Virus record (IMG/VR): IMGVR_UViG_3300042475_004015
Location: 1 to 62,625 of that record
Strand: one strand, 5' to 3'
Source: a virus
Lineage: Duplodnaviria > Caudoviricetes
Length of the DNA: 62,625 nt
Positions 1 through 62,625 of the stretch are shown here, piece after piece. The translations under genes and the position numbers were made by a program. A model generated the notes under the pieces. The model was not told the origin of the DNA. It ran no database searches and saw nothing but the letters and a program-made list of their open reading frames with translations. Position 1 is the stretch's first letter. Each line of letters begins with the position of its first letter.

Positions 1-127
1 ATCAGAGAATAAAGGGTTTGAGACACTACAGGGTGCCGGTCATAAATAACTGACCGTTTATCCTGTAGGTATTTTTTTACTCTTTCGTTAATCTCGCCTG
101 GGTATTTTTCTCTACCTTCACTAGCCC
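1..127. repeat. 127-bp terminal direct repeat (circular assembly overlap), left copy
   Basis: 1-127 is identical to 62499-62625; a CDS reads through the junction. Confidence 0.95.
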
Positions 128-215
128 TAATCGGCATATTAAAGGCTTCAGACAAGACTTTAGCTAGAGTGGATTTACCAGAATTGTCTGGGCCTTCAAG
201 TACGATAGTAGTCAT
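1..215 (-). CDS. 5' part of P-loop dNMP kinase / MazG-like pyrophosphatase fusion (continues at 62498-61793)
   Basis: ATG at 215 gives MTTIVLEGPDNSGKSTLAK...IYDRHPVVSQTLYSLI, in frame with the 61793-62524 ORF through the overlap; Walker A and DR motif of NMP kinases. Confidence 0.88.
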   Translation of the reverse strand, partial: MTTIVLEGPDNSGKSTLAKVLSEAFNMPIRASEGREKYPGEINERVKKYLQDKRSVIYDRHPVVSQTLYSL

Positions 216-290
216 GTAAAACTCTCTGTTGATTTTGGTTTGATTATTATTTAATAGTAAACACTCAACAAGTCAATCGAAAGGTTCAAC

Positions 291-485
291 ATGCTTTCTG
301 AGTATCTTACGGTAAAGGAAGCAGCTGATTTACTAGGTCTCAAACCCCCTACATTAAGTGCAAGAATAAGAAAAGGCCTTATAAAAAGTGAGAAAAAAGG
401 CTGGAACGTATTCATTCACCTAGATGAGATAAAGAGGCTTAAGTCAGATGCTGATACTACAAATATGGGCAAAACAACCCGGTGA
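291..485 (+). CDS. Excisionase-like HTH (HTH_17/MerR-type) DNA-binding protein
   Basis: YLTVKEAADLLGLKPPTLSARIRKGLIKSEK. Confidence 0.8.
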   Translation: MLSEYLTVKEAADLLGLKPPTLSARIRKGLIKSEKKGWNVFIHLDEIKRLKSDADTTNMGKTTR

Positions 486-2322
486 CTACTTCTTTATCAG
501 CACAAAATCAGCCGATAAGAAGTGGTATGATAAAGCCTTTCATAGGAGTGAGTTAAAAAAGGTAAGAGAATACATAGAGGATAATCTAGACAAAGACGTT
601 TATTGGTGTCCTCATGGTTTTTCTAAACCTTTTCGTCAAAAGAGGTTTTCAGTACCGCCTTTCCTATTATGGGCTGACCTAGATGAGGCTAATCCTAGCG
701 AAATACCAGTAAAGCCATCGGTAGCTTGGGAGTCTTCACCTGGTAGATATGCCTGTGTTTGGCTTGTAGATGAAAAAATAACCGACACTGTTAATCAAAG
801 ACTTACACAGTTTGTAGGGGCAGATCCCGGTGGGTGGGATTACACTCAGGTGCTTAGGGTACCTGGCACTAGGAATTATAAATACAGTAGCTCACCAAAA
901 GTTAGGTATATACTAAAAGATGGACCCTCTTATAGCTATAAAGAATTAATTAAGAGTATACCAAAAGCTAAAGAGGTCAAAAAAGAAGAACATGACTCAT
1001 CTGCTATCTTTAAAAAATATGAAAAGCAACTATCACCATTCGTTAGAAAAGAGTTGCTTAATGGTAAGCCGCAAATAGGTAAGAGAAGTGAAGTCTTCTG
1101 GAAATTAGCTAACGAATTAGTAGAAAGTGGTGTATCACGAGAAGAGACTAAAATACTATTAGCCAATTCTGTATGGAATAAATTTAAAGGTCGAAATGAC
1201 GAAGATCGCCAACTAAATGATGCTATAGAAAAAGCAGTGGAAGAAAAATTCAGTAAAAAAGATACTGAAGAAGAGCCCTATAAGTACCTATCAAAAACTT
1301 TAGAAGACTATGACGACGAAGAGACGGATTGGATAATACCGGGGTGGCTAGCAGCGAGTGAAGTAAATATACTACAGGGTGACCCCGGTATCGGAAAAAG
1401 CCAGTTAGCTCAGTACTTTGCAGGATGTATAGCTGATGGTAGAACTTTCCCTACAGATAAAAGGATGAAGCCTGTAGTAGGCTCTGTAGCATTGTTTGAT
1501 CCAGAAAATAGTCCATCTATAGTTACACGAAAGAGGATGAGGAATAATGGCTTTAAGTGCCTTAATAAGATCTTCTGTGAGGTTCAATCCTTTCAGCTAG
1601 ATGATGAAGCTACAGTAAATTATGTGATGGAGAGGCTTGATTCTGTAAAGGACTTAAAGCTTGTTATTTTTGATACCATCGGAAACTTTACTGGCTCTGT
1701 AGATACTCATAAAGGTTCCGATGTTACCAAAATGTTTTATGTTTTAAAACAGATAGCTATAAGGAAAAGGTGTTCAGTTTTAGTGCTTGCTCACCTTAAC
1801 AAGAGTAAAGGTAACTCTGCACTCTACAAAGGTATGGGAAGTATAGCATCAGCCGGTGCCGCAAGGATCGTAAACCAAGTAGCAAAACACCCTGTAGATG
1901 AGAATGTTTTAGTATTATCACAAGTTAAAAATAACCTAGGGCCTCACCAAAAGAGTAGGGTTTTTACTATCGAAAATTTACCGGATTTATTAAATGAAAC
2001 AGATAGATGTAAGATTATAATAGGTGACACAATAGATTTAAGTGCGGATGATGTTCTTAACTCAGATAAACACAAGGAGCAAAAGCCGGATGATCTACAG
2101 CAAAAAATAGAGGCCTGTATTGATTGGTTAGACATGATTTTAGGTGAAGGGCCCGTTGAGGCAGTGAAAGTTCAAACTGCATCTGATAAGAAAGGTTTTA
2201 GCAAGAGAGTACTACAATCCGCTTGCGAGACTATGGGTGTTATAAAAGATAAGAAAGGTTTTGGCGGTAAATCCTACTGGGGTTTACCAGGCAGTACTGC
2301 TAAAAAAGATAACCTTGAGTAG
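448..2322 (+). CDS. Primase-helicase (RepB-type primase + AAA_25/RecA-like helicase)
   Basis: LWADLD, WESSPGRY, LRVPGTRNYKY primase motifs; Walker A GDPGIGKS; LVIFD Walker B; HLNK. Confidence 0.85.
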   Translation: MLILQIWAKQPGDYFFISTKSADKKWYDKAFHRSELKKVREYIEDNLDKDVYWCPHGFSKPFRQKRFSVPPFLLWADLDEANPSEIPVKPSVAWESSPGRYACVWLVDEKITDTVNQRLTQFVGADPGGWDYTQVLRVPGTRNYKYSSSPKVRYILKDGPSYSYKELIKSIPKAKEVKKEEHDSSAIFKKYEKQLSPFVRKELLNGKPQIGKRSEVFWKLANELVESGVSREETKILLANSVWNKFKGRNDEDRQLNDAIEKAVEEKFSKKDTEEEPYKYLSKTLEDYDDEETDWIIPGWLAASEVNILQGDPGIGKSQLAQYFAGCIADGRTFPTDKRMKPVVGSVALFDPENSPSIVTRKRMRNNGFKCLNKIFCEVQSFQLDDEATVNYVMERLDSVKDLKLVIFDTIGNFTGSVDTHKGSDVTKMFYVLKQIAIRKRCSVLVLAHLNKSKGNSALYKGMGSIASAGAARIVNQVAKHPVDENVLVLSQVKNNLGPHQKSRVFTIENLPDLLNETDRCKIIIGDTIDLSADDVLNSDKHKEQKPDDLQQKIEACIDWLDMILGEGPVEAVKVQTASDKKGFSKRVLQSACETMGVIKDKKGFGGKSYWGLPGSTAKKDNLE

Positions 2323-2335
2323 TAAACTAGAAGAA

Positions 2336-2370
2336 ACCCACTAGATTATTAGTCTAGTGGGCTTATTTTT
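2336..2370. terminator. Hairpin terminator between convergent genes
   Basis: CCCACTAGA-ttattag-TCTAGTGGG followed by ttattttt. Confidence 0.7.
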
Positions 2371-2383
2371 AGTATAGGTGTTA

Positions 2384-3169
2384 CTAAACTTTTGGGTATT
2401 TTGAAGTGATAAACTCTTCAGGTGCTACTAGGTCAGCGAAGATAAGGGGGAAGATTTCCTTAGCGTATGGTAGAATACAAAGACTTAGCCTTCTGATTTC
2501 AGCATCAGCACCCTCGCCACCTCTTAATTCTAAAAAGTGTCTTAATGCTCTTAGGTTACAAGTCATTACCAGCCTTGTTTCTGCAGCATTGGGTAGTAAA
2601 GATCTAGCTGTTTCATTGATACGCTTTTTAAGCTTACTAGGTACTTTAACGTCTGAGTTTATATACCCTAAGTCTTTTTGAAGGTTAATGTAAGCCTGTA
2701 AGCTATGGTCACAAGCAGTCTTAAAGTTATTAATAAGACCCTCATCATTCAAGTCAACTAACAAGGGCGGAATAACAAACTTTAGGTCTTTAGCATCTAC
2801 ATACCGTTGGGACTCTTGACTCCATGCAAAGCCAGCTCTATGACGAACAAGCTCGTGACTACAGGAACGTGAGATACCAGAGATAGCGAAGGAGATGCTT
2901 GAGTGCTCAAGAACAGAGCCGTGTCTTTGCTCTAGAATGTTCTCGATATACTGTTTGCTATCACGACCCTTTTCCCAGGACCGGTAGCAGTGTCTACCAG
3001 CAAACTCAACTAGCGCATCTGGTACCTTAGAAGTAAACAACTGATGTAGCGGGGTAGACTCGTTATCAGCTAGATCGCCTAAACTATGATAATCGACCCA
3101 GTAATCCAGGTTTTCATGACTCATCGTAGACCAAGCAATGGGTACTACTGTAGGTTGTGTAAGATACAT
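2384..3169 (-). CDS. thyX: Flavin-dependent thymidylate synthase
   Basis: HGSVLEH, SHELVRHR...SQESQRY, NLRALRHFLELR, AEIR motifs. Confidence 0.95.
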   Translation of the reverse strand: MYLTQPTVVPIAWSTMSHENLDYWVDYHSLGDLADNESTPLHQLFTSKVPDALVEFAGRHCYRSWEKGRDSKQYIENILEQRHGSVLEHSSISFAISGISRSCSHELVRHRAGFAWSQESQRYVDAKDLKFVIPPLLVDLNDEGLINNFKTACDHSLQAYINLQKDLGYINSDVKVPSKLKKRINETARSLLPNAAETRLVMTCNLRALRHFLELRGGEGADAEIRRLSLCILPYAKEIFPLIFADLVAPEEFITSKYPKV

Positions 3170-3714
3170 AGATTCATAATCCTTTTAAAGTTAGCTTGAA
3201 GAGATATTAATACACTGGCTTGATCCATAGTCAACCCGACATCTTCTGGTAAACCCAGTGTAGAATACTGGCCTTCAACAGCCATATACTTTTTTTCTTT
3301 TTTTAAAGTAGCTTCATAACCCCCTTTATTAAACTCTTTTTTAGCAGCTGCTATAACCTCCCTAATAAAGGTATACGAGCCTATAAGTTTAGCTTTATCC
3401 CAGTGATTACCTATACTAAGAAGATAGTAATTTTTACTTCCACCCCAAAGCCCGCCACGGGTTATCACTAACCTAACATAGTCAACATGATCCGTTACCC
3501 AAAAGCCAAAAACGTAACTCCAACCCTCACCCATAAGAAGCTCGTCAGCTTTAGGTAGATTAGCGATCTGTATTTGATCTAAAAGTAAGTGCCTTAAATA
3601 CTCTGAGCTTGATATACTCAGTTTATGACATTGGTCTTCAATAAAGGCTCTATGATCTTCAGTGATAGAGGTATTGATAGTTACATCTTTATTCTTAAGT
3701 TTCTTGATTGACAT
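3145..3714 (-). CDS. Hypothetical protein with N-terminal ribbon-helix-helix-like segment
   Basis: INTSITEDHRAFIEDQCHKLSISSSEYLRHLL; GAGG upstream. Confidence 0.5.
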   Translation of the reverse strand: MSIKKLKNKDVTINTSITEDHRAFIEDQCHKLSISSSEYLRHLLLDQIQIANLPKADELLMGEGWSYVFGFWVTDHVDYVRLVITRGGLWGGSKNYYLLSIGNHWDKAKLIGSYTFIREVIAAAKKEFNKGGYEATLKKEKKYMAVEGQYSTLGLPEDVGLTMDQASVLISLQANFKRIMNLCILHNLQ

Positions 3715-3776
3715 AGTGACCTCTTTATTTAGGTTATAGTTAAGTTATTATAGATAAGATAGAGGTGAATGATACT

Positions 3777-4298
3777 TTAGATGCTTTGGATATAAGTACA
3801 CCATTGTGGTGCATTACGTTTTGTCCATTTTGGTAGAAGTTTATCAGCGGGCCAACGGGCGTTTAAATATGTACGATAAGCTTCAATAAGAGGTAGGTGT
3901 TTAAAGTCTAAGTCACGCTTTTTAGAAGCAGCAGCATTATAGAATTGTGGTAGATAACCGATAGGTAAGTTATTAATAAAAAGCTTTTCAAAAGGTTGTT
4001 TCATCTCATCGATAGTTTTATGGGACTTTTCAAACCTGTAGACATACTCATCGCATAATGCTATAAAATGTCTGTAAACCCAATATAGATTATCATAACT
4101 ATCAATAGCTTTTTGAGTTATTTGTGACTTTAGGTGACAGTCTTTATAAAGCTTCATATCACCAGTATCAATTTGTGGGTGACGTTTAATAGCGGTGCAC
4201 AAAAGCTGACAATTCTCAAGCACCATTTTACGGACTCGTTTATCATCGAGTGCCTGAGCGCTAAGTACAGGGCAATAATCGGTTACAAAAAGGTTCAT
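3777..4298 (-). CDS. Pyrimidine-dimer DNA glycosylase (Pyr_excise/DenV-like) family protein
   Basis: MNLFVTDYCPVLSAQALDDKRVRKMVLENCQLL, EYVYRFEKSH, AYRTY..K..WT.R..P.W family motifs. Confidence 0.75.
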   Translation of the reverse strand: MNLFVTDYCPVLSAQALDDKRVRKMVLENCQLLCTAIKRHPQIDTGDMKLYKDCHLKSQITQKAIDSYDNLYWVYRHFIALCDEYVYRFEKSHKTIDEMKQPFEKLFINNLPIGYLPQFYNAAASKKRDLDFKHLPLIEAYRTYLNARWPADKLLPKWTKRNAPQWCTYIQSI

Positions 4299-4425
4299 AA
4301 AAAAACTCCTATCAAGAGTTGAATCTTAATAGGAGTCAAGTTATAACACAACACCTTTACACTGGTATTCATTTAAGACACAACCCTTAAATGAACAACA
4401 CGATTTATCATAAACACAGGCATGA

Positions 4426-4725
4426 TTAATTGATACTATTATTTAATGAGTTTTTAATGGCTTCATAGTCGGTATTTAACTGTTCTACAGTTCCTTCATC
4501 TAAGGCCATTTTGCATGATAGCATAAGGTTTAACACTACACTAAGAAACATGACCTTGGAGACGTTAGAATCTGGTAGGCACTTAATCAGCTGATCGTGA
4601 GCTATGGTGTTAAGTGTAGACACAGCTTCGATATAGGAAAAGGCTGCTTCGGTAGCTGTATTTTTAACAGAGGCTTCTACGGCTATACTGTTAATAAACT
4701 TAATGGCTTCATTTTCAATGTTCAT
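4426..4725 (-). CDS. Hypothetical protein
   Basis: ORF coupled to the upstream exonuclease; GGAG upstream of the ATG at 4725. Confidence 0.55.
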   Translation of the reverse strand: MNIENEAIKFINSIAVEASVKNTATEAAFSYIEAVSTLNTIAHDQLIKCLPDSNVSKVMFLSVVLNLMLSCKMALDEGTVEQLNTDYEAIKNSLNNSIN

Positions 4726-5251
4726 TTTTAAGGTCTCCAATGATTTTACAGATCAAGTTAATCTGTGATTTACAGTCGTCTACAGCCTTGTGGGCTGTAC
4801 CTACTTTATCAGCGATAGCATCTTTTCTATACCTTATTCTGTAGAGCTCTTGAGCCGTTCGTATATCCATACACTTCTTGTAGTTAATAGGGCTTCTGTA
4901 GCCAAAAGCCTGTAGTAGAGAGTTAAGAAGGGGTATATCAAACGTAGCATGAGACCACACATAAGTATCCCTATCGATCATACTATCAATACAATCAATT
5001 AAAGAGGAGATAGGGTAACTATCCATTTTAAAGATTTCACGAGCTTCATTCGACTGTTTTAACCACCATTTAATAGTGGATGGGTCGGTAGTAAGCCCGG
5101 CTTTTATCTGCTCGGTCATTGATAGGTGTATATGTAGAGTCTTCAGGGGAGTAGGGTTAGGCGGATCAAATAGCACTATAGCAACATGAGTAACTACACA
5201 TCCAGGGGATTTACCCATAGTCTCTAAGTCAAGCATTGCGTGTATTGTCAT
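4715..5251 (-). CDS. DEDDh 3'-5' exonuclease (Rv2179c-like)
   Basis: MLDLETMG, WSHATFDIPLL, DIRT, HKAVDDCKSQ. Confidence 0.85.
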   Translation of the reverse strand: MTIHAMLDLETMGKSPGCVVTHVAIVLFDPPNPTPLKTLHIHLSMTEQIKAGLTTDPSTIKWWLKQSNEAREIFKMDSYPISSLIDCIDSMIDRDTYVWSHATFDIPLLNSLLQAFGYRSPINYKKCMDIRTAQELYRIRYRKDAIADKVGTAHKAVDDCKSQINLICKIIGDLKNEH

Positions 5252-5553
5252 TTTTTTACCCTACTTTCAAGAATGGTTATTTTAGCTTCTAGGACACCTC
5301 TTTCCCTTTCGCAGTGTATCAGGCTAACCTGCAGTGTATTAACCTCTTTCTCTAGGGCAACTATTTGAGACCTAAGGGAATCTACATGGTTCATTAAGCT
5401 TGATTGGAAGCTTAGATTATTCTTCATAGTTTGCTGATTAAGGTCACGCCTTTGGACCTGTATGGTTTTCACAGCAGCAACAACTGAAGCTAATATAGAC
5501 GCAAGTACTATGCCAAGGTCTTTTAGGGTTTGAAGTTCAAGTTCGATAACCAT
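5248..5553 (-). CDS. Single-TM coiled-coil membrane protein
   Basis: Hydrophobic GIVLASILASVVAAV followed by a heptad-rich tail. Confidence 0.55.
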   Translation of the reverse strand: MVIELELQTLKDLGIVLASILASVVAAVKTIQVQRRDLNQQTMKNNLSFQSSLMNHVDSLRSQIVALEKEVNTLQVSLIHCERERGVLEAKITILESRVKK

Positions 5554-5891
5554 TCGATTATATTAAACCTCCATTTATAAAGTGAGTAAGCTGTGATTGA
5601 AGTAACTAAAAATGTAGCTAACATCACTACGTTTATCATTATAGGTAACTGGTAAAATACGCCTAACACTTCTATAAATCGGTAGAGGCTACACAAGCCA
5701 ACAATTATGCCAAAAAGTGAGATAAAGCCTCTTAGAGGTGAAGGTTTAAGTGAAGAGGATTTTTGTAGTATATAATAGATGATCAGTACTATAGCAAGAT
5801 CTGATAAACCCGTCAGGGTGTTACTTAAAACAAAAAGATGTATGTTAAGGGGGTCTAAATCCCTAACAGTAGTGCACATCGCTAGACTCAT
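5523..5891 (-). CDS. Three-TM membrane protein resembling the ethylene-receptor-type sensor domain
   Basis: Three hydrophobic helices; LFVLSNTLTGLS, FISLFGIIVGLCSLYRFIEV, ATFLVTSITA. Confidence 0.5.
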   Translation of the reverse strand: MSLAMCTTVRDLDPLNIHLFVLSNTLTGLSDLAIVLIIYYILQKSSSLKPSPLRGFISLFGIIVGLCSLYRFIEVLGVFYQLPIMINVVMLATFLVTSITAYSLYKWRFNIIEWLSNLNFKP

Positions 5892-5939
5892 ATTGCCACC
5901 CCATTTATGGCAATATATACCCGCCGCAAATTTAAGTCA

Positions 5940-6434
5940 CTAGGATAATAATCTTTTCACAATACGATTCCTTACAAGATAAAGCTTATCTAGCAAAACA
6001 TCATTGCTAGTATCTGGTTGATTATCAAGCAAATATCCAATTAAGTCAGGATACCCTTTATAGTCCTTACCTAATGAGCCTCTATTAAAGATAGGTTTAA
6101 AATTAGCAGGTTTAAAGAAAAAGACATTAACTAAAATCCAATGTGGAATATCCTTTTGATCAGTGGGTGGTAGCGACCCTATTTGAGGGAACCCTAATTG
6201 TAAACAAAGATCATTATAACGATCTAACAACTTATCATTAAGCGTTATCGGGACCACTTTAAAATCATGAAACTTATTCTTAAGGCATCCTAAAGACTTA
6301 GTCCTACCTGTAGTAAGATTAACTTTTAAAACTTCTTTTGTTAAACCACAGTTACAGCTAACAATAGCTTTTGAGCCTTCTATAGATTTAACTGTCATAC
6401 AACCAAAAGGGTCACCTATATTAACTTTTTTCAT
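5940..6434 (-). CDS. Protein with the N-terminal motif typical of phage HNH/AP2 endonucleases, no HNH core evident
   Basis: GDPFGCMTV...SCNCG..KEV...L.TG.TKSLGC. Confidence 0.5.
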   Translation of the reverse strand: MKKVNIGDPFGCMTVKSIEGSKAIVSCNCGLTKEVLKVNLTTGRTKSLGCLKNKFHDFKVVPITLNDKLLDRYNDLCLQLGFPQIGSLPPTDQKDIPHWILVNVFFFKPANFKPIFNRGSLGKDYKGYPDLIGYLLDNQPDTSNDVLLDKLYLVRNRIVKRLLS

Positions 6435-6613
6435 CTTATATACTCTATAAATTGGGGTCTAATGTGTTCAGAAACACCAAAATCTATATTAAATAAAATG
6501 ATAACTATATCAAACTATTTCTTGTTGGTTATTTAACCCTTATATAACAGGTTGACCTAGTATTACTTTATAAATATCATCTTTTCTATCAAAAACTATC
6601 TATGGGAGGAATC

Positions 6614-6748
6614 ATGGAAGAGGAAAATGAGGGCATAGAGTTTTGCCCATGCTGTGAACAATGGGTTGACGAGTTATTGCCATGCCCTACCGATGACTTT
6701 ACCAGGGTATGTTTTGCATGCCTGGAATCAATGGAAGAAGATGAGTAA
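6614..6748 (+). CDS. Small acidic Cys-rich protein (44 aa, not in ORF track)
   Basis: GGAGGA RBS; MEEENEGIEFCPCCEQWVDELLPCPTDDFTRVCFACLESMEEDE. Confidence 0.55.
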   Translation: MEEENEGIEFCPCCEQWVDELLPCPTDDFTRVCFACLESMEEDE

Positions 6749-6751
6749 ACT

Positions 6752-7278
6752 ATGAAAAAGTACACACAAAAAGACCTAGAGGATCACAACTTAATCACTA
6801 ATGTATATGATTTTGTAAGGGATAAATTCCGAACACCTTGGGACCCAGAAAATGATAGCTTTGAAAGCTGTCTTCTTTCAAGATCACAGGTCTCTGAAAT
6901 GTTTAGGCTGATGTCAGATGCGACAGGTGTAGAAAAATCGGATTTAATAATAACCTTTGCAAACCACTACAAAATCCCTAAAAGAGGAGAAAGTCTATGA
7001 CTACGTTGTTGCTTTATAAAGATAAGTTTGCCTATTACGAAGTAAAACCTCTACAGCCATCTGATATTAAATGGGGGTTAGTCCCCTTTTATCATGATAA
7101 AGAGGCTCAACTTCAAAGAAGGCTATCTGAAGAGCATCAGGTTGAATATGGCTTTACTAAAACTAATATAGGTGTAAGTAAATTCCACGACCATATTATT
7201 GACTTTGGACTTGAGATAGTACCTATTTGCCTATCTAAAAATGGAGAAAAAGTTATTAAGGTCGAGGTAAAAGACTAA
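6752..7278 (+). CDS. Two coupled hypothetical proteins (6752-7000, 6997-7278)
   Basis: ATGA overlap; GAGGAG before the second gene. Confidence 0.55.
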
Positions 7279-7375
7279 ATCTTGATCAGTAATAGTGTAG
7301 CTTTTAGAATAGAGGTTTTATCTATAAAAAGAAATCATTATTATAAAACTACAACAACTGAAACAGGAGATTTAT

Positions 7376-7612
7376 ATGGTTGATGAAGATGACAGTGACG
7401 TTAAGCAATCAGCGGTTGATCGCTTTCAAGAGATTATGTATACAATCTCTGAATTAGCTCAAGAAGCAGTTGATTTATTGCCTGAACACGCAGTTGCAGC
7501 AGCTAAGTCTTATTGGTACCCCCATATCTTATGTGCTATCGGGGACTCATACCATGACTATCTGGGCGGTAGCATGTGCAGTATGGAGGATTCATTAGAA
7601 ACCTTACAATAA
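7376..7612 (+). CDS. Acidic hypothetical protein
   Basis: AGGAG RBS, 78 aa. Confidence 0.65.
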   Translation: MVDEDDSDVKQSAVDRFQEIMYTISELAQEAVDLLPEHAVAAAKSYWYPHILCAIGDSYHDYLGGSMCSMEDSLETLQ

Positions 7613-7622
7613 AGTATCAATG

Positions 7623-7697
7623 GGTCGTCTAGTTCAATGGTAGAACGTCCCGCTCATAACGGGTTAGTTATCGGTTCGAGTCCGGTGGCGACCACCA
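7623..7697 (+). tRNA. tRNA with CAT anticodon (Ile2 or elongator Met)
   Basis: Acceptor GGTCGTC/GGCGACC, anticodon loop CTCATAA, TTCGAGT T-loop, encoded CCA; paired 1:72 so not an initiator. Confidence 0.9.
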
Positions 7698-7764
7698 TAT
7701 AACAGTTGAACTTTTTAACAAAACGACATTATAATCCCTTCTAAACTTAATCAAAGGAGTCTTT

Positions 7765-7998
7765 ATGACAAACAAAAACCCTATCCAAGAAGTACCTGAC
7801 CTTTACGTTCAAAAAGTAGATGGTCTTATTCGCTCCGGCTTCAACTTAAACAAAGTAGCTATGTTTAATGTAGACAGACAGTCTGGTGTGATTAACCTTA
7901 CCTTGACTTTTGTTGTGGGTGTTAGTTATGTGGTTTCTTTAACTACAGAAGCTGAGCTGGAAGCTTTTGTTGCTAAGCTTGAAAAGATCATTAACTAA
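7765..7998 (+). CDS. Hypothetical protein
   Basis: AAGGAG RBS; TTGAAC-N18-TATAAT at 7706-7735. Confidence 0.65.
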   Translation: MTNKNPIQEVPDLYVQKVDGLIRSGFNLNKVAMFNVDRQSGVINLTLTFVVGVSYVVSLTTEAELEAFVAKLEKIIN

Positions 7999-8008
7999 CT
8001 ACTGGTCA

Positions 8009-8085
8009 GACCTCTTAGCTCAACTGGATAGAGCACCTGCCTTCTAAGCAGGATGTTACAGGTTCGAGTCCTGTAGAGGTCGCCA
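8009..8085 (+). tRNA. tRNA-Arg(TCT)
   Basis: Acceptor GACCTCT/AGAGGTC, anticodon arm CCTGC-CTTCTAA-GCAGG, GGTTCGAGTCC, CCA. Confidence 0.95.
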
Positions 8086-8111
8086 ACTTAACTTAACTTA
8101 TAGGAGATAAT

Positions 8112-8285
8112 ATGATACAGCCAAAAATTGGTGACTATGTAAGGGAACGTGCTACTGGTCTTGTATATTTAGTTATAACAGAAGCTCCTTGGCTTTTAGT
8201 AAAACCCGGTCAACTCCCAATAAAACATGCTATAGACCTTTATAACGCTACAGTTATAGAGTTAGTGCAAGTGACGAGTGTTTAG
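8112..8285 (+). CDS. Small hypothetical protein (57 aa, not in ORF track)
   Basis: AGGAG RBS; MIQPKIGDYVRERATGLVYLV... Confidence 0.55.
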   Translation: MIQPKIGDYVRERATGLVYLVITEAPWLLVKPGQLPIKHAIDLYNATVIELVQVTSV

Positions 8286-8296
8286 TATCAAGCGCC

Positions 8297-8325
8297 TTGA
8301 CAATGGGTTATTAACCAGTTATAGT
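8297..8325 (+). promoter_or_regulatory. Sigma70-like promoter
   Basis: TTGACA-N17-TATAGT. Confidence 0.7.
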
Positions 8326-8353
8326 AACTTAAGTAAAGTTATTAAGGTGAGTT

Positions 8354-9157
8354 ATGGCCAATAACATTAGCGTAAAAGATTCCTCTGGAGTTACTCAAGT
8401 AGTTAAAACTACAGAGGTTTCGTCGGTACATACCCCTCACCAAAATGCTCAATTATATGTTAATGGTCAGGATGTTACCAACCTAAATCCTGTCCCGGTA
8501 GATACTGGGCTTACACCTTTAACTAATACTGAGTTAAGGGCTACAGCTGTGCCTGTGTCCGGTCCATTAACTGATGCTCAACTAAGGGCTACAGCAGTAC
8601 CGGTATCTGGCCCATTAACAGATGCCCAGTTAAGGGCTACTTCTATACCTGTAACGACTGGCGGATTAACTGATGCAGAGTTAAGAGCTACTCCAATCCC
8701 CGTTACCAGTAATGGACTAACTAATACTGAATTAAGGGCTACGGCTGTACCTGTAACAGGGCCTTTAACTGATGCTCAATTAAGGGCATCGTCAATCCCC
8801 GTTACTAGTAATGGACTAACTGATGCAGAGTTAAGAGCTGACCCTATCAGTGTAACGAGTGAATCTGCTGTAGCAGTAAGAATGCTTAATGCTTTAATAG
8901 CACCCCTTACTTATGCTTGTAACCAAGCAAACGGTAAACTCCGTGTTGATGTAGCAGGTGAGACTCTGGGTACTGTAACCACAGTATCTACTGTAACTAC
9001 AGTATCTACAGTATCTACTGTAACTACAGTATCTACTGTAAATACAGTATCTACTGTAACAAACCTGGCTCAGATTGGTTCTATAGCTGCTAACTCGCTT
9101 ATCCTTGATGCGATGTATAACCAATACGCAAATGGCGTTCGTGCTAATATAACTTAA
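8354..9157 (+). CDS. Repeat-rich putative virion fibre protein
   Basis: 7 copies of (P/G)LT(D/N)x(Q/E)LRAxx(V/I)PV(S/T) and a TVSTVT run. Confidence 0.6.
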   Translation: MANNISVKDSSGVTQVVKTTEVSSVHTPHQNAQLYVNGQDVTNLNPVPVDTGLTPLTNTELRATAVPVSGPLTDAQLRATAVPVSGPLTDAQLRATSIPVTTGGLTDAELRATPIPVTSNGLTNTELRATAVPVTGPLTDAQLRASSIPVTSNGLTDAELRADPISVTSESAVAVRMLNALIAPLTYACNQANGKLRVDVAGETLGTVTTVSTVTTVSTVSTVTTVSTVNTVSTVTNLAQIGSIAANSLILDAMYNQYANGVRANIT

Positions 9158-9173
9158 ATAATAGGTCTATGCT

Positions 9174-10718
9174 ATGCCTACTGTATTAAATTTTAAAGAA
9201 ATCATAGATCTTCCTTTATGGAGACCTAATTCGCCGGCTTTTGTAGCTACTGCTGCTGGGGGATCTTTTGCTTATGATATGAGAAACACACAGCGAAATA
9301 GCCCATATAATTATTTCCTACACAACGCTACCTCTCTATATGCCTATGCTCCAAAAAATGATGAGTGGATGCTTATTGGTTCTCCAGCTTTAGCTGGAAC
9401 TTTTGGAGCTGGTGCTACCGCGATATTTCACCCAACTCAAGGCCCAAGAGGCACTATTGCGGCTGGTGCAACAACGACTACCTTTACACTAACTACTGCC
9501 TTACCTGCAGCTGTTGGAGCTAATCAATTAGCTAACAGGGGTGATGGTAAAGGTTTTCGTATAAGGCTTATTGGTAACAGCGCTGGCGGCTCAGGAAGAG
9601 TTGAAGAACGTATTATTATTGCTAATACTGCCGGTACTACACCCACTATTACAGTCGACTCTGCCTTTACCTTTACTCCGGCCTTAGGTAATACCTATGA
9701 GATACTAAGTGGCAGGGTGTTTATGCTTTCAGCGGGTACTCTGGCTGCTGGTATGTGGAAATGGTATGACTTAGCTACTAACTCTTTCAGTGGTAACTTG
9801 ACTACAACCAACTTACCTGCAACTGTGGCAGGGGATTCATCTCTTGTAGCATTGTCTGAGGGCCATATACCTAATAACCGTAATGAATTTACTGGGATGT
9901 TAAACACAATAACGGCCAGTGCAGCAACAGGTACAACCATCGTAGCAGCCACAGGTGTATCAAATGCCTTATTCGCTGATGAATACAGAAACTTTCAAGT
10001 AAGGGTTGTGGAAGATACAACCACACCAACAGCTGTAGGTCAGAGGAGGAGGATTAGTACTCATACCTCTGGTTTAACCCCTACTTTTACAGTAGCTGCT
10101 TGGGCGGTAACACCCTCGGCTACCGCGAAATTTGTGATTGAGAACGATGATGATAAAATTTTGCTATTCACTAACCAAACCGCTGTTTATACTTACAACA
10201 TAACAGCTAACACTTGGGATACTACTACTTTTGCTGCTGCGGCTGCTGCTGGAGCTGCAGGTATTGTTGCTAGCCAAGCTTTTGGCATAACACGTGATAC
10301 TATAGGAAATACTAGGCACTCACAGATTTACCGTATTAGAGGTGGTGCTGTAAACACTATTGACGTATTTGATATAGCCGGGGCTGCTACAGGGCTATGG
10401 TCAGCTGATATAGGTTATGGTAATAAAGGTGGGACAACTTTTACAACTGGTACTTGTGGTGCCTATGATCCTGTAACGCTTGATGGAAGGTATATGTATA
10501 TTAACCCAGGTAGTACTACAGGGCAAAGATTCTTAAGATTCGATGTCCGTAATAGGGTACTTGAGCCATGGGCTTACCTAAGAGTACCGGGTAGTACAGC
10601 AGTTGTTGGTGCAAAATTAGCTCTATCCTACTTTTTTGATGGAGCCACAAAACTTAGCTATTTGTCAGTTTTGCAAAACACAAGCATTAACCAATACTCT
10701 ATAGCTTGTCAAAATTAA
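9174..10718 (+). CDS. Beta-rich Thr/Ala/Gly-rich putative virion protein (propeller-like)
   Basis: 514 aa; repeated Y.Y.I..N.W / F..YD...N motifs; two similar inserted beta domains. Confidence 0.55.
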   Translation: MPTVLNFKEIIDLPLWRPNSPAFVATAAGGSFAYDMRNTQRNSPYNYFLHNATSLYAYAPKNDEWMLIGSPALAGTFGAGATAIFHPTQGPRGTIAAGATTTTFTLTTALPAAVGANQLANRGDGKGFRIRLIGNSAGGSGRVEERIIIANTAGTTPTITVDSAFTFTPALGNTYEILSGRVFMLSAGTLAAGMWKWYDLATNSFSGNLTTTNLPATVAGDSSLVALSEGHIPNNRNEFTGMLNTITASAATGTTIVAATGVSNALFADEYRNFQVRVVEDTTTPTAVGQRRRISTHTSGLTPTFTVAAWAVTPSATAKFVIENDDDKILLFTNQTAVYTYNITANTWDTTTFAAAAAAGAAGIVASQAFGITRDTIGNTRHSQIYRIRGGAVNTIDVFDIAGAATGLWSADIGYGNKGGTTFTTGTCGAYDPVTLDGRYMYINPGSTTGQRFLRFDVRNRVLEPWAYLRVPGSTAVVGAKLALSYFFDGATKLSYLSVLQNTSINQYSIACQN

Positions 10719-10847
10719 CAAGTTAATATCACCAACACTGTCTTCCTATATATGGTAGAGTTATTCATTAACTCTGCGGGTGATGGTTGACATTAATAGT
10801 TAGATAACTATGATACATATAAATCTAAATCTAAATAAGGTGACACT

Positions 10848-11336
10848 GTGTCTACTAAAGAGTTTTTAAGTCAAGAGTACCTAGAGCTGATGATCCTAAG
10901 GGGCATTACTGACTTTACTGGGCTTCACCTAGGCGGTTTAAAAGCCATGGGTGTTGATTTTAGTAAAGCCTTTTTTAATAATACAAACTTAAATGGTGTT
11001 GATTTTAGAGAAGCTAGGTTCTTTAAAAACAAGGATGTTTTTATCGACTGTTTTATGATAGAAACTATCTTTAAAAGCTGTGACTTATCCAAGGTAGGTT
11101 TCTTTCGTAATCAAATGGCTCGTAGCGATTTTCAGTTGGCCGACTTAACGGGCTCAGACTTTGTTGAGTGTGACCTAAGAGGTGCTATTTTTAATAACGC
11201 TACTTTAAAAAAGACCGTATTTAAAGAATGTATTTTAGATGATGTAAACTTTAGTAGGTCGAGTACACTTGAGGATGCTTCTTTTATTAACTGCATTTTA
11301 GGTGGAGTAACCGTCCGTACAATTAAGATGGTGTAA
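10848..11336 (+). CDS. Pentapeptide repeat protein
   Basis: TNLNG VDFRE ARF; SDFQL ADLTG SDFVE CDLRG AIFNN ATL; TTGACA-N16-TATGAT upstream. Confidence 0.9.
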   Translation: MSTKEFLSQEYLELMILRGITDFTGLHLGGLKAMGVDFSKAFFNNTNLNGVDFREARFFKNKDVFIDCFMIETIFKSCDLSKVGFFRNQMARSDFQLADLTGSDFVECDLRGAIFNNATLKKTVFKECILDDVNFSRSSTLEDASFINCILGGVTVRTIKMV

Positions 11337-11344
11337 TTTAGTGT

Positions 11345-12494
11345 ATGGCTTGGACTGACGAACAAAATAATATACTATTCTACCACGTGTCTCGTGTGTG
11401 CGTTAGGATGAAAGAGCAAAAAAAAGCTAACTATGACCCTAAGGTTACTTGTGATAGTCTTAGGTTATTATTAGAGGATAAATACGATGGGGAAAAAGTT
11501 ATTAAAGCAACTATCGAGATAATTCACAAAAAGAGTCGTATACCATTATCATTAGAGATAGAGAGGTTTATAAATGGAGAACATTGAACAGTCTTGCTAC
11601 AGTCAGCATAGGTCGATTAGGCATAAGAGACTAGACTGTGAGGTAGAATTTAAGCTTATAACAAAAAACAAGAAGCCACATCTTTATATTAAGACTTCAA
11701 AGAGATATGAAAAGATTGCTACATTTATTGATAGAGAAGATGCCATACTGATGTTTAGTGTTTTAGAAAGAGCTTTCGTACAAAAAGACCCTAATGCTGC
11801 TATGGAATTTTTATACAGGGATGAAAATTATAGTCAAATACCGTTTTAAAGGTCAAATAGCCTAACTTAGGCCAGTAAAGACAGGGTTGAAAAGAATATA
11901 AATCCATCTACAATAATAACTACTTCTTAAATAATAAGGTTAATCGCTATGGAACAAAGTAAAACAAAAGATCACTTTAAAGGTATAAACAGGATTGAGA
12001 TTAGCGGCGTACAAGCTATCTTTTTATCTCAAGACAAAGACACTACTGTTAGGGATGAGTATGGTAACAAGATATGGTATGGGGATCAGTGGTATTACTT
12101 TTGTGAGGAAGATCAAAATTATGTATCTTGTTATATACCCAGGGCTTATGGCGGTGGAAGTTTCTACAGTCCCCCTAAGGCGTTCTTCCTTTGTGATAAG
12201 TAGGGATTAATTATGGAAAAAGTACTCTACGGCCTGTGGCATATTCAGCATGGTGATCTACTAACAGTTACAGCTGAATCTAATAATAGAACCGATTGTG
12301 TAGATATCCATCACGACTTAAGTGTTGGTGATGACAATTATTGGTTAGTAAAGGATAGAACAGTTGCCGAGAAAGCTTCTGTTCATAGCGAAGCTTGGTA
12401 CAATGCTAGCTATGATACGCCTAGTAACAGGTACAAGGGTGAAACAAAAGTAGTTAAAGTAGTAGTATGTGTAGAAGAACAGGAGTTATCATGA
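11345..12494 (+). CDS. Four small hypothetical genes (11345-11587, 11574-11849, 11949-12203, 12213-12494)
   Basis: Closely packed co-oriented ORFs. Confidence 0.55.
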
Positions 12495-12805
12495 AAAAAT
12501 CACTACTTATTGGATTAAAATGTATTGTTAGAACATACTCTGCTGGGGTTTGGTTTGGCGAGATTATGGAGAAAAGCGGATCAGAGGTCATTTTAAAAGA
12601 TGCTAGACGTTTATGGTCTTGGAAGACAAATTTTGGAATCTCTTTAAGCGCTGTAGCTGTTTATGGAATAGATCGCCTAGAAAGTAAGGTTACAACACGT
12701 GTACCTCTGGTATGGTTAGAGGCGACTGAGATAATACCAGCATCAGAGGTTGCCATTGAATCTATCTCTGGGTGTCCAGAGGCAAAAGCACAAAAGTATG
12801 TGTAG
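12491..12805 (+). CDS. DUF6948-like conserved phage protein
   Basis: IVRTYSAGVWFG, VILKDARRLWSW, SLSAVA..GI, EIIP; AGGAG RBS. Confidence 0.75.
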   Translation: MKKSLLIGLKCIVRTYSAGVWFGEIMEKSGSEVILKDARRLWSWKTNFGISLSAVAVYGIDRLESKVTTRVPLVWLEATEIIPASEVAIESISGCPEAKAQKYV

Positions 12806-14668
12806 TTAAGATGTGTTCTATACAAGCAGAAAAAGCCTACGATGTTGACTCATTTGACAGCGTCCGTGAGATTTTAAGCGGTTACGGCGATGCTTTTGGT
12901 TATGGTTGGGGTTGTGGCTATGATAACCTTCAGGGTATTAATACAATAAGTGGCCCCATAAACCCTGACCCTAGCGCATACCTAGAACCGAAACCGCCAA
13001 TTACTTTTGAGGAACTCGGTAGAGGTGGATACAACTACATGAATGGTACTTATAGAAATAAGACATCGTGTAAGATGGATGGCACCGGCATTACTGTTCT
13101 GAATTGTAGTGAAAAAGACCCTAAAACTATAGAGGATGAAGTTGAGCAATTTATAATTAGAGCTATCAAGGGCAAAACCTCTCTTAAGATAGCCAGAAAG
13201 CTGTAGTATCTATAACTAACGTAAGTTATAAGTGTAAGTACAGATGCGGCTCACTTTTTCAATGATAATCAATACGTTAAATAATCACCCGCAGTCCATA
13301 TCATAGGTCGTTGAATGCAGTTTTTCCTGTGTTATTGTTCTTTTATGTCAATAAACACAGGAGAACAACATGACGCAGTCAAGACTAACACCAGTAATTA
13401 ATAAAATCATAAAAGTACTTAATGAATGCGATTTAAACTCGGATGAGGTACTTGCAGTAATCGCTATTTTAGGGCCAATAGTTGCTGATACTTTAGGCAT
13501 AGATATAGAAGAAGCTTATGATAGAGCTATGTGCGTCGTTAGAGAGGAAAACAGAAAGGCAGTCGCTAATGACCTGGCAATATCTTAACCCCTTTCCTTT
13601 ATCTAATAAGCATATTGGGTTGATTTATGAGACCAAGGAAAATCAACTGGTAGAGCTTATTTGTAAAAAGTTAGTACCAAACCCCTACCAAGGTAACCTA
13701 TCGCCAGTGTGGATTGTGAAGCCCTACCCACACCAGGCAGACAGGTTTTATGAAGTTGACAGCAGAGGTCGTAGCAGAGGTGGAGGTGTCGGACTACAGT
13801 GGTATGCACCTGTAGAGGTCAGGCACCTAAGCGATATTGAGGCCGTTATCTTATCACTTAGTCATAATGTGGTAATTACTGAAACGGGGCAAAGGGTTAG
13901 GTTTCACAATAATCGTTGGCGTGAGGTCAGCGACAAAGGTACTGTACTACTTGAAAGCTATTGGCCAGATAAAGACACTAAGTTTTACCTATGGAACTGT
14001 AGTAAAATCCAGGTGTCGGAGAATATAAGAGCTAAGTTAAGAAAGATATTAAGTGGTAACTACAAAAGCAACTACAACCTAACTGGAGTACAAAATGACT
14101 AAGCACGAACCCAACTATACCCGCCAAGAGTTATTGTCTATCTTAAGGGAGCATGCCTCAACGCCTATTGGTGACCCACTTAGAGGTTTTGCACTACCCA
14201 GTCGTGTTATCTTTAATGGTAGAGAGGGCATGATCGTAGCGCAATACATTAAAGAGGTAGTGAATCTCACCTATTATGATAAGCGAGACGGATCAGCTAT
14301 ACAAGTTAGTTTAAACACTACAGGTGTTATAGCCTTGGTAGAGTTCATAAGAGAGGTTTTTATAGACAAGGTTAACTCTGAAAAATTGGTAGAGGACTAA
14401 TATGATAAAGCTCATACAAGAGTATTTAGCACAAGACAACCATCTTACTGCTGCACCCGTCTTTATTACTACAGATGAATACCCGAGAGCATTTTTACTT
14501 GCCTCGGAGGCAGAGGAGTATGCCAAAAACCGGGGTGTATCGTTTCATATTTGTTCCTTGCCGCCTGGGTCGTCTATTCGCTATCTGTTATATCAGGCAG
14601 TCAATAACCTCCGCAGTCAATTAACCCCCCAAGAGCTTGACCAAGCAAGGAATTTACTTATCCTGTAG
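12772..14668 (+). CDS. Five early hypothetical genes (12772-13206, 13370-13588, 13518-14102, 14095-14400, 14402-14668); starts uncertain
   Basis: Co-oriented, tightly packed ORFs, several with GGAG/GAGG RBS. Confidence 0.5.
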
Positions 14669-14672
14669 AATA

Positions 14673-14730
14673 GTGGTATCAATTTATTGTTGCAATGTTT
14701 ATGTTTAAAACAACAAACAAACACAACAAA
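14673..14730 (+). promoter_or_regulatory. Phage-specific promoter motif copy
   Basis: GTGGTA, TATGTT 27 nt downstream, CA-rich leader. Confidence 0.5.
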
Positions 14731-14741
14731 AGGTGAACACT

Positions 14742-15119
14742 ATGAGACTCTCCAACACAAAATTAAGAGACATGTGGGGCATGAAAGCTGTATGCAACCG
14801 TGAACTACAACGAGTGTTAAATAAATACTATAACAATCATGATAGTGTTGTTTATCGTGGCTTGCTTAGTGCAATAAATAGGTTCTTAGGGTATCATGAT
14901 GAATTTGGTCATTATCATCCAGGTGACTACAGAGACTGCGGTATTATTAAAAACGGTATCATCACCTTTGATGAGCTTACCTTAGTGTATTCATACCAAC
15001 AAACCCTAGATGGACCACATGAGCCTACTTATGAACAAGCCTTATCACTTGTTCGCTCAACAGATGCTTTGTATAACCTACAAGCTGTTGTAGAAGCCTA
15101 TCACCTCAACTACATTTAA
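14742..15119 (+). CDS. Hypothetical protein, paralogue of 19013-19372
   Basis: VYRGLLSAINRFLG / VYSGLIKCINDFLG; RSTDALYNLQ / RDTDAVNKLQ. Confidence 0.7.
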   Translation: MRLSNTKLRDMWGMKAVCNRELQRVLNKYYNNHDSVVYRGLLSAINRFLGYHDEFGHYHPGDYRDCGIIKNGIITFDELTLVYSYQQTLDGPHEPTYEQALSLVRSTDALYNLQAVVEAYHLNYI

Positions 15120-15132
15120 TAGAGAGTTTATC

Positions 15133-15496
15133 ATGACAAAGTACCCTGCAAAGAAAAAGAAAGAACTGTTGCAAACGCTGGAGAAGCTTAGACAAGATTT
15201 AAGCAAGGCAACCGACAAGAGGAGAGTCGAGCTATTAAAACAATCTATTAAAGATTGCGAGAGAATCTTAAAAACCACAAAGGAGTAGTAACATGGTCAC
15301 CCTTATCGTTCTTATCATTAACATGGCTAATCTTGAGCCTCAACAAAGTGTCCATCTACAGAAGTATAAGACTGTAGAGCAATGTCAGCGTGTCGGTGAA
15401 GAGATTATAAAGCTCGAGACCGACGAACTTAAAAAGCGAGATGCCTTAAATAAAAATGGCAAAAGCTACCAGATCACGTTCCGTTGTATTAAGTAG
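15133..15496 (+). CDS. Two small hypothetical genes (15133-15288 basic, not in track; 15293-15496)
   Basis: Open frames with RBS-like sequences. Confidence 0.5.
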
Positions 15497-15504
15497 AGGT
15501 TAAC

Positions 15505-15864
15505 ATGCAGAGTCAAGAGATAATTATTCTACAGCACATTTTGGCCGAACTACAGGGTATAAGTGCAAGTATCACTAATGCCTTGTCGGTCCAAAGAGTA
15601 AAAATCCCTAGAGCAGCTAAGATCTCTCAGGCACAACAGTTAGTCTATGATACAATGGTAAAACTACATGAGGAAGATATAGCACCCACCCGTAGGATCA
15701 TAGCTGAGCGATCCGGTATGGATATGATACAGACCTCAAATACCGTTCAGTCTATGCTACGAAATGGTCTTATAAACTATACTGGTATAAGTACTTGTAC
15801 TATAACAGGCCGTAGAGTTCAGTCGTTTACAATAAACGCAATAGAACTTAATAAGATAGGCTAA
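15505..15864 (+). CDS. Winged-HTH protein, paralogue of 15892-16269
   Basis: PTRRIIAERSGMDMIQTSNTVQSMLRNGLI. Confidence 0.65.
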   Translation: MQSQEIIILQHILAELQGISASITNALSVQRVKIPRAAKISQAQQLVYDTMVKLHEEDIAPTRRIIAERSGMDMIQTSNTVQSMLRNGLINYTGISTCTITGRRVQSFTINAIELNKIG

Positions 15865-15891
15865 TCCACAACACTAACTACGGGAGTTAAC

Positions 15892-16269
15892 ATGCAAGAG
15901 ATACCAGTACTACAGGAGATTTTAGCTGAATTAAAAGCTATAAGATCGATTATATCTATCCAAGAAAGGCCTTCAGTTAAGCGAGCTATAGACCCGTTTC
16001 CTGAAGACAGAAGATTACCATTAGCTAAAGCAAGGATGGTAGCTAATGAAAAAAGGCTAATCTTAGAGGCTATAAAACAGCTTAATCATGATAATATAGT
16101 AGCTACTCGTAAATCTATAAGCGAGCTCTCAGGTATAGACGTGATACGAGCCTCAAATAGGCTACAGTCTTTAGTAAGTGATGGCCTTGTAGATAGTGAT
16201 ATATTTGAAAGTAGAGAGACCGCCCACAAAGTTCAATCATTTAAGATAGGAGCAAGAGATGCTAATTAA
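15892..16269 (+). CDS. Winged-HTH protein, paralogue of 15505-15864
   Basis: ATRKSISELSGIDVIRASNRLQSLVSDGLV; shared LQxILAEL N-terminus and VQSF C-terminus. Confidence 0.65.
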   Translation: MQEIPVLQEILAELKAIRSIISIQERPSVKRAIDPFPEDRRLPLAKARMVANEKRLILEAIKQLNHDNIVATRKSISELSGIDVIRASNRLQSLVSDGLVDSDIFESRETAHKVQSFKIGARDAN

Positions 16270-16678
16270 AAAGATAAGTATAAATGAGCTTGCAAAGTTA
16301 CTCCATAATACTAACTATGGAGACTGGAGGAATAATAGCGAAGCTTGTTATAAGCTGGCCAAGCACTTGGATGAAGTAGCTACTCTACAGGGTAAGCCTA
16401 TGGAGGTGGACGAGATAAAGTTAGTGCAAGAGTGGGACATCTATAAAAGCCTGAAGCATTGGATGGATGAGCATGGCGTTACGTCTGACAATTTGGAAGA
16501 CCTACCGGGTACTACGTTCATACCTTTAGATAACAGCTTGGGTGGATTGGCAGGCGGATTGATAGCTAAAAACATTAAAAAAGAGCCTTTACGAACTGGT
16601 GATCAGTATTTACTACAGGGTAACCCGACCACTGGTAAATCTTTAAAGGGTCTTTTCATGAGTAGCTTTAAACGATAA
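16259..16678 (+). CDS. Hypothetical protein, three-member paralogue family
   Basis: NYGDW...EACYKLAKHL motif shared with 18303-18608 and 18626-18943. Confidence 0.65.
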   Translation: MLIKKISINELAKLLHNTNYGDWRNNSEACYKLAKHLDEVATLQGKPMEVDEIKLVQEWDIYKSLKHWMDEHGVTSDNLEDLPGTTFIPLDNSLGGLAGGLIAKNIKKEPLRTGDQYLLQGNPTTGKSLKGLFMSSFKR

Positions 16679-16689
16679 CTTAAGAACAC

Positions 16690-16745
16690 GTCGTATAAAG
16701 GCATGATTTTTTGTTCTATATTTAATTATCAACACAAAACAAAGG
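16690..16745 (+). promoter_or_regulatory. Phage-specific promoter motif copy
   Basis: GTCGTA, TATATT 27 nt downstream, then TAATTATCAACACAAAACAAAGG. Confidence 0.55.
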
Positions 16746-16753
16746 AACACAAC

Positions 16754-17153
16754 ATGGAACACAACAATAAATTAGTGCCTTTATTTAAAAACATCATTAT
16801 AGGCACCTTTCAGACGCTTACATTAGCAAAAGCTCATGCTAAAAGGCACTTTCCTAACATGCGAACAGTCATTGTAAAAGATGGCAGTAAATACATCCTA
16901 ATGATAAAGTAGAGAGGATTTTATGGAAGACATCAGAAACCTAATCGACCTTGCTGCTCCTATACTATCACAAGAGGAGCTCAATAACTTTATAGCTTAT
17001 ATAGAAAAAGTGTCTAGTAACTTACACACAATAGTGGATACTGACCTTATTCAAATAAGCAGGGATGAAGCCGAAGCCCTTACTAAAGAGCTGAACTTCA
17101 TCACCTCAGAAGCTAAAAGATACTATCAACACAATACAGGAGATAAGTCATGA
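16754..17153 (+). CDS. Two small hypothetical genes (16754-16912, 16923-17153)
   Basis: AAGGA and GAGGA RBS. Confidence 0.55.
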
Positions 17154-17491
17154 GTAAGTTAATATGTTATTGTTGGGCTAATGGTAACATTGGGTTCAGT
17201 AAGACTCGTGTACCAAAAGGTGCACTACCTGTTGCTACGGGTGATGGTATAAAATGGAGGGGAGAGATAGAGGTTTTATGCAGGCTTGCCTATGATAATA
17301 AGACCTATATAATCTCTGAGGTTAGGGATGCCGTACTTCATGGCGGGGATGCTCTCGAAGCTTTACGTGATTTTATGACTAAGCTGGAGAAGTTGGGTTT
17401 AAAAGACCCTGATACAGTATTAGGTCAAAAGGTAAGAGAGTTAGCAAAGTCTAACCAAGACTTCGTAGATAAAATAAGGAGTAGTATATGA
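17150..17491 (+). CDS. Phage family often annotated as host nuclease inhibitor
   Basis: CYCWANGNIGF...PKGALPVA.G...CRLAYD motif. Confidence 0.5.
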   Translation: MSKLICYCWANGNIGFSKTRVPKGALPVATGDGIKWRGEIEVLCRLAYDNKTYIISEVRDAVLHGGDALEALRDFMTKLEKLGLKDPDTVLGQKVRELAKSNQDFVDKIRSSI

Positions 17492-17757
17492 GCCGAGTTT
17501 TAGTATATCACAGTTCAGACAAGGGCTTTTGTAGAGCCTATTTTTACTTGTATGAGGATGGCGTTAAGACAAAGGCACTTTATTGCCTACAGGAGGGTGG
17601 TCCTGTACCCGGTGTTTATCTTTATCGCTGTACTAGGGAATGGAATCCGTGCTATATGGTGACAATGAGTTCAGAGACTACAATGGAGCCACCTAAAGCT
17701 GGTGTAGATAGTTATGCAACAGGGTTATATAATACTTATCATGGATTAACGGATTAA
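17488..17757 (+). CDS. Hypothetical protein
   Basis: AGGAG RBS, ATGA overlap. Confidence 0.6.
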   Translation: MSRVLVYHSSDKGFCRAYFYLYEDGVKTKALYCLQEGGPVPGVYLYRCTREWNPCYMVTMSSETTMEPPKAGVDSYATGLYNTYHGLTD

Positions 17758-17767
17758 GGTGGTATAG

Positions 17768-18235
17768 ATGTTAAAAATAGGACAAAAGGTGGTTTTTAAC
17801 CATTGTGGGAACTATCCATATAAAAAAGACTTTATCTACTGTGGGTTAGATATAAAGCCAATCGACCATCAGGCTGAAAAACCAAAGCTCTTGCTCTGCA
17901 CTGACTTTGATTATGCAAGAGATTCTTGGGAGACAGTTACTTCGTATAACCCTGATAAGAACTTGGCTCTTATACTACCAGACATACATCAGCTAACTAT
18001 TTTATATGAGCTTAAAGACATCATAGGCTGCTTTCGTGACTACTTTTATTGGTCTTCTACTGAAGATACTATAGACACAGCTATAGGTATTCATTTTGGT
18101 AACGGCAAAGTCTCTACAGGGTCTAAACAGAGGATGTGTTACGTGAGGTACGTTTATTTGATAGCTGAGGAGACGTTAAGGCAGAAGTCACCCTTTTCGT
18201 TTTTAGCGTCGTATTTGGAGGACAATGGCTTATAG
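17768..18235 (+). CDS. DUF1566/Lcl-like domain protein
   Basis: LPDIHQL...FYWSSTE...A.GIHFGNG......K....YVR.V. Confidence 0.65.
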   Translation: MLKIGQKVVFNHCGNYPYKKDFIYCGLDIKPIDHQAEKPKLLLCTDFDYARDSWETVTSYNPDKNLALILPDIHQLTILYELKDIIGCFRDYFYWSSTEDTIDTAIGIHFGNGKVSTGSKQRMCYVRYVYLIAEETLRQKSPFSFLASYLEDNGL

Positions 18236-18239
18236 ATAA

Positions 18240-18275
18240 GTCGTTTTAATCTTTAAGACTTTGTTTATGTTTAAA
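18240..18275 (+). promoter_or_regulatory. Phage-specific promoter motif copy
   Basis: AAGTCGTTTTAAT...TGTTTATGTTTAA. Confidence 0.6.
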
Positions 18276-18302
18276 CATTATCTTAACAAGAGGAAACAAG
18301 TT

Positions 18303-18608
18303 ATGCTTATTACTATTCACAGTGTTAAAGAAGTTGCTGTTATGTTGCAAAAAGCAAACTACGGTGGGTGGAGTAAAGACCCGGAGGCTTGCTTTGCTCT
18401 TGCTCAATACCTTGAAAACCTATCTCAAGAAACAAAAACAGCTATCCAAGTTAATGTGGTAGACCTTGTTCAAAGATTTAGTATCTACAAAAACCTTAAA
18501 GACTATAATAACACGTTTGTGCCAAGTGTAGAAACGATAGATGAGATTAAAAAAGTGACAACAGTTATAAAGCTAGAAAAGGGCCGCTTCATTATTCAAG
18601 ACTTTTAA
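18303..18608 (+). CDS. Hypothetical protein, paralogue family with 16259 and 18626
   Basis: NYGGWSKDPEACFALAQYL...GRFIIQDF; GAGGA RBS. Confidence 0.7.
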   Translation: MLITIHSVKEVAVMLQKANYGGWSKDPEACFALAQYLENLSQETKTAIQVNVVDLVQRFSIYKNLKDYNNTFVPSVETIDEIKKVTTVIKLEKGRFIIQDF

Positions 18609-18625
18609 ACTGGAGACTATGAACT

Positions 18626-18943
18626 ATGTTTATCCAAACTGTCGAGTTATCTCAACATGAAGCTGCTTTACAACTTTTAAGGTCAGACATCTACCCTTGG
18701 AAGGGAGATATTGAGGCATGTATTGAACTTACCGAATACCTATGGAGTAAAGCAGTAGAGGAAAACAAACCTTTTGACTTTAATGTTAAAAAGTTGGTAG
18801 AGCGTTTTGAAGTCTACTATACGGTTGACCTCTTTAACCGAGAGCACAGTACTGCTTTTGAACACCCGGGCGAAATAGCTGATAAGTTAAATATAGTAAT
18901 TATCCCAATCCGTTATGGCCGTTTTATTGCTGAAGTCTTATAG
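18626..18943 (+). CDS. Hypothetical protein, paralogue family with 16259 and 18303
   Basis: YPWKGDIEACIELTEYL...GRFIAEVL; GGAG RBS. Confidence 0.7.
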   Translation: MFIQTVELSQHEAALQLLRSDIYPWKGDIEACIELTEYLWSKAVEENKPFDFNVKKLVERFEVYYTVDLFNREHSTAFEHPGEIADKLNIVIIPIRYGRFIAEVL

Positions 18944-18947
18944 ACAA

Positions 18948-19003
18948 GTCGTTTTAATGTGTTACTAGATTGTTTATGTTTAATTATCAACACAACAAAT
19001 GGA
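18948..19003 (+). promoter_or_regulatory. Phage-specific promoter motif copy
   Basis: AAGTCGTTTTAAT...TGTTTATGTTTAATTATCAACACAACAAATGG. Confidence 0.6.
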
Positions 19004-19012
19004 GCACACAAC

Positions 19013-19372
19013 ATGCAAGTACAAGTCACCACACAGCTGCAAGACCTGTTAGCCGCTAAATACACTAAAACCTTTATGGATGGTGACGTCCATATAATAA
19101 TGACTAAGATAGTCTACAGTGGCCTTATTAAATGTATCAATGACTTTTTAGGCCATGATGGCGAGGATGGTGAGTTCACCGACAACCTACTGGTTAAAAG
19201 CGGGTTTGTTACTATCGACGAAGATACCTTGGTGAAGTCCCACCTACTCTTAGGGAATACTACAACTGATCATGCACGAGCTGTTATACGAGACACTGAT
19301 GCTGTTAATAAACTACAGCAGCTTATCATTGATAACAACCTTACTACACTTGACAATCTTGGAGGAATTTAA
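19013..19372 (+). CDS. Hypothetical protein, paralogue of 14742-15119
   Basis: GGAG RBS; shared motifs with the paralogue. Confidence 0.7.
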   Translation: MQVQVTTQLQDLLAAKYTKTFMDGDVHIIMTKIVYSGLIKCINDFLGHDGEDGEFTDNLLVKSGFVTIDEDTLVKSHLLLGNTTTDHARAVIRDTDAVNKLQQLIIDNNLTTLDNLGGI

Positions 19373-19374
19373 CT

Positions 19375-20066
19375 ATGAGCGAGTTTACCGACCTGACTAC
19401 AGCAGTGGTCCATAATAATATCACCTACACGATAAGGCTAGAGTGGACTGGCTTCTCCCCATTGGATAATGATGATGGCTTTTGGCCTTCTAACGACCCG
19501 GAGGATCCTGGCTATGTATTGCCACAACACTATGAGCAAGCATGTCAGCAAGCTCGCCAAAGGTATACTGCTTGGTCTAATGATGAATGGTACTTTGCAG
19601 ATGTTCATATAGATGCGACTATGACTGTAAAGCTTGATCTCTACACCGATAGACAGGTGATCTTCACTAGTGTGGCGATCATAGGCGGTGTAGAGTCAGA
19701 TGATATTGAAAGTATCTGCTGCCTGGCAACTGTGGGTTTACTACCAAATGCTATAGAGTATACCGAGCAACTGATCAACAAAATGGCAACTTTAATACGG
19801 AGCTAATCATGAAAGTTAAGCTGCATCACTATCTACATATTAAGGAGCAGATCCGCAACTCTGTGACAAAACAGCGAGCTGAAACTCATAAAAAGTTCCT
19901 TATATCAGAGGGCAGATACAAGTGTTTAGAGACTCGTTTAGTCTTTGACATCGCTTATATGGCGGACCTCTCGCGTTTCGTTAGTGATAACATCTACAGT
20001 TATGCAGATGATAGCCATTTAAAAACAGCCTACAGGAGGGCTTGTTTAGAGCTTGGTTTACTGTAA
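19375..20066 (+). CDS. Two hypothetical genes (19375-19806 acidic, 19809-20066)
   Basis: GGAGG and GGAG RBS. Confidence 0.65.
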
Positions 20067-20074
20067 ATAGTTAC

Positions 20075-20220
20075 TTTTTATACAGGTTAAGCTTTTTTAA
20101 GACTTACATAATAGCGGTTTTTATACAGGCCAAGGTTTTTTAAGATTTACATAATAGCACTTATTGTAAATCATAAGGTTTTTTAAGGTTTACATAATAT
20201 CACTTATTGTATAGGCTAAG
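20075..20220. repeat. Three imperfect 43-bp tandem repeats
   Basis: TTACATAATA at 20104, 20147 and 20190, each preceded by AAG(C/G)TTTTTTAAG. Confidence 0.85.
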
Positions 20221-20912
20221 AGTTTTTCAGCATAAAATGTAAATGTTGAAAAACCCTTGGCCTGTATAATAAATATAAACCAAATTTTCTACAGGCTATA
20301 TTTTAGGGTGCTAAAACATGTACAACATGAGGGGTCATTTGGTGATTTACATTTTGCGATTCTATGGATCGAATTTTTTAAAGTTTGCTATTCTATGGAC
20401 GCTTTGCTAGCCTATTTTGATCAAAATGTAAAAAGTAAGGGTTTTTTGGTTTGTATTAGGTTGTTGTTTTTAAAGACTATGTAAATCATAGGAAAATTTG
20501 GGTATCAATGAATCGCAAACACACACATTCGTTTTGCTATTCATTGACGAGTATGGATCGAATGTGTATTTGCTACAGGAAAATTTATAGTAGTATTTTA
20601 TGTTGATTTTTGGTTTTGTCTATTAAATAGCAGAGCATCCATTGTTAAGCAAACGAATAATACTTGGTTTTATACATAATAATATAAATAGTATATATAT
20701 ATCAATGTATTATTATTTTTTAAATGGTTTTTTGTTTACAGTCTGAAGCAAACGAGTGTGTTACGCGAAGGGTTTTTGCTATTTAATGGACGGGTTAGAA
20801 AATGGGTAAGTTAGTCGTACCTGTAGTGATAAGATAAGCCTGTAGATAGGTAGTTGATCTTTTGTTGTGAACAAGATAAGATATAAATAGATAAATTAAA
20901 TGGAGTACAAGT

Positions 20913-21749
20913 ATGAGCCAGTGTGTATTAAAAGCTATAGCGGGATCGCTGATAACTTTTTATGTAGTTATCGCGACTCCTCGCGAAATAAACGAACAAT
21001 CAGGGGTAAATTATGTTGATAAAAGCCTCGAAAGGGTCGAAAAATTTAAGCCTAGCATACGGGGTTACGAAAGGTTCCTAGGGAATACTAGGCTCGAATG
21101 CAAACCTAGTTCTGATGAACAAAAAATTCAGTGCCGTTAAGTCGTCCAACTGTAGTAATAGGGGGTAGTGATATGATTAAAAATTTAACCCATTTTCGAA
21201 AGTATATTAAAGATGGCGTAAAGTTTAAGGTATATGGATTCTTTAATGGCCTTGATAAAATAAACTCAGATTATGACCCTGTAGTTGGTAAGACTGTGAT
21301 CATAAAACGTCACAATCGAAGAGGTTTTGTTGTAGCAGATAATGATAAGGAGTATTGGGTACCCTATCCTTGGGGCCCTGGTTTTAAATGCGAAAAACGG
21401 CTTAATAAAACAGTAGTAATACTTTTTAGGCCTGGTCATAGTAGTGGTAAACATCTAATCTTGGAGTTAAATGATGAATGATTTTGGCTATATAGGTGGC
21501 GAGTTTTGGGAAAGACCTGAAATTAAAGGTTTTAAATTCTATTGGAATGTAGCTGTGATACTTAGACACCCTTTGTTACATAATGGGGCCCTAAGTTTAA
21601 TAGCAGACCATTTTAATATACCTAATTATACATTAGAAACTGTTGAAGATTTAGCAGATTTTATGGTAATCAATGGCTATTGTGATTGGTCCCTTAAAAA
21701 TGTTAGTAAAAATGTCTGGATTTTAAAATATGGAGAGAGAAATGACTGA
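20913..21749 (+). CDS. Three hypothetical genes (20913-21140, 21131-21481, 21471-21749)
   Basis: Co-oriented overlapping ORFs; GGAG RBS on the first and third. Confidence 0.55.
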
Positions 21750-21981
21750 AGTAAGTGAAAGACTGGAGAGCTACATCGAAAGATTAGAGAATCTACATGC
21801 AGAGATTAAAGACCTTAAAGGGGATATAAAGCTTGTATTAAAAGAGGCTAAATCAGAAGGGCTTGAACCAAAGGCTTTAAAAGCGATTGTATCCATGAAG
21901 AAGAAAGGCCTAGAAACGGTCAGGGAAGAGATGACCACCGTAGAGATGTACTGTAGTGCTATTGGGATTGAGATCTCCTAA
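21742..21981 (+). CDS. gapR: GapR-like (DUF2312/UPF0335) DNA-binding protein
   Basis: ERLESYIERLENL..EIKDL..DIK....EAKSEG...KALKAIV.M.K...R.E...VEMY..AIG. Confidence 0.85.
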   Translation: MTEVSERLESYIERLENLHAEIKDLKGDIKLVLKEAKSEGLEPKALKAIVSMKKKGLETVREEMTTVEMYCSAIGIEIS

Positions 21982-22419
21982 AAAGTGCCTTAAGGAAAAG
22001 GGCCTAGCCCTAAAAGGGCCTAAGCTTAAAAGTCCTTTAATAAAGATAACATAAAAGCCTGTAGAAAAAGCTACCATACAAGTAAAGTAAATATGGTTAT
22101 TCTCTACAGGCTTATTAGTAGGTAATCGAGCACTATAGTAGTTTTGTTTAGCACTAATTTATACAAGTTACCATTTGTAATATAGTAAAGATTATTCATC
22201 ACCCATGTTGGATTAACAGTAAATAAGTATAGGTTGTTTCCAGCAAATAGCACTGTTATTAGCTGAAAATAGATAGTACATAAGGATAGTTTTATAAAGG
22301 TATTTAAGTTCTAGTCTCTAGCTATGGATGTTCATTAAACATACCAATAATTATTTTTACTAACAGCAAGTAATTCTTACCAAAAATAAGTTATCAAAAA
22401 AAATCAAAGTACTAGAAGT

Positions 22420-22480
22420 AAATTGGTAGAGAGCTTTATGCAGGTGTAAGAAAAAATTGGTAGAGACAAATTGGTAGAGA
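22420..22480. repeat. AAATTGGTAGAGA direct repeat x3
   Basis: Copies at 22420, 22454 and 22468. Confidence 0.85.
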
Positions 22481-22527
22481 CCTTTTGTGGCGGTGACAGA
22501 GATGGCAACATATATGTGGGTTTAATT

Positions 22528-22600
22528 AAATTCATCATAAATTCATCATAAATTCATCATAAATTCATCATAAATTCATCATAAATTTATCATAAATTTA
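22528..22600. repeat. 11-bp tandem array AAATTCATCAT (5 perfect plus variants)
   Basis: Direct reading of the sequence. Confidence 0.95.
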
Positions 22601-22757
22601 TATCAATTTTTAATTAAATAATATCCCTAAAATATATATCAAATTTTATATAAAAATAATCATATATCAAAATGAATTTGAATCAACCTTTTTTGTGTGT
22701 TGTGTTGTGTGACATATATATATGTATAAATTTTTTTCACCCCCATACATTTTTTTG

Positions 22758-22855
22758 TTGCATCATGAAAAAAAATTTTTTAATGTGATTTTATTGATCA
22801 TCACACAACACACAATGATCATGTTCAACACAACACAAAATGAAATGACACAATC
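22758..22855 (+). promoter_or_regulatory. Island promoter 1 and leader
   Basis: TTGCAT-N17-TAATGT; leader ends CAACACAACACAAAATGAAATGACACAATC-ATG. Confidence 0.65.
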
Positions 22856-23290
22856 ATGAAAAATACACACAACACAAAACAAAAAAAACATTTAAACATT
22901 GTTTCAAATGATGAAACAATTTTAAATGATGTTTCACATGAAACAATTTTAAATGATGTTTCAAATGATGAAACAAAAATCAATTTAAATGAATTTCAAC
23001 AATTTAAACATTTTGAAAATATCAAATTGTTTATTGAAACAAACAAAAATGATTTTTTCAAATTGACACAAATTGCAAAATTAATACAATGTGATGCAAA
23101 AACATTGAGACAAAAATTTAGAAAAATTTATGCAATTTTTGATCAATCAAAATTGACACAAATTGTTGCATCACAAAATGACAATGAAAAATGGTTGTTT
23201 GCATTTAATGAAAAAAATTTATTAAATGTTTTGAAAATGTCATACATGCAAAATATAAAAATTGAAATGCAATTATTAAAAATTGCATAA
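22856..23290 (+). CDS. Island ORF1, HTH DNA-binding protein (no Pro or Gly)
   Basis: KLTQIAKLIQCDAKTLRQKFRK...KWLF; own promoter and terminator; N-terminal 30-bp repeats. Confidence 0.75.
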   Translation: MKNTHNTKQKKHLNIVSNDETILNDVSHETILNDVSNDETKINLNEFQQFKHFENIKLFIETNKNDFFKLTQIAKLIQCDAKTLRQKFRKIYAIFDQSKLTQIVASQNDNEKWLFAFNEKNLLNVLKMSYMQNIKIEMQLLKIA

Positions 23291-23305
23291 TCAATACATG
23301 AAATG

Positions 23306-23344
23306 ATTGTGTGATATGTGAAAATGTATCACACAATTTTTTTT
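23306..23344 (+). terminator. Intrinsic terminator of island ORF1
   Basis: ATTGTGTGATA-N10-TATCACACAAT plus T-run. Confidence 0.8.
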
Positions 23345-23364
23345 CATCATCATTCATTTTTTTG

Positions 23365-23456
23365 TTGCATGATGAAAAAAAATATGACATGATATAAACA
23401 TGATCAAAACAAAATGATCATGTTCACAACACAACACAAAATGAAATGACACAATC
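23365..23456 (+). promoter_or_regulatory. Island promoter 2 and leader (duplicate of promoter 1)
   Basis: TTGCAT-N17-CATGAT with extended TG; same leader end as promoter 1. Confidence 0.65.
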
Positions 23457-23921
23457 ATGAAAAACACAATACACATAATGAACACAATGAACATAAAACA
23501 CAACATCACATTTGATGTGAATGATGAAAATTTTAATATAAATGATGTTGATTTTTATCATAAAAACATATTTGATGATATGTATAATCAATATAAATTA
23601 AACATTGATAAAATTGAATACAATGAACATGAAAAAAATTTTTTTCATCATTTTATAAATTTATTTGATAAAAAACAATTTAATAAAATTGTTATTGATT
23701 TTTTGTATATTATGAATCAATTTTGTGAACAACACACAAAAAATGATAAAAACATTTTTTTGCAAAATGTTTTATTTGAAAATGATTTTTATGAATATAT
23801 CAATAAAATATGTTTTGACAATTTATGTGATATTGATGATTTGTTTTGTTTGATTGATCATCATGATGATTATAATGATGTTCAATGTGATATATTATTT
23901 AATAACATTGTAAACAATTAA
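23457..23921 (+). CDS. Island ORF2, acidic Asn/Asp/Phe-rich protein (no P, G, R, W, S or A)
   Basis: 154 open codons in very AT-rich DNA; duplicated leader; terminator. Confidence 0.7.
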   Translation: MKNTIHIMNTMNIKHNITFDVNDENFNINDVDFYHKNIFDDMYNQYKLNIDKIEYNEHEKNFFHHFINLFDKKQFNKIVIDFLYIMNQFCEQHTKNDKNIFLQNVLFENDFYEYINKICFDNLCDIDDLFCLIDHHDDYNDVQCDILFNNIVNN

Positions 23922-23978
23922 ATCAATGTATTCATGATGATGTATATTGTTATATAATGCACATTATGACAAATCAAT

Positions 23979-24017
23979 AAATGATGCAACACATAAAAAT
24001 GTTGCATCATTTTTTTT
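23979..24017 (+). terminator. Intrinsic terminator of island ORF2
   Basis: AAATGATGCAACA-N8-TGTTGCATCATTT plus T-run. Confidence 0.85.
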
Positions 24018-24091
24018 ATTTATATATATCAAATTTTATTTAATCTTTATACACATTTAATGTGTATTGCAACCTTTTAATAATACATACA

Positions 24092-24160
24092 ATTTAATAT
24101 ATATTTAATACATATTTAATACATATTTAATACATATTTAATACATATTTAATATATATT
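24092..24160. repeat. 11-bp tandem array ATTTAATA(C/T)AT x6
   Basis: Direct reading of the sequence. Confidence 0.9.
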
Positions 24161-24320
24161 TTAACCATCACTATCTCCCCATCCATACCACCCCCACACC
24201 TATTTATTGTCAAGCACAGAAATTAGGGGATAGATACAAGAGAAATTATTACTTGGCCAAAGTATTTTCACTTTTAGGTTCAAAAAATTATAAGGGGTAA
24301 ACCTGCTATAGGGAAAAATC

Positions 24321-24349
24321 TTGTATTTCTATATTTCATAGATTATGAT
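24321..24349 (+). promoter_or_regulatory. Sigma70-like promoter
   Basis: TTGTAT-N17-TATGAT. Confidence 0.55.
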
Positions 24350-24382
24350 TATCTATCACTAATCATCAACTAAGGAGTTCTT

Positions 24383-25336
24383 ATGTCACACGAAATCGAA
24401 ACTATCGCATATACGAATGAAGTACCTTGGCACGGCCTTGGGACTTATATCCAAGATGCACCCTCTGTAGACGACATGCTAATAAAAGCAGGACTTGATT
24501 GGACTGTAGTGAAAGCTCCAGTACACGCTGAACACGATACCGGCCTTGTATCAACTAACGAACATTTTGCTCTTGTTCGTAGCACTGACGGCAAAATACT
24601 TGACGTCTGTGGAAAACACTACATCCCAGTACAAAATCGGGACGCTTTAGGGTTCTTTCGATCCTTTGTAGAGGCTGGCGATGCTACTCTTGAAACTGCG
24701 GGTTCACTAAAAGGCGGTAGAAACATTTGGGGACTAGCTAACCTCGGTCAAAACTTCCACCTGAAGAACAACACATCCGACCAATTAAAGTCGTACTTGC
24801 TTATCTCTTCACCTCACGAGGTCGGTAAATCACTACAGATTAAATTTACTTCTGTCCGTGTAGTGTGTAACAACACGCTAACCCTTGCTTTAAACTCGGC
24901 TGCTCAATTCCGTATGTCTCACAGAGTGCAGTTCGACGAGTTCAATCAAGAGCGAGCTCGTGAAGTACTTGGCATTGCAAGAGATGAGTCTAAACAGTTC
25001 GAGCAAACAGCTAATCTACTCTCTACACAAAAATTGTCTCATGATGACATTATCCGAGTGCTACAACCCGTCTATCAACCTGACCATAATCCTGTAGATC
25101 TTATTAATAGTTCCGACAAGTACTTGTCACCAACTATTAAAGCGATCATGTATGCTAACGAAAATGCACCAGGTGCCGACCCCACCACTGCATGGGGACT
25201 GTTAAATGCAGTAACATACTACTCCGACCATGTAGCATCTAGGTCTGTAGATAAACGCATGTATAACGCATGGTTCGGCAAAACTGCTAATCATAAAGAA
25301 AAAATACTTAACACGCTAGTTTCTATGGCTGCATAG
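24383..25336 (+). CDS. DUF932 / TIGR03299 phage-plasmid protein
   Basis: VPWHGLG, AGLDWTV, Y.PVQN, ETAGSLKGGR, RVVCNNTL, TAWGLLNAVT. Confidence 0.92.
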   Translation: MSHEIETIAYTNEVPWHGLGTYIQDAPSVDDMLIKAGLDWTVVKAPVHAEHDTGLVSTNEHFALVRSTDGKILDVCGKHYIPVQNRDALGFFRSFVEAGDATLETAGSLKGGRNIWGLANLGQNFHLKNNTSDQLKSYLLISSPHEVGKSLQIKFTSVRVVCNNTLTLALNSAAQFRMSHRVQFDEFNQERAREVLGIARDESKQFEQTANLLSTQKLSHDDIIRVLQPVYQPDHNPVDLINSSDKYLSPTIKAIMYANENAPGADPTTAWGLLNAVTYYSDHVASRSVDKRMYNAWFGKTANHKEKILNTLVSMAA

Positions 25337-25357
25337 CATTCATTACTAACTATTAAC

Positions 25358-25391
25358 TATAGCCTAGTAAACCTTTACTAGGCTATTTTTT
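25358..25391. terminator. Hairpin terminator between convergent genes
   Basis: ATAGCCTAGTAAA-cc-TTTACTAGGCTAT plus TTTTT. Confidence 0.8.
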
Positions 25392-25716
25392 AAGGGTCGT
25401 TTTGGAAGTCTTCATCGTCTTCGTCATAGTCAGCGGGTAATACTGGAAGGGTTAATCCGCAATTATGACATAGGAGACTTAACGGATCCATGAGTAAATG
25501 GAATAACTGACATCCGCACTGACATTCTCGCCTTACGACCCCGTTACTAGGTGCTACACCGTATAATCTTCTACCTGTAGGTGTTCCACAATCTGGGCAT
25601 TCCACCAAGGCTACTCCGGCTGGTGAACAAGCTACCCATAAACACCCGCACAGGGTACAAATGGCCTCACCTGTTATATGCGGTAGTCGTTCGGTTAAAT
25701 CTACTATGTTAGTCAT
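25390..25716 (-). CDS. Zn-ribbon protein with multiple CxxC motifs
   Basis: CTLC, CPDC, CQCGC, CHNC. Confidence 0.7.
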   Translation of the reverse strand: MTNIVDLTERLPHITGEAICTLCGCLWVACSPAGVALVECPDCGTPTGRRLYGVAPSNGVVRRECQCGCQLFHLLMDPLSLLCHNCGLTLPVLPADYDEDDEDFQNDP

Positions 25717-25719
25717 TAC

Positions 25720-25881
25720 TTATCTCTTTACGATTTTACTTAGTAACCCTACTAATGCTAATAGTATTAAGATAAATATAGGTGTAAGTGTAGGTGAAAG
25801 TACCCACAACCAATTCCAGTCTATATAATCAGTAAGTTTAAGCGTTATAAAAACTAAAGTCAAAGCTGTTAGGAAATTCAT
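25720..25881 (-). CDS. Small membrane protein (53 aa, not in ORF track)
   Basis: FITLKLTDYIDWNWLWVLSP, a common phage LKL..I.W.W.WVL.P family. Confidence 0.75.
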   Translation of the reverse strand: MNFLTALTLVFITLKLTDYIDWNWLWVLSPTLTPIFILILLALVGLLSKIVKR

Positions 25882-25883
25882 GA

Positions 25884-26135
25884 TTACCTCTGTCCTATTT
25901 TAATAGCGATGTAGTAAAAGACTCTGTTACCTGACTTATCCTTAGACTGTGATAACATTGTGACAGACGAAATAAGCCCTTCATTAATTGCTTTATTTAT
26001 GCACCTTATGCTTATAGGAGGGGCTTGATATCCGTAGACAACTTTTTCACCTAGCGGTGCATTGTCTAAAAATTCATTAAAGTCTAATTTTGTTTTAAGT
26101 CTTTTTAGTTTTGTGATGTCGAGTTTTTTTATCAT
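25884..26135 (-). CDS. Hypothetical protein
   Basis: ORF within the minus-strand operon. Confidence 0.55.
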   Translation of the reverse strand: MIKKLDITKLKRLKTKLDFNEFLDNAPLGEKVVYGYQAPPISIRCINKAINEGLISSVTMLSQSKDKSGNRVFYYIAIKIGQR

Positions 26136-26225
26136 GCCCTGGTCCTAGCTCGTTTGTGTTATGATGTGCTTTAGGTTTTTCATGTGATGTTGTTAAGGAA
26201 AAAATGTTTTAGGTTTTTAAAATGT

Positions 26226-27116
26226 CTAAAACTCATCCATTTTCATCCTTAAAAACACTGGGTGACGAGGTTTATCTTTAACACCTATTGGGAAATGTTT
26301 ATAGGTTACAATCTTACCCATTAAACCTCTACGGTTATCCCAAAAGGTTTGTCTAATCTCGTCAGTAAATCCACTACCGATGCTGAACTCTACATCAGCA
26401 TAGTGTAGTGAATCGGGTAAACCTCGTACTAATAAATTGCCAAGTGTATTGCCGGGTCGCATATTTGCTTTGTGGCTTGAGCGTTCTTGCTTGCCGAGTT
26501 CATTAATAGTAGGAGGATTGTCGTTAATAAGCAATTCGTCATAGCCAATGATGACTGCTTCGCCGTCTAAGAATTTTTTAAGCTTAATCAAGCCATTCTC
26601 GCGAAGTGTTGAGCGACCGTTTTTGTAGGTACCATAGGGGTCACGGAGCATAACACCTTCGTAACCGTCTTGTAGGGTATCATGTTCATATTTTACTAAC
26701 TGTTCTACAGATCTAAGTATAGTATGATCCCATAACTTAACAGGACCATCTGTAGTTAGTCGAGTCTTTACTAAACCCAAGCGGGTGAGGTACTTCTCTG
26801 ATTCGCCTAAAAGGTCGAAAGCATATAAAGTTACATCAGGCTCGCCATCATGACTCATAACACCACTAGAGGTACTCCTGTAGGCATCATGGCTGTTTGG
26901 TTCGCCAACTATTAGTTCACCGTCAAAGCCCTCATATTCAGGTTTAGCGAAAAGTTTTTGCACATAACGATTAGGGATAGGCTTAAGTGATCTGCTGTAT
27001 ACAACACCATTTTGTATTGTGGCTCGTATACCATCTAATTTTGGGCTGGCTAGGTAAGGGAAATTTAAGTCGTTTAGGTCCTCAGCTGTCGCTGATAACA
27101 TCGGCTTCTGTATCAT
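26226..27116 (-). CDS. ATP-dependent DNA ligase
   Basis: SPKLDGIR, FDGEL, YAFD, EGVMLR, KLK motifs; OB-fold GSGF. Confidence 0.95.
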   Translation of the reverse strand: MIQKPMLSATAEDLNDLNFPYLASPKLDGIRATIQNGVVYSRSLKPIPNRYVQKLFAKPEYEGFDGELIVGEPNSHDAYRSTSSGVMSHDGEPDVTLYAFDLLGESEKYLTRLGLVKTRLTTDGPVKLWDHTILRSVEQLVKYEHDTLQDGYEGVMLRDPYGTYKNGRSTLRENGLIKLKKFLDGEAVIIGYDELLINDNPPTINELGKQERSSHKANMRPGNTLGNLLVRGLPDSLHYADVEFSIGSGFTDEIRQTFWDNRRGLMGKIVTYKHFPIGVKDKPRHPVFLRMKMDEF

Positions 27117-27663
27117 CTGTTTCTTCTCCTTTTTGTGGATATTTAGATATTAAATCTATAAGACATTTTTTAATGTCCTCAACGGGTTTTCCCTGTGGCC
27201 ATGACCATCCCACTACAGGTTTATGTATTCCACCACGCTTAAGTAGTCTTCTGGCCCGCTTAGGGGTAATGTTAAGGTCTTGTACTATAGCATGTAGGTC
27301 TACTAAATCTTGCACCTCTTGCTTAGTGGACTGTAGTGATGCTGTTTTAAGTTTGTGAATCTCTTTAGACCTATTAGGGGTGTATTCCTTCTTTTTAGGG
27401 TCTTGTCTCTTATCAGGGGATTGCTCTATATCACTAAATCTACCGCCTTTAATAATAGGTAGGCGTATAGTTGTGTTATCTTCACAGGTTATGGTCTCAT
27501 ATAAATCATGACCAAAACTAGAGATAGTTTTTCTTGAGACCTCAGGGCTATGCTGTAGTAAAGCTTTTAGTGTTTCTTTAGCCTCTGATAGTGTGCCAAA
27601 AACCCATACTTCTTGCTTTTTATCATGGGTTATACAAAACGAACACGCGGGGTTTGGTACCAT
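27082..27663 (-). CDS. Protein with C-terminal HTH
   Basis: LVDLHAIVQDLNITPKRARRLLKRGGIHKP..GWSW. Confidence 0.6.
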   Translation of the reverse strand: MVPNPACSFCITHDKKQEVWVFGTLSEAKETLKALLQHSPEVSRKTISSFGHDLYETITCEDNTTIRLPIIKGGRFSDIEQSPDKRQDPKKKEYTPNRSKEIHKLKTASLQSTKQEVQDLVDLHAIVQDLNITPKRARRLLKRGGIHKPVVGWSWPQGKPVEDIKKCLIDLISKYPQKGEETDDTEADVISDS

Positions 27664-27752
27664 AAATAAATCCTTATATACTGTTTACAAGTTATATGTT
27701 ATTATCTTATAAAGAAAGAGTCAAACAATGATCTCGTGGTTTGGAGAAAAAT

Positions 27753-28268
27753 ATGCCCGCAAGTAGAGGTTTTCATCAGAAAAGGCTGTCTATTAAAGAC
27801 CCCACTATTAAGGCCAAGTTTTTAAAGGTCTTAGCTGAGACTGGTCTACCAAAATTTGCGTCCACAGCTTGTGGTGTAGTATATCAGCAGGTGAGAAAAG
27901 AGATACGAGAGAATGCCGAGTTTGCTGAAGAGGTCGCTGAAGCCCAGGAGGAGTACAACGACACACTAGAGATGGAGATACACCGTAGGGCTGTAGATGG
28001 TTGGAACGAGCCTGTGTATAGCCAAAAACTTGGGGTTAAAATTGGTACTATTCGTAAATACAGTGATAAGTTACTTGAGCTTAAGGCTAAACGGCATATC
28101 TCTGCTTACCGTGAACGTAAGTTTGAGGATCAAAATGTTATAGCCGGTGTTATGGTTGTGGGTTTAGTACAAAATAGTCCAGACAAGTGGGTTGAACAGT
28201 ATAAAGACGCAGAGGTTCAATCTCTTGTTTTTGATAATAAAATGAAAGAAGTAGATTATGAAGACTAA
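27753..28268 (+). CDS. terS: Terminase small subunit
   Basis: KFLKVLAETG..., LEMEIHRRAVDG, YSDKLL; upstream of TerL. Confidence 0.8.
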   Translation: MPASRGFHQKRLSIKDPTIKAKFLKVLAETGLPKFASTACGVVYQQVRKEIRENAEFAEEVAEAQEEYNDTLEMEIHRRAVDGWNEPVYSQKLGVKIGTIRKYSDKLLELKAKRHISAYRERKFEDQNVIAGVMVVGLVQNSPDKWVEQYKDAEVQSLVFDNKMKEVDYED

Positions 28269-28542
28269 AGTTTCTGTTAAGTTAGTATTTGAGACCGATA
28301 ATGGTGAGACGTCTTACCGGGTGCAAGTGTGGTCTATTATCAGGCCAAAGCTTTCCGCTTATTCCGATATTAGCATAAATGAAAAAAACCTACCATACAA
28401 GATCATGAGCATGGCTGGTATGATCGCTGAAAACTTTTGTATGAAATATAGGGATACACTTGACCCAGATGCTGTCGCTAGAGCCGCTTATGAGGCCTAT
28501 GTAGACTTACAGCTAGACTTGCGTAAACAAGGGATTGCATGA
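28258..28542 (+). CDS. Hypothetical protein
   Basis: Overlaps both terminase genes. Confidence 0.6.
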   Translation: MKTKVSVKLVFETDNGETSYRVQVWSIIRPKLSAYSDISINEKNLPYKIMSMAGMIAENFCMKYRDTLDPDAVARAAYEAYVDLQLDLRKQGIA

Positions 28543-30080
28543 AGTTAGAGTGGAGAGAAGGTAAAGAAGGCGATGGGAAACCGGCGTATTACGCTGTTAT
28601 GGTTCATGAAGACGGTCGTGAGACCGATGTAGTTTGGGCACCACAGAAGGGTTCTCAGGAGGCTTTTTTATCCTGTCCCTTAAGCGAATGCCTGTACGAG
28701 GGTACACGAGGTCCAGGCAAAACTGATGGACTGATAATGGACTTTGCTCAGCACTGTGGCCCTAAAGTACAGCCTACAGATAAGAAAGGCTATGGGCCTG
28801 AGTGGCGAGGTATCCTATTCCGTAGGACGTACCCTGAGCTACAGGATGTTATTGACAAGTCTAAAAGATGGCTGCCTCGTATATTTCCTGGTGTTAGATA
28901 CAACGAGGCTAAAAACTTTTGGGAGTGGCGTACTGGTGAAAAATTGTTCTTTAGACAGTTTGACAAGCAGTCCGACTATTGGTCGTACCATGGTCACGCT
29001 TATCCATGGATTGCTTGGGAAGAGTTAACCACTTGGCCAGATGATAAGTGTTATAAGAGCATGTTCTCTTGTGCTCGTTCTACGGTGCCCGGTATACCAA
29101 TTAAGATTAGGGCTACCACTAACCCTTATGGTGTAGGCCATAACTGGGTTAAAAGAAGATTTAAATTGCCAATAGCTAAAGGTAAAATTATTGGACCTAT
29201 TATTGAAAACGCTAAAGATATTAATGGTGATATTGATCCGCCAAGAGTTGCTATTAGAGGTCATATTAGTGAAAACCTTATCTTGTTAAAAGCTGACCCA
29301 AGCTATGTTCAACGTATTAGAACAGCTGCTCGTAACAAGAGTGAGATGTTGGCGTGGCTTGACGGTAGTTGGGATATTGTCGCTGGCGGTATGTTTGATG
29401 ATATATGGAACACAGAGATTCATGTAGTACCTGACCTACCCTTTGAACTTATACCCAATGGGTGGACTATCGACAGGTCCTACGACCATGGCTCGTCTAG
29501 GCCATTCTCTGTAGGGTGGTGGGCAGAAAGTAACGGCGAGCCTGTGACCTATAAAGGCCATAAATATGGCACAGTAAGGGGTGACCTATATAGGATAGCC
29601 GAGTACTATGGCTGTAGGGCTAATAGTCCGAATGAAGGTTTAAGACTAAGTGGTACTGAGATTGCTAAAGAGATAGTAAAAAGAGAAAAACAATGGGGTA
29701 TATGGGGTCGTGTGAAAGCCGGTCCTGCAGATACTGGTATTTTTGATGAGTATGAGAAACAAAAAACTATCTCTGGTGATATGGCAAAACTTAAGGTTTA
29801 TTGGCTTAAAGCTGATAAGGGCCCTAACAGTAGGGTTCAAGGTTGGGAACAAATAAGGAAGATGTTAAAAGGCTCTAAACCTAAAAAAGGTACACCAAGA
29901 GAAGACCCTGGCTTGTTTATCATGGAACGGTGCGAAGATTGCAGGTTGTTATTTCCAGTTCTCCCGCGAGATGATAAAGTACTTGACGATGTAGACACTA
30001 ACTCTGAAGATCATATTGGAGACGATATACGATACAGGATTAGGGTTAAAAGAAAAACTATGTACAGAGGTAGTTTCTAA
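28539..30080 (+). CDS. terL: Terminase large subunit
   Basis: EGTRGPGKT, WEELT, ATTNPYGVGH, DHGSSRPF, EDHIGD. Confidence 0.95.
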   Translation: MKLEWREGKEGDGKPAYYAVMVHEDGRETDVVWAPQKGSQEAFLSCPLSECLYEGTRGPGKTDGLIMDFAQHCGPKVQPTDKKGYGPEWRGILFRRTYPELQDVIDKSKRWLPRIFPGVRYNEAKNFWEWRTGEKLFFRQFDKQSDYWSYHGHAYPWIAWEELTTWPDDKCYKSMFSCARSTVPGIPIKIRATTNPYGVGHNWVKRRFKLPIAKGKIIGPIIENAKDINGDIDPPRVAIRGHISENLILLKADPSYVQRIRTAARNKSEMLAWLDGSWDIVAGGMFDDIWNTEIHVVPDLPFELIPNGWTIDRSYDHGSSRPFSVGWWAESNGEPVTYKGHKYGTVRGDLYRIAEYYGCRANSPNEGLRLSGTEIAKEIVKREKQWGIWGRVKAGPADTGIFDEYEKQKTISGDMAKLKVYWLKADKGPNSRVQGWEQIRKMLKGSKPKKGTPREDPGLFIMERCEDCRLLFPVLPRDDKVLDDVDTNSEDHIGDDIRYRIRVKRKTMYRGSF

Positions 30081-31543
30081 TGGCTGAGTTACCAGACCCT
30101 TCAATACCCAGTAAGCAATACCTTGAGATGTTGCCTAAGTGGGATAAGATCAATACCTTAATAGAAGGTACTGAAGCTATGAGAGCTTCCGGCCCTAAGT
30201 ATCTACCAAAATACCCATTAGAGACCGATGAAGGTTATAATGCTAGACTAGAGTCTGCAGTACTATATAACTTTATTGAACTTACGCTTAACAGTATGAC
30301 TGGTAAGCCTTTTAGTGATTTAATAGACTTAAGTAAAGTATCAGAGGACCTAAAGCCCTACTTAGATAATGTCGACCTACAGGGTAACCACCTGTTAGTT
30401 TTTATAAGGGGCTGGCTAAAGGATTCATTAGCTAAGGGTTTTTCTCACTGCTATGTAGACTTCCCACGAGTAGATAAAGAAAATAGAACACTTGCTGATG
30501 ATCGTGAAGAAGGTGTAAGGCCTTACCTTGTAGCTATTAAACCTGAGGATATTATTTTTGGTCATTCAGACATAGAGAATGGCGAAGAGAAACTTAAGAT
30601 GATACGAATCCGGTCAGTGGAGACCACACTTGACGGATTCGATGTCAAGACTGTAGAGCAAATAAAGGTGATAACACCGGGTCTTGTGCAGATATACCAT
30701 GAGATAAAAGATGATAAAAATAAGAAACCCAGGTGGGAGAAAAAAGAAGAATATACTTATGATTTAGACTTTATACCACTAGTAACTTTCTACAGTGAGC
30801 GGACTGCCTTTATGTTAAGCAAGCCACCCTTGCTTGACCTTGCTGACCTTAACATCCGACACTGGCAATCTACAGCTGACCAACAGTCTATCTTGACTGT
30901 AACACGTTTTCCCATATTAGCTGGGAGTGGTGTTACTCCAGATGAAGCTAAATTAGCTATTGGACCAAAGACTTACCTTATCACAAGTGACCCACAGGGT
31001 AGATTTTATTATGTAGAGCATACGGGTAAAGCTATTGAGGCTGGTCGACAAGAGCTACTTGACCTTGAGGAACGTATGGCTAATTATAGTGCCGAGTTCC
31101 TAAAGAAACGGGTTGGCCGCACAAGTGCTACAGCTAAGGCTATTGATACCGCTGAGTCATTCTCAGTATTACAGGATATTACTTATCGGTTCGAGGATGC
31201 TGTAGCACAAGCATTATATTATATGGCTTTATGGATAAGTAAACAGGATGGTGGCACTGTACAGCTTAATAAGGACTTTGGTCCAGACGTTTCTGATAAA
31301 CAAGACTTGGATGCTATATTAGAAGCTCGTAAAAATGGGGATTTATCAAGAGAAAACTTTTTGAATCAGCTTAAGAGAAGAGGTATACTTGAGCAAGACT
31401 TTAGTATAGAGGAAAATGAAGAGGATCTTGAGGAAGAAGAGTCTATATCCTTAAAACCCATGAGCGGTAACCTTGACCCTAATAATCCAGAGAATGAAGA
31501 CCAAGAGGACGAAGACACTGTAGAAGAGCCTGGTGACGACTAA
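30080..31543 (+). CDS. Portal protein (DUF4055-type)
   Basis: YLPKYPLE..EGY.ARL, KPPLLDLA.LN..HWQ; position after TerL. Confidence 0.9.
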   Translation: MAELPDPSIPSKQYLEMLPKWDKINTLIEGTEAMRASGPKYLPKYPLETDEGYNARLESAVLYNFIELTLNSMTGKPFSDLIDLSKVSEDLKPYLDNVDLQGNHLLVFIRGWLKDSLAKGFSHCYVDFPRVDKENRTLADDREEGVRPYLVAIKPEDIIFGHSDIENGEEKLKMIRIRSVETTLDGFDVKTVEQIKVITPGLVQIYHEIKDDKNKKPRWEKKEEYTYDLDFIPLVTFYSERTAFMLSKPPLLDLADLNIRHWQSTADQQSILTVTRFPILAGSGVTPDEAKLAIGPKTYLITSDPQGRFYYVEHTGKAIEAGRQELLDLEERMANYSAEFLKKRVGRTSATAKAIDTAESFSVLQDITYRFEDAVAQALYYMALWISKQDGGTVQLNKDFGPDVSDKQDLDAILEARKNGDLSRENFLNQLKRRGILEQDFSIEENEEDLEEEESISLKPMSGNLDPNNPENEDQEDEDTVEEPGDD

Positions 31544-32760
31544 TGGTTAAAAAAACCAAGAGCCAAGCCTATTTTGATGCTAGCCTTTTACACCAGATAG
31601 CTGTTCGTAGATTTACCTCTATGCAGGTAAAGGAGCTTTTACTTATAGTAGAAAAAGCTGACATTGAGCTATCTAAAGAATTAAGGGCTAAACTACCTGG
31701 TATAAAAAACTATCAATCAAAAAGATTAGAGGCTTTGTTAGCCGATCTTAAGATAGCTAGGCAAGAATTGATGAAGTCGCTGTCTAAAAATATAAGGGCT
31801 ACAGTAGCTGATTTTATTAAATCTGAAGCACAGTTCGAGAATCAGGCTATAGATTTAGCACTTGATGTAGCATTAGTTTCTACTAGTGTTCCGCTTAGTG
31901 TATTAAAAGAAGTAGTATTCAGTAAACCTTTTTCCATAAGTCAAACGGGTGCTCAAACTATCCGTGGTTGGCTAGATCAAATGGAAGCAACCGATATAGA
32001 GAATATCAACAATGCCTTACAGCTTGGCATTATAAATGGCGAATCTGTTAAAACTATCGTCTCCCGCATTGTAGGTACTAAGGATAATGATTATAGCGAC
32101 GGTGTTCTTGGCACCACAAGACGTAACTTGGATGCTATCATTAGAACTGCTATTAATCATGCAAGTAACTCTGCTAGGGAAGAAATCTGGAAGGGTAATG
32201 AAGATATTATCGATGGTCTTCGGTGGACATCCACACTAGACGGCAGGACATCAGCTATCTGTAGGTCAAGGGATGGACTTATAGCACCTGTAGGTAATAA
32301 GAATATACCAGTGGGTTTTAAAAAGCTTAACCCAGTTGATGCTAGGCCGCCCGCCCACCCAAGGTGTCGCTCTATAATGGTTGCTGTATTTGATGGTATT
32401 GGCGTTATTGGTAAAAGACCTTTTGTTTCAGATGCTAGGACTCGTGAAAAAAGAGAAATAGACTTTGAGTCTGAAGCTAAAGCAGCTGGCTTATCATTAA
32501 GAGAGTATAAAAAATTATGGGCTAGCAAGAATGTGGGACAGGTTGAGGCAGCCCTCACTTATGAAGACTGGCTTAAAGGTCAGAGCAATGGTTTTAAAGA
32601 AGAGGTATTAGGTAAGACTAAAGCTAAGCTTTTTAATACTGGTAAGATTAGATTAACTGAGTTTGTGGATATTAAAGGTAAGGAAATAACACTAGAGCAA
32701 TTAGCTAAAAGCCATAGCAGGATTTTTGAATTAGCTGGATTAAATCCAAAAAGCTATTGA
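31543..32760 (+). CDS. Minor head protein (SPP1 gp7 / Mu F)
   Basis: STLDGRTSAICRSRDG, PPAHPRCRS. Confidence 0.9.
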   Translation: MVKKTKSQAYFDASLLHQIAVRRFTSMQVKELLLIVEKADIELSKELRAKLPGIKNYQSKRLEALLADLKIARQELMKSLSKNIRATVADFIKSEAQFENQAIDLALDVALVSTSVPLSVLKEVVFSKPFSISQTGAQTIRGWLDQMEATDIENINNALQLGIINGESVKTIVSRIVGTKDNDYSDGVLGTTRRNLDAIIRTAINHASNSAREEIWKGNEDIIDGLRWTSTLDGRTSAICRSRDGLIAPVGNKNIPVGFKKLNPVDARPPAHPRCRSIMVAVFDGIGVIGKRPFVSDARTREKREIDFESEAKAAGLSLREYKKLWASKNVGQVEAALTYEDWLKGQSNGFKEEVLGKTKAKLFNTGKIRLTEFVDIKGKEITLEQLAKSHSRIFELAGLNPKSY

Positions 32761-32848
32761 GTAATAATTTGGCCTTTGTCATAATGGTTACGCTTGCTAG
32801 TGGGTGAACCATTAGTGGGTGATCCTTAAACAAGCAACGGAGACTAAA

Positions 32849-33610
32849 ATGAATTTCGACTTTGAAAAAAACATGGTAGTGGATACACTCGACGTAGTCC
32901 CTGACCAATTTAAACCGCTTTACGTCGAAAAAGAGGGTAAATACTCTATAGACAATACTGACCCAAGGACTAAGTCTGTAGTTGAGGCTATCCTTGGTTT
33001 TAATAAAGCTTTAAAAGCTTCTAGGGGTGAAGCTGATAACCTTCGTAAAAAATCAGTAGACTTATCATCATTAAGAGAGTTTGGTGATACGCCAGAGGCT
33101 ATTAAAGCTGCCTTTGATGCTAAACTTACTGAGCTATCTAAAAACCCTCAAGTGGATATCGACAAGATCAAGTTAGATATCTCAAAAGGTTTTCTAGCAG
33201 AAAAGGATGGTTTAGCCAAAAAAGCTGAAGCACTACAGAGTCAACTTTATAGCGTACTTGTAGAGAATACTGCGCTGTCCGCTATTAACGAATTAAAAGG
33301 TATACCAGAGTTGATTATGCCTTATGTTAAAAATCAGGTAAAAGCTTTAACTGAAGATGGTAAGTTTAAAGTAGTTGTAGTAGATGCTGATAACAACACC
33401 CGGTATAGTACCACAACTGGTGAGCCTATGACTGTTAAAGAATTTATTGTGGAGATGAAATCCACTGAAAGATTTGGCAGGTTGTTTGAAAGTGAATCCC
33501 GTAGTGGTGCAGGTATTAAACCCACCACCGGCAAAGCTAGCCCTAATACAACCCCATTAAATTCTGTAGATAAAATTGCTATGGGATTAAAAGCTGGTTT
33601 AAGACAATAA
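32849..33610 (+). CDS. Capsid scaffolding protein
   Basis: Helical, charged protein between gp7 and MCP; GGAG RBS. Confidence 0.75.
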   Translation: MNFDFEKNMVVDTLDVVPDQFKPLYVEKEGKYSIDNTDPRTKSVVEAILGFNKALKASRGEADNLRKKSVDLSSLREFGDTPEAIKAAFDAKLTELSKNPQVDIDKIKLDISKGFLAEKDGLAKKAEALQSQLYSVLVENTALSAINELKGIPELIMPYVKNQVKALTEDGKFKVVVVDADNNTRYSTTTGEPMTVKEFIVEMKSTERFGRLFESESRSGAGIKPTTGKASPNTTPLNSVDKIAMGLKAGLRQ

Positions 33611-33616
33611 ATACTA

Positions 33617-33676
33617 TTGACGTAGTAGGTAAGCGATGGTAAAGTGGGTGTGTGGTTAATCTACACACTCCACTTA
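33617..33676 (+). promoter_or_regulatory. Sigma70-like promoter and leader hairpin before MCP
   Basis: TTGACG-N17-TAAAGT with extended TG; AAGTGGGTGTGT...ACACACTCCACTT. Confidence 0.6.
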
Positions 33677-33751
33677 AAGTGATTTTTTGATGGGGTAAGG
33701 CCATCCAGGTGACCTGGCTCAAACTCAAAATCATTTTAATGGAGAAAAACG

Positions 33752-34720
33752 ATGCCTACAGTTACTCTTGCAGAGTCGGCAAAACTCACCCAAAACCTGC
33801 TAGTCCAGGGTGTTATTGAAAACGTCATCACCGTAAACCGGATGTTTGAAGTTCTACCTTTTATGGGTATTGAAGGAAACGCACTTAGTTATAACCGTGA
33901 GAACGCACTTGGACATGTTGCTACTACTGGTGTTGGTGATGCTGATGGTACTATTGGTGCCGGTGCTACTGGTACTAACTCGGCTGAGCGGTTGTTAGCT
34001 AAGGATGCAGCTACGTTTACTAACATTACGGCTTCTCTAACCACTATTGTTGGTGATGCTGAGGTTAACGGTTTAATCCAGGCTACCCGTGGTAACTCTG
34101 GTAACGATCAGGCTGCTGTTCAGATTGCTTCTAAAGCAAAATCTGCTGGACGTAAATACCAACAGATGTTAGTTACTGGTGATGGTACTTTGTTTACCTT
34201 CCCAGGGTTACTATCCTTGGTTGTAGCTGGTCAACAGGTTGCTACTGGTGCTAACGGCGGTGCTTTATCCTATGCGTTCTTGGATGAATTGCTTGACCTG
34301 GTTGTAGATAAAGATGGCCAAGTTGACTACATCACTATGCACGCCCGTACCATCCGTTCATACAAAGCCTTGTTAAGAACCGCTGGTGGTGCCATGATTA
34401 ACGAAGTTGTTGAATTACCTTCTGGTAATTCAGTGATGGCTTACTCTGGTGTACCTATCTTTAGGAATGACTACTTACCTATTAACCAGGTTAAAGGTAC
34501 TGGATCAGCACAGACTACTATTGTCGCTGGTACTTTTGATGACGGGTCTATGACTCACGGTATTGCTGGTCTTACTGCTTCTAGTGAAGCCGGTATCCAT
34601 GTAGTTGATGTTGGTGAATCTCAGACTAAAGATGAGCACATCTGGCGTGTTAAATGGTACGCTGGGTTAGCCTTGTTTTCTGAAAAAGGTATTTCCTTTG
34701 CAAACGGTATCACTAACTAA
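33752..34720 (+). CDS. Major capsid protein
   Basis: TLAESAKL...GVIE...LPF.GIEGNAL.YNRE...RVKWY.GLALF, YuA/phiJL001-type. Confidence 0.92.
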   Translation: MPTVTLAESAKLTQNLLVQGVIENVITVNRMFEVLPFMGIEGNALSYNRENALGHVATTGVGDADGTIGAGATGTNSAERLLAKDAATFTNITASLTTIVGDAEVNGLIQATRGNSGNDQAAVQIASKAKSAGRKYQQMLVTGDGTLFTFPGLLSLVVAGQQVATGANGGALSYAFLDELLDLVVDKDGQVDYITMHARTIRSYKALLRTAGGAMINEVVELPSGNSVMAYSGVPIFRNDYLPINQVKGTGSAQTTIVAGTFDDGSMTHGIAGLTASSEAGIHVVDVGESQTKDEHIWRVKWYAGLALFSEKGISFANGITN

Positions 34721-34725
34721 TATAA

Positions 34726-34753
34726 TAGGGGTAACGATAAAAAGTTACCCCTA
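34726..34753 (+). terminator. Hairpin after MCP
   Basis: TAGGGGTAAC-gataaaaa-GTTACCCCTA; no clear U-tract. Confidence 0.5.
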
Positions 34754-34768
34754 ACCTATGAGGATGCT

Positions 34769-35400
34769 ATGTCTGAACCTATCACGCTTACCCTAGTACT
34801 AGTTGGGGCTCATGCCGGAAAAGATATTACACTTAACCATCGCGTATTCCGCAAAGGTGAGTGTGTCTTTTCTGGTCAACCCGAGCAAATTTGGGGTGCA
34901 GTAGCCTACTTAAGAAATTACTACGGTGCTTATATTAAAGATAGTGCCGAGCATCTAGCTGCACAAGAAGCTTATGATAGTTCTGTAGGTAAACCTGTAG
35001 TACCAGACTTAGAGAAACTTAAAAAAAAGCTAGCTTCACTAGACCACTCTGATGATCTTCAATGGACTAAAAATGGTAAGCCATCTTTAGCTTTTCTTGA
35101 AGAAGCTCTTAACTTTCCAGTTACTAAAGAGATGGTTGAGTCTGTTGGCCCTGTTATCAAAAGATCAATCTAACCATAAAGGAGAAAACAATGGGACCTA
35201 AAGGTAAATTGGATGTTGCGGCTTCGTTTATGTTTAATAAAAGTACTACTATGACTGGTACACCGGCCACTGCACAAGGCCCGGCTATTAGTATGGTAAA
35301 AGCTAGTCCTATGGACTCTAACATTTTTAAGGGTACTGGTCGTAAATTACCTATTAATAACTCTTATATTAAGTCCACCAGCTTATCCTACTCAAAATAA
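34769..35400 (+). CDS. Two head-region hypothetical proteins (34769-35173, 35191-35400)
   Basis: GAGGA and AGGAG RBS; hairpin at 35425-35457 follows. Confidence 0.65.
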
Positions 35401-35490
35401 GGTTGTTATTATAGGTAAATTAGTTAAAGGCTATTGCTTTAAAATCAGTAGCCTTTATTAAATATACCCATAATATCGCTGGTATAAGCT

Positions 35491-36026
35491 ATGGCTATAA
35501 CTTACTACACCGAAGAAGATGTTGAAGTTACTAAAGGCGATGACTGGGCCCCTGTATACGTTTATCTAGATGGCGATGGTCAAGCTGTAGATATTACCGG
35601 CTATACATTTAAACTTTCTATTAAAGAATCAAAGTCTAGTACAAGCACCATTATTGGACCTATTACAGGTACTATAATAAGTGCCCCCCAAGGAAAATTC
35701 TCCTTTTTAGTTACTTCTTCTCAAACCAATACCTTATTAGAAAGATCATACGTTTATGACATACAAGTTACTGATAACAATAACGTCATAACCACACGTA
35801 GAAAAGGGTTACTAACCATAAGCCATCAGGTGACCCCCTTATGATAATCCTTACTGAGCAAGATAGGGATTATATTAAACATGATAGTCAGCTAGTTATG
35901 TCTACTATAGTAGATCTTTATACTATAAAAAGGTTGAGTATTTTGGGTACAAAACCTATAATCCTTTTATTCGGTACCTGGGATTTCTCTAGTGAAGACA
36001 ATAGTGCTTTAATCTTAACTATTTAG
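35491..36026 (+). CDS. BppU-N-like beta protein (35491-35844) and small coupled ORF (35841-36026)
   Basis: KGDDW...VDITGYT...G.F.F...YVYDIQV motif. Confidence 0.6.
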
Positions 36027-36033
36027 TAGGTGC

Positions 36034-36663
36034 ATGATGGCATTTATAGTAGAAATTGGTCAACAAAGCCCATACTCCAACGCTTATGTTTCTACAGCCT
36101 TTGTGGACGATTATCAGTCGTCTAGGGGTAGGGTTGACTGGTCAAATGAGTTAACCTCAATAAAAGAGGCGGCCATTATTAGGGCTACTGATTATATTGA
36201 ACAAAGGTTTGGTAAAAGGTTTAGAGGTTATAAAAGGTCTAAAATACAGGCGCTTGAGTGGCCAAGGAATAATGCCTGGGATAATGATAATTGGTTTTTT
36301 ATGGGTGAGGATGAGATACCGCCCCAGCTTAAAAAAGCCTGCGCTGAGTATGCTCTTATAGCATTAAGGATAGGTGAACTATTGCCCAATCCGCCTTTAC
36401 CAGTCAATCAACAGGGTTTAACTGCTAACTCATCCCAAACTATACTACCTACTGGTGTAGTGGTTAATAAAAGGGAAAAGGTTGGACCGATAGAGGAAGA
36501 AACTAAGTATCAAAGTTCTGCTGAGTCTCAAAAGCTCAGCGGTATCTTACCTTCTAAGTCAAGCCTAGTTAACAGCTTTTTTATACCTGAGTACCCTATT
36601 GCCGATTTATGGATGGAAGAACTACTAACTAACCCATATAGTAGAACCTTTGAGAGAGCATAA
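36034..36663 (+). CDS. Head-tail adaptor (DnaT-like family)
   Basis: NAYVS, KEAAIIRATDYI, QALEWPR, IPPQLKKACAE, EKVGPIE. Confidence 0.85.
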   Translation: MMAFIVEIGQQSPYSNAYVSTAFVDDYQSSRGRVDWSNELTSIKEAAIIRATDYIEQRFGKRFRGYKRSKIQALEWPRNNAWDNDNWFFMGEDEIPPQLKKACAEYALIALRIGELLPNPPLPVNQQGLTANSSQTILPTGVVVNKREKVGPIEEETKYQSSAESQKLSGILPSKSSLVNSFFIPEYPIADLWMEELLTNPYSRTFERA

Positions 36664-37082
36664 TGGCTGACTACGCTAAGTTTAAAGCCCTTGCTAAAAG
36701 ACTAATAGAGTCTAATGGCCGGCCGATAACCTTACTTAAATCCGGGACCACAGCTGTAGATGTTACTAAGCCTTGGAGGGGTTCTACTAATCAAGCTACT
36801 AATTCTACTACGTCGTCTATAAGTACTATAGGGCTTTTTGTTCACCCATTCTTAGATAGTGACTTGTTATCCCTTGTATCTGCTATTAACGTACCCTATA
36901 ACGATACTAGTGATTCTGTAAGTGTACTTTTACATGCTGATTTATTGGACGGTACAGGTGAAGCCCGGGTAGAGCTTTTTGACCTTTTAAAAGATGGTAC
37001 TACTCTGTATAAAGTAAACAAAGTTAAGTTACTATCCCCTGGGAATATAAGAATAGCTTATGCGTTAGAGGTATCACAATGA
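36663..37082 (+). CDS. Head closure protein
   Basis: Position; A.RLI..NGR.ITL. Confidence 0.65.
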   Translation: MADYAKFKALAKRLIESNGRPITLLKSGTTAVDVTKPWRGSTNQATNSTTSSISTIGLFVHPFLDSDLLSLVSAINVPYNDTSDSVSVLLHADLLDGTGEARVELFDLLKDGTTLYKVNKVKLLSPGNIRIAYALEVSQ

Positions 37083-37516
37083 CCTCTATCACTACAGCAA
37101 GAAACGATATCCTAACACTTTTTTCTACTGCCTGGAATGCTGGGCCGCCTTCACAGGGTATTGCTGTCCTATACGATGATTCTATAGGTATAAAACCTAA
37201 ATCCGGTCAACCTCTATTACCCTGGGTCAGGGCTGTCGTAAGGCACCTAAGCGGTGGTCAAGCTAGCCTATCTAATTTTAATGGTGTTAGTAGGTATAGA
37301 AGGTCTGGTATTTTTACAGTTCAAGTTTTTACCCCTTATGGAGGTGGTTTAAGTTTGTCAGATTCCCTGGTTAGTGTTATTGTAAATGCGTTCGAAGGGA
37401 AAGCCTCAGCTAATGGGGTTTGGTTTAGACAAATAAGAGTTAATGAGATAGGTCAAGATGGTGTTTGGTATCAAACTAATGTCTTGATTAATTTTGAGTA
37501 CGATGAAGTAAAATAG
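37079..37516 (+). CDS. Tail terminator
   Basis: G.F.VQVFTP.G.G, WYQ.NV...FEYD; precedes the tail tube gene. Confidence 0.75.
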   Translation: MTSITTARNDILTLFSTAWNAGPPSQGIAVLYDDSIGIKPKSGQPLLPWVRAVVRHLSGGQASLSNFNGVSRYRRSGIFTVQVFTPYGGGLSLSDSLVSVIVNAFEGKASANGVWFRQIRVNEIGQDGVWYQTNVLINFEYDEVK

Positions 37517-37525
37517 GAGATAGTA

Positions 37526-39055
37526 ATGCCCCAGGTAAGTAAGATTGATAGCAATATCACCGGCCTAAGGTACGCAGAGGAGCTTACCCTAAAGGTTTTG
37601 CCAGGATCGCCTGTATGGATACCACTAGAGCCTAATAGCTATAGTGATTTCGGTGCAAACATCACCACTGTAGCAAGGAACCCTATTAACCCCTCTAGGC
37701 AAAAGAAAAAAGGTGTTGTAACTGACCTTGATGCCTCAGGGGGTTTTAACACAGACCTTACTTCTACTAACGTTCAAGAGCTATTTCAAGGCTTCCTGTT
37801 TGCAAACATGAGGAGAAAAGATGAATTAACTGTAGCCACTATTGATGGTGTAGGTGAAGCTTTCCAGCCTACCTCCGGTGGACTTGGCTACCGTGCTAAC
37901 GATCTTCTATTCGCTAAAAACTTTGTTGCTACTGCTAACAATGGTTTACACCTCGTAAGTGGTACACCCACGGCCACTAACATCGTTGTGACTACTAACC
38001 TTACAGCTGCCACCTCTCAGACTGGCACCATAAGCCGTGTAGGTTTTCAGTTTGCCTCAGGTGATGCTGTTATCACAAACAGCGGTTCTGCTTACCCTAC
38101 CCTAACTACTACTACTAAAGACTTGACACAGCTTGGGCTTATCCCTGGTGAATGGGTGTTTATTGGTGGGGATATTGCTGCCCAACAGTACAACACTGTA
38201 GCCAATAACGGGTTTGCTAGAGTTAGGTCTATTGCTACCAATACTATTGTTTTTGATAAAACTCAAAATACTATGGTAACAGATGCTGGTGCCGCTAAAA
38301 CCATTAGGATCTTCTTCGGAAGGGTTCTTAAGAATGAATCAGCAAGTAACCTTATTGTAAGAAGAAGTTACCAGCTCGAGAGAACTCTTGGTGCACCCGA
38401 TGACTCATTCACGTCTCAAATACAATCAGAGTATCTTGTAGGTTCTATCCCTAATGAACTTACTGTTAATATACCTACAGCGGAGAAGGTCACTGTTGAC
38501 TTATCCTTTGTAGCACTAGATAGTGAGTTAAGAACAGGTCCCACTGGTGTAAAATCTGGGACAAGGCCAGCGCTTGTGGAAAGCGATGCACTAAATACCT
38601 CTTCTGATATAAGCCGTATGTCTATGTCTGTAGTGTCACCTATTAATGGTAATCCTACTAACCTGTTTGCTTATTTAACTGAAGCGACTATCTCTATAAA
38701 CAATAATGTTTCACCAAATAAAGCAGTGGGTGTACTAGGTGCTTTTGATGCTACAGCTGGTACCTTTGAGGTTACTGGAAGTGTGACTGCCTACTTTGGT
38801 AATATAACAGCCATACAGGCTGTAAAGGATAACTCCGATGTTACTATTGACATACAGTTAGTAAAGTCTAATACTGGAATAACTATCGACTTACCCTTAC
38901 TAGCACTTGGTGATGGAAGAGTAAACATCGAGCAAGACCAACCTATTACGATACCATTATCATTGGATGCTGCTACTGGTGCTAAACTTAACAGCGCATT
39001 AGACCATACTTTAATGATGGTATTTTATGACTATTTACCAAACTTAGCAGGTTAA
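37526..39055 (+). CDS. Major tail tube protein
   Basis: IDSNITGLRYAEE, EPNSYSDFG, RNPINPSRQ.KKG; YuA-like; 509 aa. Confidence 0.88.
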   Translation: MPQVSKIDSNITGLRYAEELTLKVLPGSPVWIPLEPNSYSDFGANITTVARNPINPSRQKKKGVVTDLDASGGFNTDLTSTNVQELFQGFLFANMRRKDELTVATIDGVGEAFQPTSGGLGYRANDLLFAKNFVATANNGLHLVSGTPTATNIVVTTNLTAATSQTGTISRVGFQFASGDAVITNSGSAYPTLTTTTKDLTQLGLIPGEWVFIGGDIAAQQYNTVANNGFARVRSIATNTIVFDKTQNTMVTDAGAAKTIRIFFGRVLKNESASNLIVRRSYQLERTLGAPDDSFTSQIQSEYLVGSIPNELTVNIPTAEKVTVDLSFVALDSELRTGPTGVKSGTRPALVESDALNTSSDISRMSMSVVSPINGNPTNLFAYLTEATISINNNVSPNKAVGVLGAFDATAGTFEVTGSVTAYFGNITAIQAVKDNSDVTIDIQLVKSNTGITIDLPLLALGDGRVNIEQDQPITIPLSLDAATGAKLNSALDHTLMMVFYDYLPNLAG

Positions 39056-39056
39056 T

Positions 39057-39458
39057 ATGAGTATCTATTCCGCTTTTAAAACAGACAAACAACTAGAAGA
39101 AACTGGTATCTGGCTTAATTATGGCGATTTTAAAATCAAAATAGCTAGAGCAGGTGGTAGTAATAAGAGATTTGAGAACTCTTGTAAAAACAGGCTTAAA
39201 GGTTATGAAAGAGCCCTACAGATAGGTGCTTTAAGTAATGATAAAGCTAATGAACTAATGCAAGAGATTTACGCCGAATCTGTAATCCTTGATTGGGAGG
39301 GTGTTAAAGATGAAGAAGGGAATACGCTTGAATGCAATAAAGAAAATGTTCTTAAAGTACTTAAAGACTTACCTGAACTCTTTAAAGACCTTGAAGATAA
39401 CTCCAAAAAAATTGCTCTCTTTCGTCAAGACATTCTGGAAAAAGACCTAAAAAATTAA
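39057..39458 (+). CDS. Tail assembly chaperone (G)
   Basis: IARAGGSN, ILDWEGV; ends at A AAA AAT slippery site. Confidence 0.85.
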   Translation: MSIYSAFKTDKQLEETGIWLNYGDFKIKIARAGGSNKRFENSCKNRLKGYERALQIGALSNDKANELMQEIYAESVILDWEGVKDEEGNTLECNKENVLKVLKDLPELFKDLEDNSKKIALFRQDILEKDLKN

Positions 39459-39787
39459 TTAGCTTCCTGCTTTATAGCCTTGAGCAGGGGGCTGTTGAGT
39501 CTAAAATAATTAAGGCTGCATTAAGCTGTGGTCACCCTATACCCCAAAAAATACAGAATGCTCCCACACTTACTGAAGGTCTATACTTTTACTACCTAGC
39601 TTTTATTGATCTACACACCTGTAGGTCTTTTAATGGTTTTGATGAGGGTCCTATTCCCTGGCACTACGTCGACCAATATGCCGTTAGGCATAACTTTTCA
39701 GATGACGAATATCAGGAATTATGGTATTTTATAAAGGAGATGGATCGAGCCTATCTAAGTTTTAATAGAGCTAGGAAAACCAAATAA
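39449..39787 (+). CDS. Tail assembly chaperone -1 frameshift extension (GT), not in ORF track
   Basis: Open -1 frame KKLISFLLYSLEQG...AFIDLHTCR...GPIPW...EMDRAYL, ending at TAATG overlap with next gene. Confidence 0.82.
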   Translation, partial: KKLISFLLYSLEQGAVESKIIKAALSCGHPIPQKIQNAPTLTEGLYFYYLAFIDLHTCRSFNGFDEGPIPWHYVDQYAVRHNFSDDEYQELWYFIKEMDRAYLSFNRARKTK

Positions 39788-40221
39788 TGGCAAAAGCTAA
39801 TGAGTTCATCCGTAGAATAAATCTTAAGGCTTCAAAGATACCTGAGAATGCTAATAAGATAAAACGTAAAGCTGCATTAGCTATAGACCAAACTGTGGTA
39901 CTAGCTACACCTGTGGACACTGGCCGTGCTAGGTCTAACTGGTTAGTACAACTTAATTCCCCAGAGACTTCGCCCATAGAACCCTATTCACCTGGTAAAA
40001 AATTGGGTAAAAGTGATAGCGCTAATGCTTCTGCTGCCATAGCACAAGGCTTATCCGTTATTGCCCAGGCTAAACCCGGTGATACTATCTATATATCAAA
40101 TAACCTAGACTATATTGCTAAATTGAATGCCGGGTCCTCTCAACAGGCACCCTCTATGTTCGTAGAAAAGTCAATCGATGCAGCTATTCAAGCTATCTCC
40201 GGTGAAAGGTTATTAAAATGA
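39787..40221 (+). CDS. HK97 gp10-like neck/tail completion protein
   Basis: TPVDTGRARSNW, IYISNNLDYI..LN.GSSQQAP. Confidence 0.85.
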   Translation: MAKANEFIRRINLKASKIPENANKIKRKAALAIDQTVVLATPVDTGRARSNWLVQLNSPETSPIEPYSPGKKLGKSDSANASAAIAQGLSVIAQAKPGDTIYISNNLDYIAKLNAGSSQQAPSMFVEKSIDAAIQAISGERLLK

Positions 40222-42917
40222 CCACAGAGAGATTTGATATTACGGTTAGAGAAGATGGCTCTAAGGAAGTTGATAGAAAAATAAGAAAAATTGGTACTGG
40301 TGCTAAGGAAACTGAAAGCGCAGTAGCCAAACTTAATACATTACTTAAAAGCCTTATAGGTGTTGGTATAATAGAAAGGTTAAGGCAATATGCGGATACT
40401 TATACTAACCTACAAAACCGTTTAAAATTGGTTACAAATAGTACAGCTCAACTGTCTGTAGTTCAACAAAAACTGTTTGACATATCACAGAAAACCAGAT
40501 CCTCGTTACCAGCTAACGTTGAGCTATTTACTAGACTGTCTTTTGCAACAAAAGAGTTAGGCACTTCACAGGCTGAGCTGTTAACCTTAACAGAAAGAAT
40601 TAACAAGGCTATCGTTATTTCAGGGGCTAATACTCAAGAAGCCCAAAACGCCCTTATTCAGTTTGCTCAGGGTTTATCATCTGGTGCACTTCAAGGTGAA
40701 GAGCTTAGATCAGTTTTAGAGCAATTACCTAGAGTAGCTGATGTTATTGCTAAACAGTTTGGTGTGCTTAATCCAGATATAGAAGTTACAAGGGCAGCTT
40801 TAAAAGAGCTTGGTAAACAAGGCAAGATTACCCCAGAGGTAATCCTAACTGCCTTTAGAAACTTTGGTGGCACATTAGATCAAGAGTTTGGTTTAACTAC
40901 AGCCACAATCGGTCAAGCATTTTTAAAACTTAACAACTCTATACTTAAGAGCTTTGGTGAACTGGATGCTAAATTGGGTATCTCGAGTACCATAGTTGCT
41001 GGTGTAGATTTTTTAAGAGAAAATCTTGAACTACTTGGCCGTGTAGCGATAGCAACAGGTATAGCCTTTGCAGTAGGTTTAGTAGCTAAAGGTATAAATA
41101 AAGCAATAACTGGCCTCAAAGATTTAGCTGCCTATATCCTTAAAAACCCCTTCACCTTTTTGGCACAGTCACTTACTGTAGTGATTAGTCTATTAACAGC
41201 TTTCTCTGACAGGATTACTATTAGTAAAGATGGCTTAGTAACATTAGAGGATTTTGGAAAAGCTGCTTTTGATGTGCTTATTAATGGCGGTACTAATGCT
41301 GCTAAAGCTACTGATACTTCTACTAATGCAATTAATAACTTAGCTATAGATGGTCAAACTGCTTTTGATGCTATAACTAAAGGTATTATTAACGTGATTG
41401 CTGCCTTGGCTAATGCGGGAGACTCAGCTGAAATCTTTTATCAAACCTTAGTATTAGGTTATAGAGAAATAATTATAAGCTTTAGTAATTTACCCCAAGA
41501 TTTTAGTATTATCTTTGCTAAAGCCCTTAATGGTGCTATACAAATTGTAGAAGATGGTGTAAATAAGATAACAAAATCACTAAGCTCAGTAACTGAGTTT
41601 GTTGGTGCTGGCCGTATAAGCGATGTAGCACTAGGTCGCTTAAATGAGAACTTTCCTAAGACTGACCCAAAGACTGACCCAGAGGTTATTGAGGCTACTA
41701 ATAGAATAAAAGAGTTAGAGGCTAGCAGAGATGCTAGAGTAGCTAATCTTACTAAGTTGCTTGAGAGTATAAAGAGTGCAGCTAAGGAGATTAGTGATAA
41801 ACGTATTGCTGATAAAGCAAAAGCTGATGCTGAAGAAGCTGCAGCACTTAAAGCCTTAGAAGAAGCTTCTGATAAAGCTAGTAAACTAGCTGCTGCAAGC
41901 GATAGTTCAGGTAGTGGAAAAGGTGCAGCTAATGATAATCAAAAAATTAGCTTAAAGGAGATTTTAAGTGACCTAGAGCAACAAGGTAAGTTGCTACAGT
42001 TAAACAACCGGGAACGTGAAATCCAAAACCAGTTAATTGGTATAGAGAATGAGTTTAAGCGTGAAGGTATACCGCTTAATCAGGCTGAGAAAGATTTACT
42101 TGAAAGCCGTCTTAGTAACCTACAGGCTTTAAACGATCAAGCTCAGATTTATGATCAGATTAAAGGTCCTTTGATCGAGAATCAAAGAAGTCAAGAGGCT
42201 TTAAATGCCCTATATGAACAGGGTAAGATTTCTATAGATGAGTATAACCAGGCACTTAATAACCTTCAAACACAAGCACTAGAAACTGATAGAACCTTAG
42301 AAGGTGGTCTATCAAGAGGGCTGGGCAGGGTAGCAGAAGAGTTTGGTAATGTATCCACTGTAGCTGAAGACCTTGTAGTAAACGCTTTTGGTAAAGCTGA
42401 AGACGCCCTAGTTGACTTTGTAGAAACAGGTAAGCTTAGCTTCAAAGATTTAGTAAACAGTATTCAGGCGGACCTTACCAGGCTTGCTGTACGTCAACTT
42501 GTAACTGCACCTCTCGCTGGTTTATTAGGTGGTGCTAGTGGTGGTCTTAGCGGCTTATTTGGAGGGGCTGCTGGTGGTGCTAGTGGTACATCGCCACTTA
42601 CCGCTTCTTCACCTGCTGGTAATGTAAGCTATAGTCCAGCTGGTAGTTCAGGAGGCTTTTTCTCCGATTTGTTTGGCTTTGCTAACGGCGGTCAGTTTCA
42701 AGTAGGTGGCCAAGGCGGTACAGATAGCCAATTAGTAGCCTTTAGAGCTAGTCCTAATGAGACAGTAACAGTTAATAAACCAGGCCAGTCTCAGGGTGGT
42801 GGAAACATCGTCATAAACATACAGACACAGGATGTAGCTTCTTTTAAAAGATCTGAGGGTCAGATATTGGGTCAGTTTGCTCAAAACCTATCAAGACAAA
42901 AGAAGAGAATGACCTAA
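40218..42917 (+). CDS. Tape measure protein
   Basis: Tape_meas motif QFAQGLSSGALQGEELRSVLEQ; helical; FANGG C-terminal motif. Confidence 0.95.
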   Translation: MTTERFDITVREDGSKEVDRKIRKIGTGAKETESAVAKLNTLLKSLIGVGIIERLRQYADTYTNLQNRLKLVTNSTAQLSVVQQKLFDISQKTRSSLPANVELFTRLSFATKELGTSQAELLTLTERINKAIVISGANTQEAQNALIQFAQGLSSGALQGEELRSVLEQLPRVADVIAKQFGVLNPDIEVTRAALKELGKQGKITPEVILTAFRNFGGTLDQEFGLTTATIGQAFLKLNNSILKSFGELDAKLGISSTIVAGVDFLRENLELLGRVAIATGIAFAVGLVAKGINKAITGLKDLAAYILKNPFTFLAQSLTVVISLLTAFSDRITISKDGLVTLEDFGKAAFDVLINGGTNAAKATDTSTNAINNLAIDGQTAFDAITKGIINVIAALANAGDSAEIFYQTLVLGYREIIISFSNLPQDFSIIFAKALNGAIQIVEDGVNKITKSLSSVTEFVGAGRISDVALGRLNENFPKTDPKTDPEVIEATNRIKELEASRDARVANLTKLLESIKSAAKEISDKRIADKAKADAEEAAALKALEEASDKASKLAAASDSSGSGKGAANDNQKISLKEILSDLEQQGKLLQLNNREREIQNQLIGIENEFKREGIPLNQAEKDLLESRLSNLQALNDQAQIYDQIKGPLIENQRSQEALNALYEQGKISIDEYNQALNNLQTQALETDRTLEGGLSRGLGRVAEEFGNVSTVAEDLVVNAFGKAEDALVDFVETGKLSFKDLVNSIQADLTRLAVRQLVTAPLAGLLGGASGGLSGLFGGAAGGASGTSPLTASSPAGNVSYSPAGSSGGFFSDLFGFANGGQFQVGGQGGTDSQLVAFRASPNETVTVNKPGQSQGGGNIVINIQTQDVASFKRSEGQILGQFAQNLSRQKKRMT

Positions 42918-43516
42918 TGGCTTTTCATGACATAAGATTTCCTGAAGACCTTAGCTACGGTGCTCAGGGTGGACCTGAGTTTAATACTACTGTAGTAATC
43001 ATGAAGTCAGGTCAAGAAAGTAGGAATCAAAACTGGCTAGAGTCTAGGGTAAGGTGGGATGTTAGCACCGCTATTAAAGATAAAGGGGATGCTGAAATAC
43101 TTATAGCTTTCTTTAGACTTAGAAAAGGTAGATTCCATGCTTTTAGGTTCAAAGACCACTTGGACTATATTGCTACTCTACAACCCATTGGTACTGGTAC
43201 AGGGGCCCTAACCACCTTTCAGCTATCAAAAACATACAATGATGGTTTGATCTCGACAAACAGGGTTATAACAAGGCCTGTAGATAATACTACTAAAATC
43301 TATTTTAATGGTGTTCAACAGACGACCGGCTGGACTGTTAATATCACTACAGGTGTAGTAACTTTTTCGGTCGCCCCTGGTGCTGGTGTAGCTATAACAG
43401 CTTCTTTCGAGTTTGACATACCAGCACGTTTTGATATAGATCAACTTAGGGTTACTATACAAGGTTATGATGCTTTTATAGCTGACTCTGTAAATATCGT
43501 GGAGATAAGAGAATGA
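42917..43516 (+). CDS. Distal tail protein DUF2460 (RcGTA g12-like)
   Basis: FHDIRFP, GGPEFNT, FRFKD, FEFDIPARFD. Confidence 0.92.
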   Translation: MAFHDIRFPEDLSYGAQGGPEFNTTVVIMKSGQESRNQNWLESRVRWDVSTAIKDKGDAEILIAFFRLRKGRFHAFRFKDHLDYIATLQPIGTGTGALTTFQLSKTYNDGLISTNRVITRPVDNTTKIYFNGVQQTTGWTVNITTGVVTFSVAPGAGVAITASFEFDIPARFDIDQLRVTIQGYDAFIADSVNIVEIRE

Positions 43517-44376
43517 CACTAAGTATACCCTTATCTATACAAGCTACCTTAGATAGCGGATCTACTAGCCTTTGCACGCTTATACTTATTATCAGAGAGG
43601 ATACTCAAGAGTTTGCCTTCACTGATTTAGATAGGGATGTAGTTTTTAGTGGTAAGACCTATAAAAGTAAAGGCGGGTTTAATGCCTCATCAGTACAATC
43701 CACATCAGGATTATCTGTAGATAACATGGACTTTGACGCAGTTATCGACGACGTAAGCATCACTCAAGATGACCTTAAGCGAGGCCTATTTAATAATGCA
43801 AAGGTGTTTGTATATCTTGTAGACTATAATAACCTAGGTAGTGGTGACAAGGTTATTTTAAGACAAGGTACGCTTGGTGATGTAACAGTTAAAGATAACG
43901 GCTCTTATTATGCTGAAGTAAGGGGTTTAAGTAACAGACTACAAACCCGTATAGGCTTAGTTTATACACCTCTGTGCAATGCCCGACAACTTGGGGATGC
44001 TCGTTGTAAGAAGTCGTTAACGGGTTTAAGTTTTGTGACATCAGTACTAGCAGTTACAAATAACCGCACCTTTACTCACAATACCTCAGTACAGGGTACT
44101 GGTTTTTTTGACTACGGAATTATAGAATGGCTTGCTGGTTCGTCTAATAACGGTGCAAAAATAGAGATTAAAAGCTACACAGTATCAGGAGGTGTTGGGA
44201 CGTTTGTACTACAGTTGCCTATGCCCAAAAACATTATAACCGGTAATAGTTTTAGAGCTATAGCCGGGTGTGATCGTAAGTTGCAGACTTGTAGGGATAG
44301 GTTTAATAATGTGGTTAATTTTAGAGGCTTCCCTAGTTTACCTGGACTCGATGAGATGTTAAAGTCTGGATCATGA
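43513..44376 (+). CDS. Baseplate hub DUF2163/BR0599 (RcGTA g13-like)
   Basis: FTDLDRD, GLSVDN, LGDARC, AGCDRKLQTCRDRFNNVVNFRGFP. Confidence 0.92.
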   Translation: MTLSIPLSIQATLDSGSTSLCTLILIIREDTQEFAFTDLDRDVVFSGKTYKSKGGFNASSVQSTSGLSVDNMDFDAVIDDVSITQDDLKRGLFNNAKVFVYLVDYNNLGSGDKVILRQGTLGDVTVKDNGSYYAEVRGLSNRLQTRIGLVYTPLCNARQLGDARCKKSLTGLSFVTSVLAVTNNRTFTHNTSVQGTGFFDYGIIEWLAGSSNNGAKIEIKSYTVSGGVGTFVLQLPMPKNIITGNSFRAIAGCDRKLQTCRDRFNNVVNFRGFPSLPGLDEMLKSGS

Positions 44377-44810
44377 TATACTCAACCGACATTGTTAAAG
44401 TTGCAAGAGAATGGATTGGTACACCTTATCATCACCAAGCTGCACTTAAAGGTATAGGCTGTGACTGCATAGGGTTACTTATAGGTGTCTGGAGGGAAAT
44501 TATTGGTAACCTGCCTGTAGAGCCGCCTGTCTACTCACCTCAATGGCACTTACACCAAAAAGAGAGCCAGTTAATCTCTGTATTAGAAAATTCTTATGGC
44601 TTTAAACGTATAAACTGTAGTAATCCACCCAGTGGTTCAGTTTTATGTATGGGTCTTAGAAAGGGGCCAGCCCACCATGCTGGTATAGCTACCGGTGATA
44701 ATACTTTTATACACTCCTTTATGACCGCCAAAAAAGTTGTAGAGGTTACTTTAGATAATGATTGGAGAAGTAGAACACACGCCGTGTTAGTATACCCGGG
44801 GGTAATCTAA
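44373..44810 (+). CDS. NlpC/P60 tail peptidase (RcGTA g14-like)
   Basis: AREWIGTPYHHQA..KGIGCDCIGL, HAGI, FIHS. Confidence 0.92.
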   Translation: MIYSTDIVKVAREWIGTPYHHQAALKGIGCDCIGLLIGVWREIIGNLPVEPPVYSPQWHLHQKESQLISVLENSYGFKRINCSNPPSGSVLCMGLRKGPAHHAGIATGDNTFIHSFMTAKKVVEVTLDNDWRSRTHAVLVYPGVI

Positions 44811-45436
44811 TGGCTCAATTAGGTATAGGGTTAGCTGGTAGTGCAGTTGGTGCTTTTTTTGGTGGCCCAGTTGGAGCAAGAATAGGGTTTGCAGCTGGTT
44901 CACTATTAGGGGGTATATTATTTCCAGGAGATGGCCCGCCTGATCAGGTTAATGAAGGTCCAAGAATTAGTGATACACGAGTACAGACTAGTGCCTATGG
45001 TCAATATATGTTAAAGCCGTATGGTACTGTAAGATTAGCTGGTAACCTAATATGGGCTAGCCCTATCAGGGAAGTAATACAAGAGTCTAACCAAGATGTA
45101 GGCGGTAAAGGCGGGGGAGGTGCAACTTTAACTACAAGAACCTATCTTTATTATAGGTCTTTTGCTATAGGGGTATGTTTAGGCCCAATAACCTCTTACA
45201 AAAAGATATGGGGTAATACAGAGCTTATTTATGATTCGACTACTGGTAACTCATCCTATGCTAATACTCGGTATTTAGGTAATGAGACTCAAATGCCAGA
45301 CTCGATTATACAATCCTTTGGCGATCCTAGTTATATCCCAGCTTATAGGGGTTTAGCTTATGTAGTTTTTAATGATATGCTTCTCTCTAACTTCGGTAAT
45401 TCTATACCATCACTTAGTTTTGAGGTAGAGGTATAA
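44810..45436 (+). CDS. Megatron/host-specificity N-terminal module, copy 1 (stand-alone)
   Basis: EGPR, YG..RLAGNLIWA, GGKGGGG, PAYRGLAYVVF, FGN.IPSLSFEV. Confidence 0.85.
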   Translation: MAQLGIGLAGSAVGAFFGGPVGARIGFAAGSLLGGILFPGDGPPDQVNEGPRISDTRVQTSAYGQYMLKPYGTVRLAGNLIWASPIREVIQESNQDVGGKGGGGATLTTRTYLYYRSFAIGVCLGPITSYKKIWGNTELIYDSTTGNSSYANTRYLGNETQMPDSIIQSFGDPSYIPAYRGLAYVVFNDMLLSNFGNSIPSLSFEVEV

Positions 45437-47176
45437 ATGGCTATACTTGCAATAGGTATCGTTGGCGCTGGTATTGGCTCTAGTGTAGGCATGACCGCAC
45501 TTGGGTTTGGTTTAGGCACAGCTATTGGCTCACTTTTATTTCCCGGTAATGAGCCTAACTCTGCTAAACCAGAGGACGGTAAGTTAAGAATAACCGACAA
45601 TGTTTTACAGACCAGTTCTTACGGAGCCTATATGGCTGTAGGGTATGGCTTATATAAAGTGTCAGGTAATGTTATATGGGCTACTCCGATTGAAGAAGTT
45701 ACAGAAGAAACGACAAACTCTACATTAAGTTCAGGCAAGGGTATCGGCGGTGATGGTGATACTAGGGCCCCAATAATCTCTGCAAGAACTTTTTTTAGAT
45801 CAAGTATAGCGGTAGCTTTTGCTGAGGTTCCGCAACATAGACTCGAACCCGTAGTTTATAACACTACTCAGGAAAGCCAAGAAGATGGTGATATGGTGAA
45901 TATCACAGAAAGAAAAAGCTTTGTTGGTATTAGAAGGTTATGGCTTAATAATTATTTGGTAAGAGATGGGCGCTCGAGTCAGTTTGAGCCACCCAGTATA
46001 CTTAACGTTGAGGAGTATTTAGGTGATGAGAGTCAAGTACCAAGCCCTATAATTCAATCTTTTGATGGGGTAAATAACGTACCTGCTTATCGAGGTGCAT
46101 GTTATGTAGTAATACCAAACTTAGATTTAACCCCGTTTGGAAATACGCTACCTTCAGCTAGTGCTGAACTTTATGAAAGAGCTGATAGGATAGATGACCT
46201 AGAGGAAGGCGTAGAGGGGCTTGCTTTAAGTCCAGATGAGAAATACCTTTGGGTTACTAGTCATACTAAAAGAGTTGTTCAAAAAGTTGATACAAAAACT
46301 CTTGAGGTTGTTGCTCGTATTGGAAGAGACACTCAAGACCCAAATGAATATCTTGGGCTTTTACCTGCTCATCCTTGGAGATGTGCAACAAGCCTAGATG
46401 GTGCCTATGTTTGGGTTGTTCACAAAGGCGCAAAAAAGCTTACTAGAATCACAGTATCAGATAATACTTGGGTTAGTTATGATGTGGATAAAAAGTATGC
46501 TACAGACGTAGCAGTTGATGGTAGTGGTAATGTTTGGGTAACTTATCCTTTTTATGATAAGGTAACAAAATACAATTCTAGTGGTGTTAAACAACTAGAT
46601 ATAACTATATATAGTGCACCCTGGTGCATTGGATATGACCGTGAGTATAACTATCTTTGGGTAAGTACTAATAAGTCTGTTGATAGAATTAACCCTATTG
46701 ATAATACTACTTTTTCACTAAATCTTGGAGGAAATTCTACTTTAAGTAGTGGACCAGATCGAGGTCGATATTTTCATAGTGATCAGGCTTTTGTAAGAAG
46801 AAATAGTGATATGTGGGTTGCAACAACTGGTAATGATGTTGCAACTATAATAAATAGAACAGGTTTCCTTCCTTCGTATGACCCTTCATATAGAAGAACA
46901 AGGAATGTACCAACTTATCCAACAGGTGCTGATTGTAATTATAATGATATTCCTGATTTTATCCCTAATGTTCCCAATGATCCCACCCGTGGATATGGAA
47001 CAATTTACATAAGTGGCTTTGCTGGAAATAGGTTACGGGCGTTTAGTTATCAAGCAAGAGGTCATTTAAATGCAGGAACGATAGCTTTTCCTGGACAATG
47101 TGTTGCAATGCCGGATGGAAAGTGTTTTGTTACCAACACAAGACTTGGAATTGTTCAGCGAATAGATACGAGGTAA
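45437..47176 (+). CDS. Megatron N-terminal module copy 2 fused to a beta-propeller
   Basis: YG..KVSGNVIWA, PAYRGACYVV, FGNTLP; then GLALSPDEKYLWVT and DVAVDGSGNVWVT blades. Confidence 0.8.
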   Translation: MAILAIGIVGAGIGSSVGMTALGFGLGTAIGSLLFPGNEPNSAKPEDGKLRITDNVLQTSSYGAYMAVGYGLYKVSGNVIWATPIEEVTEETTNSTLSSGKGIGGDGDTRAPIISARTFFRSSIAVAFAEVPQHRLEPVVYNTTQESQEDGDMVNITERKSFVGIRRLWLNNYLVRDGRSSQFEPPSILNVEEYLGDESQVPSPIIQSFDGVNNVPAYRGACYVVIPNLDLTPFGNTLPSASAELYERADRIDDLEEGVEGLALSPDEKYLWVTSHTKRVVQKVDTKTLEVVARIGRDTQDPNEYLGLLPAHPWRCATSLDGAYVWVVHKGAKKLTRITVSDNTWVSYDVDKKYATDVAVDGSGNVWVTYPFYDKVTKYNSSGVKQLDITIYSAPWCIGYDREYNYLWVSTNKSVDRINPIDNTTFSLNLGGNSTLSSGPDRGRYFHSDQAFVRRNSDMWVATTGNDVATIINRTGFLPSYDPSYRRTRNVPTYPTGADCNYNDIPDFIPNVPNDPTRGYGTIYISGFAGNRLRAFSYQARGHLNAGTIAFPGQCVAMPDGKCFVTNTRLGIVQRIDTR

Positions 47177-47177
47177 T

Positions 47178-48566
47178 ATGGCTGGTGTTGCAGAAGCTTA
47201 TTTTGGTTTAGAAGAGGATCAACCAATTCCTAGTCTTGATAGGGCAACGCTGTTCATAGAAGACAATGATGAGCTGTTAAACTTCTATGATACCCAAAGA
47301 AAGAGGGTGCAAAAGTTCGCTGATAGCTATCTACAGGATGCGGCCAACCCTGTAGTTACAATGATCTCAGCAGGGTCTACTACACTCACCCCTGAGGTAG
47401 CTAAAACCCGGTTAGGTTTTCAAGATTTTAGACGTATGCAAGTGTTAGTTCAGGGTTGGAAAACCTTTAACAATACTGACTATCGAGATCATGCAATGCA
47501 GATGATTCTAGATTGGGCTGATACTAATATACCTAATGGTCACCCGATTAACCAGACCCATCTAGAGGGATTGCATTATGCTCTTAAAGACTTAGCCCCT
47601 AACGGTACACCCGGACAATTTACTACCACTGATTATAATACTAGGGTTAAACCATGGCTACAGGCTATTCGCGATGCTACAGTAGCTTGGGCTTTTCCGC
47701 CGGAGCCAGGCGGGGGCACACTTTTATATGGGAATCACTATACTCACCATTATATGCAACTGTATATGTGTTATTTATCTTTGGGCGATACCACATCCGC
47801 CTCTAATTTATTAACCGCTGTAGATACACATGCTACACAAAACTTCCCCTTCGGCAATGCGGCAATAACCTACCCTCAAGTTTTTGCAGTAACTGCACTT
47901 AATCAAGGGAGTAAGTGGTATGAGATAACAGGGGATTTTACCACTCGGTTTTTAACAGGTGTAACCTTTAATATAGTTAGCTCTACAGGTAATAATGGTT
48001 TATATACTTGCTCAGCTAACTCTACCTTAGTTTTAGGAAGGACACGGATCACCGTTGTAGAGTCAATACCTTCAGCTGTAGCAAATGGTTCTGTAAGTGA
48101 GGTTTTTCAAACACCTCCCCACCAGATGCCCCGTGCTGCAACCAATGTCGGTGAAAGTATAGATTTTATTCGGCGGGATTCTTTTCATTATCATACCTAT
48201 GATATGCAGCCATGGTTAACCTTGGCTATAGCAGAGGGAACAAACCGCTATCAAACCAAGATGACTCAGGCATGGGACTGGTGGTGGGATAAGGTTCTTG
48301 ATGTTAATGATTTACACACAGAATTTACAAACAGCTCTGATGATTTTGACCAACTCCGGTGGGAGGGATCTCGGTCCGAGTATCTTCAGCCAGGGACCTT
48401 TTGGATGCCGGATGAAGCAGCAAGAACTATTTGCCTTTATTATCAATATCAATTAACATTAAATCCAAGCTATCCTATCAATGACGCTATACTTGCAATG
48501 GCCTTACGAAGTGATAGAATCTCTACTGAATGGGCATACTGGTTCCGGTTTACGTTAGGTGTTTGA
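47178..48566 (+). CDS. Alginate-lyase-like (alpha/alpha toroid) polysaccharide lyase
   Basis: ILDWA...P.GHPINQT, GNHYTH, GESIDF.RRDSFHYHTYD.QP resemble the bacterial Alginate_lyase family. Confidence 0.65.
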   Translation: MAGVAEAYFGLEEDQPIPSLDRATLFIEDNDELLNFYDTQRKRVQKFADSYLQDAANPVVTMISAGSTTLTPEVAKTRLGFQDFRRMQVLVQGWKTFNNTDYRDHAMQMILDWADTNIPNGHPINQTHLEGLHYALKDLAPNGTPGQFTTTDYNTRVKPWLQAIRDATVAWAFPPEPGGGTLLYGNHYTHHYMQLYMCYLSLGDTTSASNLLTAVDTHATQNFPFGNAAITYPQVFAVTALNQGSKWYEITGDFTTRFLTGVTFNIVSSTGNNGLYTCSANSTLVLGRTRITVVESIPSAVANGSVSEVFQTPPHQMPRAATNVGESIDFIRRDSFHYHTYDMQPWLTLAIAEGTNRYQTKMTQAWDWWWDKVLDVNDLHTEFTNSSDDFDQLRWEGSRSEYLQPGTFWMPDEAARTICLYYQYQLTLNPSYPINDAILAMALRSDRISTEWAYWFRFTLGV

Positions 48567-50198
48567 ATGGCTTTACTTTCTAATGTTATAATTGATATTT
48601 GTCAAAGGGCCGGATATGACGTATCCGAGATAGATGTCACACAGATCACTGGAACTGTAGACGGCTTTGTACTTTCTAACCGATCAACTGCTAGATCTAT
48701 GATCGAAGAGCTACAAAAAGCTTTTCTGTTTGAGGGTATTGAGAGCGGATCTACTATTAAGTTTGTACCTATAAACCAGCCATCCATAGCATCTATTAGT
48801 GTAAATGAGCTATTACCTATAGGCTCAGATGAGGACCCTAAATACCTAGAGATAGGTCAAATAGATACTAATGACTTACCAAAAACACTTTCTATAAACT
48901 ATATAGCCAAGACCGCTGACTATCAACAAGGGACCCAAGAGGCTATAAGGCAGATAGCTGATGCTGGTGAAGCCGAGACTATATCAGTCGCTGTAGTAAT
49001 GGATAATGATACTGCTAGGCAGTTAATTGAAAAGATAATGTATATTAGGTGGACTAAAAGTGTATCTTTTAATTTTTCTTTACCTATTAAGTATTTAAGG
49101 CTAGAACCTGGTGATGTTATATCCTTAGTAGATACTACTATCACTCACAATATCCGGATTATAAAAAAACAGTTTTCTGGTCAGACTATACTCTTTGAGG
49201 GTGAAAAAATCGATACTGAAGCCTTTAACCAAACAATATCAGGCGGCCCTATATCTGTTATAGGCGGTGTAGTGTTTGACCCAGGTGATACCTCGTTATT
49301 CAACTTGGATATACCCCTATTAAGAGAAACTGATAATAATGCTGGTTTTTATATTGCTGCTGGTAGGGTAAAGACCACTTGGAGGGGTGCTCAGATCTAT
49401 AGATCTAATGATAATATAACCTACAGCTTGATGTCAAGTTTACCGGTCCCTACAGTCTCTGGCTCGGCACTTACCGCATTAGCTAATGGTCCACATAATT
49501 ATATGGACAGAATTAATACCGTGGATGTTCAGTTATTGTACGATGACCAGTTAACCTCTACTACCTTAGATAACCTATTAAACTCAGTTAACAGTTGTGT
49601 ACTTGGCGATGAGATAGTCCAATTTCAAACTGCTACCCTTATTGGTACTCGCACTTATAGGTTGTCTAATCTATTAAGGGGAAGGCTTGGTAGTGAGCAG
49701 TTTAAAGCCTCTCATATAATAGGGGATAGGTTTGTCATGCTGCAACCAGGCGGTAACCTTGATAGGGTATTAGACTCGGCCGGCTCACTAAATATCTCTA
49801 AATACTATAAGCCTGTATCTGTAGGTCAAGATATTATTGATGTTACTGCTTCTACATTTACGAATACTGGTAGAGGTTTAAAGCCTTATTCACCTTGTCA
49901 ATTTAAATCAGCTAAACAGGTATCTGGTGATTTTATACTTACTTGGGTAAGACGTACTAGATTCAACGGCGGATGGCTTAGTAACTCCGATGTACCACTT
50001 AACGAGGAAAGGGAAGAGTACACCATAAATATCTATAATGGTTTAGTAATAGTAAGGACTGCTATTGTAAGTTCACCCATTTTTACTTATACTGCTGCTA
50101 TGCAAGTTACTGATTTTGGCTCAACGCAGTCGACTATTAATGCTAAGGTTGCTCAGAATAGTGCGATCATTGGGCCAGGTTATTATGAAAGCTTATAG
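48567..50198 (+). CDS. Megatron C-terminal module (Phage-tail_3 / Rcc01698-like)
   Basis: IIDICQRAG, LEPGDVI, EIVQF, LSNLLRGRLG, WVRRTR, DVPLNEERE.Y. Confidence 0.88.
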   Translation: MALLSNVIIDICQRAGYDVSEIDVTQITGTVDGFVLSNRSTARSMIEELQKAFLFEGIESGSTIKFVPINQPSIASISVNELLPIGSDEDPKYLEIGQIDTNDLPKTLSINYIAKTADYQQGTQEAIRQIADAGEAETISVAVVMDNDTARQLIEKIMYIRWTKSVSFNFSLPIKYLRLEPGDVISLVDTTITHNIRIIKKQFSGQTILFEGEKIDTEAFNQTISGGPISVIGGVVFDPGDTSLFNLDIPLLRETDNNAGFYIAAGRVKTTWRGAQIYRSNDNITYSLMSSLPVPTVSGSALTALANGPHNYMDRINTVDVQLLYDDQLTSTTLDNLLNSVNSCVLGDEIVQFQTATLIGTRTYRLSNLLRGRLGSEQFKASHIIGDRFVMLQPGGNLDRVLDSAGSLNISKYYKPVSVGQDIIDVTASTFTNTGRGLKPYSPCQFKSAKQVSGDFILTWVRRTRFNGGWLSNSDVPLNEEREEYTINIYNGLVIVRTAIVSSPIFTYTAAMQVTDFGSTQSTINAKVAQNSAIIGPGYYESL

Positions 50199-50206
50199 GG
50201 TTTAAA

Positions 50207-51832
50207 ATGGTAAGTTATAGCGTTAGACATCAGGTACCATTCTTAGAGATTGCTCAAGCCCAAAAAGAAACAACGCATAATGAAGCGTTAAGGATTATAG
50301 ACGTCTTAGCAAACCTACTTATTAAGGACCGTGATCTTGCAACACCCCCAGGGTCACCAGTTAATGGCGATACTTACCTTATTGCAGCTTCACCTACAGG
50401 TGCTTGGGCTGGTCAAGCTGGCAAGATTGGTTTTTACTATGACGGCTGGACTTTTATTACTGCCTTTGAGGGGCTTCAGGGTTGGGTAGATGATGAAGAA
50501 CGGCAGATTATTTTTAGTGATGGTATTTGGCGTGAATCTTCAGGTGCTTGGGCTGTAGGTATAGGCACAAGCGCAGTCACCGATCAAGTAAATCTTTTAA
50601 CTGCCGACACAGGGTCGATTAAACCTGTAGGTACAGGGACTGATAGTGGTATTGTTATACTTCCACAGCTATCTACAGTTGATAGCCGTGGCATGATAGG
50701 GGTAAAAAAGACAAACGCAGATGACACTGCTTTGATTATCCACGGTTTCCCACTTAACCTTTTAACCTATGCTAACGATCAGAGCAATGCAGCTTGGGTA
50801 AAGACCTTTACTACAATTAGCGCAAACACCGGAACTGACCCAAGCGGGGGAACCACACTAGATAAACTACAAGAGGACAACACCACAAACTTACATGAGA
50901 TAGCTCAAGTATATGCTAAACCTTTCGGTGTTACTAGGCTTGTGGCAAGCTTTGTAGTTCAAGCCGTTGAGCGTAACACGGTGATGTTAATGCTTGATCG
51001 TGGAAGCTCTGCAAACCGGGCAGAGATGCGTGTTGCTTTATCGACTAATACGGTAAGTAACACAGCAAGTGCCGGTGATGGTACCTATGTTAGTGGTACA
51101 TGCACAGATTTGCCAAACGGTAACAAGCTTATTACTCTTGTTGCTGATGTCACAGCAGCAGCCAACAACTGGTCAACTCGTCTAAGACTTTTTAATGCTA
51201 CTTCCACATACCTTGGTGTAACAGGTAGTGGTGTTTTTATGGGCCGTGCTCAACTGGGATTCTATAACCCATTACCAGCCTGGAGTGCAGCACAAGACAC
51301 TGTAGCAACCAATGCTATCGAGACCATAGACGGAGTAACAACCCGTGAGTTAAGAAGCCAGGGTTCGACCTTTGTTGCTTTTAAGGGTGCGACTGAATGG
51401 GCTATCTTGAGGGCAGAGCCCGATATCGACTCAGGTACATGGACCCCTACAGTAAGTGGATCAACTACAGGTGGCTCACAGACCTATGGTACTCGTGTGG
51501 GTCATTGGACTAGAAGGGGCAGGTTTGTAGACTTCTTTTGTAGTGTAAACGTCTCTACACTTGATGCTGCTACTGCTGGTAACTTAAGGATTACGGGGTT
51601 ACCCTTTGCTGCGTTAAATACTACTGGTTTTCAACAACCCTTAACTATAAACGTACGAAGTAACCTAACTTTAACTGCTGGTTATACTATGTACTCTGCA
51701 TATATGGCCAATAACAGCGCTATTATAAACTTAGCTCAGATGGGTAGTAACGTAGCTCAAGCTTTACTACAAGCGACGGCTGCTGCTAGTGGATTAACTA
51801 TTGACATACAAGGTACAATAAGGATCAACTAA
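50207..51832 (+). CDS. Tail fibre / receptor-binding protein with N-terminal DUF2793
   Basis: QAQKETTHNEAL..ID, PPGSP..GD.Y....PTGAWAG; C-terminal GTWTPTV fibre domain. Confidence 0.85.
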   Translation: MVSYSVRHQVPFLEIAQAQKETTHNEALRIIDVLANLLIKDRDLATPPGSPVNGDTYLIAASPTGAWAGQAGKIGFYYDGWTFITAFEGLQGWVDDEERQIIFSDGIWRESSGAWAVGIGTSAVTDQVNLLTADTGSIKPVGTGTDSGIVILPQLSTVDSRGMIGVKKTNADDTALIIHGFPLNLLTYANDQSNAAWVKTFTTISANTGTDPSGGTTLDKLQEDNTTNLHEIAQVYAKPFGVTRLVASFVVQAVERNTVMLMLDRGSSANRAEMRVALSTNTVSNTASAGDGTYVSGTCTDLPNGNKLITLVADVTAAANNWSTRLRLFNATSTYLGVTGSGVFMGRAQLGFYNPLPAWSAAQDTVATNAIETIDGVTTRELRSQGSTFVAFKGATEWAILRAEPDIDSGTWTPTVSGSTTGGSQTYGTRVGHWTRRGRFVDFFCSVNVSTLDAATAGNLRITGLPFAALNTTGFQQPLTINVRSNLTLTAGYTMYSAYMANNSAIINLAQMGSNVAQALLQATAAASGLTIDIQGTIRIN

Positions 51833-52255
51833 ATGTTTGATATAATTAACCTGGCTACTAGTGTTATCGACAAGCTATTCCCAGATAAAACTGAGGCTGC
51901 TGCACAAAAGGTGAAGCTTGTAGAGCTTCAACAAAGCGGCGAATTAAAAGACTTAGAGCTGTTTTTACAGGATGTAAAGAGTGCTAGAGAAAGGGAGATA
52001 GCTGTTAAAGACAGTATGCCAGCAATCCTATCCCTATTATCTCTTGCCTTGTTTGCTTTCACCCTTTATGCACTCTTCAGTAACATGATTAGTCATGATA
52101 CAAGCGAGGTAGCTTATATGTTATTAGGTACTGTTACAAGCCTTATAACTACAGTCTTTGGCTATTATTTTGGGACTACACGGGGTAGTAATCTTAAGAC
52201 AACCATGATGGTTGATATGCAAAAAGCAGCAGACTATAGGAAAAAAGATGTTTAA
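51833..52255 (+). CDS. Holin (3TM-holin-like)
   Basis: IDKLFPD, SARERE, two TM segments, GYYFG. Confidence 0.8.
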   Translation: MFDIINLATSVIDKLFPDKTEAAAQKVKLVELQQSGELKDLELFLQDVKSAREREIAVKDSMPAILSLLSLALFAFTLYALFSNMISHDTSEVAYMLLGTVTSLITTVFGYYFGTTRGSNLKTTMMVDMQKAADYRKKDV

Positions 52256-52718
52256 ATTATCTAATAGCTCTTTATCAAAACTTAAAGGGGTTAACCCGCT
52301 CTTGGTAAACCTAATCAAAGACGGTATTAAAATTACCAGGGTTGACTTCGGTGTAACCTACGGCTTAAGAACAAAAGAGCAACAAGAAGAGTTAGTCAAG
52401 GCAGGCAAAAGCAGGACTATGAACTCTAGGCATTTAACTGGCCACGCTGTAGACTTAGCAGCTTATATCTACAACGTATTATCATGGGATACTAAGTATT
52501 ACTATGAAATAGCTAGGGCTATAAGGCTAGTAGCTATACAACAGAATACGCCTGTAGTATGGGGCGGTGTATGGGATAAACTACTTAATGAATTATCTGA
52601 AGATTTAGAATCTGAAGTAAAAGCTTACCATGATAGATACAAAGTAACAAACCCTAAGAAAAAGCCCCTCTTTGATGGTCCACATTTTGAACTATCTCGA
52701 GGGGCTTTTCCAGCTTAG
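52248..52718 (+). CDS. Endolysin, M15 peptidase
   Basis: GLRT.EQQ..L...GKS.TMNSRHLTGHAVDL, WGG.W, DGPHFEL. Confidence 0.92.
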   Translation: MFKLSNSSLSKLKGVNPLLVNLIKDGIKITRVDFGVTYGLRTKEQQEELVKAGKSRTMNSRHLTGHAVDLAAYIYNVLSWDTKYYYEIARAIRLVAIQQNTPVVWGGVWDKLLNELSEDLESEVKAYHDRYKVTNPKKKPLFDGPHFELSRGAFPA

Positions 52719-53047
52719 TATTCGTCGCTAGAGTCATCGAAAAAGGTGGTTTCTTCCTCTTCTTCGGTACCTTCAGAGACAGGCTCAGCAGCAGCTTTAA
52801 GCTTTTTAGCCTTAGTTTTTACTGGCTTTGCTTCTTCAGGTGCTTCAGCTTGAAGCTCAGCTACCACATTATCAAACTCTTCTTGGGTCCATTCATAAGA
52901 ACGGCCAGCTTTTTTAATGCTAGCTGCACGCAGTCTTACTCGTGCTGAGGCTGGCTTAATGTTCAATACTTCTGAAAGGTCATTAATACCTAGTTTCTTT
53001 TCAGTTTCTACTTCTTGAACTACTTCTTTAGTTTTAGCTTTTGCCAT
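52715..53047 (-). CDS. HTH DNA-binding protein with acidic tail
   Basis: LGINDLSEVLNIKPASARVRLR..SIKKAGRSYEW; AAGGAG RBS. Confidence 0.7.
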   Translation of the reverse strand: MAKAKTKEVVQEVETEKKLGINDLSEVLNIKPASARVRLRAASIKKAGRSYEWTQEEFDNVVAELQAEAPEEAKPVKTKAKKLKAAAEPVSEGTEEEEETTFFDDSSDEY

Positions 53048-54359
53048 AAGTTACTCCTTTGAGGCTTTTAAGTACAGTGTCACTGATTGACTTTTTGGAT
53101 AATATAGCTTCATAGATCGCTTCGTCAATAGTATTCTTTGCGTAGACCAAGTATATTTTGACATCCCTAGTCTGACCATACCTATGAACCCGTGCTAGGG
53201 CCTGCTCATAGTCTATAAAACTATACGTCAAGGAGTAAAAGATGGCATTGCAAGAACTGTAGAGGTCTATACCAACACCTCCGGTTTTTATTTGACATAT
53301 TATCACGTCATATAGCCCGGCTTGAAAGTCTTCAATCATCTTACTTCTATTCCTAGTTTGGCCATTTAATACCGCTACTTTTAAATGAGATAGCTCATCA
53401 GCCACTATTTTTATTTCTTCAAGGTATTTACAGAAGACTACTATAGGTGTGGTCATATTTTTTATGAGTGAACTTATACGACGTACCTTAGCCCGACCTA
53501 TTGAGAAGGTTTCTTGGTCTTCATTTATGATAAAACCTCCACATATTTGTTGAAGTTTGGCTATCTGGGTTATTTTAAGCTCTACAGCAACAGTCTCACC
53601 TTCTAAGGAGGTTATCATCTCATTGCTCATCTCTTCATATACCCGTAGTTGCTTACCAAGTAACTCTACAGGGGATAATACTACTTCCATTTTTGGTAAG
53701 TCTAGTACATCGGCCTTTACTACACGGATGCAGTACGGTTTAAGCTTTTCTAAGAACTCGGGTAACTTTTTGAGCCTAAACTTTATCTCTTTACCCATAA
53801 AGCCGGTCTTGTAACAATACTCATCTTCAAAGTCTTTCCACCGTGTGCCAAAAACCCCAGGGGCTACAAACCTAAATTGGGCCCACATATCTATAGGTGA
53901 CTTATCAATAGGCGTCCCTGATAGGATTACCTTATGGTCTGCTAACTTTAGCCTTGCTGCACGTTTTGATTGTTGAGTATTGCGGCCTTTTATTCTCTGA
54001 CTTTCATCCATTGCAATCAAAGTCCAGTGAACCTTGCATAGCTTATCTATAAACTTTGGGAGACCCTCATAATGAGTAAGGAATAATTTTGGCCCATCTC
54101 TGTAGGCTTTATACTCATTGAAATCTTTAAAGATAGCCAGGTCTTTAAACTGTGATAAGGTTTTTAGCCAAGTTGTATCTATATTTGTTAGGGGTACTAT
54201 AAGTAGATACTCAGACTTAGCGTGAAGTAGTTTCTCAATTATACCAGCAGTAACCCAGGTTTTGCCAGTACCCTGGTCGAATAATAGTGCAGTACTGGGC
54301 TGAGTACAGATAGTATCAACTGCGGCTTTTTGATAATCGAATAGCTTTTCGTACAGCAT
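53034..54359 (-). CDS. SNF2-family helicase
   Basis: QGTGKT, DESQ, SGTP, QALARVHRYGQ. Confidence 0.93.
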   Translation of the reverse strand: MLYEKLFDYQKAAVDTICTQPSTALLFDQGTGKTWVTAGIIEKLLHAKSEYLLIVPLTNIDTTWLKTLSQFKDLAIFKDFNEYKAYRDGPKLFLTHYEGLPKFIDKLCKVHWTLIAMDESQRIKGRNTQQSKRAARLKLADHKVILSGTPIDKSPIDMWAQFRFVAPGVFGTRWKDFEDEYCYKTGFMGKEIKFRLKKLPEFLEKLKPYCIRVVKADVLDLPKMEVVLSPVELLGKQLRVYEEMSNEMITSLEGETVAVELKITQIAKLQQICGGFIINEDQETFSIGRAKVRRISSLIKNMTTPIVVFCKYLEEIKIVADELSHLKVAVLNGQTRNRSKMIEDFQAGLYDVIICQIKTGGVGIDLYSSCNAIFYSLTYSFIDYEQALARVHRYGQTRDVKIYLVYAKNTIDEAIYEAILSKKSISDTVLKSLKGVTYGKS

Positions 54360-54624
54360 CTATGGCCTCCTCAGCTGTAGTAATAGTCATGGAGACTCCC
54401 CCATTTTCTATGACTAACTCTATCTCGTATAATTGTCTGGCTGTAGGCTGTTCGCCTGGCTCTTTTACCTCGAACTCAAAATATAGGCCCTTAACACAAC
54501 CTACTAAATCAAGCATACAAGGCTGAAAAGGGCCGCCATGAATCTTTTTCCAGCGGCCCCCAACAGTAGCTTCCAATGCCTTACGGATTTTTAATTGCCG
54601 TTTTGACTCTGGTTTTTTAGGCAT
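54316..54624 (-). CDS. VRR-NUC nuclease
   Basis: LDLVG...EFEVK.PG..PTARQ. Confidence 0.85.
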   Translation of the reverse strand: MPKKPESKRQLKIRKALEATVGGRWKKIHGGPFQPCMLDLVGCVKGLYFEFEVKEPGEQPTARQLYEIELVIENGGVSMTITTAEEAIDAVRKAIRLSKSRS

Positions 54625-55339
54625 CTTCTTCCATAAAGCCAGCAGTAATCAGTGCCTCGATAACCACATTGATCTTTTTACGGAGTGTGGTGTATTCAGA
54701 CAAGGTTACATCTAAGCCAAGTTTTTCAACTAAGGTTTCCAGCTCATCAGCGTCCATGTCCATAATATCATCAGAGGTGTATTCTACCTTTGCTTTACTA
54801 GTTTTCTTGGCAACTGGTGCTTCTTCCTCTTCAACCTTAGTACTTTTCTTAGCAGCTTTAGGGGCTTCTTCCTCGTCTTCATCATCCTCAACTTTAGTAG
54901 CTTTTTTCTTTACTACAGTGGGTTGTTCATCAGAGTCATCATAAAAGGTGTAACCAGTGATACGGTGATTATTTTTACCGTCATAAGAGTTATCTTCTAC
55001 TGTAGCACTGAATCTTCTACCGATCAACTCATCTAAGTCTAACTCAAATGCACCTGATGGGATCTCAACCTCCACAGCTTCCAGTAACTGTCTTAAAACC
55101 CATAAGCTTTGAGGTTGAAGGTTTAAAACGACATTTAAAGATTTATCAACAAACTTAGGGTATGGTGAGTCAATAATTGTAGTCTTAAGTTGTATTTGAT
55201 CTTGACCTGACTGACTGCTTTTACCGAAAATTGCTGAGGTAATTTGGAAAGCATACTGACCGCTAAATCCGTGAAGATTAAGACGACTATCAATAGCTGA
55301 TAAGTCAAGTCTAACAGTATTCTTTTTAGTTTTAGCCAT
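54617..55339 (-). CDS. Putative ssDNA-binding protein (DUF669-like)
   Basis: OB-like N-terminus, LW.LRQLLEA, long acidic/Lys linker; AAGGAG RBS. Confidence 0.65.
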   Translation of the reverse strand: MAKTKKNTVRLDLSAIDSRLNLHGFSGQYAFQITSAIFGKSSQSGQDQIQLKTTIIDSPYPKFVDKSLNVVLNLQPQSLWVLRQLLEAVEVEIPSGAFELDLDELIGRRFSATVEDNSYDGKNNHRITGYTFYDDSDEQPTVVKKKATKVEDDEDEEEAPKAAKKSTKVEEEEAPVAKKTSKAKVEYTSDDIMDMDADELETLVEKLGLDVTLSEYTTLRKKINVVIEALITAGFMEEDA

Positions 55340-55340
55340 A

Positions 55341-56126
55341 TTATTCTCCTTTGATGATGGCGTTGAGTTCCTCAAAACTTGGGTTCTTTATGAACTTAGG
55401 TACTGAGAAGTTTTTAGGTTTTCTTACCTTAGTTGTATACACTGAATTGGGCGCTAACCTTAAACAAAAGTCATAAACTTCCTCCTCTATTTTTTTACCT
55501 TTAATTTCCTTAACTTTTACCCTAGAGCGGATAAAAGTATTGGCAATCACTGAAGCTACAGAGTTCAGGTGATCTTTTACTGCTGGTGATAAACGAGCCC
55601 CTACTTCAGGGTTAAGATTATCACCGTCGAGCTCAGCTTCTTCACCAGCATTAAACACTCTCTCTTGAGCTAAAAAGACTACGTGCATCTTTAAGTTTCT
55701 TAAGCGAGTTATCCAATCTTTCATGAGTGAGCTTACTTCACCCCATTCTTTTTTGGTCATAGTTCCCCATTCACCAGCATTTTCTACCCTTTTATTCTTT
55801 TTAGCTAATATGTGTTCAAGCGCTAATCCCTGGAGTTGTGTAACCGTGTCTATAGTAAGTGTTTGATACTCATGGTTTTTGTTAGCTAATAACCACCAAT
55901 AAACGTCTTCAAACTCTTCCCAACTATCGATCCTAATAAGATCAATACCCTCTACATCAGCTATACTTTCTGTGCCATCATCTCTTATATCAAGATGTAA
56001 CAGCTTTTTAGGGAATGTAGATGATAGTGTAGTCTTACCTGTACCGCTTCTACCATAAATAGCATAGCTCCTAAAACCTCTACTATCAGAGATGGGTAAT
56101 ATGGGTAACTTACTTGGTGTTTTCAT
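55341..56126 (-). CDS. AAA_24 / Sak4-like ATPase
   Basis: YGRSGTGKTT, TLTIDTVT, VFLAQE. Confidence 0.88.
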   Translation of the reverse strand: MKTPSKLPILPISDSRGFRSYAIYGRSGTGKTTLSSTFPKKLLHLDIRDDGTESIADVEGIDLIRIDSWEEFEDVYWWLLANKNHEYQTLTIDTVTQLQGLALEHILAKKNKRVENAGEWGTMTKKEWGEVSSLMKDWITRLRNLKMHVVFLAQERVFNAGEEAELDGDNLNPEVGARLSPAVKDHLNSVASVIANTFIRSRVKVKEIKGKKIEEEVYDFCLRLAPNSVYTTKVRKPKNFSVPKFIKNPSFEELNAIIKGE

Positions 56127-57084
56127 TTTTAAGACCTTTGTTTTCTACTTTATACTGACCTTTTATTATCATGTCTACGTCCGAGCCAGTCAGTTCAGCT
56201 CTACAGATAGATTCATAGTCACAAAATTTGCAGTGCATTCCGATGTTTTTTACCTTTTTCTTTCCATGATTCTCCACTAATTCCTGGGCGCTGTCAATAA
56301 AATCTTTATAGACAGACTCCACTATACTCTGGTTAATTGGAGTGAATACCCTTATAAAATAGTTAGATAGGTTTTGCTGTGCAGCGTCTATTAGCTTCTT
56401 AGAGAAGTTTGGATCATAGCCCTGTTCTTCAGCATACCTACGGATAACACCCGGCAATGTGTTGAGTTTAGCCTCTGATAATTTACCGCTTTTTAATATC
56501 CTGGGTATCTCAGGTGCACCGCTGTGGATATAATCCCAACACATGCCGTCAGCCTCAGCTAACCCAGTAATCTGTAGAGCTTTTAGGTATACAGCTGACT
56601 GAATGTTTCTCCATCTTTCATCATTAGCGGGCATCCGGTTAAAGGTTTTATGCTCTACTACCCATACTAACTTATTAGCTGTTTTAGCTATAGCATCTAT
56701 CTTACCAGTAAAGATAATACCATCAGCTATCTCTATATTAAACTCATGTTCAGCATACCTACCGCCCCTTCTAAGATAAAAGAGTGAGTCATCACCCCAG
56801 TACTCAAAGTACTCCATCATGATGTTTCGGATATCATTTATAAGATCGCCGTATAACTCATACTCTTCTTGGAACATTTTACCCTTTTCAGCCTCGATAG
56901 CATCCAGTTTTTTAAAGGGATCCCTATTGTTAGCCTGTTCTTCTATTAGTTCATGAATTATTCCACCAAACGTAAAAGGTCTTTTAATAGTCTTTTTTCT
57001 TAAAAGCTCTACATACTTCTGATGATAAGCAAACTGACATTGACGCCAGGTCTTAATTTTTGATTGACTTACTTTGACTTCCAT
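56110..57084 (-). CDS. PD-(D/E)XK Cas4/RecB-like exonuclease
   Basis: SQS.I..WRQC, GKIDAI, VEHKT, Q..VY, CKFCDYESIC. Confidence 0.88.
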   Translation of the reverse strand: MEVKVSQSKIKTWRQCQFAYHQKYVELLRKKTIKRPFTFGGIIHELIEEQANNRDPFKKLDAIEAEKGKMFQEEYELYGDLINDIRNIMMEYFEYWGDDSLFYLRRGGRYAEHEFNIEIADGIIFTGKIDAIAKTANKLVWVVEHKTFNRMPANDERWRNIQSAVYLKALQITGLAEADGMCWDYIHSGAPEIPRILKSGKLSEAKLNTLPGVIRRYAEEQGYDPNFSKKLIDAAQQNLSNYFIRVFTPINQSIVESVYKDFIDSAQELVENHGKKKVKNIGMHCKFCDYESICRAELTGSDVDMIIKGQYKVENKGLKNENTK

Positions 57085-59546
57085 TTTTCTAAACTAACTC
57101 CTTTGCTCCATGGACCAATCTGTGCTTCACCCAGTATGGGGACCCGAAGGTCAACACCAAACTCTTCTAATAGGTCAGGGCCAGACATCACCTGTAGTAT
57201 CCTGTTATAAACTTCTTCTACATACTCATCTTTAACCAAAAACATAGTAGCATCATGAACTGTACCAATAACCCTAACTTTGTCTACACCATATTCTCTA
57301 GAGATCTGCAGGGCAGTCATTAGGTTTAGGTCATTAGCGAATGATTGAACGGGTGAATTAATAGCTTGCCTTTCAGCTTCTTTCTTACCTGGTGTATCAT
57401 AAGTAGCTTTAGCTTCTGGTAATCTTCTCTTTCTACCGATAAGGCTTTCTACATAACCATACCTTTTTGCAAAGCTTTTTTGTTCATTATGCCATTCCAA
57501 AAACTTTGGGTATAGTTCAAAGAAGGCATCTCGGCTAGCTCTAGCTTCATCGTCAGTAACAGTTACCCCATAATTATCACGAGCATAGTCTTTAAACTTT
57601 ACCCACCACATGCCATACAAAAACCCAAAGTTAATAGCTTTAGCTTTTTTTCTTAACTCTTTCCAACCCTTATCAAATTCTTGAGATTTTTCAGGGCCAT
57701 ACTTTAATAGTACCTGTATAGCCTCGCCATAATTAAGGGGCTTATCTGGGAGTACGTCATACTTTTTTAGTAAGCAAGTAGCTGTATGTTTTATTAACTC
57801 AGGTTGACTACCCTGCCTACCTAACTCCCTTATCAAGGTTAACCAGTGAACATCTACACCTGTAGCAAAAGCGTGTAACATAGTTGTCTCATTAGCTACC
57901 TCAGCAGCTACTCTTAACTCAATTTGTGAAAGGTCAGCGTCTATTAATTGCCAACCTTCGGGTGCTGTTATTAAGGACCTTATTCTTGGATCCCGTGGTA
58001 CTTGCTGTAGGTTAGGTCTTTCACAAGATAACCTGCCGGTCACTGTACCATGAAGCTTAAAGCTAGGGTGTAGTGTACTGTCTACAATAAAGGGTTTCCA
58101 GCCTTCAATGAAAGCACTCAGTTGTTTTGATGCCTCTCGGTATCTTAGTAGTGAGGCACACATGGGATGGTCTATTTGTTTAATAACAGACTCGCTTGTA
58201 GCTCTACCGCCTTTAGGTGTGTATGACACTACAGGTATATTAAGCTTATCATAGAGTAGCTCACCAAGCTGTTTAGGTGAATTCCAGTTTGTACCTGGGC
58301 CCCACTTTTCAAGTACTTTTAATGCTTCAGTAAGCTCATTCTTTAGGTAGTCCTCAGCATCCTGCATTTTTGACAGGTCAATATAGATACCGTAGTATTC
58401 TATAGTTATAAATAACCTTACACAGGGCATAATGATTTTATCAAAGACCCTTTTAGTTTTAGGCTCTTTAGCTAACCTTTTGCTAAATATACTATAAAGC
58501 TTTAAAGTGTATAATAAGTCTAGCCCATGATACTTAGATACTACTTCTAAAGTACCGCTAATTTTATCCTCACCACCAATGTCATAACTCGGTGCACCAC
58601 AGTAAATAGTAGCTAAGTATTTTAAACCATGTTGACTATTTTCATCCAATGAATAGTGAGCCATCATAGTATCAAAGTCTAAGTACCAATCTACCTTATA
58701 GTGTACTTTCATCCATAGCATATCAAACTTGCCATTATGAGCAACAAGAATACAGTCTTGAAGTTTGTCGGTTAACTCTCTTACTATCGCTTTTCTGTTA
58801 CGATAACCCCATAAGGAGTATTGTTTGGCTAAAGGGATAGACCATTGAAAATTCTTAGTACCAAAGCCGATAAAGTTTATCTCTGCACCATTATCCCATG
58901 GATAAAGACCAGTAGTTTCTATATCAAAAGACACTACACCCTTAAGGTCATTCATCATCTCGTCAAAGGTTTCGTCATCATTTACGACCCTAAGGTTAAG
59001 TGATTCTTCTTCTAATAATCCGCCGTTTTGAATTAAACTGCTAAAAGTTGATAAGTCAGCCTCAACTACAGAGGATAATGCTGGGTCATATAAAAGGTTA
59101 CTTATAGAATAAGTTGGCATATATACTATATCGTTAACCTTAAGCGGTTTACCTCTAGCTTTCTTTATACCCTTTATCTCAAGTGCCGATTGCAATGCTA
59201 CGTTACCTAGCAGTAGGATAAATTTAGGCTTAACTAACTCTATCTCTTTTTGTAGCCAATACCGACAAGCATTTATCTCAGTCTTTGTAGGGTCTTTATC
59301 ACCAGGTTTTCTACAGTGAACTGCGTAGGTATAATAGTAGTCTTGTATACCTGCACTAGATAACAGATCGTGAACACTCTGACCATACTTGCTACTATAA
59401 GCTCTATCACATTCATCATCCTCCCGAGAAGGCGAGTCAATGATAACCATCACTAATGACTTAACATCTGTAGAGTAGTTACCTAATAAGCATACACTTT
59501 GGCAACCAGAGGACAGTTTACATTTAGTACAGTTTATATCCCTCAT
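57069..59546 (-). CDS. polA: Family A DNA polymerase with N-terminal UDG-like domain and 3'-5' exonuclease
   Basis: FDIETTG, HNGKFD, TGRLS, DLSQIELR, KAINFGFLYG, VHDA; N-terminal C..C.L...CR...EI.AC. Confidence 0.95.
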   Translation of the reverse strand: MRDINCTKCKLSSGCQSVCLLGNYSTDVKSLVMVIIDSPSREDDECDRAYSSKYGQSVHDLLSSAGIQDYYYTYAVHCRKPGDKDPTKTEINACRYWLQKEIELVKPKFILLLGNVALQSALEIKGIKKARGKPLKVNDIVYMPTYSISNLLYDPALSSVVEADLSTFSSLIQNGGLLEEESLNLRVVNDDETFDEMMNDLKGVVSFDIETTGLYPWDNGAEINFIGFGTKNFQWSIPLAKQYSLWGYRNRKAIVRELTDKLQDCILVAHNGKFDMLWMKVHYKVDWYLDFDTMMAHYSLDENSQHGLKYLATIYCGAPSYDIGGEDKISGTLEVVSKYHGLDLLYTLKLYSIFSKRLAKEPKTKRVFDKIIMPCVRLFITIEYYGIYIDLSKMQDAEDYLKNELTEALKVLEKWGPGTNWNSPKQLGELLYDKLNIPVVSYTPKGGRATSESVIKQIDHPMCASLLRYREASKQLSAFIEGWKPFIVDSTLHPSFKLHGTVTGRLSCERPNLQQVPRDPRIRSLITAPEGWQLIDADLSQIELRVAAEVANETTMLHAFATGVDVHWLTLIRELGRQGSQPELIKHTATCLLKKYDVLPDKPLNYGEAIQVLLKYGPEKSQEFDKGWKELRKKAKAINFGFLYGMWWVKFKDYARDNYGVTVTDDEARASRDAFFELYPKFLEWHNEQKSFAKRYGYVESLIGRKRRLPEAKATYDTPGKKEAERQAINSPVQSFANDLNLMTALQISREYGVDKVRVIGTVHDATMFLVKDEYVEEVYNRILQVMSGPDLLEEFGVDLRVPILGEAQIGPWSKGVSLEKWKSK

Positions 59547-60007
59547 GGCATTATTACCTTATTGTTAGAGTGATCGAGTAGATATCCTGATGGGGTAACT
59601 TGGTATACTTCTATACCGCTTTTAATCAATAGTGCTAATGATGTGGTATCTCTGTATGCTACTTCATAATATACAGCTTTAATGCCAGCAGCCATTAGTT
59701 TTTCAGCACACACTAGGCACGGTGAGTGTGTTACATAAATTGACTTATCTTTAGCCCATTCACTATTTGGGATAAACCGTATAGCATTATCCTCGGCATG
59801 AAGACTTTTACTGCATCCACCACTTGTTGATAAAGGGCAGTGATTACCTTTGCAGTGTTCTTCACCTGATGGTGAGCCATTATAGCCAATAGAAACTACA
59901 CGGTTCTCTACAACTATAACACAGCCTACATTTAAGCGATGGCAGGTAGACCGTTTTGAGGCTGAACGGGCCATTTCCATAAACATCTGGTTACGACTTA
60001 TTCTCAT
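59543..60007 (-). CDS. dCMP deaminase
   Basis: RSTC, GYNG, HAE, PCLVC. Confidence 0.93.
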   Translation of the reverse strand: MRISRNQMFMEMARSASKRSTCHRLNVGCVIVVENRVVSIGYNGSPSGEEHCKGNHCPLSTSGGCSKSLHAEDNAIRFIPNSEWAKDKSIYVTHSPCLVCAEKLMAAGIKAVYYEVAYRDTTSLALLIKSGIEVYQVTPSGYLLDHSNNKVIMP

Positions 60008-60016
60008 AGGGTTGCT

Positions 60017-60856
60017 TTATTTAGGTGAACCAAAAAGTGTGATGTAGTCATTTACAAACAAGTGTAGGCTTACGATGTGCATAGTAAAAAGTCCAGGCCT
60101 AATTTTGTTCCAATAGTCTGGGTCCCTTAGTCTTAGTTGGTCAAGTACCCAAAGTTGTAGTAGTACAGTCAAGTAAATGTCATCTCTAAAGTGTCTAACA
60201 AAATCACAAGACCTTAGGTAGTAAGTGATGTGTAACTTATCCTGCCTTACTATAAAATGATACCCTAAACTACATGGTATTCTACCGCCATTAACACAGC
60301 CAGTATCCTCTGGGAAAAAGACTGGTAAATAAGCTTGCCTTGTAAGTGGCTGTTCTTTTAAAAGTTTCACCAAGTCGTTAAGATCACCCAATATCGTATC
60401 AGGCCTTACACCTCTATTAAACTTAAAGTGGTCATGGTATGGACTTGTAGGGTCACATATAGTACCACTAAGCTCACCTTGATCGGTTAACCCAGCATAA
60501 GTCGGCCAATATCTCTCCATATAGTTATGGTTAAATTGACCGTTAGCATCACGGAACTTATCGGCAGAGTGACTGTAGGGCCAGTTTGCCCACTCTTTAC
60601 CAGGGTTAAGGGGCTCACCACATACTCTTTCCTTAAAGTGGTCATCCGCCCACGGTAAGTTTGGCTGTATTGCTTTAGCTAATACCGACCTGTCTTCAGT
60701 CTGAACTTCGCAAGTAAAAGAGTGGTTTAATAACTCATAAGTAGTCATAGCACCTTGTTTTGATATGTCTAAACCTTGCCATTTTTCGGTGTGAACTTTA
60801 TAAGACTTATTTTTAAGCCTTATTTTAGCATCTTCTATATATACTTCAAAACTCAT
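60017..60856 (-). CDS. ThyA-fold nucleotide C5 modifier, probably dCMP (hydroxy)methylase
   Basis: TRQAY, IPC, RSCDFVRHFRDD (Asp at the Asn177 position), SLHLF. Confidence 0.8.
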   Translation of the reverse strand: MSFEVYIEDAKIRLKNKSYKVHTEKWQGLDISKQGAMTTYELLNHSFTCEVQTEDRSVLAKAIQPNLPWADDHFKERVCGEPLNPGKEWANWPYSHSADKFRDANGQFNHNYMERYWPTYAGLTDQGELSGTICDPTSPYHDHFKFNRGVRPDTILGDLNDLVKLLKEQPLTRQAYLPVFFPEDTGCVNGGRIPCSLGYHFIVRQDKLHITYYLRSCDFVRHFRDDIYLTVLLQLWVLDQLRLRDPDYWNKIRPGLFTMHIVSLHLFVNDYITLFGSPK

Positions 60857-61619
60857 TTAGGTAATCCTTTGCTAGTTTTATTATTCTTCTTGTTTCTGCT
60901 GGGTAAAGTAAAGAGCGAGCCCTATCTCTTGTAACAGTAGCTTGTTTAAACTTTAATATACCCCTATCGTCGTCAAGGTATTTTAACGTCCACCTCATAA
61001 CATAACGAGAAAACCTATCACTCTTATCGAGTGCCTTATAAAACTCCATAGGAGAGTCATAGAGTGCAGCTGCCGTAAGAAAATACATAGGATGAAGAGT
61101 GATATTTGCAAAGTGACAATTTACACTCTTTAGCTTAACCTCTTTAAAGTTAAAACCTGGTATCAAATTGTTATAGATAAAGTAAAGATCAGCAGGAAAC
61201 TTTTTAAAAAGTTCGGTAGTCCTGTAGAAGATATCCATCTCAGCATGGTCTTTGTCTAGGTGGGAAATAACCACCGACTGTAAACAGGGCCCTCTTGTGC
61301 TTACTTTTTCTAATGGGGAGGTTGCACCGGGTTTTATCAAGTGATTATAACAATGGAAAGATGTGCTAGAGTATTTACCTCTTTCTACAAAATAATCCCA
61401 CATTTGGATAGCCTTGTCATAACTTTCCTGATGTAGGTACAATTTTTTAAGCATACTGATCTTGGTTTTAGTATAGCCAATATCCAATAGATCAATATCG
61501 GAGGTTGGTGACTCAAAACGAATACTCCTTGAGCGAAAAATCTTCCTTTCGGCAGCGTATAAGTCACCCGGTTGACCCACTAATAATAAACAAGCATTAA
61601 GCCATTGATTAGTTAGCAT
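60846..61619 (-). CDS. Second, highly divergent ThyA-fold protein
   Basis: GPCLQSVVI...FYRTTELFKKFPADL...HFANITLH parallels PC...RSxD...N/D...H. Confidence 0.6.
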   Translation of the reverse strand: MLTNQWLNACLLLVGQPGDLYAAERKIFRSRSIRFESPTSDIDLLDIGYTKTKISMLKKLYLHQESYDKAIQMWDYFVERGKYSSTSFHCYNHLIKPGATSPLEKVSTRGPCLQSVVISHLDKDHAEMDIFYRTTELFKKFPADLYFIYNNLIPGFNFKEVKLKSVNCHFANITLHPMYFLTAAALYDSPMEFYKALDKSDRFSRYVMRWTLKYLDDDRGILKFKQATVTRDRARSLLYPAETRRIIKLAKDYLNEF

Positions 61620-61800
61620 TAATTATGCCCCCTTTAAAGATATTGATAAGGTTATCATGGTTATTTTTAACCTCCTCTGGCTCGCTAGCTGTTTCAACTA
61701 CAAACTCGTCACTATATAGTTCAGAGTTAGTATACTCTACTACAGCCAATAAACCTTTAAGTAGGTCATTTTCTGTTATGGTAATTTGTTTATTAGTCAT
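61609..61800 (-). CDS. Small acidic hypothetical protein
   Basis: Overlaps both neighbours in the operon. Confidence 0.55.
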   Translation of the reverse strand: MTNKQITITENDLLKGLLAVVEYTNSELYSDEFVVETASEPEEVKNNHDNLINIFKGGIINAN

Positions 61801-62625
61801 AAGAAGGGTCTTTCAATAAATCTATAAGTACAGGAGCTTTCCAGCCTTGTGGTTTAACTACGTCAAGAACAGAGCCTCTTTTACTTTGAGAACTATCAGT
61901 TGCACGAATTTTAGCCATATTGGCTGCATGAACTCTCTCCCAACCCTTAATAAAAGGAAAACCATGTAGATAAGCAGTACCCAATAATACATAAGCTAAG
62001 TCTACAAGGCCGTCAAATGCCTTTTCTAAATGCTCTAGAGATTCTGGTGACTGATAACCAGGCAAAGCTATTTGATTAATAGTATTATGATAGTTCTTCA
62101 TAGCTTCTACATACTCGTCGAGTTCTTCCTGCATAAACTTTATCCTAAAGTCTTCCATATCACCAGGTAAGGCTCGTGGGCCTGACTCATAATCTAGGCC
62201 AAACTTCTGATGAAAGAGTGCTATGTCTACTACTGGATTAAAAGCATAAATACGACTTATTAAGTCAGGTATACTATCACCTATCCGGTAAATAAGGTGG
62301 GCATTATTAACTGCCCAATCATCATACTCAGCACTAAGTGAGTCGTATTTTTCATCGATTAAGTTTAGATATTCCGGCTCATCATATTCTTTATTTACGT
62401 GGCCTTCCATTCTGTTAAGTGCTTTACAGTAAATAAATATAGGCTTAGAGCTATAAAATTGATCTACAAGCTCATCATCTATTTTTGTATTCTTAACTAT
62501 CAGAGAATAAAGGGTTTGAGACACTACAGGGTGCCGGTCATAAATAACTGACCGTTTATCCTGTAGGTATTTTTTTACTCTTTCGTTAATCTCGCCTGGG
62601 TATTTTTCTCTACCTTCACTAGCCC
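61793..62625 (-). CDS. 3' part of kinase / MazG-like (PRA-PH) dNTP pyrophosphatase fusion (306 aa in total, start at 215)
   Basis: FHQKFG, QEELDEY, DGLVDLAYV, VHAANMAK, KPQGW..P. Confidence 0.88.
   Translation of the reverse strand, partial: ASEGREKYPGEINERVKKYLQDKRSVIYDRHPVVSQTLYSLIVKNTKIDDELVDQFYSSKPIFIYCKALNRMEGHVNKEYDEPEYLNLIDEKYDSLSAEYDDWAVNNAHLIYRIGDSIPDLISRIYAFNPVVDIALFHQKFGLDYESGPRALPGDMEDFRIKFMQEELDEYVEAMKNYHNTINQIALPGYQSPESLEHLEKAFDGLVDLAYVLLGTAYLHGFPFIKGWERVHAANMAKIRATDSSQSKRGSVLDVVKPQGWKAPVLIDLLKDPSYD
62499..62625. repeat. 127-bp terminal direct repeat, right copy
   Basis: Identical to 1-127. Confidence 0.95.

Follow-up and report, generated by a model that had tools for sequence, protein, structure and literature searches.

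The hydroxymethylcytosine pathway of phage T4 comprises the dCMP hydroxymethylase gp42, the dNMP kinase gp1, the dCTPase gp56, the dCMP deaminase cd, and td, and the 5-methylcytosine phages of the XP12/PaMx74 type use a dCMP methyltransferase, a 5mC-selective deaminase, and a pyrophosphohydrolase. The available text on the XP12/PaMx74-like contig family describes it as empirically flagged as cytosine-modified. According to the accessible parts of two studies, genes for N177 Asp thymidylate synthase homologues lie together with those for dCMP deaminase, PRA-PH, and PolA on viral contigs whose cytosine is modified (PMC8670742; bioRxiv 10.1101/2024.12.05.627091), and deaminases with such a neighbour account for 104/149 on modified contigs vs. 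17/277 on unmodified contigs (bioRxiv 10.1101/2024.12.05.627091). The 5-hydroxy-dCMP synthases (AfhB of phage HY126, PDB 9iqu/9iqc; RB69 gp48; and DLP3 gp80) also have the ThyA fold and act on dCMP, by non-folate chemistry. MilA (PDB 5b6d/5jnh), the CMP 5-hydroxymethylase of the mildiomycin pathway, carries Asp at the N177 position but differs in being a bacterial antibiotic-pathway enzyme with a ribonucleotide substrate and no phage context. For the N177D and L143 rules we follow PMC13326640, as far as its available text sets them out.

The window, i.e. the whole 62,625-bp stretch of DNA analysed here, is the complete genome of a freshwater phage with a 127-bp direct terminal repeat (bases 1–127 = 62499–62625). 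It contains a densely packed operon on the minus strand, and the features considered are as follows.

57069..59546, minus strand: UDG-PolA, a family A DNA polymerase I with a 3'-5' exonuclease and an N-terminal UDG-superfamily domain (Pfam)
59543..60007, minus strand: dCMP/dCTP-family zinc deaminase, 154 aa (PF00383, phrog_174)
60017..60856, minus strand: ORF2, divergent ThyA-family enzyme, 279 aa (profiles and AF2 model)
60846..61619, minus strand: ORF3, predicted second ThyA-fold protein, 257 aa (AF2 model; no Pfam family)
61609..61800, minus strand: 63-aa ORF, split-off tail of kinase-MazG (overlaps both neighbours)
61793..62625, minus strand: kinase-MazG, codons 30–306, the rest of the Tmk-like kinase and PRA-PH/MazG (PF01503)
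1..215, minus strand: 5' end of kinase-MazG, start codon at 213–215, P-loop GPDNSGKST (phrog_761)
2384..3169, minus strand: ThyX, flavin-dependent thymidylate synthase (TIGR02170, phrog_85, PF02511)

All ORFs and motifs reported in the initial annotation were recovered where it had placed them. UDG-PolA, the downstream neighbour of the deaminase, matched PF00476 (1.3e-71), PF01612 (3.7e-16), and PF03167 (2.5e-18, residues 29–156); its first 4 nt are also the last 4 nt of the deaminase gene. The deaminase, whose translation contains HAE and PCxxC motifs, matched PF00383 (78.7 bits, cut-off 25) and phrog_174 (1.8e-48), and its match to TIGR02571 (1e-32) lies under the cut-off of that model. The kinase-MazG gene spans the record end: its frame is open at 61793–62623(-) and, given the direct terminal repeat, resumes at 215..128(-), the ORF at 3..215(-) supplying the N-terminus of a joined product of 306 aa. 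The previously proposed fusion is thus real, with a Tmk-like P-loop N-terminus (phrog_761 thymidylate kinase, 5.1e-11) and a C-terminal PRA-PH/MazG all-alpha NTP pyrophosphohydrolase domain (PF01503, 33 bits, cut-off 21.3, residues 137–235); other matches were to phrog_671 (6.2e-17) and, weakly, to TIGR00041 dTMP kinase (0.011). The 63-aa ORF has no family matches in Pfam or PHROG, and its C-terminal half shares homology with the tail end of the nearest relative's kinase-MazG. In locus L008, the kinase-MazG frame reads on through sequence matching this ORF, and an insertion of ~97 nt in the window relative to L008 introduces a stop and a new ATG, cutting off the tail.

ThyX (TIGR02170, 152.2 bits, cut-off 87.9; phrog_85, 1.2e-58; PF02511, 175.6 bits) supplies dTMP apart from the operon. 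It was found in four of the five operon-bearing genomes searched, and no further canonical ThyA was present in these five, indicating that ORF2 is not the thymidylate synthase and agreeing with the earlier proposal that dTMP supply is covered by ThyX plus dCMP deaminase.

ORF2, which includes GGRIPCSLGYHF and YYLRSCDFVRHFRDDIYL, is predicted to be a dCMP C5 one-carbon transferase. It scored 22.5 bits against PF00303, slightly under the gathering cut-off of 24.3, and matched phrog_160 at 2.7e-28; in profile searches of the PDB, its matches were AfhB (6.2e-6, the best), MilA (1.2e-5), Lactobacillus casei TS N229D (6.3e-5), and T4 dCH (1.5e-3), and MilA was the top single-sequence match (0.0018). 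The AF2 model (pLDDT 85.4) gave 396 Foldseek matches at ≤1e-3, with T4 dCH at the top (4.6e-11). The key residues are the catalytic Cys195, Arg215-Ser216-Cys217-Asp218 (RSxD motif), and Asp226, which was placed at the Escherichia coli Asn177 position by HMMER (L. casei TS N229D), hhalign (T4 gp42), and MAFFT (E. coli ThyA). In E. coli ThyA numbering, C146, R166, S167, D169, W80, and Y94 are retained and N177 is Asp, and the sites checked, including C195, R215, D218, and D226, are identical or almost so in 78 relatives. Compared with proven dCMP-modifying enzymes, ORF2 differs at R127 (to Q), Y209 (to F), G173 (to H), L143 (to R), and possibly E58 (to N; from a MAFFT alignment that is uncertain in its N-terminal part), and the changes R127 to Q and Y209 to F occur in all 78 relatives.

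ORF3, which includes STRGPCLQS and FYRTTELFKKFPADLYF, has no Pfam matches, and its PHROG match is phrog_34294, a family of unknown function (9.5e-5). Its AF2 model (pLDDT 90.5, pTM 0.87, with a low-confidence loop at residues 90–110) has a clear ThyA fold. Foldseek with this model gave 190 PDB matches at ≤1e-3, with AfhB (9iqu) at 7.2e-6, and those listed were TS, MilA, T4 dCH, or AfhB entries; VIA-align gave Z scores of 13.5 for AfhB, 13.0 for MilA, and 11–12 for TS, with 396 chains at Z≥8. The models therefore bear out the ThyA fold that had been proposed for both proteins. Sequence similarity between ORF3 and ThyA families is undetectable, the likeness being seen in structure, and the ORF2 and ORF3 families share no significant sequence similarity; 'paralogue', the term used for the pair, is a structural statement only. 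Cys112 (in GPC) and Asp144 (in KKFPAD) of ORF3 are invariant across 94 diverse relatives (20–42% identity), there is almost no variation at Lys96 or, within YRTTE, at Arg133 and Glu136, and the actinophage branch keeps the Cys and the Arg too. The conserved Cys noted earlier in both proteins, and their Asp in the Asn177 register, were upheld; for ORF3, the register of Asp144 comes from a single, non-significant hhalign alignment (E 0.036, probability 1.4%) that is consistent with the secondary structure of the model and with Asp144 being invariant. At E≤1e-3, 4404 of 4561 candidates were database relatives of ORF2 and 627 of 1486 were relatives of ORF3, which marks both as genuine genes rather than chance ORFs. 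For ORF3, 309 clusters at 50% identity reach E≤1e-3.

Compared with T4, the operon follows the same logic: its predicted dCMP enzyme has the ThyA fold and Asp at N177 (T4 D179 = ORF2 D226; FRND/FRDD) and is accompanied by a deaminase, a kinase, a pyrophosphatase that removes dCTP, and a separate thymidylate synthase. Unlike T4, for which one ThyA-fold protein is counted here, the operon has two; in addition, the Leu143 position of ORF2 is Arg rather than Asp/Glu, the kinase and pyrophosphatase are fused, ThyX replaces td, and no glycosyltransferase was found among the 42 predicted proteins scanned (of 103 simple ORF calls). It shares a pyrophosphohydrolase, an N177 Asp ThyA homologue, and a deaminase with XP12/PaMx74-type phages (gp53-gp52-gp51 in PaMx74), but PaMx74 has a single ThyA homologue, which keeps R126/R127, E58, and Y209 and shares 27% identity with ORF2 over 107 residues, and no PaMx74 or Xanthomonas record occurs among the 15 phage records with an ORF3 relative. 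The 5-hydroxy-dCMP synthases come top in the structural comparisons of ORF3 and in the profile searches with ORF2, but D169N, their diagnostic substitution in the available text of PMC13326640, is absent (Asp218 in ORF2 and Glu136 in ORF3), and no arabinosyl-/glycosyltransferase cluster was seen here. The gene set is that of the MetaGPA neighbourhood which, in the accessible parts of PMC8670742 and bioRxiv 10.1101/2024.12.05.627091, is enriched on cytosine-modified viral contigs, in line with its initial assignment to cytosine modification.

Among 56 ORF3-bearing IMG/VR loci, ORF2 lies directly downstream in 55, the single miss running into a contig end, and ORF3 without ORF2 was not seen. The deaminase is present in 52, PolA (after the deaminase) in 52, the kinase in 49, and MazG in 47 of these loci, giving the cassette order kinase-MazG-ORF3-ORF2-deaminase-PolA. 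Cultured phages annotated with this gene order are PMBT14, P744, Tlacuache, Polewnik, Gibbous, Zuko, and probably Muddy, and Serbin is another cultured phage with the cassette. Conversely, ORF3 was found in 62 and absent from 13 of the 75 ORF2 loci whose upstream sequence was available (near-duplicates among the 13 lower the number of independent cases), and genome-wide searches of two complete genomes with ORF2, in which positive controls were detected, did not find ORF3. The kinase is present in 51 of 65 loci with ORF3 vs. none of 13 without it, and loci with ORF2 and the deaminase but no kinase or ORF3 exist; the kinase and MazG tallies come from single-sequence phmmer queries, which may miss divergent kinases, and the 56 and 80 loci belong to one collection with partly shared contigs. 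This asymmetry, in which ORF2 occurs without ORF3 but the reverse is unseen, favours a sequential or dependent role of ORF3.

Our preferred reading, held at about even odds, is that the operon directs a T4/XP12-type, pre-replicative replacement of dC by C5-modified dC in the nucleotide pool, in which ORF3 is a second enzyme dependent on ORF2. Judging from family and context, the MazG domain would hydrolyse dCTP to dCMP, clearing the canonical triphosphate and feeding the pathway. ORF2, a folate-type enzyme that has the catalytic Cys and bears Asp in place of Asn177, would then put a one-carbon group on C5 of dCMP; the invariant Arg at the Leu143 position prevents a prediction of methyl versus hydroxymethyl. 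ORF3 would follow, acting on the ORF2 product to give a further derivatised dCMP, a step that we propose tentatively, as plausible but short of probable. ORF3 retains a Cys nucleophile, an Arg166-type phosphate clamp, and a cytosine-reading Asp (presumptive roles) and would use the same Cys-C6 Michael addition. Clade 2 aGPT-Pplases of thymidine hypermodification offer a chemical precedent: according to the available text of PMC8989533, their Cys attacks C6 of a 5-(phospho)hydroxymethyl pyrimidine to give an exocyclic methylene that is trapped by a nucleophile. The analogy is mechanistic only, as these enzymes have a DNA-glycosylase-like fold and act on DNA, with uracil as the base. The fused Tmk-like kinase would phosphorylate the unusual dNMP, host NDP kinase and phage PolA would complete the route, and dTMP would be supplied separately by the deaminase and ThyX. 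Counting against this reading are the differences of ORF2 from proven dCMP-modifying enzymes and its sub-cut-off Pfam score, the non-significant alignment behind the ORF3 register, and the gene content of an ORF2-only genome (G006). There, a C5 DNA cytosine methyltransferase gene adjoins ORF2, and an enzyme of this kind would be left without a substrate were every C already C5-modified.

ThyA enzymes are obligate dimers in which the active site takes Arg126'/Arg127' from the partner. ORF2 and ORF3, which both have the ThyA fold in their models and whose genes overlap by 11 nt and are adjacent in 55/56 loci, could accordingly form a heterodimer with one complete ThyA-type active site and a single modified dCMP product, the partner compensating for the donated arginine (R127 to Q) and Tyr209 (to F) lost in all 78 ORF2 relatives. 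We regard this as unlikely: 13/75 loci and two complete genomes have an ORF2 with the same signature residues but no ORF3, so ORF2 has no need of it, the invariant Cys and Asp of ORF3 would be superfluous in a purely structural partner, and by sequence and consensus ORF3 lacks an Arg-Arg pair at the ThyA SRR-loop position and thus could not donate the missing arginines.

Less probable still is a pair of parallel enzymes, with ORF2 and the deaminase making dTMP via 5-methyl-dCMP/dCTP, a route proposed for XP12-type phages, and ORF3, MazG, and the kinase making modified dC for DNA. Deaminases beside N177D ThyA homologues prefer 5mC nucleotides and yield dT, according to the available text of bioRxiv 10.1101/2024.12.05.627091, and both the loci with ORF2 and deaminase only and the restriction of the kinase to ORF3-bearing loci accord with such a division; however, ThyX in 4/5 operon genomes makes a second dTMP route unneeded, and ORF3 was not found without ORF2, an association that parallel pathways do not predict. 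A non-catalytic or regulatory role for ORF3 as a ThyA-fold protein, e.g. in regulation through nucleotide binding or in scaffolding a dNTP-synthesis complex, would fit its undetectable sequence similarity to ThyA families and its low-confidence loop, but seems very unlikely: in the 94 relatives neither Asp144 nor Cys112, the presumptive nucleophile, varies and Arg133 hardly does, and the Cys and Arg are kept even in the actinophage branch, a pattern typical of an active site.

The initial annotation had also named the second paralogue as a candidate for the enzyme behind a CpA-sparing context, but neither it nor the operon is supported in that role. The CpA-only island is real (1.6 kb, 22551–24151) but is common to the nearest relative (G001) only and absent from all four more distant ORF3-ORF2 genomes; a pathway on free nucleotides is unable to select sequence context, and the operon pathway has no such specificity and is unrelated to the island. 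Context-dependent action of ORF3 or the ORF2-ORF3 pair on DNA is scarcely credible, as its sole support is the presence of both features in one genome, the pattern is one of primary sequence in a single island and not a modification call, and the kinase and MazG point to nucleotide-level chemistry. Of the original interpretation, the folds, residues, dTMP supply, and gene set are supported, and the CpA-sparing link is not. What the locus brings to light is a second ThyA-like enzyme, ORF3, which is uncharacterised and conserved in many phages.

The window comprises an entire virus record of 62,625 bp. The first 127 bases of the record are repeated as its last 127 bases, and genes leaving the end of the record resume at base 128. 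Translation placed the ORFs described in the initial annotation, together with the motifs quoted for them, exactly where and as it had stated. The genes are arranged as follows in this genome, which has a GC content of ~38%.

Start codon at 215, across the terminal repeat, to 61793, minus strand: Tmk-like kinase-MazG fusion, 306 aa
61800-61609, minus strand: 63-aa ORF
61619-60846, minus strand: ORF3, predicted ThyA-fold protein
60856-60017, minus strand: ORF2, ThyA-family protein
60007-59543, minus strand: dCMP deaminase (PF00383)
59546-57069, minus strand: PolA with a UDG domain
Beyond PolA in the direction of transcription, minus strand: PD-(D/E)XK/Cas4-like nuclease and AAA_24/Sak4-like ATPase
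2384-3169: ThyX

Within the cassette, adjacent genes share 4 to 11 nt or have a 9-nt gap between them, and the cassette is therefore regarded as one operon. The sequence of the window is present in 24 listed lake or freshwater metagenome runs, in all cases as contigs, with no RNA run among those listed.

The family matches of the deaminase, MazG, PolA, and ThyX all exceed the curated cut-offs. The deaminase scored 78.7 bits against PF00383 (cut-off, 25), with the zinc motifs HAE and PCxxC present in its translation, and the MazG/PRA-PH domain scored 33 bits against PF01503 (cut-off, 21.3) and matched phrog_671 at 6.2e-17. The kinase, whose gene spans the ends of the record, matched phrog_761 (5.1e-11) over its first 71 aa only and scored only 15.5 bits against TIGR00041 (cut-off, 83). 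The presence of both ThyX and the deaminase bears out the earlier proposal that dTMP supply is covered by these two enzymes. Among the five operon-bearing genomes searched, ThyX was found in four (above the cut-off in three), and no extra canonical ThyA was detected, PF00303 picking up ORF2 homologues only. The 63-aa ORF corresponds to the C-terminal tail of the kinase-MazG protein: the kinase-MazG frame is continuous through this region at the locus of the nearest relative (L008, 2322-3356), and an insertion of ~97 nt in the window gene has created a stop codon and a new ATG. At its N-terminus, the family A polymerase has a domain of the UDG superfamily (PF03167, residues 29-156, 2.5e-18).

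ORF2 scored 22.5 bits against PF00303, just under the gathering cut-off of 24.3, and matched phrog_160 ('thymidylate synthase') at 2.7e-28. Its AlphaFold model (pLDDT 85.4) has the ThyA alpha/beta fold, and a Foldseek search with this model returned 396 PDB matches at ≤1e-3, headed by T4 dCH (4.6e-11). A profile built from 42 sequences matched, in the PDB, the phage HY126 dCMP hydroxylase AfhB (6.2e-6), MilA (1.2e-5), the L. casei TS N229D mutant (6.3e-5), and T4 dCMP hydroxymethylase (1.5e-3). By HMMER, hhalign, and MAFFT, Cys195 corresponds to the catalytic Cys146 and Arg215-Ser216-Cys217-Asp218 to R166-S167-x-D169. Three independent alignments place Asp226 at the position of E. coli Asn177, L. 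casei Asn229 (the residue exchanged in N229D), T4 Asp179, and the equivalent Asp of PaMx74. ORF2 thus has the Asp-for-Asn177 exchange of the dCMP-specific ThyA homologues (T4 gp42, XP12/PaMx74, and MilA), which indicates a cytosine substrate under the rule given in sections 24 and 28 of PMC13326640.

The ORF2 family also has fixed departures at Leu143 (Arg), Arg127 (Gln), Gly173 (His), Tyr209 (Phe), and probably Glu58 (Asn; the alignment is uncertain in this column), and the family columns checked are identical in all 78 relatives, with at most one sequence deviating in the columns of Cys195 and the RSxD motif. Canonical ThyA has Asn177, Arg126-Arg127, Tyr209, and Glu58, to which D, R-Q, F, and N correspond in ORF2. 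Under the rules for position 143 in PMC13326640, a hydrophobic residue marks the 'methyl' class and an acidic residue (section 24) the 'hydroxymethyl' class; ORF2 has Arg192 at this position (78/78 relatives) in place of a T4-type acidic residue and, as aligned, fits neither class. Judged by these alignments, ORF2 departs at key residues from every characterised ThyA subfamily. Identification of ORF2 as a thymidylate synthase was rejected in view of Asp177 and the presence of ThyX, and as a dUMP hydroxymethylase in view of Asp instead of Asn at 177. Section 28 of the same paper gives D169N as the mark of the flavin-dependent 5-hydroxy-dCMP synthases; ORF2 lacks the D169N of AfhB and RB69 gp48, keeping Asp218, and under this rule its assignment as a 5hodCMP synthase was therefore also rejected.

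ORF3 has no family match in Pfam or NCBIfam, and neither the single sequence (phmmer) nor two profiles matched any PDB sequence. The earlier assignment of a ThyA fold to this second ORF is upheld by its predicted structure (pLDDT 90.5, pTM 0.87): Foldseek returned 190 PDB matches at ≤1e-3, with AfhB first, and VIA-align gave Z scores of 13.5 for AfhB (183 residues, rmsd 3.9), 13.0 for MilA, and 11-12 for many thymidylate synthases, with 396 chains at Z≥8 and ~180 of the 257 residues aligned. In BFVD, the closest entries are phage proteins without a characterised function (PMBT14, TM 0.82), and annotated TS/dCMP hydroxymethylases come next. Profile comparison by hhalign was non-significant against the ORF2 family (prob 0.2% and 1.4%) and gave 0.15% against T4 gp42. 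The kinship of ORF3 with ThyA is visible from the modelled structure only, and the term 'paralogue' applied earlier to the pair holds in the structural sense and not at the level of sequence.

With E≤1e-3 as the threshold, an exhaustive profile search identified 309 clusters (50% identity) of ORF3 relatives. Alignment of 94 of these, whose identity to ORF3 of the window ranges from 20 to 42%, shows no variation at Lys53, Tyr61, Cys112, and Asp144 and almost none at Tyr49, Leu57, Lys96, Arg133, Glu136, and Phe141. The best profile alignment of ORF3 with ORF2, itself non-significant, pairs Cys112 with Cys195, Arg133 with Arg215, Glu136 with Asp218, Asp144 with Asp226, and His176 with His265. In the ORF3 model, Cys112 directly precedes a strand, the strand after that one terminates with Arg133-Glu136, and Asp144 is part of the opening turn of the helix that comes next; the eight residues from Glu136 to Asp144 match the spacing of Asp218 to Asp226 in ORF2 and, by numbering, of Asp169 to Asn177 in E. 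coli. In the register of this non-significant alignment, ORF3 has Glu136 instead of the D169N exchange; at the Leu143 position it has Arg109, which is unconserved in the family. The initial annotation had drawn the Asp177 register by hand for both proteins: for ORF2 it agrees with all three alignments, and for ORF3 the same register comes from the non-significant alignment and fits the secondary structure. Taken from the model and the conserved residues, ORF3 is likely to be a ThyA-fold protein with its own Cys and a cytosine-type Asp.

Few deposited phages have an ORF3 relative (15 of 50,697 records); the carriers include Brevundimonas phages Polewnik and Strzyga, Serratia phages Serbin, Tlacuache, and Opt-155, Yersinia phage P744, Pseudomonas/Stutzerimonas phages STP12, STP9, and Lebethron, a Desulfofustis phage, and two uncultured records. 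ORF2 relatives were found in 116 deposited records, many of them from actinophages. The gene order is constant in every annotated example examined (Polewnik, Tlacuache, P744, PMBT14, Muddy, Gibbous, and Zuko), i.e. kinase, MazG/'dUTPase', a hypothetical protein of 260-350 aa, 'thymidylate synthase', usually deaminase, PolA, and Cas4-like nuclease. The protein in the hypothetical slot of PMBT14 is an ORF3 homologue (prob 98.4%). When the actinophage slot proteins (Muddy gp47, Gibbous gp43, and Zuko gp75), which retain the G-x-C and S-R-T motifs, were used as a three-sequence alignment query, they matched the N-terminal 128 columns of the broad ORF3 profile (prob 94%, E 1.2e-7), whereas Muddy gp47 as a single sequence gave nothing by hhalign against the narrow profile and prob 65% against the broad one; because of these differing outcomes, they are graded as probable remote homologues of ORF3. 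The slot genes of Mycobacterium phage Muddy (gp47; L006, 3940-4833) and of two further actinophage loci (L067, 4003-4911; L068, 3901-4962) are annotated as 'hypothetical proteins', and their products keep G-S-C and S-R-T, with an Asp 11 residues past the Arg.

In IMG/VR, 56 loci contain an ORF3 relative; ORF2 follows directly in 55, the remaining locus stopping at the contig end, and the deaminase, kinase, MazG, and PolA genes are present in 52, 49, 47, and 52 loci, respectively. From the 398 ORF2 loci the best 80 were taken, and upstream sequence of 800 nt or more is available for 75 of them; an ORF3-family gene lies upstream of ORF2 in 62 of these and is absent from 13, in which the ORF2 signature residues are unchanged. 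Two complete ORF3-less genomes contained no ORF3 anywhere when searched whole, and three positive controls were detected. With single-sequence queries, and with near-duplicates included among the 13 loci, the window-type kinase was found in 51/65 ORF3 loci versus 0/13 ORF3-less loci, and MazG in 44/65 versus 2/13. In the ORF2-only phage G006, an intein/endonuclease-interrupted C5 DNA cytosine methyltransferase gene (L112, 1943-4105; PF00145, PF14890, and PF18741) adjoins ORF2, which is odd if every cytosine is already C5-substituted.

On viral contigs with modified cytosine, as described in two NEB studies (PMC8670742 and bioRxiv 10.1101/2024.12.05.627091), a ThyA homologue with Asp at N177 occurs in a neighbourhood with dCMP deaminase, PRA-PH, and PolA genes, and the gene set of the window matches the one those studies describe. 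Given that ThyX and the deaminase cover dTMP, the gene content is most simply read as a T4/XP12-like pathway that replaces dC while it is still a nucleotide, in which MazG would remove dCTP, ORF2 would modify dCMP at C5, and the kinase would activate the product. ORF3 is favoured as a dependent second enzyme, which would act on the product of ORF2, because no case of ORF3 apart from ORF2 was seen, whereas ORF2 also occurs alone, and because ORF3 accompanies the kinase and has an invariant Cys, Arg, and Asp that resemble an active site. It is also possible that ORF2 and ORF3 form a heteromeric enzyme, on which a prediction of their complex (ipSAE 0.00 in both runs, controls not folded) is evidence neither way; parallel pathways for the two proteins are possible, as is a non-catalytic role for ORF3.

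A chemical precedent for such a second enzyme is described in PMC8989533, in which a Cys attacks C6 of a 5-hydroxymethyl pyrimidine and the exocyclic methylene is trapped. We tentatively propose, while considering it rather unlikely, that ORF3 founds an undescribed ThyA-fold class (309 clusters at 50% identity), whose carriers are phages infecting Proteobacteria and, probably, Actinobacteria as well (gp47 of the therapeutic phage Muddy being a candidate), and which converts the 5-(hydroxy)methyl-dCMP made by its obligatory neighbour ORF2 at the free-nucleotide stage, via Cys-C6 attack and an exocyclic methylene, to a new hypermodified dCMP that is activated by the dedicated kinase. No glycosyl-, carbamoyl-, or other group transferase was found among 42 predicted proteins scanned out of 103 simple ORF calls, a set with only a minority of the small ORFs and no structural genes.

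A CpA-only island occupies 22551-24151 (core, 22700-23950; GC ~20%), in which every C precedes A and every G follows T; this applies to 61/61, 59/59, 52/52, and 36/36 Cs in successive 500-nt windows, the exceptions being a 'caccccca' run near 22739 and two AGA arginine codons near 23107 and 23120. The constraint bars Gly and Pro codons inside the island, which contains two plus-strand ORFs (22856-23290 and 23457-23921), each with a near-identical block of ~110 nt upstream. Immediately upstream of the island is a tandem 11-nt unit, aaattcatcat (22530-22600), and directly past it a DUF932 protein is encoded (24383-25336, plus strand; PF06067, 1.8e-39; phrog_1221). A homologous island is present in the genome of the nearest relative (G001, 3201-5501), and none was found in four other genomes that encode ORF3 and ORF2 in this operon, two of them complete and the others 96% and 88% complete. 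The initial annotation had tied the operon, and the second paralogue in particular, to a 'CpA-sparing context'. This connection is contradicted, since the pattern is the written sequence of one island and is missing from those four genomes, so that operon and islands do not co-occur. A nucleotide-pool pathway could not create such a context rule. A pentapeptide-repeat protein of 162 aa, possibly a DNA mimic, is encoded in the early region (10848-11336, plus strand; PF00805, 6.8e-18).

No description of the ORF2 signature, the ORF3 family, or the two-ThyA module was found in the main texts of the literature searched; supplementary figures of bioRxiv 10.1101/2024.12.05.627091 on inactive ThyA homologues could bear on the question of ORF3 and the two-ThyA module. 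In the deposited records and UniProt entries examined, ORF3 is annotated as 'hypothetical' or 'uncharacterised', and as 'pyrimidine hmase synthase' in two records. The type of pathway is already known; the second conserved ThyA-fold gene is undescribed in the literature searched. One of the main ways in which phages counter restriction and CRISPR nucleases is to replace cytosine at the level of the nucleotide pool, and enzymes of this kind are now used as tools (hmC, 5mC, and 5hoC synthases and 5mC-selective deaminases). The cassette is common both in metagenomes and among cultured phages, some of them related to phages in therapeutic use. If the tentative proposal for ORF3 is true, a large, overlooked group of phages would carry a cytosine hypermodification that still awaits chemical identification. 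Identifying the product would either add one more modified base to those known or show how a single reaction is shared between two ThyA-fold proteins, and would also explain why some ThyA homologues on contigs of this kind may be inactive alone.
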